From Macrostomum lignano (Eukaryota), in the NCBI GenBank assembly GCA_002269645.1, contig NIVC01004095.1, positions 1 to 51,098 on the forward strand: a DNA stretch of 51,098 nucleotides. Reading direction: 5' to 3'. Made by a program: the position numbers and the translations under genes. This document shows, in pieces, positions 1-51,098 of this stretch. Each line of letters opens with the position of its first letter. Position 1 is the stretch's first letter. The notes under the pieces were generated by a model. That model saw nothing but the letters and a program-made list of their open reading frames with translations, searched no databases and was not told the DNA's origin.

Positions 1-57
1 CGAGCCTGGGTCGCTGGCACACCAGAGCAGCTGCGCTACCGCTGGGCTACGGCCCCT
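1..57 (-). mobile_element. tRNA-derived SINE head (element continues off the left edge)
   Basis: The reverse complement reads GGGGCCGTAGCCCAGCGGTAGCGCAGCTGCTCTGGTGTGCCAGCGACCCAGGCTCG: a box A-like start running into the beginning of box B. It shares GCTCTGxTGTGCCAGCGxCCCAGGCTCG with the copy at 5714. Confidence 0.65.
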
Positions 58-138
58 ACACTTGATCGATAGAAATGCGTCTAAAAATACATTATATGTG
101 CTTCGCGGAATTCTTCACCCAGCCACCCAACGAGAGTC

Positions 139-330
139 AATCTCGGCTTGGCTCTGCTCGTAAAATTAACGGCCTTGAAGGCCAACCCCAAGGCACAGTG
201 AAGTGTACATGCCTAACGGTAAATAAAGTGGGGTCCCTGTACACTCCTGTGTGAGTGTGTGCCTGTGCGTATGACTGCGTACGTAGCCGCAAGCCGGTTG
301 TGTGACAAGGTCGCACAGCCCCCTGCCTTT
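139..330 (+). mobile_element. 5'-truncated SINE body
   Basis: AATCTCGGCTTGGCTCTGCTCGT...CCCAAGGCACAGTGAAGTGTACATG...GTGTGAGTGTGTGCCTGTGCGTATGACTGCGTACGTA is nearly identical to about 5802-5950. Confidence 0.7.
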
Positions 331-630
331 AATAATAAAAAACAAGTGTCAACCGGATGAGAAAGTCGGGCAGATGTACATTTTTGGTAGGGTGGCATGT
401 TTAAGGGGCCAGCTAAACAGGTAAATCTTAATGACGGTTCATTTTCGCGGGCTTCAGGGAGAAAAAATCGTTGAGACCTCTATAGAATTTGTGCATGATT
501 GATCTGCTCTGCTCTGAATACACATGTCCTAATAATACTACTGACAAGTACGCGAGTAGTAAAGTGTACTGAAAATGAAAATATTTTTTAATTTGAAAAC
601 CGAAAACATATAAGTAATAAGCGAACCCAC

Positions 631-2590
631 CTGTCGCAGGTTGTCCGAAATCTGCACTTCGTCGATCCATTCGTCGAAACATCGCTTGATTTGGCCGTCG
701 TCGCGAATGACTTCATCGGCGAGTCGGCCAAACAGGTCCATGGTGGTGTGCGTGCAGGGCACCGGCTCCAGGGACACGCTCGACGCTTTTTCGCCTTCCA
801 AGGTTTTTTTTGGTTTTTTGAAAGCTCTGTGACTGTCTAGAATCTCAAAGATCCTCAGATTAGAATCTCAAAGATCCTCAGATTAGAATCTCAAAGATCC
901 CAGATTAGAATCTCAAAGATCCCAGATTAGAATCTCAAAGATCCTCAGATTAGAATCTCAAAGATCCCAGATTAGAATCTCAAAGATCCTCAGATTAGAA
1001 TCTCAAAGATCCTCAGATTAGAATTCAAAGATTCCAGATTAGAATCTCAAAGATCCTCAGATTAGAATCTCAAAGATTCCAGATTAGAATCTCAAAGATT
1101 CCAGATTAGAATCTCAAAGATTCCAGATTAGAATCTCAAAGATTCCAGATTAGAATGTGAAAGATTCCAGATTAGAATCTCAAAGATCCCACATTAGAAT
1201 CTCAATTTGAAGATCCTATATTACAATCTCAAAGATCCCAGATTAGAGTCTCATTTAGGATCCTATATTAGAATCTTAAAGATCCTAGACTAGAGCAAAG
1301 ATCACAGCTAGAATCTTAAAAATAATAAATAAGAATCTCAAATACATTATAAAAGGCTTCTAAATATACACCTGTATACTAAATTATAAATGTTAAAATC
1401 CTTTAAAAAATTCTAGAAATTTTTTTTGAAAATGCTAAAAATCCAAAAAGTCGATACTTTTTTACTTTACAAATCTTTGGTGTAAAGAAATAGTTTAAAA
1501 TTAAATACCTGGCTTGATAGAAAAATTAAAACAGATAGACAAAAATATGGCTGACTCACATTGTGCAACAGGCTCTCCAGTATTGTCTGACACTGTCTGC
1601 AGGTTAGACACAATAACATTGTCTTTAAAAAAGTCCTCAATAAACTCCTGGGCTGAATGGACCTTGAACTGGCAGTCAAAGGAGAAGCACTGGCAGAATA
1701 TTCGGCCTTTCATGGACCTGAAGTTTTTTAAATGTGCAATTGGAATTAAACATTAAAAATTTAGAAGAACTCTATTTCTTTATTACTATAAGAGAATTAA
1801 TAGTAATCATTATAGTTTATATGGCATTCTTAGATAGACTTTACTAAGGATTTACAAATGCAATCAGAAATATTTGAATAAATTTTAAATGCCTTCTTGG
1901 GCTTATTATAGACATATAGTTATAGGCCTAGAAATCAATAAATAGGCCTAATATTTTTATTTTATATACAAAGGTCAGTGAATCCTAAATAAGATAAAAG
2001 GAACTAATATGCTATTAATATACTGTAGTAGTAAAAAAACTTTGATACAGTTCATACTTTATGTATCAAGTTATTTCGATATCAAAAAATAAGAAAACAT
2101 AATATAAATATTTTGGCTTAATTGTTTAACTGCATGGACTTGATGACATAAACCAATCCAAATCTACCAAATTATACACTTAAGTTTAGACTAAAAAGTG
2201 AATTTTGGCTTACTGAAATTTAAAAAGAAGCCTATATGCTTAGCAGGGGCGTAGCCAAGGGGGGGGGGCACACTGGGGACATGTCCCCTGAAGGGTGAAA
2301 ACTTTTTTACTGCCTTTAGGCCTATATTTTGCTTGCATCGGTTCATTGGAGATAAATTTATGTCTCTGTCCCCCTCCTGACACGAATCGTGGCTACGCAC
2401 CGGATGCTTAGAACATTAAACACAGTTATAATATAATCTCGTATGATCTCGATCTCCGTCAGAAGAACTTACCATTTCATAAGATAATCCTTGAATTCTT
2501 TATTTTGCGTCAGACATGTGCTTTTCCTGCCAAGTATTGAAAATTGCGCTGTTGTGAATCATTGGAGCTATTGATTTTTACATCCTGCAT
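631..2590 (-). CDS. CFAP300: Cilia- and flagella-associated protein 300 (C11orf70), exons 1-3; gene continues off-window to the left
   Basis: Exons 2590-2473, 1717-1560 and 794-631 have GT-AG boundaries and compatible phases (2, 1, 0). The spliced text KEFKDYLMKWSMKGRIFCQCFSFD...FFKDNVIVSNL...EPVPCTHTTMDLFGRLADEVIRDDGQIKRCFDEWIDEVQISDNLRQ matches the CFAP300 pattern (WSMLGRI..AFGFD..FFKDPNVIPNL..VPCT..FF.RLYDEDIVR..G.I.KC...ISDELR). Exon 1 is 118 nt, one base short of frame. Confidence 0.8.
837..1320. repeat. 22-23 bp minisatellite (GATTAGAATCTCAAAGATCC[T]CA) in CFAP300 intron 2
   Basis: About 20 tandem copies visible, degenerating toward 1320. Confidence 0.95.
2244..2403. mobile_element. 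hAT-type MITE (160 bp)
   Basis: TIRs CAGGGGCGTAGCCA / TGGCTACGCACCGG. Perfect 8-bp TSD ATGCTTAG at 2236-2243 and 2404-2411. Confidence 0.85.
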
Positions 2591-3484
2591 TTTTAAAATG
2601 AAATTATAGACAGTTATCAAATAACTTTATATAAGCAAACTTTTAAATCTGTAGATTGGGCTTAAAACGTATTAAATATCCAGTTACTTTGGTTATGTTG
2701 AATTTGCACGTAGTGAATGAAAATATGCCAAGTTAAAAGCAAGCGTTCATTTAAACAACTATAGTGAGTAGAACAGCTCTACCTACGGGCTTTTAAGGAT
2801 CATTATATTCGGCACAGACAACTTTTTTGCTTTTGAGTTTGATTTATTTCATAGCCAATTATCTGGTGCATTATTTTTATGCTGCGTCTGCGTCAGTTTG
2901 ACATAGCCATATTATCCCAAGACCATAAACTCAAATTATCCCATTATCTCAGGGCGTGGGATAGCTAAATATCCCAGGACCGTTACCTTAAATTGGTTTT
3001 AGTGAGGAAAAATTTAACATTTTAGTAAATAATTAATACTAATTATTAATTCAACTTTTACTAGTTGCGCTCAAAAAGCAATACTTTTAAACGCCTGTTT
3101 GGCGATAACAGCTAGATTTCAGTCATAACGTAGTCCATACTGTATAGCCTCTTTAAAAGATAAATTTATGATGTGAAATTTTTCCTAAGCACTTTAAATG
3201 ATATACATGTACCTCAAGATAGAAGAGATGCAGTTGTTTCAGTCCAGCTCCCTAGCATAATTGTCTGTCAAAATTATAGCATCTCGTTTGGAGCAGTGGC
3301 GACGTTCTTCTTGCTAGCTGATTTGGAGCCTTTTCAACACCAGTTGCGATCTTTCCTGGCACGGGAGGCTTAGCACCATATGTTCCAATAAATTATATCT
3401 GTTTCCCAACAATAACAACTATATTACTCTGGTCTATTGCGCCTCGGATTTCAGGTGCCTCATTGGCGCCCTTTGGTACTGTCA

Positions 3485-3715
3485 GGCGCCCTTAATTTAT
3501 TTGGTGTTGTGGCATGGCGCCCTTTATTTGGTGCTGTGGCATGGCGCCCTTTATTTGGTGTTGTGGCATGGCGCCCTTTATTTGGTGCTGTGGCATGGCG
3601 CCCTTTATTTGGTGCTGTGGCATGGCGCCCTTTATTTGGTGTTGTGGCATGGCGCCCTTTATTTGGTGCTGTGGCATGGCGCCCTTTATTTGGTGCTGTG
3701 GCATGGCGCCTTTAA
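3485..3715. repeat. 27-bp minisatellite (TGGTGYTGTGGCATGGCGCCCTTTATT)
   Basis: About 8 near-identical tandem copies. Confidence 0.95.
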
Positions 3716-3734
3716 TAGGTGCTAGTGTTTTAAT

Positions 3735-3962
3735 TGGTGCTCCTTTGGTGCTGGTGCCCTTTGGTGCTGGCGCCCTTTGGTGCTGGCGCCCCTTTGGTGC
3801 TGGCGCCCCTTTGGTGCTGGCGCCCCTTTGGTGCTGGCGCCCCTTTGGTGCTGGCGCCCCTTTGGTGCTGGCGCCCCTTTGGTGCTGGCGCCCCTTTGGT
3901 GCTGGCGCCCCTTTGGTGCTGGCGCCCCTTTGGTGCTGGCGCCCCTTTGGTGCTGGTGCCCT
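3735..3962. repeat. 17-18 bp minisatellite (TTTGGTGCTGGCGCCC[C])
   Basis: About 13 copies. It shares the TGGTGCTG and GGCGCCC cores with the adjacent 27-bp array. Confidence 0.95.
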
Positions 3963-4691
3963 GCTCCACTGAAATTTTGCCATTTTTCGCGCATTCACCT
4001 ACCTGCGTTTGAATCTGGCTGTAGCCTTTGCCAAGTAAAACAAAACTTGCACGTGGCATATCTGTCGATCTGTATTTCAGCACAAATCTGCTAATACGTT
4101 ATATTTAGGCTATATAATTATTAGCAATTTCAGAGTGAAGTTTCGGGTATTTGTTTTATTGAATACCTCGTAATACCTAGGTGCTAATTAAGCTGAATAC
4201 TCGCCTTGCAGAACTTATTAGAAGACGTCTGTATCCAATGCGGTGACGCAAACTTTTGCCCTAAGACTGTACCTGCTAAATTTGTCTAGAAGCTGTGAGT
4301 GGGGCGCGTTTGCGCTTTTCAAACCTCGATAACGACTTGGAAATAATGCGTAACAGCTTCAGTCTTCTAGTTTCTTCTTCTGTATTTACCTTCCCCTTCC
4401 GTAGAGGTGAATTGAAAACTGTGAATATTGCAAACTGTGGCAAATATTTACTAATCTTGGAAACAATTGAAGCCAAATCTAAATTTTTATGATAAGGATA
4501 AAGATGTATGAATTGACTTTAAATTCGCATTATAATCTAATCTCAATTATTTATTTTATCAGTTAGGCTAAACAAGGAGCTGAGATCCAGGATGCTTGCA
4601 GCATGAGCTATTATATAGAAAATATCGATTCATATTTTATATCACTCTAAGTTTTGACGCCAAATGAGAATGAATTGAAACGTAGAATTGC

Positions 4692-4820
<129 letters not shown>

Positions 4821-5569
4821 TTAATAAGAGAAAAGAAGCAGACTGAAAAGAAGTACGTAAAAGTCGCTACAAATTTTAAGAATTTACACACAGATCACAA
4901 TTTCTGAAATTTGTTTATTCAATTTAGCAGTCGAATGCGATGCCATTTGTTAAATAACAGAAGGACAATAAACTACGGGATGTTAAAACAAACAAAAGTG
5001 TTAATCATGTAGGCATTGTGAACGCGAAATCGGTTAATCTATCACATACTACTACATGAAATTATTAAATAACAAAGGAAATGTATTAAAAATCCCTTTG
5101 CAGCCAATAACAACTTAAATGTAGTATGAATATAGTACAAAACTATAAACGCAATTGCTGAGAACAGCAAGTCATGGCGATATTGTTAAATAACAGATAA
5201 ATTTATTCTTTTCCGGGGGAAATTAAAACAAAAAAGGAAACAATTGACGGATACAATTGTTATAATTAACTGTATGGAATTAAAAGCTTAAATACGTGTG
5301 ACATAATTAAAACTTGGCAACCATTATGTCTCTCAGCCGTTAAGGACTCGATCACAGCAGGTCTTTGCAGCAATCGCACTGGCTAGAGATACTGAAGGTA
5401 TCCTGCAGTGTTTCCCAATGGATCTGGAAGGTGAAAGTTGATGAGAAAGAATGTGATCGTTTTTTGTCATCTTTTATTCGCAAAATAAGTCATGTCATTT
5501 AGATTCACCGATTAGCTAAGACACATACTCAACGAATCATTGATTTACTAAATCACTAAAAAGGTCACT

Positions 5570-5700
5570 CACTGATTCGCTGACTCACTGACTTACTGAC
5601 TTACTGACTCACTGACTCACTGACTCACTGACTCACTGACTCACTGACTCACTGACTCACTGATTCACTGATTCGCTGATTCATTGAATCATTGATTCAC
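5570..5700. repeat. (ACTGACTC)n 8-bp repeat
   Basis: Directly visible, immediately upstream of the SINE. Confidence 0.9.
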
Positions 5701-5713
5701 TAGTTACAAATTT

Positions 5714-5995
5714 GTAGCCTCTGTGGTCTGGCGAGGCGCTCTGATGTGCCAGCGGCCCAGGCTCGATTCCAAGTGCAGTCGCATAATTTGGGGCTTAAAT
5801 TGAATCTCGGCTTGGCTCTGCTCGTGCAATTAACGCCCAGCTTGAGGACCAACCCCCAAGGCACAGTGAAGTGTACATGTAACGATAAATAAAGTTAGGA
5901 CCGCTGTACACTCGTGTGTGAGTGTGTGCCTGTGCGTATGACTGCGTACGTATCCACGCGCTTGTGTGCCTGCTCAGGGGAGTCGGCGGATAGGC
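5714..5995 (+). mobile_element. Near full-length tRNA-derived SINE
   Basis: tRNA-like head with box B-like GGCTCGATTCC at about 5761-5771, followed by the body shared with 139-330 and 14160-14360. Confidence 0.7.
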
Positions 5996-6160
5996 AACTC
6001 GTTTTTGTAACAATGTCAGCATCATGATACAAGCCTCTTTCTCTATTGAAAAAAGGTCACTCCACGACGCTGTCACTGCCGCGGTTATCAATATAGCTCA
6101 CCGCTAATTGCTCTGCTGGCATTGACTCACTGGAACTTATCGGAGTGGAGCTCTTGCTAT

Positions 6161-6864
6161 TCAGCAGTCGGTAGTGTAGGCACTTGAGAAATGAATCTGA
6201 TGTTGCGGATCGTTCTGCTGCTGCTGCTGCTGCTGCTGCACTTCGTTAGGTGAACAGCTGACACTTGAGATATCAATCCCTTCGGTTGAAAACTGAAGCA
6301 GAGCAGAATCGTCAATATTGTCGACGGACAATGAAGCTGCTGCTGTTGCTGCTGCTGTTGCACCAGCAGCTGTCCCGTCGTCTTCGTCGCTTAAAAGCAG
6401 ATCGGAGAGGTCGCACATCCCAGATGAAGACTCGACAACTGGTCGAGCAGCCGTCATGTTTGATGGTTGAGCCCGCTGTTGAACTTGATCGAAGCTGAAC
6501 TCGCCAACCTCAGCAGCACTATCGATTCCAGAAGCTTAACAAGATAGGCTATGTAAGTAGAAGCAGTTTTGAGCACTTCAACTTTGCTCAACTTTCTAGC
6601 CTTCTTGCCGTTGTATCGTTTCGGCAGTCGGTCGCGCAGCGTTGCAAAAGTTCGGTTGATGAGCTTCACCCGGTTCCGTTCCCGTTCGTTGCGCTTCTGC
6701 ACGGTGCTGGTCTGCGGCTTCTGCACGGCGAACTTGCCGTTGATGAATTGCAGTTTTCTCCGACAGGGCTGGTTGGTGTACGCCACAGTGATCCTCTGCG
6801 ATGAACTGCCCGCTTCTCTGCTTGGACTGTCCGTCATAGTAGGCTGACCAAGCTGCTCAGACAT
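6161..6864 (-). CDS. ascl: Achaete-scute family bHLH transcription factor (single exon, apparent 1-bp frameshift near 6523)
   Basis: bHLH: KRNERERNRVKLINRTFATLRDRLP...KLSKVEVLKTASTYIAYLVKLL. The alternative frame is open from about 6523 (DSAAEVGEFSFDQVQQRAQPSNMTAARP...) into ORF 6457-6161, which has acidic and poly-Q tracts. Confidence 0.9.
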
Positions 6865-7794
6865 GACAGATCGAAAGTTCTATTTCTTTTGTTGAGGCTC
6901 TTTGACACTCCACGAAACTTACTTGTGATTGCGTGCTGGATACGACCTCACGCTCTCTTATTTAACTTCCAGAGCACTCTGCCCCGCTCGCGCGCTGATT
7001 GGCTAATAAGGAATATGGGGGGGGTTGAGTTTCTCAACTCTTCACCTCTGCGTCAAAATTTCCTTTCTCTCTACCACTGCCCTGTAGTATCTAAATTTAG
7101 ACATAGTTAATTAGCAATATAACCCGCGAACCCCTCCTCGCGACAGTGACCATAAAGAATTCACCTGAAGTGACAGCGTCGTGATCATTTTTTTAATTCG
7201 CGTTCTTTTAATATTTTTTTCTGTTTGATGTCCGCCGACGCCTGAAATTATCGGGTCACTCAGTTGCAGCGGTCGAAACTCCTTTGAAGTTTCGATATTC
7301 GATGTTCCATTGTAGTGCAATTGCAGTCATAATTTACGATCGCGATGATGCACTTTCCTTACCTGTGCTCATTTACACTTTGATCTGTTGCTCATCATTA
7401 TATAACTAGTGAATTATTTGCAAAATTATCAACTGAATTCAGTAATTCCTAACTCTTTGAGCAATGAGCTAATCCTACTCTCAGTAATCATCTCTATGAC
7501 CAATGAATCCATTGTGCAGTGAGCAACGAAAGTATTATATGACCAATAAAACACTTTCATACCAATCCCACATTTATTTTACAATTTTAACATCCATGCC
7601 ATGACAAATGGTTCCTATCCTTGACCTAACGATTTATTCCTAGGCTAAATTAAGTTAATCTTCTGTATGACTAACAAACCTACACTATATGAAATGTTAA
7701 TGAGCCCAATAAGCTTTGTTAATGTTCTCTATATGACCAGTGTAAACTATATGACGAATATATCGTGATTGTTAATCACTGAACTACTTCAGTT

Positions 7795-7850
7795 CAGGGA
7801 CGTCGCCACGAGGGGGACAGGGGGACATGTCCTCCCTGAGACTGGCAGCC
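7795..7850. mobile_element. Isolated left end of hAT-type MITE family
   Basis: CAGGGACGTCGCCACGAGGGGGACAGGGGGACATGTCC matches the left TIR and subterminal GGGACATGTCC motif of the 2244 and 34466 elements. No right TIR found. Confidence 0.55.
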
Positions 7851-8619
7851 GCCAAAATGAATCCCAAAAAGAGTGCTAACAGCGCCAATTCCCAAAATAA
7901 TGCAGAGATTTTGACGTGTAGAATTCTTGAACTTGAACTCCGACTTTTACAGTCCGTCAGTTTATAGGTTCGAAGCTAAAAGAGTCGACACCAGATTCTT
8001 AAAAAAAGAGACTTACAGTCGTAGATTCGCAAACGAATACAGTGAATACACAGCTATAGATATATTTCATTTTTGTTGCGCAATCCGAGTTTAATTTGCT
8101 GGCAAGACATTTAAAGCCTTCGTTTTCGCTTGCACGTTGCAATATAGATTTATAAAATTGCAACTGTCGGTTTTGTTATTCTATTCTAATTCAATAGCCA
8201 ATTAAAATAATTGTAACGATATGGACAACTAAACTTGAAGGTACGCTGAAATCTCGAATCCTACACGATTAAAAGCTTTGCAGCATGTTTATCAAGCTAA
8301 TGTACTTATATATTCTTGTAGGAAGGGTCTGGACAGTCCGCTGACACACACACAGACAAGCAGACAAGCAAAGAAAAAATGCCATATGTCATGCGAAATC
8401 TACGTGTACTCGTATGGTATGATAGATATAAAGAGGTTGTAAATTTCCTCTAAAACTACGAGTAGTAAAGAAATGTAGGAGACTTTAAAATCAGTATCCA
8501 AAAGGTGACAAAGGCAATAAATAAATATGTAGAAGCTGCTAACATTGCTACTGACAGTAATGGATAGAGTAGATCAGGGAAGAATATGTACCAGCACATC
8601 AGTGCGAAATCCTGATCTT

Positions 8620-9100
8620 CTTCACTCTCCACTCCTTTACCTTCTCCTATACCCTTCCCTGCACCCTCCCCTTCGCCCTCCCCTACACCATAGTCTTCAC
8701 CCTCTCTGTACCCTTCCCCTGCACCCTCCCCTGCACCCTCTCCTGCACTCTTGCTTCAACCTTCTCTGCACCCTCCCCTGCGCCCTCCCCTACACCCTAG
8801 CCTTCACCTTCTCTGCACCCTCCCCTACGCCCTCTCCTGCACCCTTTGCTTCAACCTCCTTTGCACCCTCCCTTGCCCCCTCTCCTGCACCCTTTGCTTC
8901 AACCTCCTTTGCACCCTCCCTTGCCCCTTCTCCTGCACCCTTTGCTTCAACCTTCTCTGCAGCCTCCCCTACTCCCTCTCCTGCATCCCCTCTTGCACCC
9001 TCTGCTTCAACCTCCTTTGCACCCTACCTTGCCCCTTCTCCTGCACCCTCTCCTACACCTTCTTCTGCACCCTCCCCTGAACCCGCCCCTTACGCTTCAA
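8620..9100. repeat. Pyrimidine-rich degenerate tandem repeat (CCTGCACCCT / TTGCTTCAACC units)
   Basis: Visible low-complexity array. It explains ORFs 8545, 8751 and 8846. Confidence 0.9.
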
Positions 9101-9758
9101 ACTCTATTCTGTCACGAGTAGTTGAAAAATAGTTTTTTCTTAACGAAAAATTCAGCGATAAAACACAACAATAAAAAACCCAGAATGCGCCTAAGCTAAG
9201 TAGTGTCAGAAGAAAATCAAGTTAATACGAGATGTTTAAAGTTACTTAGGCGAGCGAGACTGCAGGCTAGGTAAAGCTCCTATAGGCATAAAGCAAGATG
9301 GCATTAGTTAGTACTAGAAAGATAAATAAACTATTTCTGTGAGAGTACAGTACGCATGCGCCTGCGCGTACACTCACAGTGAGCCTGCGCATAACACGCA
9401 CGCAGACAGGCAGATAGCTAGATAGTTGATGCACCAGCTACTCTATAATCACAATGCACATTTCTCCTAGTTAGCAAGCAGGTAAGAGAGAAATATGCTT
9501 AACCCAGGTAAAAACCAACACGCAAATGCTGCAGCAAATTTTGCCAAGATATTATAATAGAACGACACTAAACTAGATTATCTGTCAGTGAATCAGCTGG
9601 CTAAAAACCATTAGCAAGCGCACATACCATATATATAATTATCTGAATCCCCGTTAGAGCTTTGCTTCAGAAGCGGCGGATGAAAATTGGAAACAAGTAC
9701 TCGCATACCCGGTTGACAACTGCAAAAAAACGACTTTTCTAAAAAAACAAAATTAAAA

Positions 9759-12700
9759 ATGGCCGAATCTGCAGAAGGAGAAGGTAATTATTCTTTTATC
9801 AATGCTGCTTTGGCTTTCTAGAATAAATATTAAAACCAATCTAGCGCAACAGTGCAGTTGTTAGCTCAAGTTTGTTCCAAAATATTTGGCGCGAAAAGTT
9901 ACACTCTGTTTTTGGCGCCACTTTGCAAACTGAAATCGGCGCCCCATATTACATTCTGCTTTTGGCTCCACTTTGCAAACTGAAATTGGCGCCCCATATT
10001 ACATTCTGCTTTTGGCGCCACTTTACAAACTGAAATTGGCGCTCCATATTACATTCTGCTTTTGGCGCCACTTTGCAAACTGAAATTGGCGCCCCATATT
10101 ACACTCTGCTTTTGGCGCCACTTTGCAAACTGAAATTGGCGCCCCATATTACACTCTTTTGGCGCTGTCACCAACTTCACAAGTTGGGGAGGATAAATCT
10201 CGGTAGTGTGACCTACATGTAGTTATCAATAAATCTAACTGTCGGTGCCAATAGTTGCTCTTTCCTGATGCTCCAGACGTTCCGAGACGCCCGCCGAAAT
10301 TGATCAGCCGCTGTTGTACGAGTCCTTCAATCTGCCCGACATTCAATGCTCAGTGCCCCAGTCTGCGTCTTCTTCGACCGGCGTTGAGCGTGAAAACACC
10401 GAATCTGCTGACATCGCGCCGCGGCGCCGATTCCAGTCAGATTTTCAGCGCCACGCCAGCCTGCGCGCCGTCATCGAGGCCACGCATCGTCGACTGGCCG
10501 ACGGCTTCGACGAGATGCAGCTGGCGATGAGCTCCGCCGACGAGATGCCGATGCCGGTGCCTTGGAGACTCGGGGACGTCGACATCGGAGCTCAATTTGA
10601 GTCGACAGCGACGCTTCGAGCTGAGCAGCGCCTGCTGGTGTTCGGCGGCCCCACCAGCGGGAAATCCGGTCTGATCAATCGTCTCCTAGGAGAAGACATC
10701 ATGCCAATTGGAGTTGGCAGCCTGCTGCTATGCCAGGCCGGCTTGACGCATCTGCACTTCAGCGAGCGGCCGTTTGTCCGATTCTCGGGCTCAGCGTTCC
10801 CGAACCAGCCGCCTGTCGAGCTGGACCCAAGCAGACCGTTGGCCGGCCAGGTTCGAACTTTCTTGCTTAGCGACGACTTCGAGCCGCAACGGTCGGCTTG
10901 GGCATCGATGGACGGCTGCGCGCTGGAGATCGGTGCACCAATGGAGCTCATGAGGTGCCAGCTGGCTTTCGTGGAGGTGCCTAGCGATTGCGTTGATCAT
11001 CTGGTCAGGGAGAGGCTGCTTCGAGAGCTGGCTAGATCGAAGAATCACACTGTGGTGTACGTTATCGACAGTCAGAAGGGATTTTGCAATCAGGTGAGTT
11101 TTCTGGGATTCTTGTCCATTTTAAATTGATGCTTTAGGTGTATATTGGCAATCCGCTGGCTTCCGCTGGGTGATGACATTCATCGAGGCCTTTACTGTAT
11201 AATCCGAAGAAATTCAAGCTTGGTTATAGTGCTATAGTATATAGTGCTTGGTTTTCTGTGGGCAAAATAACCGCGCTAAAACGAGTTTTGTTGCGTGGAT
11301 CTCAGATACTTGGAATCCAAACTTTTTTCTATACGAAACACTTCCCAGGACCGAGAATTCCTGTTATTCCTTCGGGCTAATCGACCAGAGGATCGAGTCA
11401 TCTACATAGTAAACAAAGTCGACTACGATCCAGAAGCCGAGTTCATGGACTGCAACACGGATGATGAAGATTCGAACGACGAAGATGAGCAATCCGACGA
11501 GATCTGCTCGGTGCATCGCAGCGGCGAGGAGACTCAGCAGCGGAAACTTCGTCTGGTGAATGACCAACTTCTGCGCTACAGGCTGGTGGATCCACAATCC
11601 GGTGTCGACGGTCGAGCTCGAAGCGTCTTCCCGATTTCTTTGATTCGTCTCCGTGTACCCCTGACCGCTTCTGGCTCTAAAAGTCTAGTGCACAGGCTGA
11701 ACAGGCAGTACCGAGTTCAGTACGGCGAGCTGCAGGAGGCTCTGTTCTCCAGCCTGTTGGAGACGAGCAGTGCAGGCGTCGACGGCGCTATCGGGCTGTT
11801 GTTCCTCAAGGCCTCGTTGGCTTTCGATGCTTTTGCTAGGGACCCAGCTAAGGAGGAAGCGGAGTCCAGAGGACCTGCGGCCAAGGATTTGGTCCGAATT
11901 GCGGTGTCCGAGGCGAGGGACGCCATCGAGCAGCTGAAGAGGAAGCTGAAGAACGACATAACAAAGCTGCATCAGGTAATACATTCGTTTTTGATATTTC
12001 CTAATTTTAAGACCTGGTTTGTTTTGTACATGACTTGTCCGTTGAATGAAACAACGTTGTTTTGGGGGTGACTTGTTGATAGCATATTCTGTCTCGGATG
12101 CCTACACACCGTATATTTATTTTAAGACAGAAACATCATTTTGGAGTTGAGCACACCCTTTCTAAAGGTAAGCGAGTCTTGGAGAGGTCAGATATACATC
12201 CTTAACTTAGACAAAATCCCCTATAGTTCTTAAGGTTAACAGACTCTACATAAGGTGGGCACCATTTAATCCAGCAGAAAAGGTTTGCAATCCCATCAAC
12301 AATCCACTCCTAATCGCAGGCCTGCGAAGAGTCGATCATCTCCGAATGCGGCAATCTGGAGTTCGGACCTCTCCGACTTCACAATCGCATTAGAAATAAC
12401 GAAGTTGAACAACAGTACCGAACTCAGTTGCACAATTTCGCTCTCCATCTGCTCAATAGCGAGGTGTCCTCAAGATTAGTGGATTGCTTAGCAAATCTCA
12501 GGTCCAGCCTGGCTCTGCTAATTGGCAAAATGCAGAGCCAGTTGACTAAAGAGTCCACTGAGGCTGGCGGCTTCGTTGACAGTCAGTGGAACGAAGTGGT
12601 CAGGCTGCAGACTCAGGAGGCTCAGTGCGTGGCTGCCAGGATGGATCAGCTGTCCATCGAGTGGGAGGGCGATTTCAAGTTTTTCACCTGGATGCGGAGA

Positions 12701-15190
12701 CTGGTGGCCAAGAAAGGTCAAGCCAGTGGCGGAGCAGTCTTCAGCACCTCCGAGTGGAAGGTTTGTCAATTAGGTTAATTGTTTCGTTAAGCCTGTCAAT
12801 CCCTTTCATATTGCTGAAAGATCTATCAACTTATATCGACATGTCAGAATATTTAACTGTATCATGTAGCAGGATTATGTGCCATTGGGGATAGAACGAA
12901 GAGTCAAAAGAGAGATAAATTGAGGAAGAATAGAATCAAGTTTCAGAAAGTAGAATGAAATGTCAGATGATATAATTAATAATCAGACAGTAGACTAAAG
13001 TGTTAGAAGATGTGCAAAGTCAGAGAATCTGACGAATGAATGAAGGTTTTATAGAGTACAATGAATTTTCAGAGAGTAGTTAGAACGACGTTTCACAAAA
13101 AATAAGGACAAAAATTAAAGGACAGAATAAGATTTAGTGAACAAAGACTTTAGCCATCTTCAAATTTGATTCACGCAGGAATCGGTGGCGAAGGACTTCT
13201 ACCAGCATATCAACCTGTCTGCGGTAGTGAAGAAGTTCTTCGCTAATCTCGAAGCAAAACTGCTACAAACCGAGCGCCGTCTCCAAGGCCTGGCCGCATC
13301 AAGACAGCGCTGCGGCACTCGCCTTCGACGACTGCTTCGCAAAAATCATCCGGGCGCTTGCGCAGCCTGGCGCGCGGCCCAGCGTTGCCTGGCAACGGCT
13401 GATGCATTGCGCAACGCTCAACGCTTCGGCCTAGTCGATTTGGGAGAAGTCCTCTACGACGGGCGTCTGGGATGTCAGCGGGCTTTGGTCAGAGAAGACT
13501 TCGGGGGCAGCTGCGTGCCGGGACTTCAAGCGGCAACGGTGCTTCGACCGGACGGTCATCTTGGTAGCATCTGCAGCTTGTACCTCGGTCAGCGACGACA
13601 AAGGCGCTGGCTGCTGCCTAATGAGTGGACTGTCGCTCCGATTTTGGTGTCACTAACCAGAGAAGCCTGTCGAATGTGCGTTTTGCATAACGCTTACACT
13701 TGCTCGCTGGCGGATGCCTTGCAAAATGGCAAATACTCGAATAAGCAGGCTTTCTGGCTGTTGCAGAGTCTGCTTCAACTGTGCCAGATATGCGCAGCAG
13801 CGGCGGCCGCGGAGAGCGGAACCAACGGCGACGATGAAGGTGGCTGCGAGCAGTGCAGCTGGTTGACCTGCGACACTGTGCGGGTGAGTCACTATTTGGT
13901 CATTCACACTCCGAAATCATCTTCAAGTTCTTTCTGTTTTTTTTCAGCACGAGCTATTCGTACTTACTCTGCTGTGATTTTCCGGGTTGTGTTTACTTTA
14001 GCTAAGATAAAATTTTCAGTATTAAGCCTCTACTGCTACAGCGTGTAAGAAAGTAGTATTATTAGGAAAAATAATTGTAATTTAAAAGAAAATTTCAAAC
14101 TGTTTATCATCGGTACGGCTAAAAGAAAAAGCAGCACAGTTGTGTAACAACACAGCTGCTGTCTGTCAGGCTTCCATGTTCGGCCTGAATAATTTGAAGC
14201 TTGGCTTGAACCCCCAAAGCACAGATAGTGTACATTCCTGACGATTAGTATGTCTGGACCGCTGTACACCCCGTTTGAGCGCGTGTAAGATTGCGTGCCA
14301 GTGGTACATGTACATTATTGGGGCTCTTGCGTGTGCTCAAGAGTCAGCGGAGTGGACAGAAATGCCATCAGCGCTGGTTGTGAGATGACTTTCGCAAGTG
14401 TTGCGCCAGGGTATCGAAAACCTTTCTGCAATTATTTTTTCCTAATTAAATATCTATTCAACTAAAAACATTCCAGGTGCGATTCGAAGCAGGCTTCGCC
14501 ACGGCCATGATCGACTGCCTCGACGAGCCGCTTCAGGTGACGAGATCGAAAAAGCGCCAACAGCAACAGCAGCAGCAGCAACAGCCGCAACAGCACCAGC
14601 ATGCGTTGAACCGCCCGACTTTAGTAGCTCAACAGTCCGCCACTGTTCAGCACTCACCATTCCGTCAGATCAAGGAAGCCTACAAGCGGTCTCGATCGGT
14701 AGACGCCCTCGGAGATGGACCGTCATCGGCTGGTGCGACGTCCGCTGTAGCGACAGAGCCGGGCATCGGGGTGGAGACTCCGTGGGAACGACGCGAACTG
14801 GATAACTTCCTGCTTCTGGCTCTGATGATTCTGTGTCGTCGAAGGTTGGACTACATCGATGGGCAGTTAATTGACTGGTTCAGCGTGTCATCGTCTGGAA
14901 TTTCGCAACAACAACAACAACATCAGCTAGTTTCTGAAGTAGCATTGCAAGAGCATCAGGTCGGATCGCTTAGTGAGCTGCTCGCAGGCGTCGTGAAGGG
15001 TCAGGAGCGTTCGGGCCACAACTATTCGACGGCCCTGGTGATACCGGAGCCGTGGGAGACCGTCTCCAGGCTGCTTCTCGGTTGCTCTGACCAACAGGCG
15101 GAGACAGCAACTGCTGAGGCCGGTGAAAGTCGATGGGATCTGATTTCCGCCTTTGTTGAAAACGGGCTGAAGAATGAGCTGGCAAAGTAG
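9759..15190 (+). CDS. DSTYK: DSTYK-like protein: dynamin-type P-loop domain + coiled coil + degenerate (pseudo)kinase domain, about 1100 aa
   Basis: Exons 9759-9783 (putative), 10277-11093, 11349-11975, 12320-12760, 13179-13883 and 14477-15190, all GT-AG; exons 2-6 join in phase 0. Walker A GGPTSGKS (10644-10667), NKVD (11412-11423). The segments ECGNLEFG...QLHNFALHLLNSEVSSRL and STSEWKESVAKDFYQHINLSAVVK resemble DSTYK ATNMEF...QIQELIISRLNQAVANKL and ITLEWKRKVAQEAIESLSASKLAK. Exons 1 and 2 need one extra base near 10300. Confidence 0.7.
9884..10165. repeat. 50-bp minisatellite (TTTGGCGCCACTTTGCAAACTGAAATTGGCGCCCCATATTACATTCTGCT) in intron 1
   Basis: About 5.5 tandem copies. Confidence 0.95.
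14160..14360 (+). mobile_element. Diverged copy of the SINE body in intron 5 of the DSTYK-like gene
   Basis: CCCCCAAAGCACAGATAGTGTACAT...GGACCGCTGTACAC...CTTGCGTGTGCTCAAGAGTCAGCGGA is colinear with 5852-5990. Confidence 0.55.
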
Positions 15191-15454
15191 ATCTCCTGTT
15201 GATGTTTAAGCGTTACTGCGACTGAAGAATATCGGTTGACTTTGGCTAAGTCATTTCAGTTTGGTCTCCGTTTGGTCTGGCCACTTCAACTACAAAGTAA
15301 ACTTGAACTTATGTTTACTTTTTTATCATTCAATTGTTCTCAATATTTGCAACTTTTTACTCTTTTTTTCTGACCTTATCTGTGTTTAAAGCCCAAAAGA
15401 GTACCTAAACTACATTTCTGCTCTCTCTCCAACCGCTCTGCAACCTCTCTCCCG

Positions 15455-15528
15455 CCTGTATCCAGTCTCTATCCAGCCTCTCTCCAGCCTCTCTCCAGCC
15501 TCTCTCCAGCCTCTCTCCAGCCTCTCCC
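15455..15528. repeat. 11-bp tandem repeat (CCAGCCTCTCT)n
   Basis: Directly visible. Confidence 0.9.
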
Positions 15529-15810
15529 TAACCCAGTTGTAGTTTTGCAAAAGTGATTTGCTCAATAAAAATGCTAATGCATCACATCAGTAAATTTCGT
15601 ATTAATTAAACATAAGGTTCCAAAAACGTGTATGGAATTTATTTTGTACATTTTTATCCACGATATATTATTGACTAATAAAGAATCAATCTACGAGCGT
15701 AATAATACTTCGTTAAAAATAAACTTCCCGAAAGTGTTCTTTTAACGTATCAGGAGATACTTCTGTTTAATAGAACTATTGGGCTCGTAGCACTTTAGAT
15801 AACTACGGTC

Positions 15811-16242
15811 AAATCTGCTGTAGATCTACTGAGCTCTCAAGCTAGCTGTAAGATCCACTATCGAATCTGCTGTAGATCTACTGAGCTTTCGGGCTAGCTG
15901 TAAGATCTGCTATCGAATCTGCTGTAGGTCTACTGAGCTCTCGGGCTAGCTGTAAGATCTGCCATCAAATCTGCTGTAGGTCTACTGAGCTCTCAAGCTA
16001 GCTGTAAGATCTACTATCGAATCTGCTGTAGATCTACTGAGCTCTCGGGCTAGCTGTAAGATCTGCCATCAAATCTGCTGTAGGTCTACTGAGCTCTCGG
16101 GCTAGCTGTAAGATCTGCTATCGAATCTGCTGTAGATCTACTGAGCTCTCTGGCTAGCTGTAAGATCTGCTATCGAATCTGCTGTAGATCTACTGAGCTC
16201 TCTGGCTAGCTGTAAGATCTGCTATCGAATCTGCTGTAGATA
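15811..16242. repeat. 52-bp minisatellite
   Basis: Unit CTGCTGTAGATCTACTGAGCTCTCGGGCTAGCTGTAAGATCTGCTATCGAAT, starting at 15815, 15867 and so on; about 8 copies. Confidence 0.95.
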
Positions 16243-16568
16243 TTTTTTCAAGGATGCTGTCATACTAACTGCTATAAAATTTCCAAATTCTGAGGGAATG
16301 CTTCTGATCGCTTACTATGCAGGCTCGACATTTTAGCCAGCCAACCAAATTGCAGCTCACCATAGGGGCCATTCAATCTTGTATCTCTTTGGAAACAAAA
16401 GCAAAAACCAATCGGCGGAACCAGCCAATGTTCTAGTAGTTGGTTTAGATAGCAAAAAGCTAATATCACTATTCTTACATGGCGGCAAGAGCCTCTTAAT
16501 ACTGCTTTGAATAGTTATAACAAACATTTTCCCAGATAAGGTTAAAGTTTCACAATAGCCACAACGCC

Positions 16569-22954
<6,386 letters not shown>

Positions 22955-23284
22955 GTGTTTTGCTAGCTGTCTAGCGCACGACTCGGAATATTGGACTTGG
23001 AGAAATCCAACATTAACAATGTACATAGCAGTAATGTGTTGTTGAAGCCTCCTCCTCACTGACAGACATCTCGCATTCAGGCATTGGGACTTTGGTGTCG
23101 AAATGTTTAATACAAAGGTTTTGCTATTTGTATCTCATGAATCTCTGCTATAATAAAATTTGTTTATTGAATAATTCTGTCAACAATTCTACAATATTTA
23201 TCTGTTGTTTTCTAAATGCTATTCGTCATTCAGCAGTTTAGCAGGAATGCCTGTGCCATTGTACGCCTGTGCCTCATCTGATGC

Positions 23285-23465
23285 ACGTCTCCTTCCTCTC
23301 TTACCACTCTGCTCTCTCCTCTCGGCTCTCTCCTCTCTGCTCTCTCCTCTCTGCTCTCTCCACTCTCCTCTCTCCTCTCTTATTGCTCTATTCTTTGCTC
23401 TTCTCTATCAGCTTCTCTCTGTGCTGTGCTCTTCTCTCTCTCATCTCCGCACTGCTCTTCTCTCA
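23285..23465. repeat. CT-rich low-complexity tract
   Basis: CTCTCCTCTCTG-type units. Confidence 0.85.
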
Positions 23466-23799
23466 ATCTCATCTGCCGTCTGTGCCTGGGTCCGCCGCTT
23501 TCTATAAGTTTCCATATTTTGATGCCCCCAGTGGCCGCTGTCACTCGATGTCGAATGATATTCAGTCCGTCTGTCTGTCTGTGCAACTACGGCCTAAGAA
23601 GTTGGTTGTTTTTTGAAGGCACTCAACAAAAACGAACAATTACCTCTCGCAAAAGTTAATTTGTTTGATGCTCTGTTTGTCCTGCTTCATGCTTTGCTGC
23701 AATCGCAATGGCTCTAAGAACTGAAGTTTTATTAAAACCGTTCTTTTTCTCGATGCGTTCTAATAAAAGCATGAAAAGTTCTGTTTCATTTTTTTCTAG

Positions 23800-24010
23800 C
23801 AGAAAAACCGACTAACTTCCCGATAGTTGCCTGAGGAATTTGGAAAATGTCACGGATGGAATAGATATTCGAGCAAAAGACAACTCGTCTAAAGTTCTCC
23901 ACATAGACGAGTGCGCGACCCAATATTCGCCCAACTTAGGCGGTTTCGTCTGCAATCGGCCACAAGTGGCCCTTGTGCCTCCAATATGGATGCATATGGG
24001 CAATAAAAAT
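23800..24010 (-). mobile_element. Possible degraded Tc1/mariner transposase fragment
   Basis: Across frames it reads CRRNRLSWA and VENFRRVVF, resembling the Tc1 R..RL.WA ... EDW.RV.FSDE segment. Several stops and frameshifts. Confidence 0.25.
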
Positions 24011-24944
24011 AGCGTTTGTGAAAATGTATTTCCCAAATTTTGCGCAATTTATCTTTAAATTGATTCGGTTTAAACTTTCAATTAATAACAATGAGATTTT
24101 CAACCATATTCTGAAATTGAAAAACTGAATATATTTACATGTTAAGTGTACTTTAAGTAGCAATGGTAGATAGTGACTGCTAGATTTGTTTTCTTTCGGC
24201 TGAGTTTTGGCATTGCTAAATGGGAGCGGAGCAGCTTGTTTGACGTTGAACAAGACTATTATTGTGTACCTGCGTGTCAATCTCATGGACAACTGTAGCA
24301 GAAGAACCCGTAAAAGTGTTATCGTTTTAATCAGTGCATTTAGTAAACTAAAACTAACTTGATGGCAAAACCCGATTCAGCTCCCTCCGAAGATTCCTTA
24401 GTTGTCTATGGTAAAAACTTTGCAGGCTGCGGTGCTGATGCATAGCAGACCTTTCCTTGAAAGCTGTCAAATGGACTCCGTATTTTTTCTCAAACATGAA
24501 GCGGCCTGCAGGATTCTTTTAAAATTGTTCGTATCAAACTTCAAACCACTGTAATAGCGTGTCATGATTTGCATATCCTGTCAAAGATGCACAGACGCTG
24601 ACTACTTTGGCTCGACAACGATGTAGGGTCCTTCTACTCCTGTTTTCCATGGTCCATCCTGTATTTAAAGCGCTCAAATTTAAGCATTTAATCGATCAAG
24701 TTGTACCACTCAAAGGGGTGCATAAAATTGGGATTTTGGTCCATAGGTCTTATATTTCCTAGGATAGGCCACTTGCGGCAATAGGGAAAGTGCGACCGCT
24801 ATTTTTCGTCACTTGTATGCCGACAAAAGCCGACATGATTTACTTAAATTTTGAGTTCAGTAGCTTCGGGACATAAAAGCTATTTTTGAATTTGATAGAA
24901 CTTCCCATGAAGTATATAAAAAAGCTACTCAATCAAACTTAGAA

Positions 24945-25045
24945 TGATGCATGCACTGCAGAGACTACTGACGAAATTGAGTTTAGTAGTTGATTTTCGC
25001 ACTGTCGCGAGTTGCAAAATTTTTCACATTAGCTTCTATGGCCAC
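24945..25045. repeat. Dispersed ~100-bp repeat, copy 1 (copy 2 at 38630-38729)
   Basis: GACTACTGACGAAATTGAGTT...CTGTCGCGAGTTGC...TAGCTTCTATGGCCAC recurs at 38645-38729. Confidence 0.8.
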
Positions 25046-26269
25046 ATAAGTGGTTAATGAGTGGCCGTCTCAGCAAGCATACATACAATCTCATATCTAT
25101 GTTCGGTAGACCGTTCTGAGCCTCTCATATTCAAATATCCCCGTTTGGAGAGTCATCAGATTGAGTACCTATAAATCCATCGTTTAAAGCCATCGTTTAA
25201 CTCAAGATATAATGTATACTCGTAATTACATTAAGTCAAAAGATCGGTCACATGGGTGAAGACAGAGTCAGGCAGGGAGAAGGCCAAGGTTTCAGCCGTG
25301 AGACTGGGGGTGAAGGTTGGGCATAAGCCAAGAGATGAGGAACTTTTTTTTCCCAGCTTCCTTCTGCAGCTTTGCCAGTTTCTAAGGAGAGAAATATTAA
25401 AGAGAAACACTGCAAGTGCAAGAAGTGGCGCTGCGCTGGAGATGGGGAGAGAGGCAGCTCGTGGCAGACTAAAAGGTATATGGACTTATGGACTGTGGCG
25501 TCTGGAGTCAAATAGGGAAGGCCTGGCCTAGGAGAAAGTGCGGGGGGTTGAGCTTAGTTTGAATTTAGTTCATCGATGTTTAAGAGAAGACAGCTTCAAA
25601 TTTAGGATGAGGTTAAGCTCGCTATCTAAACGTATTTAGAATACGATGGTTCCTTCAGCCAGTTATAAGGCAATACAAGAAAAAAAGTAACGAAAACGAA
25701 ACCGCTTAATGGTAGACTCTGGAGTCTAGATTTAAGATCAAGTTGTCCATGGCTTAGTAGGGGTTTGGGATTAGAATCAAGGAGGGGAATGGCTGGGGGA
25801 GTGGGAGAACGGAGGATACAGTGCCCATTATATCGCACTCTGATTGGCTCTTCCAAGCAGTTAGTTTTCCAGACCTCAATTTTTTGGGCTTGGATTGAGG
25901 AATGAAAAACTGGGGTGGGTCGCTTGGAAGCATTGGCTGGATTTGCTGGGCTGCGCTTTCCAGGAGGGAGGGAATTTTGGACGAGATGTCAATGAGGCCT
26001 CAGCGGCGTGAGGCGGAGCGCTGTGGAGGCGTGTGAACCCAAAAGACTTTTTAGACACATCAGCCAAGCCCAACAAGTCCCTCCATACAGCTCAGCAGAT
26101 AGGCAGGATAGATAGATTCTCTTATTTACATCCCGATGCTGTGAGCAACTCCTTCCCTCATCTTAGTGCTCTTACACTCCGCTTGTCTCAATGAAGACTT
26201 GCAACAACATTTAGCGTCAACCAGAATCATCGGCAGTGACATCCAACTAAGCTGCTGGGTAAAGGCCTA

Positions 26270-26857
26270 ATGAGAATGTCAGAATCAACGGTGGTTCAAC
26301 TGCAAAAGCAGCAGCAGCAGCAGCCGCCGCTGCAGAAGAACCAAGTAATGTCGGACAGCACCCTAGTCGTGATTGTTTGCTCAATATTTGCCAGTCTGGT
26401 TGGCGCAATTTTCATTGTCTGCCTGTTGAGAGCCGTCTGCAAAGACCTGCCGGCGCGTTTTAGAGCTTGGCGGCGCCGACGGCTGCTCGGACGAAAGCTG
26501 GCGCGACAGCAGGAGAGGCACCAGCCGGAGAGCAACGGGTTCATTGAGATGGACGATGGGATCCGCGCCACTGCCGTATCCGTGCCGACCATTTCTGCTG
26601 CCAATGACCCGAACAGACTCGACGTTGACGACGGCTATAGCGTCGGTTTCATGCTGATGCACACCCGACAGGCCAGTGTCGACGTTTTGAACACTATCGG
26701 TCTGAGTAGTCGCGCCGACGGCGACAGCTACAGCGACGAATTGGGCGGCTGCGGCGGCGGTGGCGGCGTTCGTCCAGCCGGAGGCAGCAAACGCCATCGT
26801 AGAGGCCAGAGCTTGGGACCTCGAGGTCAACCAATTGATCGAGAGTACTTTGTGTAG
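26270..26857 (+). CDS. Orphan single-pass membrane protein (195 aa) with C-terminal EYFV class II PDZ-binding motif
   Basis: GC-rich ORF. One hydrophobic helix (TLVVIVCSIFASLVGAIFIVCLL), no cleavable signal peptide, a basic stop-transfer segment (RFRAWRRRR), and an in-frame stop 11 codons upstream of the ATG. Confidence 0.75.
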   Translation: MRMSESTVVQLQKQQQQQPPLQKNQVMSDSTLVVIVCSIFASLVGAIFIVCLLRAVCKDLPARFRAWRRRRLLGRKLARQQERHQPESNGFIEMDDGIRATAVSVPTISAANDPNRLDVDDGYSVGFMLMHTRQASVDVLNTIGLSSRADGDSYSDELGGCGGGGGVRPAGGSKRHRRGQSLGPRGQPIDREYFV

Positions 26858-27609
26858 CTAACAAACTTAGCACAGGCTTTCAGAGCCCCGGTCAACTAAA
26901 GTCGAACAATCCTACACTTGAAAATGTTCAGGTGAGATACATTATAATTTATAGTGCTCAAGAATAGAAAAATTTATCCAGCTGTGAAATTCAAACGATA
27001 TACCAGTAGCAGTTGCCAGTGTAACTTCTACTTCATTTGTCCATGCCGAGAGTTCAATTGTCAGATTGTGTTTATGTTAACAATTAATCATAGCCATACT
27101 CCTACGATTAACCTTAAGCATATGGTCGTCAGGCTCAAAAAATGGTGTCATTAATATTTTAAAATCATTTCTGGTGCTCTTTTGATTTCGTCTCTCCAAG
27201 TTGTGTACATATTTTGCCTGAAGAAATTAGCACTTTATGAAACTTGGTTCAAAAATGCTGTATGCTGACGAGACTAAATGTACGAGTATTTAGATATATT
27301 TGAGGTAATTTTGTGTTTTTTGAGATTGTTAAAGTGGATTTCTCAAAAAATTATTTAAACTTTGCTGCCAACTCAATGCTCGAATGCTAGTTATTTGTAA
27401 GAAAAAATTGTCCAGTATATAGGTAACAATTCAAAACCTGCTGTATTACCCACGGTAACTGTCTAGTTAAATCAAATTTATTCATCAAAATTCATTCTTT
27501 CCATGTCCAGTCAGTTGTATAATGCCGCATTTTTCCTTTCGAAAAATAGAACTTGTGAATGTAAAATACGACGATTGGACTATTATTTTTAAATGGATTT
27601 TGGGTGCAA

Positions 27610-27840
27610 CGTCCTTTGACGTATTGGTTTGGTGACAGTTCGTTTTGATGACGAATCATTTTGGAGACGTGTTTTTTAGTGATCAGTGACTGGTGACATT
27701 GATAAAGTGTCATTTTATTGACGATTCGATTTAGTGACGTTTCGTTTTAGTGACGTTTCGTTTAAGTGGCATTCCGAGTCAGTGACGTTCGATTTAGTGA
27801 CTTGTCGTATTAGTGACGGCATTTTAGTGACGTGTCACTA
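27610..27840. repeat. Degenerate short repeats of (T)AGTGACGTTTCG(TT)
   Basis: AGTGAC/GGTGAC cores recur every 15-20 bp. Confidence 0.75.
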
Positions 27841-28302
27841 TGGTAAGTTTTGTAGAAAAGTATTTCAGCATTGCAGTCGAGCTTTATAACAGAACTTAGC
27901 AATATGTAGCTTCACTTTTGATCAGTCGATTTTTTTGTCTGATTAAAAGGCTGGCAATATAAAATGACAGACAGGATTTGCAGAGGGCCGCCGAGCCGCA
28001 AAGGCGGCAACTGATAAGAACAAGAAGGGTTGGAGTGGGCCTTCATGCTGCTGCTTTATTATCCCACAAGAAATAAAAAATGATTGCTTTGTGGTGCAAA
28101 AGCCAACTGCAGGTGTATTTTTATACACGCAGCTGACTCTCGATAAGCGAGAATCATAAAAAATAGCTCGTAGAGGCAGATTTCCGATGGACTGAAGTCT
28201 TTCAAGTCTGCGGCTTCATCCAGGATTCTTATTATTTTGACTGGGCCCTCATTTTTTAGCATGCGATTTTTCAGTCCCATTCCTAAACTCTATTGCTCTT
28301 GA

Positions 28303-29667
28303 CTTCACCCCTCCCACTCTCAACCTCACCCCTCCCACTCTCAACCTCACCCCTCCCACTCTCAACCTCACCCCTCCCACTCTCAACCTCACCCCTCCCA
28401 CTCTCAACCTCACCCCTCCCACTCTCAATCTCAACCCTCTCACTCTCAATCTCACCCCTCTCACTCTCAACCTCACCCCTCCCACTCTCAATCTCACCCC
28501 TCTCACTCTCAATCTCACCCCTCTCACTCTCAATCTCACCCCTCTCACTCTCAATCTCACCCCTCCCACTCTCAACCTCACCCCTCCCACTCTCAACCTC
28601 ACCCCTCCCACTCTCAACCTCACCCCTCCCACTCTCAATTTCGCCCTCTTTATTTTCAGTCTCTCCTCTTTCCTTCTCATCTAACCCCTCTCTTTCAATC
28701 TCACCCTCTCATTCTCCCTCTCTTCTCTTTTACTGTCAATCTCACCCCTCAATCTCAATCTCACCCCTCTCACTCTCAATCTCACCCCTCTCACTCTCAA
28801 TCTCACCCCTCAATCTCAATCTCACCCCCTCAATCTCAATCTCACCCCCTCAATCTCAATCGCACCCTCTCAATCTCAATCTCATCCCCTCAATCTCAAT
28901 CGCACCCTCTCAATCTCAATCTCATCCCCTCAATCTCAATCTCACCCCTCTCACTCTCAAGCTCACCCCTCTCACTCTCAATCTCACCCCTCTCACTCTC
29001 AATCTCACCCCCTCAATCTCAATCGCACCCTCTCAATCTCAATCTCACCCCCTCAATCTCAATCTCACCCCTCTCACTCTCAATCTCACCCCTCTCACTC
29101 TCAATCTCACACCCTCAATCTCAATCTCACCCCTCTCAATCTCAATCTCACCTCTCTCACTCTCAACCTCACCCCTCTCACTCTCAATCCACACCCTCAA
29201 TCTCAATCTCACCCCTCTCAATCTCAATCTCACCTCTCTCACTCTCAACCTCACCCCTCTCACTCTCAATCTCACCCCTCTCACTCTCAATCTCACCCCT
29301 CAATCTCAATCGCACCCTCTCAATCTCAATCTCACCCCCTCAATCTCAATCGCACCCTCTCAATCTCAATCTCATCCCCTCAATCTCAATCTCACCCCTC
29401 TCACTCTCAATCTCACCCCTCTCACTCTCAATCTCACACCCTCAATCTCAATCTCACCCCTCTCACTCTCAATCTCACCCCTCTCACTCTCAATCTCACC
29501 CCCTCAATCTCAATCGCACCCTCTCAATCTCAATCTCACCCCCTCAATCTCAATCTCACCCCTCTCACTCTCAATCTCACCCCTCTCACTCTCAATCTCA
29601 CACCCTCAATCTCAATCTCACCCCTCTCAATCTCAATCTCACCTCTCTCACTCTCAACCTCACCCAC
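28303..29667. repeat. Large 21-bp C/T-rich minisatellite (CACCCCTCYCACTCTCAAYCT) with variant units
   Basis: Directly visible. It accounts for ORFs 28293..29681, 28249..28680 and 29045..29296. Confidence 0.97.
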
Positions 29668-30176
29668 TTCTGCACTCTTAATCCCAGCTTTTAGTTTACC
29701 ACAGTAAACGAAATTTGTTACAAATGATCCGCCGATATGCTGTAAAAATGTTAAAATTAGTTTGAAGAAGGAGCCTTAACTTTCCTGTTCAATTAATTAG
29801 TTTCTCCTAGTCCATTTAAATAGTTAGTTAAGTCCATTAAATGATTTTTGCTGATCTATGATCCTGTACGTGTATATGTTTTATAAGAAGGCGCTAGTTC
29901 TGCTTAAAGTGTTTAGCCTAAAGGGGCCGGGGCGATATCTAACCTCCACATGGCCAGATGTTTTTGCGATTGGTTGGATAGTGGGGGGGGGCTTGCAGCC
30001 GGCAGAAAGACAGGACCTGCTGCTTGGGTAGAGACAAGAAACCTATGCAAGCGCACCCACAGTAACAACTCTTCCACGAAAGCCCCATTTGCAGACAGCT
30101 GCGCGCTGACTGAGGATTTCAGTTTGCTTCGCAAAAGCTCAGGCGAAATTTGTGGCCTCATTTTAAAGTCCGCTCA

Positions 30177-30630
30177 GAGTGCCTGCGGCGCCAAAATGAG
30201 TGCCTGCGGCGCTAAAATGAGTGCCTGCGGAGCTAAAATGAGTGCCTGCGGCGCTAAAATGAGTGCCTGTGGCGCTAAAATGAGTGCCTGCAGCGCTAAA
30301 ATGAGTGCCTGCGGCGCTAAAATGAGTGCCTGCAGAGCTAAAATGAGTGCCTGCGGCGCTAAAATGAGTGGTGTCTGCGGAGCGCTAAAATGAGTGCCTG
30401 CGGCGACAAAATGAGTGCCTGCAGCGCTAAAATGAGTGCCTGCGGCGCTAAAATGAGTGCCTGCAGGTGTGCCAAAATGAGTGGCTGCAGCGCTAAAATG
30501 AGTGCCTGCGGCGCTAAAATGAGGGCTGATAACACGATTCCTAAAATAATGGAACTGTAGGAATTTAGTCATGTACATGTTGAAGTCTTGGCTTTGTCCC
30601 CCCACCATAAAATCCATGGCGACGCCCCTG
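30177..30630. mobile_element. Partial hAT MITE (right end) carrying the 21-bp GCCTGCGGCGCTAAAATGAGT array
   Basis: The array and tail (...TACATG...GCTTTGTCCC...CATAAAATCCATGGCGACGCCCCTG) match the element at 34466-35150. Left TIR not found. Confidence 0.8.
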
Positions 30631-32254
30631 GGCACGCTTGTACGAGCATGTGCTGAGGAGTCAGTAGAATGGGCAGGATCGCCTCAACACTGGTGCCCGG
30701 GTACCCGCAGCCCTCCTGCAAATTATGTTTATTATTAATTATGCCGAAAGATGAATACGTAAAAAATCACTGCATTCTGTCAGCTACATCAACTTATTTC
30801 GACACTAGCTACTCACCGATTTCTTAGAAAGGTAACGACTCGTTGCTTAACACGCAAAAATCAATTGATTAAGAATTAAAACTCGACCAAGTTGAAAAAC
30901 AACAAGAACAAAAACATGTTCGCAATAAATTTAGTAAAATGTGCTTTTTGAAGCTCCACTTGTTTAATAAAGATTAATAGAGGGGATTTTACAGTTTTTT
31001 AACCTCTTAAGCTCCGCCTGAAATCCAAAGCACACTGAAAAAACCCACTGGCTGCAGATCGGCCATAGACAATTCTAACCCCAGATTCACTCATCCCGAG
31101 CCTACCGGATAGGACCATGTACATGTAGACAAAGTCGAAGACTCTGATCAAATCTGTGTTCTTGAGTCAATGGTGGAGAGCAAAAAAGAGAAAGAAGTCT
31201 CTTTCGTGAAGCTGAACTGTCACTCTGTTTTCTTTACTAAATTTTATCTGCTCATTGCAGAAAGAACTCATTGCTGCTCCGACTTCGTAGCTTCGTTTGT
31301 TTGTGCCTCTTCTGTTTTCCTAACTACAGCAAATAATTGTTTATTTTAGGTGACATTACATATTTAATATGCAAGAAATGCTTTTCCTAGGACCCAGTCT
31401 AAATTTTCTGCTTTTCTATCTCATCGACTCTGATCGCCCTGAGTCGACGACTCTTTTTGTCCTCTGATGGCTGCTCTGCAGCCATATCGGGGATGTTCAG
31501 GGCGACTTAAAATCGGGCCATAGACGGCAGAAGTCGAGCAAATGTCAAAGGGAATATCGGAGGTTAACAAATGGCTGCTCTGCAGCAACTGGGTTCGATA
31601 GGGTTAAAGTGTTCTCTGCTGATTAGTTTTCAAGAAGAAAAACCGCAATAAAAATTTTCCTTTCTTCTTTTGTCTAATTTCTTTCTAAATTCCTTTGCAT
31701 AAAGAGCTGCATTTGCTTCAGCCATGCATTTTCGCTTCTTCTCGCTAAGCGTTTCTTCCTCTGCCTCTTCTTTCCCGGATCTGCTTTTTAGTTTTTCAGC
31801 CCCGCTAAGACCGGACAAGGGTCACAGGTTGGCAGGCTCCAGTCGCGAGAGAGACAGCTTTCTTTCTAGGCGACAGAGCTGCAGCCCAGAAATCGGGGAC
31901 AAGAAAAGGTGCAGACAGCGTTGCAGCATGACGCAGTTCCGTGCAGGCCCGGTCAACTTGTAATGAAGACAAAAAATTTCTGGACCGAGGGAGTGTTAAG
32001 AAAAGTAAATTTCTTAGTCTTTGAAGTTGACGAGTGTATTTTTTCTGGCTTGAAAGTATTTTTCAATGTACATTACATGCAGTGCACTAGGCTTTTTAAC
32101 GTACATGCATTATCTTACTAAACTGTACATAACACTGCGGGAAATAAGAATGATTTATGATCCTAAAAGTGTAAAGGAATGCCTTCAAGTGCCTTCGTGT
32201 TTGAAGGCTTAGAAAACGAATAAATGATTGCGCACAGATACCAATGAAGATCCA

Positions 32255-33250
32255 ACCCTCGAACAAAAGCTCCAATCCACAGAGAAGCTCCAATCCACAC
32301 ACAGAAGCTCCAATCCACAAACAGAAGCTCCAATCCACACACAGAAGCTCCAATCCACACACAAAAGCTCCAATCCACACACAGAAGCTCCAATCCACAC
32401 ACAGAAGCTCCAATACACACACAGAAGCTCCAATCCACACACAGAAGCTCCAATCCACACACAGAAGCTCCAATACACACACAGAAGCTCCAATCCACAA
32501 CAGAAGCTCCAATCCACACACAGAAGCTCCAATCCACACACAAAAGCTCCAATCCACACACAGAAGCTCCAATCCACACACAGAAGCTCCAATCCACACA
32601 CAGAAGCTCCAATCCACACACAGAAGCTCCAATACACAAACAGAAGCTCCAATCCACAAACAGAAGCTCCAATCCACAAACAGAAGCTCCAATCCACAAC
32701 AGAAGCTCTAATCCACAAACAGAAGCTCCAATCCACAAACAGAAGCTCCAATCCACAAACAGAAGCTCCAATCCACAAACAGAAGCTCCAATCCACAAAC
32801 AGAAGCTCCAATCCACAAACAGAAGCTCCAATCCACAAACAGAAGCTCCAATCCACAAACAGAAGCTCCAATCCACAAACAGAAGCTCCAATCCACAAAC
32901 AGAAGCTCCAATCCACAAACAGAAGCTCCAATCCACAAACAGAAGCTCCAATCCACAAACAGAAGCTCCAATCCACAAACAGAAGCTCCAATCCACAAAC
33001 AGAAGCTCCAATCCACAAACAGAAGCTCCAATCCACAAACAGAAGCTCCAATCCACAAACAGAAGCTCCAATCCACAAACAGAAGCTCGAATCCACAAAC
33101 AGAAGCTCCAATCCACACACAGAAGCTCTAATGTACAACAAAAGCTCCAACCCCACAACATTCTCCAATCCACACATCCTCCAATCCACAGCATTCTCCA
33201 ACCCACACATCCTCCAATCCACAGCATTCTCCAACCCACAACATATACAC
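32255..33250. repeat. 20-bp minisatellite (CAGAAGCTCCAATCCACAMA), about 43 copies, followed by a degenerate 31-bp variant
   Basis: Directly visible. It explains all long ORFs between 32096 and 33301. Confidence 0.98.
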
Positions 33251-33364
33251 CGATCTCAACCGATCAGGATCCAATCTTCACACAGAAACTTCAAGCACTA
33301 GGCATGAAAAAAGTTTTGACATCGAAATTACCCCCAGCTTAGAGAACGAGCCAACCGTTAAAAG

Positions 33365-33437
33365 TGCGCACTCGATAAGCATCGAATCGCTATTCCGATC
33401 GTGATAGCACGGCGGCGCAACATTACCGAGCCGCATT
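33365..33437 (-). mobile_element. Possible degenerate tRNA-like SINE head
   Basis: Minus strand GCGGCTCGGTAATGTTGCGCCGCC...GCGATTCGATGC has box A/box B-like spacing but poor consensus. Confidence 0.25.
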
Positions 33438-34465
33438 TGCATTCAAATTTCGTGCACGGCATGAGTTTCAAGTTTCTCCTAAAGCCAGTTTGACTCTGTA
33501 CTATATAATCTCTCACTCACCCAGCCAGTCAAGTGGCAAGACAGAAAAGCCGGCAAGCTGATAGAGAAACATACGGGTCAGAGTAAACTAACTGGATAGT
33601 TGTCACAGAAAAAAACTCAACACAGAATGAAATCCCCAACGCGGATCTCGTTCCATCTTGTTGTTTGTGTGTTTATCTTGCCTCATATATATATACGAGC
33701 GTATAGTCGAGGCGGAACAAGCTCTCAGGACTTGTCTGAGACTCGCGAAATTGAATTCGTGCCGTTCCGTTTGTGCCAGTTTTCCGCTCGAGTGAAGCCA
33801 AGTGCCAGTTTTTGGAGATGGAAGAGAGTTCTCTTCTACCTATCAGCTCACTTGCTTTCGGGAAAAAGCAATTGAGAAGACTGCAACCAGATGGTAGAGC
33901 TCAAGCAAGGACGGACAAGAGATAGGGGTGTTTTTCGAGTGGCTGTATTTTTTTCCAAGCCTGTATCTCTCAGCGGTTTCTGCTTTTAAAGTTCGATCAT
34001 CTATCATTCAAGAGCTTTTCAAGTTGAGTCAGTTTAATCAATGCAGAGGCTTTGAAATTTATGTACCCATCCACCTTATTAAGACTTGTTTCAATATTAT
34101 TCATTATATCCATTGAGGTAATTGGATTAGAGTCTTTTTAGTATGTTAGACTAGCAATTAGCGCCCCCCGTTGGGGAGCCAACAAAGAATGTAATACCAA
34201 CTTTAGAATAAACTACATGTAGCTTCTCCTTGCAATAACCTCAGCAACTCCATTTGTAAGCTTTGACATCTCTGCGATCTTAGAATAATAACGCATTGTT
34301 ATAAGCGGGCATGCTTAGGCTGGAACAAACACGAAAATCCAACGACAGTTTTTTGGGTAAACGTACATGTGCATTGTAGTTCGTACATGTTTTATATACA
34401 TGAGCTACTGTACATGTGCATGTGAAAGCTTCAATCGGCGTTTATTCACACACAAATGCTGAAGC

Positions 34466-35150
34466 CAGGGGCGTCGCCACGCCCACGTCCCATAGTAAAA
34501 GCTATGGGAGACATGCCATTGCTTTGTTCCTCCCACCCACCTAGTGACCCGATTTGGAAATCAAAAATTTTGCTTCAGGGCGACAAAAAATAGCGCCTGT
34601 GGTGCCAAAATGAATGCCTGTGGTGCCAAAATGAATGCCTGCGGTGCCAAAATGAATGCCTGCGGCGCTAAAATGAGTGCCTGCGGTGCCAAAATGAATG
34701 CCTGCGGCGCTAAAATGAATGCCTGCGGTGCCAAAATGAATGCCTGCGGCGCTAAAATGAGTGCCTGCGGTGCCAAAATGAATGCCTGCGGCGCTAAAAT
34801 GAATGCCTGCGGTGCCAAAATGAATGCCTGCGGCGCTAAAATGAGTGCCTGCGGCGCTAAAATGAGTGCCTGCGGCGCTAAAATGAGTGCCTGCGGAGCT
34901 AAAATGAGTGCCTGCGGCGCTAAAATGAGTGCCTGCAGGTGTGCCAAAATGAGTGCCTGCGGCGCTAAAGTGAGTGCCTGCGGCGCTAAAATGAGTGCCT
35001 GCGGCGCCAAAATGAATGCCTGTGGCGCCAAAATGAGAACTGGCAACACTGATTCTGAAAAAATGTACATGTACGAATTTAATCATGTACTTGTACATGT
35101 AGATTTTCCGGCTTTGTCCCTTCAACATAAAATCCATGGCGACGCCCCTA
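34466..35150. mobile_element. Complete non-autonomous hAT element (685 bp) with internal 21-bp minisatellite
   Basis: TIRs CAGGGGCGTCGCCA / TGGCGACGCCCCTA. Perfect 8-bp TSD GCTGAAGC at 34458-34465 and 35151-35158. About 21 copies of GCCTGYGGYGCYAAAATGART inside. Confidence 0.92.
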
Positions 35151-36899
35151 GCTGAAGCGATATCTTACTGAACAAATTCGGAAGTCTGAGTGAGTGGCCT
35201 GTAGAATTCAATAATTCAATTATTAGTTTTCGGTTCACCTCTGATATCAGTTCCTGTTTTCGGGCTTCACGCATAATAGCACTGCACTTTTGTGACTACA
35301 TGCACTTTTTGGGGGTCTTCTAAATTGCGCGCTTATTCAGCCCACACGCCGCTCATACACAGTGGCTTTAGAGCTGGGTTGGATTATGATTATTATAGAA
35401 TGCCAGCTATTCAGTCAAAATGCTTCGAAAAGCTTTTAACCTATGCTGCTGCTTTGGGTGTCGTTGTCATTTTCCCTCTTTCCTGTCCGGTGTCCCCCTC
35501 GACTGCTCGCGGTCAGAAATTGGTCTTTTTTCTCAATTCACCAACCAGAACCCCCCGTTCCATTCCATCGCTATGATGGCCTGAAGGAATGAATTTTTTG
35601 AAAAGTAAAATTTCTGCCTGCCGGGTTTTGTTGATAGCCTCTCTCCGTATCCACCCAAGTTTGCTTTCCTCGATAGCAACGATGGATGAATAGGCAAGGC
35701 ACTTTTCATTTTTTTATGCACTAACACGAGTTCAGAAATGTGCGCAGCTATTTTGAAGCTGTAATTGTAAAAGTGCACCTACGCCATGACAAAATGAGAC
35801 TTCTAAAGCCATGCAAATGTCGTGTGAGCCACATTCATCGTTTGCGCTGGGCTTGTCTTCCAAGAAAATCCATTAAAAAGAAAACTGAAACCTGATTTAA
35901 CCAGATACAAAAACAGCAGAAAGCTGAATATACCATGTAAGATAGAAAGCTTCCACTGCCAAGATAATCAATGGAAAAATTAAAAGCTTCATGACTTCTT
36001 TAATTCCAATTTCTTTTAAATTAATTAATTTGACTATATGACTACATGACTATAGTATCCCACGCTGTAAAATCATTCTTCAATACTTTGAAATCAATAT
36101 TGACACTCGTAAGAATATACTCTGATAATGTGCTTGCTCAAATGGCTTTTTGTTATATCTAGTAAGTAGATCATTTATCTGCCTTCAAAACCATAGACAC
36201 AATCTACCATTGCTTTTGTCAGCCAAAGTTGACAATTCATAAAATCAAGTTGAGAACAAGGACAAGTTATCAAGTTGTCCTTAGTTGAGAATTCCCATTT
36301 GGCAGCAGTAGCTTTGGTTTTGCCCATAGACATAGACATAGACGGAAAAAGCAAGTTGATAATTCTTAAACTTCATACTCTGTTGGAAGTCGATGTTGAT
36401 CGAGCATGATTTCAATAAGCTAAAAAATCAATCAAGAGGGCACTCCCGATCTCAGTCGCTGACACGGTGAAAGGACTAAAAAAGTCACTTTAGTTAGAGT
36501 TGCCAAGATTTCGAATATTGTATATATTGTATAAATAGAAAGAAGCAGGAATCCGGACACATTGCACTAACAAATCATACCAACTAGGCCCTATAAAAAC
36601 AAGCACTAAATCAGATACTGTGACAGCATTGGACTGGAGGGTTGAAAAACGAAAAAACAGACAGACACAGACTTGAGTACATTTACGAGTACGCTTACTT
36701 GCTGAAATCAGTGAAGTATCTTTCTTCACAAAAGAAAAGAATCAATTGTTAGCGATAGGAATACGCAGCAGTCCCAACCCTTAACTCTCTCTTCACGAAA
36801 ATTCTAGAGAGTTAACTATGCAAAGCTAATCTCAAGAGGGACCGATATCTAGCTACTTACGGCTATCCTGCTGCCCACAGGAGGCGACGCAACGCGTGA

Positions 36900-37400
36900 A
36901 ATAAATTGCTCCTGGCAGTTAGCTCCCACCCCAACCCTTCGGAGTTCCCCTTTCCCAGTCCTTCAATTTCTATTCCCCCCCTTGTTACCAAAGCCATACG
37001 CTGTGTTATATATACGCTCGTATAAGAATTCGATGGCACCCACTCCCGCAAACCGTCCCTACAGCGCTTTCATTTCCCTCAGGGGACAGTGGGTGCCGGA
37101 AACATTGACTTTCCCAGTCTCCCTATATAGCCGACTATAAGTTCCAATATAGATTGGCATCCAGATTTTTGATGGCACTAAACGGCTAGGAAACGATGGG
37201 GCGTTGCAGATTGGCAGTGCAGTAAGCCTTAGCAACAAGTCGCTGAGATCTTAACTGCAACTGGACTGGACTGATCCGGAGGGCTTGCGAGTCCGGTATG
37301 GCGATATAGTTAAGCGAAGCAAAAAAGCCTTCTAGCAAAATTGCGATCGACCGCCAGTCACGCCTGGATTCCAAAGCAGCAGGATCTTGCAGAGTTTCTG
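36900..37400 (-). mobile_element. Possible highly degraded non-LTR (RTE-like) endonuclease remnant
   Basis: Fragmentary peptides (IGTYSRLY; GKGELRRVGVG) loosely resemble RTE APE motifs (IGTWNVRTL; EGERRESGVG). Confidence 0.2.
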
Positions 37401-38629
37401 CCAGACTTGCTGGTTGAAGTTTTCGGTTCTCCCTGGCTCCCTTTCTCTCCCACTCTCTCGCTGACTTGAGTTGACTTTTTCTCCCTTATCTGCATATGAT
37501 TTCGTTCTCTATAGCTAGTTCAACACAGTGGTAAGCTGAACATGTCTTCGCTTTGCATGCAATATCTATAAGACAGAAAAACGTTTTTCGATTGCTATTA
37601 TGAATACGTTAAGAATAAGATCATATGCTTGGCCATTACCTAGCTACATGTACGAGCGGACCCTATACTTCACCCTGCCCATCAAGACAGAGGAGCTCAA
37701 ACTCCTGAGTGCACGACGGCTTTCAACCATTGCATCTAGCTCTCCTCTACTTCCCATTTTCCCTCTGCGTTTTTGTTTACGTTGAATAATTTATTTATAA
37801 GCGCAGAATTGGGAGGCCAAGAGGCTTTCTGTGCAGCCTGTAGCCATGGCTTGTGTTCTTCTCGGCTTGACAGTTAAGTCAAATAAACGAAGAAAATTGG
37901 CCAATAGCTTGAAACATGCTAAAAGCATATACGGCTTAATCCGTCACCTACGGCTCCTAAGTCCTTGCTGAAGTCTCTGAGAGAGATTAATAACCTGATT
38001 TCTCTCGCCTTCCTTCCTTATCTCCTGGGGATTATCCGACTAATTAGTTAATCATACGGCAGAAATGCGTGACAATTCACTCAAAAAGAAGCATGTTTTA
38101 TGATTACTAGCTCGTAATTAAACCCTCGACATTATCACCCTTGTTTATTATTTTTCCTTTTGGCGTTTCTCGTCAGAATTTTATCTGTCAGAAAAGTCAG
38201 TTTATAAAAAAAAAGAAAAAACGATGCCAACACGATCATTTTAATAAAAGGGCTAAAATTCGTCTGTTGCAGGTCTGCGATCGTAACTTGCTTAGTATTT
38301 TTTACAACCTGTGAATCCATCTCGTACCCAAATCAGGCTTAGATTTCGATACTTCACGCTAAAGTCGGAAAATCCTAAAACATAAATATGAATTTTAGCG
38401 AGCTGCAATGTCTTTACTACATAAACTCGCAGATGTTGCCGTCTTAGACGAACTAAGACATAACGCTCGATAATAGCAGAATTGTTCATCAAACTCTGAA
38501 GTGATTTGGAACGAGAAAGTATACAAACTGTAACATTTTTCACTCAGTACGTGTGCCTAAATTTTCTTTGCTATATATTGTCTTGTTAATTTGTCAATAA
38601 CTATCGAATGCAAATAGTAGCTCAAACAA

Positions 38630-38729
38630 AATGCATGTGCAGCAAGACTACTGACAAAATTGAGTTGTCAGTAGCTGACTTTTACGCTGTCGCGAGTTGC
38701 GATTTTTTACACTAGCTTCTCTGGCCACC
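38630..38729. repeat. Dispersed ~100-bp repeat, copy 2
   Basis: Colinear with 24945-25045; both copies end in GGCCAC. Confidence 0.8.
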
Positions 38730-39756
38730 TGAGGTCTCATTAGCCTATCTTGTGGATGGATGATTTTTTCGGTTGATCCTAAATGATCCCTGCGCAGTCA
38801 CACTCAGCGCATGATTTATCGTCATTAGCGGGGGTTTCTTAGAATGACGCATTCAAAATTGTAGTTTTTTGAAGTTTCTTGTAAAACGTACTGCTTGCTT
38901 ATAATTTTGCTTGATTAAGTATAACAAATAGGCTTGGAATTTTGCCTGTAAATCAGAGAGTCAGGTGATCTTGCTAATGATTGAGTGCCCGGCTCTGCAG
39001 GTGCACAAAGATAATTGATTCTTCTAACCCCGCATCTGGCTTCGTCTCAGTTGGCTCGCTGAATAACTAAATTAAATTGCCAATTTTCATCATCTAATCC
39101 AACTAAACGAATCTATATAACTAAACCTGAATAACATGCTATTTCCCGTGTGCAAGCTGCAGGTTTTATACAGCATAACAAATTTTAACTGCTGTCGGAA
39201 TTAATCTAATTTGTATATTATTATATACAGAATGACGTTTATAATATATATATATATATAAAATATATATAAGTTTGTAACTCGCACAAAATTTGATTAG
39301 AAAGATTCTAAGCATTTAAAAAAACTTTAGAAAATTGTGAAGTGTTTTTTAGTCCTAATCAGAGATTGAATCGTACCGGAAAAAGGTCACATTATTTAAA
39401 AACTCGGAGAAGTTTCCTGTCTAATCAGTTTTTGATTAGATGTTAAAGCTTGAAAAGAAATTAGTAACTGCTGGTCATTGCAGGTTTCATTTCGAAGCAC
39501 AATGAAATCAGCGATAAGTGTTGGTTTCCATGATAACAGCTGCTAAAGAGTTTCCAAAAAGGTTTAGAGTTAACGAGCAGCATCGCATGTCACGTGGTCT
39601 ATCTGCAGCCAAAGTTCGTTATTTGACCTTGACCTCATACTACGGTCTGCGAGCGTAATAAATTTGCTATAAGCGCAGCCTAAACTGATTCAATCTGCAC
39701 CAGTCATATCTACCAAACGTTGAGAAACATCTGCCACGCAATAATAGATTCCATAA

Positions 39757-42609
39757 ATGTCGTCGAAAACGATTCTGTCCCTGCTGCTTGCGGCATTGGT
39801 GTCCGGCTGCGTTAATCGACCTGCGTACGGCGCCGTTTGTAAGTGTTAACATGTAACCTGACTGTAGATACGAAAGTCTGATAAATAGCCTACATGTATA
39901 CACAGATGAGGATGAAGTTATAGATGCTAGGAATTAGTAGCTCATAACTGACCAGTTTCGCGTAAAAGTGACATTTGTTGGCAGAGTTTGTAGGATCAAA
40001 TAAGACCCAATATTTAAATCAGAAGAGAGAATTATCATCTAGAAGTCGAAGAGCTGCAATCTTAACCTACAAGTTAAGCGGATGCGGTTGCGGTTAGTAA
40101 AAATAGGTAAAAAATACGGCTTTTTATTTTTGATACGTTGTTAATTAGGAAAAACTTGAAACCCTAGTTGTTGTTCTAGTTGTCTTTGAGGTCAATGGAG
40201 AACTACATTTAATACAAATTAAAAGTCACTGGCAAGCAGGCGTGGTGCGAAGAAAGAATCCCAAATTCCAATTAGAGACTTTAGGTGAGATTCTAGCGCC
40301 TGTTTAGCGTCGCAAGCAAGATTTATAGGCTCTCTACGCGCACATAGTGCTTTTTTTTCTACATGATTTCTCTCCAGGGTTTTTTGACCATTTCAATTTC
40401 CAACGAGCCATTTTTGAGGAGAAACAGGCCTTCCATCTAAATGCCGGAGTGGACAGCTGCCCCCTGCTTCTCCCCGTTCCGCGGTCCCCTGCTTGCGAGT
40501 TACTGAGGGCACCCACTGAGGGCTTTAGTCCCAATGCCGTCCGGTCCCTATATGGAAGTTTTCACTGCAATGCATTGCTTTAACTTAAAAAATCTCACTT
40601 CAGACCAGCAAATTCAGCTGATTGAGTGTAGACAGAGCTCCACATTTGGTGGCGCCAAATGCGTTCGAGCGATCGATGGCAACACCAACCAGGACTATCA
40701 CGCCGGCTCGTGCACCCACACGGAGGCGCACCAGGGCTGGTGGCAGGCTCGAACTGAGCACCTTACCCACTTCAAACAGATTCGCATCTATAACAGAATG
40801 GACTGCTGCTCGGAGAGGCTTGACTACTTTTCTATCTACATCGATGGGCACCTTAGCGCTGTTTATCGAGGCGAACATTTTGCAATGAAATTTCAACGTA
40901 GACAGGATTGGTCAGGTCGTTCGAATTCAAAGTCACAGAGAATCGACATTTTCTTTGTGCGAAGTGCAAGTCCTCGGATATGCTATTAGCCTGCCTTCGA
41001 TTGGAGGTGAGATCAGATGCTACGGGTGGAAACTGAAATTGCTATTGTACATAAGGCACAGGCCGAAAAATTGGCACTAAAACATCCGATGCCTCGAGAT
41101 TGTACTAACTTACTCGTGTAAAAACCCACCTATTTCAGAACAACTGGCCTTCGACTCTTGCTCGCAGAGTTCAATTTCGTATGGTGGCGTCTGTGACCGA
41201 GCAATCGATGGCAACATCACCAGGGCTACATTCACGGTTCGTGCAGTCACACCCAAGCAGAGCGAGGCTGATGGCAGGGCCACCTAACCAAGGTTAGTGA
41301 TGTGACTCATGTCCGCATCTACAACCGACTGGACTGCTGCTTAGATCGGCTGTCGGACTTTGCCGTACTCATCGACGATAAAGAATGCGCATCGTACCGG
41401 TCAGAGCCCGACTCATTTTTCTCGATGCTGACTCTCAAGTGCCCAGGCACCGGCCAGAAAATCAAGATTGCTAATCGTAGGCCAACAAATTTGACTATGT
41501 GCGAGGATAAAGCGTTTGTAAGACACGGAAGACACATCTATGCCAGAAAGTGAGTATAAGCAATGCGCTCTAATATTATAGTAGTACCCAAAAGATTATT
41601 TGCTTTAACTAAAGTTAAGATCACATTGGAAATCTTTTCAGAAATTAATAATTTGCCCTCTTTTGCAATTTGCTGGACGCCCAAAGCGTCTGCGGATGTC
41701 TCGGCATGATGTCGGATTGTTGTATGGGATAAGCTTGACATTCTTGGCTGAGCTGCGGGCTGGTTTCGGGCATCCGGATACGTTGGGGAGGCGTTGGCGA
41801 CCATCCCGCTAACCCCTTGGTGATCACAGGCAGCTGGTGCTGTGGTGTCTCGTAGGCAGATCCGGTGGTGCCGGTGTACGCAGTGCAGTCCCCCTCCGGA
41901 GAGTCCAGGAGAGTCTGTAGCCCGTAGGTAGCGGAAGAGCTCGCGCAGAAGTTCTTGGGTCTGAAAACGTCGGGAAGGTCCGAGTTTGGGCTGAGGTAGG
42001 TAAACCTGTTCTGAGTACACGCGGAGTATTCACAGATAGAGTGCTCCGCATTCTCAACACCAGAGAGGCAAAATAGCCATTGCTCAAAGCGCAGGTATCA
42101 CGGGATAAGCTTGAATAAAAATATACTAACAATCAGTAGTTAAAGATTTAAAACCGACAATTTATACCGGTAGAAACACTGTAGATCGACGAGAACGCTG
42201 AATGAAAGAATGGGTTTCCATGGAACTTGCAGAACAGCTCAAGTTCAACAGTTGTAGTCAGAGCTCAACTGCCTCTGGTTGCGACTGCAAACGGGCCTTT
42301 GATGGCATCCGGAACCAGGACTACCACGCCGGGTCGTGCACACATACTGAGAGTGCACACAACAACTGGTGGCAGGCGCAATTACCCAAAGCTTCATTTG
42401 TATCGAAGATTCGAATCTAGTACCTCGAAGATTGCTGCTCTGACCGGCTCAAAGATTTCTCAATCAGCGTAGGTGGTCTCGAATGCGCCTTTTACCGTTC
42501 CGACGACCACTTCTCGGCTCGGACTTTCGAGTGCAACGCGTACGGCGAAGTTGTTCGTATCGATAGTCACAAAGCGGAGCCGCTGATCCTCTGCGAAGTG
42601 GAGGTGTAA
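39757..42609 (+). pseudogene. Signal peptide + three tandem F-type lectin (fucolectin) domains, disrupted
   Basis: Exon 39757-39838 encodes MSSKTILSLLLAALVSGCVNRPAYGAV (phase-1 donor T|GTAAGT). FTLD exons are 40604-41006, 41139-41517 and 42233-42609, with AIDGN / CTHT / WW / RxDCC..R / CEV motifs. Lesions: frameshift near 40890, frameshift near 41218, TGA in place of W near 41270, TAG at 42418-42420, and loss of the motif Arg in domain 3. Confidence 0.8.
41739..42101 (-). mobile_element. Short 3' fragment of a non-LTR retrotransposon in F-lectin intron 3
   Basis: Flanked by the 13-bp direct repeat GGGATAAGCTTGA (41726-41738 and 42102-42114). The minus frame GVENAEHSICEYSACTQNRFTYL resembles the C-terminal CCHC (E..EH..CEC.A) of I/R1-group ORF2. 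Confidence 0.45.
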
Positions 42610-43274
42610 TGGAGGCGACGAACAGCCGAAGTAGTGACTAAAAGTTTGAAAGTATAATAAAAAGTTTTAAAATAATTTGAAATTTTTAACTAAAAGTAAA
42701 ACGGTATAACGACATTTTGATTCGATTAGAATACAAGTACTGCTTACATTTGTTTTTGATCAAATTAGACATAATATAATTTTCATAATTGCTAACCATT
42801 ATCAAACATTAAAACATATGCTATGAAAGTTGAATTACTGTATCAAATAATGGAAACAGACCTTTGACCTTTGTTTCAACTTTAGTGAAACAAAAAAGAC
42901 AGCAAATACCTTATAAAAAACGATTTAAAAATTCACAAAATCCTAACACTAATTTGATTAATATTTTCAACCGGACTCTGTTACGAGTATGTTTGGTTCT
43001 ACGATGTACGAGCGTAGCTTCTCGCACGACGCATCAACCCCAACCAAGTAGCAGCATGGTACTGTTACATTTACATATTGCTAAATCATATAAAATTTCT
43101 AAAATTGCTACATGTACGGCATACCTTCAAGATGCCGACAACTTGAGGTACCGGCTTATAATCCAGATAGCTCCTGATATCTTGCAGTCTGAGAATTCGA
43201 TGTTTTAAATGCTGTGAGGAACAGCTGATTAATGCGTGCAGGACGGTTGTACTGCACCCCCCACCAATCAGACT

Positions 43275-43303
43275 GTTTCTGTCTGTCTGTCTGTCTGTCT
43301 GCC

Positions 43304-43367
<64 letters not shown>

Positions 43368-43370
43368 GTG

Positions 43371-43430
<60 letters not shown>
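43275..43430. repeat. (GTCT)n microsatellite
   Basis: Directly visible. Confidence 0.98.
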
Positions 43431-43918
43431 CATCTACATCTGCATAGAGGAGTTGCTTGGCTGCATGGCAGCAAGTATTTGTCACTCAGAAGATATGGCG
43501 TTTCCGTTGCTTTTAGCCGGAGAGTATTCGTACAATGAAAGGGGTTTCTCAAACTTGGGCTTTCTCTTATTTTATGCAGGGAAGCAGAAACACTTTTGTC
43601 ATCTAAAAGCAATTACTGGGTTCTCGGGTGTGTGACAATTGCTTTCGTCAGGAACTTGATTGCAACTTACTCAACGGGAGCTTTCTGATGATCATCACTA
43701 AAAAACTGACTCCCTCCAGTGCTTTCCCACCAACTCAACACGTTGCCTCAGTCCCACCTCAGAGCAACGCTGTAGGGTTTTAACCACTGTACCGGAACTA
43801 GCAAATATTTGCATCCTTTCAGGGGCAAATGGAGAAAGCTTAAAACAGCTTACGACAGGTAGATCGATACTGTATTTGTCACAAAGCCATTTCACACTGC
43901 AAAGATCTATCCAGAGCG

Positions 43919-44820
43919 ATGCAGCAACTCCTCACAGCCGCATTCGCTCTGCTGGCGACGATCTGCTCGACAGTCACAGGCGATGACCCCGGCAGCTGCG
44001 CCAACCAGAAGCTGTTCTCTTTAGCCGAGCCCCACAGCCTGACGGTGCCGCAGTCCTTCAAGTCCGTGCAGGCAGTTGGCAGCGAGCTGCAGTGCTCTCT
44101 GCAGTGCAGGGCCCAGTCCGGTGTCTGCTTCGGCTTCTACTGGCAAGAGGCGAGTCTGTCATGCCAGCTGTTCAGCATCGCTGCGTTCTTCAGCAAGTCG
44201 CTGTGGCAGCCGAGCGCCAAGCCGAGAGCCAAGCCGGTCGATGTCTTCACAAAGCTGTTCGACTGTGAGTTTTGCACTTATTGAATTCAACGGTATAAAT
44301 TATTTGAAGGAGGTAATTTTGCCTCCTAATTTAAGCCTCAATAATTACTGAGACTTAAAGGCTCTTAGTGAAATGCTTTTCCTTCGCTTTGGTTGCTGCA
44401 GTACCGACAGAAGCAGTTTTGACTGTTCAAAACTGCAGTCAGATCTCTACTTTTGCGAGTGCTGTCTGCGGATTAGCAATCGATGGCAACACGAATCAGA
44501 ACTTTCACGGAGGCTCCTGCGCCCACACCGAAGGAGGCAAATCCCAATGGTGGCAGGCCGACCTCGCTCAGCAGTTCCGCATCAAGGCAGTCCGCATCTT
44601 CAACAGACAGGACTGCTGCGCTGAGAGGCTCAACAACTTCACCCTGCTGGTCGATGATGTCGAGTGTGCCAGGGTAGACGGAGCTCAGAGCTTCTCCATC
44701 AAGACAGTCAGCTGCCTCGGCTACGGCAGTCGGGTTCGCCTCGTCAGTCGCTTGCGTGGTGTGGTGTTCAGCCTGTGCGAAGTTGAGCTGCTTGGCTTCC
44801 CCGTCTCTGTGCTGCCTTAG
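43919..44820 (+). CDS. Secreted PAN/apple domain + F-type lectin domain protein (254 aa), intact
   Basis: Exon 1 is 43919-44264 (signal peptide; QCSLQC..VCFGFYW..SCQLF apple pattern; donor T|GTGAGT). Exon 2 is 44402-44820 (acceptor CTGCAG|). 765 nt in frame. Complete fucose-binding signature AIDGN, CAHT, NRQDCCAER, LCEV. Confidence 0.88.
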
Positions 44821-45241
44821 ACAGCAGAACCCTAAGGAGTCTGTCTTGTGTTTAAAAGTAAATCGAGTCTGTTCTGACCGATGAGTGAACTTGTCCTGAT
44901 CTCTTTTCTTGTTTATCTGGAATATCTTTCTCGATTTTCTTCTCAATTTTGATTAAATTTTTAGTTTTAAAGCAAATCTATAAGCTTTGGACTTTAAACT
45001 TATGTACATTTAGTTCGGTATTGTATGTGGAAACTTAATTCCGGATCCTCTGGTCCTTAATTAAAAATTTAATGCAAAGGCGCTTAACACAAGGGGATAG
45101 GTTCAAAACAGTGTGTCATCTACACTTGCGAATAGTAGAAATTCTAGAAAAGGCCGCTTGCTTTAGCTGTGTCTATGGCAATGGAGCCTTTTCACTAACA
45201 TTATTTCATATTCTTAATGCTGGTTTTTTATGTAAATAATA

Positions 45242-45648
45242 AACGCCGTTTAATTCAAATTCAGTCGTTAGAATTTCCGAGGCTGAATTTAATGGTCCCG
45301 AGGCGAGCGAAACGAGCCGAGGACCATTGTCAAACGATTTCGCTTTTGTGTTTACCATAGAAGCGTGCTGCAACGCAATGGGGCATTGCCGCACACAAAA
45401 CGGTACGTTGCCGCACGCTTGTATGGTAAAAACAAAATCGTTAGCCAATGATATCGACGCACTGCTTTCGAGTGCAGGCACAAGTGCTAAGAGGGAGATT
45501 AGAGACCCGAGAAAGAGGGAGATTAGAGATCTTAGGAGAGCCGCGCACTCGTGCCTAGGTCGTTGCTGCACAAGAAAGCAGTGCGTCATCTCTAAATTGA
45601 ATGCAGCCGATGATATTCTACATAGACTATGATGAATTAAACGGCGTT
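45242..45648. mobile_element. MITE (about 407 bp) with TA flanks and an internal hairpin
   Basis: Perfect 20-bp inverted repeat AATAAACGCCGTTTAATTCA (45238-45257) / TGAATTAAACGGCGTTTATT (45633-45652); TA at 45240-41 and 45649-50. Confidence 0.75.
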
Positions 45649-45752
45649 TATTTTATATGAAATTCGATTGCCTATTTTACGGGGGCATCCCATCTGATTG
45701 ATAGACATATAGGCTTAGACCATTTTATTCCGACCATAGACAAATAAATAAA

Positions 45753-46825
45753 GGGGATGTCAACTTAAGCACCAGAATGGAGCCCGAAGTTCAGCTCCAG
45801 ACCAAACCGACTGCAATCGATAACTTGTCGGCCCAGACGACTGGAATCGCCGAGAACTCCCATCCGGCTCCCTTCCTTGGGGTCCCAGGGGATAAAGGGG
45901 ATAAAATGGGGATCTCATGTCAACTTAAGGCTCTGGAATGGAGCCCGAAGTTCAGCTCCGGACCAAACCGACTGAAATCGATAACTTGTCGGCCCAGACG
46001 ACTAGAATCGCCGAGACATCCCATCCGGCTCCCTTCCTTGGGGTCCCAGGGATAAAGGGGATAAAATGGGGATCTCATGTCAACTTAAGGCTCTGGAATG
46101 GAGCCCGAAGTTCAGCTCCGGACCAAACCGACTGCAATCGATAACTTGTCGGCCCAGACGACTAGAATCGCCGAGACATCTCATCCGGCTCCCTTCCTTG
46201 GGGTCCCAGGGGATAAAGGGGATAAAATGGGGATCTCATGTCAACTTAAGGCTCTGGAATGGAGCCCGAAGTTCAGCTCCGGACCAAACCGACTGAAATC
46301 GATAACTTGTCGGCCCAGACGACTAGAATCGCCGAGACATCCCATCCGGCTCTCTTCCTTGGGGTCCCAGGGGATAAAGGGGATAAAATGGGGATCTCAT
46401 GTCAACTTAAGGCTCTGGAATGGAGCCCGAAGTTCAGCTCCGGACCAAACCGACTGCAATCGATAACTTGTCGGCCCAGACGACTAGAATCGCCGAGACA
46501 TCCCATCCGGCTCCCTTCCTTGGGGTCCCAGGAGATAAAGGGGATAAAATGGGGATCTCATGTCAACTTAAGGCTCTGGAATGGAGCCCGAAGTTCAGCT
46601 CCGGACCAAACCGACTGCAATCGATAACTTGTCGGCCCAGACGACTAGAATCGCCGAGACATCCCATCCGGCTCCCTTCCTTGGGGTCCCAGGGGATAAA
46701 GGGGATAAAATGGGGATCTCATGTCAACTTAAGGCTCTGGAATGGAGCCCGAATTTCAGCTCCGGACCAAACCGACTGCAATCGATAACTTGTCGGCCCA
46801 GACGACTAGAATCGCCGAGACATCC
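45753..46825 (+). repeat. 161-bp tandem array, left arm (about 6.7 units)
   Basis: ATGGAGCCCGAA recurs at 45777, 45938, 46098, 46259, 46420, 46581 and 46742. Confidence 0.97.
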
Positions 46826-47820
46826 GCTGTGCCACTATGTTCCGCTATGTCATTGAGTGCTGCTTTGCTGCCATTAAGCAGGACAAATGTGTTAACGAGA
46901 GGCACAAACCGTATCAGTGGCTGCCGTCAGCCGGCTTCAGTGAGCCCAGCCGATTAGACGTTGTTATCGAGACCTCGATGGCAAAGTACAACCGGGCGCA
47001 TCCAGGTTTTGAATCATTTAAACAGCTGCCACCGTCATGGACAGGGCTATCGTTGTTCGAATTCGGGCAGAATTTCATGCGCCGAGTGCTCTTGTCCAAC
47101 GAACTGGACGAAATTGAGCAGCTGCACTTCAACTGTGATCTGAAGCGTGTCCCCCTGCTAACACAAGGGCATGGATTGCTGTCAACCCGCTGGATCCAAA
47201 AAGCTCGGGTTCCCCCGAATTCACACAGTGAATTTGTCAGAGGTTTTGGTGGGTCCGTATCAACTAAATCAAGCCGATTATTACATTCAAAACATTCGTG
47301 TCAAGGAGGTTCTCGGTAGCTACGAAGGTGACTCCTGGAGAGACTTTGAGTTACACATCCGAGCCGCCGGGAGTATTGGAAGTTTCGGCAAGAGACGCCG
47401 CTAGAAAACTGGAGCAACCGATTCGGTCGGTGGCATCCGTCTTGATTTTTCTAGCTGTCGTTTTCTCGCGCCATAATTCGAAATCCTACCGCGTGATTCT
47501 TAGAGTGTGTGACAGCAGCGGACAATCGCTTTGGTTTTAGAGATCCAGGATTGCAACTTCTTCATGGCTACTACTCATCAGCAAAAGCTGGAAGTAGGAA
47601 TGCAGGCCGCCATTGTCATGTAATGGCAGTGCTCAGACTCCTGGGCTGCTACGCTTACCACCAAGATAGCTATCGAAGGTCTGGTGCTAGCCTTCGCTTT
47701 GTTGATTCCCTCTTCCACGCCGTCTTGTTGCCAGACTTTATGCCAGAGAAAATGCTTTACCACAGCAGCGAAAGCCTACTGAGCAACTGTCTAGCGGCCA
47801 GCGAGAGGAGTTTCAGTCAG
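46826..47820 (+). pseudogene. Decayed C-terminal part of a DDE_Tnp_4-type transposase with SWIM-like zinc finger
   Basis: RYVIECCFAAIKQ resembles the third catalytic motif (R..VER..G.IKQ). LVGPYQLNQADYYIQ, SRHNSKSYRV and HGYYSSAKAGSRNAGRHCHVMAVLRLLG match the pattern GxYQLKQAxSY...SRH...GWYCxCKAGARxxGCCAHIASVLWYLG. Multiple frameshifts and stops. Confidence 0.7.
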
Positions 47821-49075
47821 CCCAAGGAAGGGAGCCGGATGGGATGTCTCGGCGATTCTAGTCGTCTGGGCCGACAAGTTATCGATTGCAGTCGGTTTGG
47901 TCCGGAGCTGAACTTCGGGCTCCATTCCAGAGCCTTAAGTTGACATGAGATCCCCATTTTATCCCCTTTATCCCCTGGGACCCCAAGGAAGGGAGCCGGA
48001 TGGGATGTCTCGGCGATTCTAGTCGTCTGGGCCGACAAGTTATCGATTGCAGTCGGTTTGGTCCGGAGCTGAACTTCGGGCTCCATTCCAGAGCCTTAAG
48101 TTGACATGAGATCCCCATTTTATCCCCTTTATCCCCTGGGACCCCAAGGAAGGGAGCCGGATGGGATGTCTCGGCGATTCTAGTCGTCTGGGCCGACAAG
48201 TTATCGATTGCAGTCGGTTTGGTCCGGAGCTGAACTTCGGGCTCCATTCCAGAGCCTTAAGTTGACATGAGATCCCCATTTTATCCCCTTCATCCCTTGG
48301 GACCCCAAGAAAGGGAGCCGGATGGGATGTCTCGGCGATTCTAGTCGTCTGGGCCGACAAGTTATCGATTGCAGTCGGTTTGGTCCGGAGCTGAAATTCG
48401 GGCTCCATTCCAGAGCCTTAAGTTGACATGAGATCCCCATTTTATCCCCTTTATCCTCTGGGACCCCAAGGAAGGGAGCCGGATGGGATGTCTCGGCGAT
48501 TCTAGTCGTCTGGGCCGACAAGTTATCGATTGCAGTCGGTTTGGTCCGGAGCTGAACTTCGGGCTCCATTCCAGAGCCTTAAGTTGACATGAGATCCCAT
48601 TTTATCCCCTTTATCCCCTGGGACCCCAAGGAAGGGAGCCGGATGGGATGTCTCGGCGATTCTAGTCGTCTGGGCCGACAAGTTATCGATTGCAGTCGGT
48701 TTGGTCCGGAGCTGAACTTCGGGCTCCATTCCAGAGCCTTAAGTTGACATGAGATCCCCATTTTATCCCCTTTATCCCCTGGGACCCCAAGGAAGGGAGC
48801 CGGATGGGATGTCTCGGCGATTCTAGTCGTCTGGGCCGACAAGTTATCGATTTCAGTCGGTTTGGTCCGGAGCTGAAATTCGGGCTCCATTCCAGAGCCT
48901 TAAGTTGACATGAGATCCCCATTTTATCCCCTTTATCCCCTGGGACCCCAAGGAAGGGAGCCGGATGGGATGTCTCGGCGATTCTAGTCGTCTGGGCCGA
49001 CAAGTTATCGATTGCAGTCGGTTTGGTCCGGAACTGAACTTCGGGCTCCATTCTGATGCTTAAGTTGACATCCCC
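47821..49075 (-). repeat. 161-bp tandem array, right arm (about 7.8 units, inverted)
   Basis: Reverse-complement copies of the left-arm unit; minus-strand ORF starts at 48086, 48247, 48408, 48569, 48729, 48890 and 49051. Confidence 0.97.
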
Positions 49076-49181
49076 TTTCTCACAAAGATACAGTCACGAA
49101 GCAGCAGTCAGTCAGCGGTGGCAAAACATAACAGCCGAATTTAAATTCGCTTTTTCTTCGAACTAGAATCAACAATACAAT

Positions 49182-49525
49182 ATGGAAGGCTTAGAAGACT
49201 TCAATTTTGACGCTTTCTTTGCTGCTTTCGGAGTTGAGTCGACAACTCGAGTTTCTGCTGAGTCCCTGGACGAAGCTGCTCTAAAAAAAGAATCGACGAA
49301 AGTTTGCCTGCTGCTACCAGAGCAAAGGAAAAATGGGCAATGAAGTTATTCAATCTATAGAAAGAGATGCGCGTCAATCGTCAGTTGACAGGCGATGAGT
49401 CAGGACTCATGGTTCTCAAGCCAACCGAGGATCTTACGAAATCCGACCTGAATTATTTGCTCCAGTATTTTGTGTTCGAAGTTCGTAAAGAGAACTGGGA
49501 AAAGTTTCCAAATTCCACCTGGCAC
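49182..49525 (+). mobile_element. Crypton-type (tyrosine recombinase, DUF3504-associated N-terminus) fragment
   Basis: Across a frameshift and a stop it reads KKRIDESLPAATRAKEKWAMKLFNL*KEMR...EDLTKSDLNYLLQYFVFEVRKENWEKFPNST, matching the Crypton/ZMYM pattern (P.NT.K.T.WA.K.F..W ... ELN..L..FV.EVRK.DG..YPP.T). Confidence 0.6.
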
Positions 49526-50061
49526 CCTCAAAGATCTAGTCTTCATGATCCAACACGACTTTGTTTACGGACTTAAACGGACTTACTTAAATAAGTAATC
49601 GTAGTTTAAGTCACAGAATATACACAGAATGCCAAATCGAGCGATTTCCATGAAGCCGAATTAAAATTCGTGTGCACTACTCTTGTTGTGAAGTCTATGG
49701 CCAGTAGTATAAATTAGCGAAGAATAATAAATAACCTGGAGGACCAAATGTAAAATTTTTATCATTTTTTCTTAGTTTATCATTTAAACAAACCAAACAA
49801 TGAAGAACTCAAGTTAAACAGAATTCATTCGCATCATCAACAAACAACAGCTAAGCAGAATTCATTCGCATCACAGTTAAACTACAGTTAAACAGCATTT
49901 AATCGCACCAGCTTTTTCCTCTCTTCAGCTCTCTTTATTCCTGTCGTACGCCCCGCTTTCTCTGCTGAGCGAGCGTCCTCTGACTGTTGCACCAGTGATG
50001 CAGGCGAAGTCTGGCAAACAACTTGGCCATTGCCTTAGCACAGGAGTGAGTTGGAGATCTG

Positions 50062-50841
50062 GGGGGTCTTTCTCGAAAGCAACTTACGATCGGCCAAAGA
50101 CGTAAGTTGGGAGAAGTGCTTATGGCTTGCTCGAAAGTCTCGCAACTTGAAACGACGTACGATCGATCGCAACTTTGTGAGCTCGTAACTTTGCCAAAAG
50201 ACTGTTTCTCGAAACGTTCGTATGTCTATGGTCTTTCGTAAGGTTGATCTTAACCCTACGACTGCTCGGTATCTCGGTAAGAAGCACTTATCGGAGAGAT
50301 CTCAGGGTATGATATCTTTAATACTGCAAGTGAGAGCAAAGATCAGATCAAGTCTGAGGTTGTGATTGGTAGTGATGTCCACGACAACTGGTGTGTTCTG
50401 TGATTTAGGGGTCAATGTGGAGTTGTGCGGGTTGATTGTCTACTTTAATTGACTTGATCTGTTACGACTTTTAACTGTCAAGCCAAAAAACTGGTTAACA
50501 ACTGCTCGCGTTCTAAAACATTATAATCTTTTGCTTGTACATGCATGTATTTCTTTGGGTACTTTCCTAAAATAAAATAAAATAAAACTGGTGCCCATTT
50601 CCTATTACTGTTAGTAAAAAAAGCAAGAAATACATATCATTTAAATTAGCTTTTTAGATTTGATTTTTTGTCTTCTCTTCCATAGGCAACACTTAATCGA
50701 CTTAACTAGACTTATGAATCGCGTAGTCACGCAAGTCTAAGTGAGTTTCGAGAAACTGGCTTAGTATTGATCTTACGCAGAGCGTAAGTTCTAATTAAGA
50801 TCGAACTTACCATAAGAACTTACCAATTCGAGAAAGACCCC
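50062..50841. mobile_element. Non-autonomous Harbinger/NuwaI-type element (about 780 bp)
   Basis: TIRs GGGGGTCTTTCTCGAA / TTCGAGAAAGACCCC(C); CTG on both sides (50059-61, 50842-44; the G/C runs differ by one base). Subterminal CTTACG/CGTAAG motifs at both ends. Confidence 0.75.
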
Positions 50842-51098
50842 CTGGACTGCAGTGTGGCCAAACGGGACTTTGAGCCCCCTGGTCGCACGCGCCCTGCAGT
50901 AACGACGACCATTCACAAAAGTGTAACGGTAGAGCCCAGTTGATGCCAGCCCTGAGGCTGAGCCCCGGTTGCAGGGTGTTCCCCACCTGCTAGTAGGGTT
51001 CAGGTGCTCCTCCTTTCTGCCATTCTTTTTTTCTGGACGGCATCCCAGCGCGGTTTTATCCCCATTCTTTTATTATTTTATCTGGCCATTAGAAGCCT

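Follow-up and report, generated by a model that had tools for sequence, protein, structure and literature searches.

A probable foldback derivative of a PHIS transposon with a Spy-type insertion signature in Macrostomum lignano

Results and discussion

What kind of mobile element has arms that are inverted tandem arrays of its own terminus, and to which group of transposons does it belong? This question is raised by a locus in the window, the whole stretch of 51,098 nucleotides of Macrostomum lignano DNA that was analyzed. The only named database match is an M. lignano protein, and a wnt gene in the window confirms that the host is a metazoan, M. lignano or a very close relative. The current work suggests, with a probability of about three in four, that the locus is a 3,323-bp non-autonomous foldback-type derivative of a PHIS cut-and-paste DNA transposon with the insertion signature of the Spy group.

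Structure of the element

The element spans positions 45753-49075 of the window, where GGGG opens it at 45753 and CCCC closes it at 49075. Its ends are inverted repeats beginning with GGGGATGTCAAC, located between host AAA and TTT. The features are as follows.

45750..45752, no strand: AAA, left half of the presumed AAATTT target site; host DNA, not duplicated
45753..45789, plus strand: left terminus, GGGGATGTCAACTTAAGCACCAGAATGGAGCCCGAAG, the ancestral form without the CTCAT insertion; resembles the 5' end of the related element L005
45753..46825, plus strand: left arm, array L1-L7 of about 6.7 units (161 bp each), truncated at unit position 105 in the final one
46826..47820, plus strand: centre, the 3' third of a PHIS-type transposase gene, non-functional (phmmer, tblastn, family alignment)
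46843..46857, plus strand: RYVIE, the R(3)E motif with the third catalytic residue, sole part of the DDE triad left (family alignment)
47171..47353, plus strand: first out-of-frame block with its two bounding frameshifts; encodes VGPYQLNQADYYIQNIRVKEVLGSYEGDSWRDFE in the shifted frame
47446..47515 (approximate limits), plus strand: second out-of-frame block, with two more frameshifts; encodes ...LIFLAVVFSRHNSKSYRVILRV...
47575..47646, plus strand: remnant of the Cys-rich C-terminal motif, SSAKAGSRNAGRHCHVMAVLRLLG; family consensus C..CK.G.R..GCCSHV....LG
47821..49075, minus strand: right arm, inverted array R8-R1 of about 7.8 units (161 bp each), truncated at unit position 126 in the innermost one
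Outermost 37 nt of the right arm, minus strand: right terminus, GGGGATGTCAACTTAAGCATCAGAATGGAGCCCGAAG
49076..49078, no strand: TTT, right half of the presumed AAATTT target site

Tandem Repeats Finder reported a left array at 45757-46825 (period 161 bp, 6.7 copies, 97% matches, score 2033) and a right array at 47821-49071 (period 161 bp, 7.8 copies, 98% matches, score 2411). In the longest inverted pairing, 45775-46825 is matched with 47842-48892 over 1,051 nt at 98% complementarity, with a spacer of 1,016 nt. The outer ends pair at 45750-46071 and 48757-49078, and the inverted repeat formally reaches AAA/TTT (45750-49078). The arms, of 1,073 and 1,255 bp, make up 70% of the 3,323 bp, and the 995-bp middle domain is single-copy in the window. 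The 13-mer ATGTCAACTTAAG occurs 15 times in the window (7 on the plus and 8 on the minus strand), always within the element, against 0.12 occurrences expected from shuffles; the 161-bp unit was not found elsewhere in the 51 kb. An earlier sequence-only reading had described a foldback transposon with arms of its own terminal 161 bp, about 6.7 units facing about 7.8, and a potential stem of more than 1 kb. Its boundaries and both of the strings it quoted are exact, and its unit counts and stem agree with the values above.

The two strings are the terminal GGGGATGTCAACTTAAGCACCAGAATGGAGCCCGAAG and the internal GGGGATCTCATGTCAACTTAAGGCTCTGGAATGGAGCCCGAAG, both of which are found in the window; the corresponding motifs are GGGGATGTCAAC at the terminus and GGGGATCTCATGTCAAC in the internal units. 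Internal units contain a 5-bp insertion, CTCAT, between GGGGAT and GTCAAC, as well as a 7-nt variant block, and each of them also has AAAGGGGAT. The outermost units of both arms do not have CTCAT and share the form of the terminus of an outgroup element. Except for these outermost units, L1 and R1, the units deviate from the consensus at only 0-3 positions, and the variants A59 and T34 are common to both arms. Thus, the units are nearly alike within and between arms, as had been claimed; the further claim that every unit restates the terminus applies to the outermost units, but not to the internal ones with their insertion and variant block. Because internal units differ in this way, a multiplication of transposase-binding sites can only be inferred: the internal units are probably not cleavage sites, and may, by analogy, bind transposase.

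The transposase remnant and its relatives

The centre corresponds to the C-terminal third of a transposase; it starts at the RxxxE motif, includes the C-terminus, and ends with about 100 bp of 3' sequence. By tblastn it aligned with residues 362-560 of P0003, 655-979 of P0018 (1,016 aa), and 699-1011 of P0008. Both catalytic aspartates and the DNA-binding region (zinc finger, HTH) are deleted, and the retained part contains at least four frameshifts and two out-of-frame blocks; the element is therefore unable to move by itself. A decayed transposase of 1 kb had been proposed for this region. A remnant with lesions is indeed present, but it is only the last third and not a lesion-riddled full-length gene. 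The window's own ORF pieces gave no Pfam matches because the centre is too degraded and does not have the DDE core. The SSAKAGSR / SKAGSR form of the Cys-rich motif also appears in the closer relatives L007 and L005.

A phmmer search of 1.84 billion proteins with the centre returned 14 matches, including P0003, P0004, P0005, and P0008. The longer relatives range from 560 aa (truncated) to 1,075 aa and carry zf-C2H2, HTH_Tnp_4, and DDE_Tnp_4 in a single ORF; at full length, about 1,000 aa, the layout is C2H2, HTH_Tnp_4, DDE, and a Cys-rich C-terminal domain. DDE_Tnp_4 was matched by P0012 at 32.4 bits (cut-off 24.8) and more weakly by P0011, P0018, and P0003, and both HTH_Tnp_4 and zf-C2H2 were matched by P0003 and P0014. 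The closest relative bearing an N-terminus (L006, 74% nucleotide identity) matches HTH_Tnp_4 in translation at 32 bits (cut-off 27).

The PHIS signature is D..K..D..D..P..R(3)E (PMC4122938). The family alignment reads D...GDGN...FDxGY...RxxxE, and a PHIS-type D(55)D(37-38)D...R(3)E is found in the relatives, with 40-50 additional residues ahead of R(3)E. Five full-length relatives show a catalytic spacing of D(93-94)D(80-102)E; when the GDGN aspartate of P0003 is taken as the second D, the spacing becomes D(55)D(118)E. Membership of the transposase in PHIS, which had been suggested earlier, is upheld by the DDE_Tnp_4 and HTH_Tnp_4 matches of the relatives and by the Spy-type AAA/TTT flanks without duplication.

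Word-index protein searches with the family alignment and with P0012 returned the queries only and no named eukaryotic homologues. For the distant relatives on metagenome contigs L001-L004, L008, and L009, a search for TIRs at either end gave no convincing candidates; these contigs are probably incomplete. Repeats of at least 90 bp are present at the 5' end of one distant relative, L003. The start of L007, at a nucleotide divergence of 29%, coincides exactly with the array/centre deletion junction. An intron boundary was considered as the cause and rejected, given that the genomic contigs L005 and L006 run straight through that point.

Copies at other loci

Parts of the composite can be recognized in gene models at other M. 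lignano loci. The predicted protein P0001 spans both array/centre junctions, with the arms in opposite orientation, and the gene model P0002 spans the left junction; the other exons of both are absent from the window. No record was returned when the centre ORF, the array ORF, and P0001 were looked up by exact sequence, and none of the sequences retrieved is an autonomous copy from the same genome. Sharing of the junctions with gene models at other loci implies that the whole composite was copied together and did not arise in the assembly. The two copies elsewhere are about 97-100% identical to the centre at the protein level, comparable to the similarity among units; thus, the lesions came first, and an element that was already defective has recently been amplified. 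Recent homogenisation or mobilisation in trans had been proposed to reconcile the uniform units with the damaged transposase. Mobilisation in trans fits these data, but homogenisation is not needed when the copies elsewhere are equally alike.

Insertion site and comparison with Spy

The flanks read ...ATAAATAAA/GGGGATG...CATCCCC/TTTCTCAC, and no direct repeat of any length lies beside the element, whether AAA/TTT is assigned to the TIR or to the host. Spy elements insert between AAA and TTT without duplication (PMC4122938), for which experimental proof has been given (PMC11304231). The chance of AAA on the left together with TTT on the right is about 1e-3 at the composition of the window. In L005, the closest relative with a 5' end (transposase 44% identical), the sequence is AAA/GAGGATGTCAACTTAGG, and its first 17 nt match those of the element at 15/17. 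The evidence for AAA/TTT consists of this half copy and the full copy in the window. Target-site duplications of the other PHIS groups (TWA; 2 bp; ANT; CWG; C/TNA/G), as defined for PIF/Harbinger, ISL2EU, Pangu, and NuwaI/II (PMC4482050), were not found beside the element under any definition of its ends.

Functional Spy termini have GGG, GAG, or GGA right after AAA, as seen in primers (PMC11304231); cgSpy reads AAA/GGGCCTGG and cvSpy AAA/GAGCCAAG, and GGG after AAA is also found here. Compared with the Spy consensus GGANNNNG, the termini of the element (GGGGATGT) and of L005 (GAGGATGT) agree at positions 1-2 (GG/GA) and differ at A3 and G8. This consensus is loose, since active cgSpy itself starts with GGG and cvSpy with GAG. 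A metagenome scan with the terminal motif GRGGATGTCAACTTARGC gave 68 loci, most of which belong to a prokaryotic IS6-family element (DDE_Tnp_IS240) with the same first 18 nt; these loci were dropped as evidence because their flanks are not AAA and their transposase is unrelated.

Further likenesses to Spy (Han et al. 2014, PMC4122938; cgSpy, PMC11304231) are the single ORF (in the relatives), which encodes an HTH at the N-terminus and a DDE domain akin to those of IS5, Harbinger, and ISL2EU, and genomic copies that are mostly deletion derivatives; Spy elements have no second ORF of the Myb/SANT or YqaJ type. Spy TIRs are also highly variable in length and sometimes long, from 5 or 9 to 1,474 bp (PMC4122938) and 467 bp in active cgSpy (PMC11304231). 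However, the long Spy TIRs have 'no apparent subrepeat structure' (PMC4122938), whereas the arms here are pure 161-bp tandem arrays; tandem-array arms are thus new for Spy. Most Spy transposases have about 700 aa, in contrast to about 1,000-1,075 aa, a C2H2 finger, and a long Cys-rich C-terminal domain in the present relatives. Published Spy spacing is D(79-80)D(44-62)E (PMC4122938), from which the D(93-94)D(80-102)E of the relatives departs; the residues counted by those authors are uncertain, and the mismatch is a warning rather than an exclusion. Reported Spy hosts are arthropods, cnidarians, molluscs, and one rotifer (PMC4122938); Platyhelminthes are not among them.

Alternative explanations

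A PHIS-related but non-Spy origin, from ISL2EU or an undescribed lineage, was weighed against the Spy-type assignment. AAA/TTT would then be the end of the TIR or a coincidence, and a target-site duplication would have been lost in a later rearrangement of a sort common in foldback elements, for example recombination between two copies. The inverted repeat does formally include AAA/TTT, and AAA could belong to the element given AAAGGGGAT in every internal unit; the DDE spacing and protein length of the relatives and the host range of Spy reported so far point the same way. However, duplication is absent under either end definition, none of the TWA, 2-bp, ANT, CWG, and C/TNA/G signatures fits, and the independent relative L005 has AAA immediately ahead of the conserved terminus. 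The relatives, moreover, resemble Spy in having one long ORF that encodes an HTH at its N-terminus, and no Pfam match is on record for the other genes called on their contigs (L001, L008, and L009). This origin appears unlikely. A broader version, in which an undescribed PHIS lineage is combined with an old, long-lived foldback derivative with a fixed deletion junction, is quite doubtful. That lineage may be characterized by proteins of about 1,000 aa with C2H2, HTH, DDE with an expanded D-to-E spacer, and the Cys-rich C-terminal domain. Its blunt AAA/TTT integration would be common with Spy or independently acquired, its hosts would be found among flatworms as well as marine zooplankton, and tandem repeats close to the terminus would recur in it (compare L003). 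The start of L007 at the same junction might then point to a role, in cis or as a truncated protein, for the C-terminal part that was kept.

Inverted repeats of tandem units longer than 1 kb are difficult to assemble, and such a structure might be imitated by a long read that is palindromic or chimeric, or by a satellite that was collapsed or misjoined. Palindromes from missing adapters, however, are perfect and have no spacer; the present arms differ in length (6.7 and 7.8 units), agree at 98% instead of 100%, and end at unit positions 105 and 126, with 995 bp of unique homologous coding remnant between them. Considering also that the independently predicted P0001 crosses both junctions at a different locus, with opposite arm orientation, an assembly artefact is hardly credible. 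The genome is extremely tandem-repeat-rich, judging by the window, and an older 161-bp satellite could have been inversely duplicated around a dead transposase fragment without ever transposing as a whole. Such an immobile local feature is very improbable: the sharp ends match a terminus conserved in a related element, the ancestral-type units are specifically the outermost ones in both arms, the array/centre junctions are identical at two or more other loci, and the unit is confined to the element within the window.

Comparison with foldback elements

Foldback elements include FB, Galileo (P superfamily), and Tetris in Drosophila, and Tm1 (Mutator/Foldback) in Meloidogyne. The M. lignano element shares with them very long inverted tandem-repeat arms that form most of the element, variable copy number of the repeats, a short middle domain, and copies that are mostly non-autonomous and mobilised in trans. 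Structurally, it is a foldback element. In the phylogenetic sense, which refers to a P/THAP or MULE transposase and a 7-10-bp target-site duplication, it is not: FB, Galileo, Tetris, and Tm1 belong to the P or Mutator superfamily and have such duplications, whereas the remnant here is PHIS-type and no duplication is present. Several transposase-binding sites have been demonstrated in the long TIRs of Galileo, and the TIR repeats of Tetris (TIR-220) can seed satellite arrays.

Foldback architecture had been thought new for the PHIS group, but it is already found in MtPH-A6-4, a PIF/Harbinger element of Medicago truncatula (Grzebelus et al. 2007, PMC2213677) with inverted subterminal tandem repeats, whose copy-number change was ascribed to abortive gap repair. 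Its 60-bp unit derives from a triplicated 12-bp motif and lies inside a separate 14-bp TIR, with a 3-bp duplication; in M. lignano, the arrays consist of 161-bp units, of which the outermost forms the terminus, and the target site is not duplicated. No description of the element, or of PHIS or foldback elements in Macrostomum, was found in the literature searched. The design is known from other transposon groups, and the element is a new example rather than a new kind.

Proposed mechanism and significance

Under the preferred reading, a Spy-type foldback derivative, full-length relatives that encode proteins of about 1,000 aa would have provided, in trans, the transposase for recent copying of the element. 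Cleavage would occur at the outermost units, where the ancestral terminus is kept, followed by blunt integration into AAATTT. Internal units may bind transposase without being cleaved, as subterminal repeats do elsewhere. The arrays could gain and lose units through unequal exchange, slippage during replication, or abortive gap repair, and exchange between the arms may keep them alike, as the occurrence of A59 and T34 in both suggests. Inverted arms of more than 1 kb would tend to form hairpins or cruciforms, the usual source of foldback instability. Precedents for this mechanism are available (PMC4079207, PMC2213677).

If the Spy-type reading is true, the sole eukaryotic cut-and-paste group without target-site duplications is extended to flatworms, and this is the first Spy-like element whose long arms were visibly built by tandem amplification of the terminus. 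It would offer a concrete route for the unexplained 'TIR expansion' of the Spy literature. The natural series of terminus repeats would also provide a test set for how a Spy transposase reads its ends, which is of value because long TIRs affect the activity of cgSpy, a gene-transfer tool under development.

For Macrostomum genomics, the significance is more modest: the element may well seed 161-bp satellite DNA, and its inverted repeat is likely to be fragile. Repeat-borne ORFs have already given rise to the chimeric gene models P0001 and P0002.

Structure of the foldback element

The element begins with GGGG at 45753 and ends with CCCC at 49075 (3,323 bp), and these coordinates, proposed earlier in a sequence-only reading, proved exact to the base. 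Its arms were resolved by Tandem Repeats Finder as follows:

45757-46825: left array of 161-bp units, 6.7 copies, 97% matches
47821-49071: right array of 161-bp units, 7.8 copies, 98% matches

The two arrays are mutually inverted. Without gaps they pair over at most 1,051 nt (98% complementarity), leaving 1,016 nt between the arms, and the outermost pairing joins 45750-46071 to 48757-49078. The inverted arrays of about 6.7 and 7.8 units noticed from the sequence are thus confirmed in full by repeat and pairing searches. The 13-mer ATGTCAACTTAAG was found 15 times in the 51-kb window, always inside the element (0.12 expected from shuffles).

The arms can be cut into units L1-L7 and R1-R8, in which L1 and R1 are outermost and the internal units are 0-3 positions off the consensus. 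Taken whole, the outermost unit of each arm shares 94-96% identity with the internal units, indicating that the arrays multiply the terminal 161 bp and not merely a 40-nt motif; the view that the arms are built from the element's own terminus is therefore borne out. The stronger claim, that every unit restates the terminus, holds for this overall identity but not in detail: all 13 internal units carry a CTCAT between GGGGAT and GTCAAC that is absent in L1 and R1, and all 13 read GGCTCTGG where L1 and R1 read GCA(C/T)CAG. The terminus of contig L005, which encodes the related protein P0003, is closer to the terminal version of the motif than to the internal version, so the outermost units preserve the ancestral end, which is presumably functional, and the amplified ones represent a derived form. 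Cleavage might take place at the outer ends only, with which the ancestral form of the outermost units would fit.

Every unit closes with GGGGATAAAGGGGATAAAATGGGGAT, in which GGGGAT occurs three times, once after AAA, as it does at the genuine terminus. Two derived variants are common to both arms, A at unit position 59 (L2, L4, R2) and T at position 34 (L7, R2, R5), which implies that the arms exchanged sequence or stem from one array. The inner junctions are asymmetrical, with the arms stopping at different unit positions, 105 on the left and 126 on the right.

The transposase remnant and its relatives

No Pfam match was obtained for the window's own ORF pieces, and a first protein search gave a single match, a Macrostomum lignano UniRef entry with 85-92% identity to two stretches of the centre. 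When the frame-stitched translation of the centre was compared exhaustively by phmmer with 1.84 billion representative proteins, 14 proteins were found, including P0003 (560 aa, truncated; 44% identity across 174 residues) and P0008, P0014, and P0018 (1,016-1,075 aa); the informative matches come from metagenome or sequencing-run assemblies. The family alignment reveals a common layout: a C2H2 finger at the N-terminus is followed by a low-complexity acidic stretch, an HTH and a DDE core (D ... GDGN ... FDxGY ... RxxxE), and then by a long conserved C-terminal domain whose end reads C..CK.G.R..GCCSHV....LG. DDE_Tnp_4 matches P0012 with 32.4 bits (cut-off 24.8) and, below threshold, P0011, P0018, and P0003; HTH_Tnp_4 is below threshold on P0003 and P0014, and reaches 32 bits (cut-off 27) on the conceptual translation of contig L006, the closest relative retaining the N-terminal half (74% nucleotide identity to the window centre). 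These Pfam matches of relatives support an IS5/Harbinger-type transposase.

In tblastn, the centre maps only to the C-terminal third of its relatives (residues 362-560 of P0003, 655-979 of P0018, and 699-1011 of P0008). Homology opens at the first codons past the left arm (R-C-A-T-M-F-R-Y-V-I-E), which lie at the R(3)E motif; the window copy has thus lost by deletion its zinc finger and HTH along with the two catalytic aspartates. Two blocks, at about 47171-47353 and 47446-47515, are homologous in a shifted frame only, which requires at least four frameshifting indels. No active enzyme can be encoded by the element. What had been read as a decayed transposase is indeed a frameshifted remnant, but of a 5'-truncated C-terminal third and not of a complete gene.

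Other copies and mobility

Two Macrostomum lignano gene models contain the same junctions. P0001 (334 aa) crosses both the left junction (...RIAETS|AVPLCSAM...) and the right junction (...RSFSQ|PKEGSRMGCLG...), with the second arm inverted, and P0002 (2,393 aa) spans 1.5 units plus the left junction. The other exons of both models are missing from the window, which offers 45 kb upstream and 2 kb downstream, so both are other loci, and the composite of arm, centre, and arm was copied whole three times or more. These gene models argue against an assembly artefact, which had been a worry from the outset, as do the unequal arms, 98% and not 100% identical, the asymmetry of the inner junctions, and the unique sequence between the arms.

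Where aligned, the other copies show about 97-100% protein identity to the window centre, the same likeness as that of the units among themselves, indicating that the frameshifts are older than the recent multiplication of an element that was by then defective. Of the two processes offered for this uniformity, mobilisation in trans is sufficient, and special homogenisation of the arms need not be invoked.

The left junction may be an old common deletion breakpoint. L007, a contig of a different sequencing run that matches the centre at 71% identity across 846 bp, starts exactly at the point corresponding to 46825/46826, where L006 and L005 continue into upstream coding sequence. Because De Bruijn contigs end at branch points, this start weakly suggests the same breakpoint in the genome of L007, whose upstream sequence lies beyond the contig. 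In L007:846-1344, 3' of the transposase remnant, the translation GLRNRGLQCYANVVVQLF... resembles the Cys box of ubiquitin-specific proteases (Pfam UCH, E = 0.0095, below threshold) and may be part of a gene that was captured or lies alongside.

Insertion signature and classification

The flanks read ...ATAAATAAA|GGGGATGTC ... GACATCCCC|TTTCTCAC. The element lacks flanking direct repeats of any length, with its ends set either at GGGG/CCCC or at AAAGGGG/CCCCTTT. This excludes the target duplications of PIF/Harbinger (TWA), ISL2EU (2 bp), Pangu (ANT), NuwaI (CWG), and NuwaII (C|TNA|G) (PMC4482050), as well as the duplications of 7-10 bp made by foldback elements of the P and Mutator types (PMC4079207). 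Spy elements insert between AAA and TTT, the AAATTT target being neither duplicated nor altered (PMC4122938), a behaviour confirmed experimentally for cgSpy (PMC11304231). AAA on the left, TTT on the right, and no duplication are exactly this signature; the chance of such flanks in the window's composition is about 1e-3. L005 serves as an independent check: about 780 bp upstream of its start codon, TTAAA|GAGGATGTCAACTTAGGCCAG presents the same 17-nt end (15/17 identical), again preceded by AAA. Functional Spy termini taken from primers, AAA|GGGCCTGG and AAA|GAGCCAAG (PMC11304231), indicate that members of the group ordinarily start with GGG or GAG.

Three features weigh against a simple assignment to Spy. 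Its published terminal consensus, GGANNNNG, is matched in part only. Catalytic spacing does not match, as the relatives read D(93-94)D(80-102)E and Spy is published as D(79-80)D(44-62)E. The relatives also exceed the usual length of Spy transposases (about 700 aa; 963 aa in Hydra). With Spy compared through its published descriptions, we call the element Spy-like by insertion signature and PHIS by protein homology. The initial PHIS guess is thereby supported, through DDE_Tnp_4 and HTH_Tnp_4 on the relatives, and sharpened.

Comparison with known foldback elements

The element belongs to a known class, that of DNA transposon derivatives with foldback structure. FB, Galileo, Tetris, and Tm1 likewise combine long tandem-repeat arms with a short central domain, and most of their copies are defective; the long TIRs of Galileo contain multiple transposase-binding sites, and the TIR repeats of Tetris gave rise to a satellite (PMC4079207). 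The sequence-only reading named no such design in the PHIS group, but MtPH-A6-4 of Medicago is a precedent for inverted subterminal tandem repeats (PMC2213677). Long TIRs of Spy, up to 1,474 bp, are explicitly said to be without subrepeat structure (PMC4122938), and Spy has recently been restated as limited to three phyla. In the literature, with Repbase and Dfam outside the search, no published description of this family was found. New is the combination of Spy-type duplication-free insertion, a terminus that is itself the first repeat unit, and a flatworm host. The main interest lies in the extension of Spy-type elements to Platyhelminthes and in tandem amplification as a route to long Spy TIRs. 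The internal units might act as extra transposase-binding sites, and the arrays might seed satellites, give rise to small RNAs, or promote rearrangements.

Observations in related contigs and in the window

About 40 peat-metagenome contigs (Ga018777x; among L010-L077, e.g. L011:395-991) contain one multi-copy prokaryotic insertion sequence beginning exactly with GAGGATGTCAACTTAAGC, the same 18 nt as the flatworm terminus. The identical position of the motif, at the boundary of the one element as of the other, is striking. The 194-aa ORF of the insertion sequence matches DDE_Tnp_IS240 (IS6 family, 1.3e-14), AAA is absent from the flanks, and we treat the likeness as a coincidence conditioned on the query motif. 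In nine unrelated prokaryotic contigs (L018, L029, L071, L027, L037, L072, L042, L050, L074), the 18-mer directly follows a GC-rich hairpin ending in ...GGCGG(G/T); this has the look of a conserved context, perhaps the end of another IS family or a post-terminator insertion hotspot.

Terminus-proximal tandem repeats may be recurrent in the transposase family. For the distant relative P0018 from marine metagenomes, L003:1-165 holds, at the 5' contig end, a 90-bp tandem repeat (at least 1.8 copies) containing GTTGTCAAC; L001:3528-4010 and 4508-4940 hold 130-200-bp direct repeats downstream of the gene, and each of the four contigs breaks in the 5' repeat.

Further features of the window are as follows:

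45777-46957 (+), 47791-49051 (-): 161-bp units with ATG and open frames
20338-20961; 40534-40989; 44368-44820: a wnt-family exon (PF00110, 1.4e-20) and two F5/8-type-C (fucolectin-like) ORFs
30177-30523, 34595-35036: two direct arrays of one 21-bp unit (GCCTGCGGCGCTAAAAT...), about 4.4 kb apart
32246-33150: 45-copy 20-bp array between the two 21-bp arrays
28305-29683: 67 copies of a 21-bp unit, extreme GC skew
22104-22503: (AGTT)100
43278-43430: (TCTG)38

Since 161 is not divisible by 3, the frames of the units rotate, producing spurious 122-aa ORFs over 2.3 units. These were incorporated in the chimeric public gene models P0001, named 'DUF3480 domain-containing protein', and P0002, which also holds THAP and PRP4 pieces. 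About 0.9 kb separates the end of the second lectin-like ORF from the element downstream of it. The wnt and lectin-like sequences, with the Macrostomum lignano match of the centre, identify the host as a metazoan, most probably M. lignano or a very close relative. The window is dense in mini- and microsatellites, and its large arrays illustrate the tandem-repeat richness of the host genome. Similar short ORFs adjoin each of the two direct 21-bp arrays, suggesting another repeat-bearing duplicated or mobile segment.
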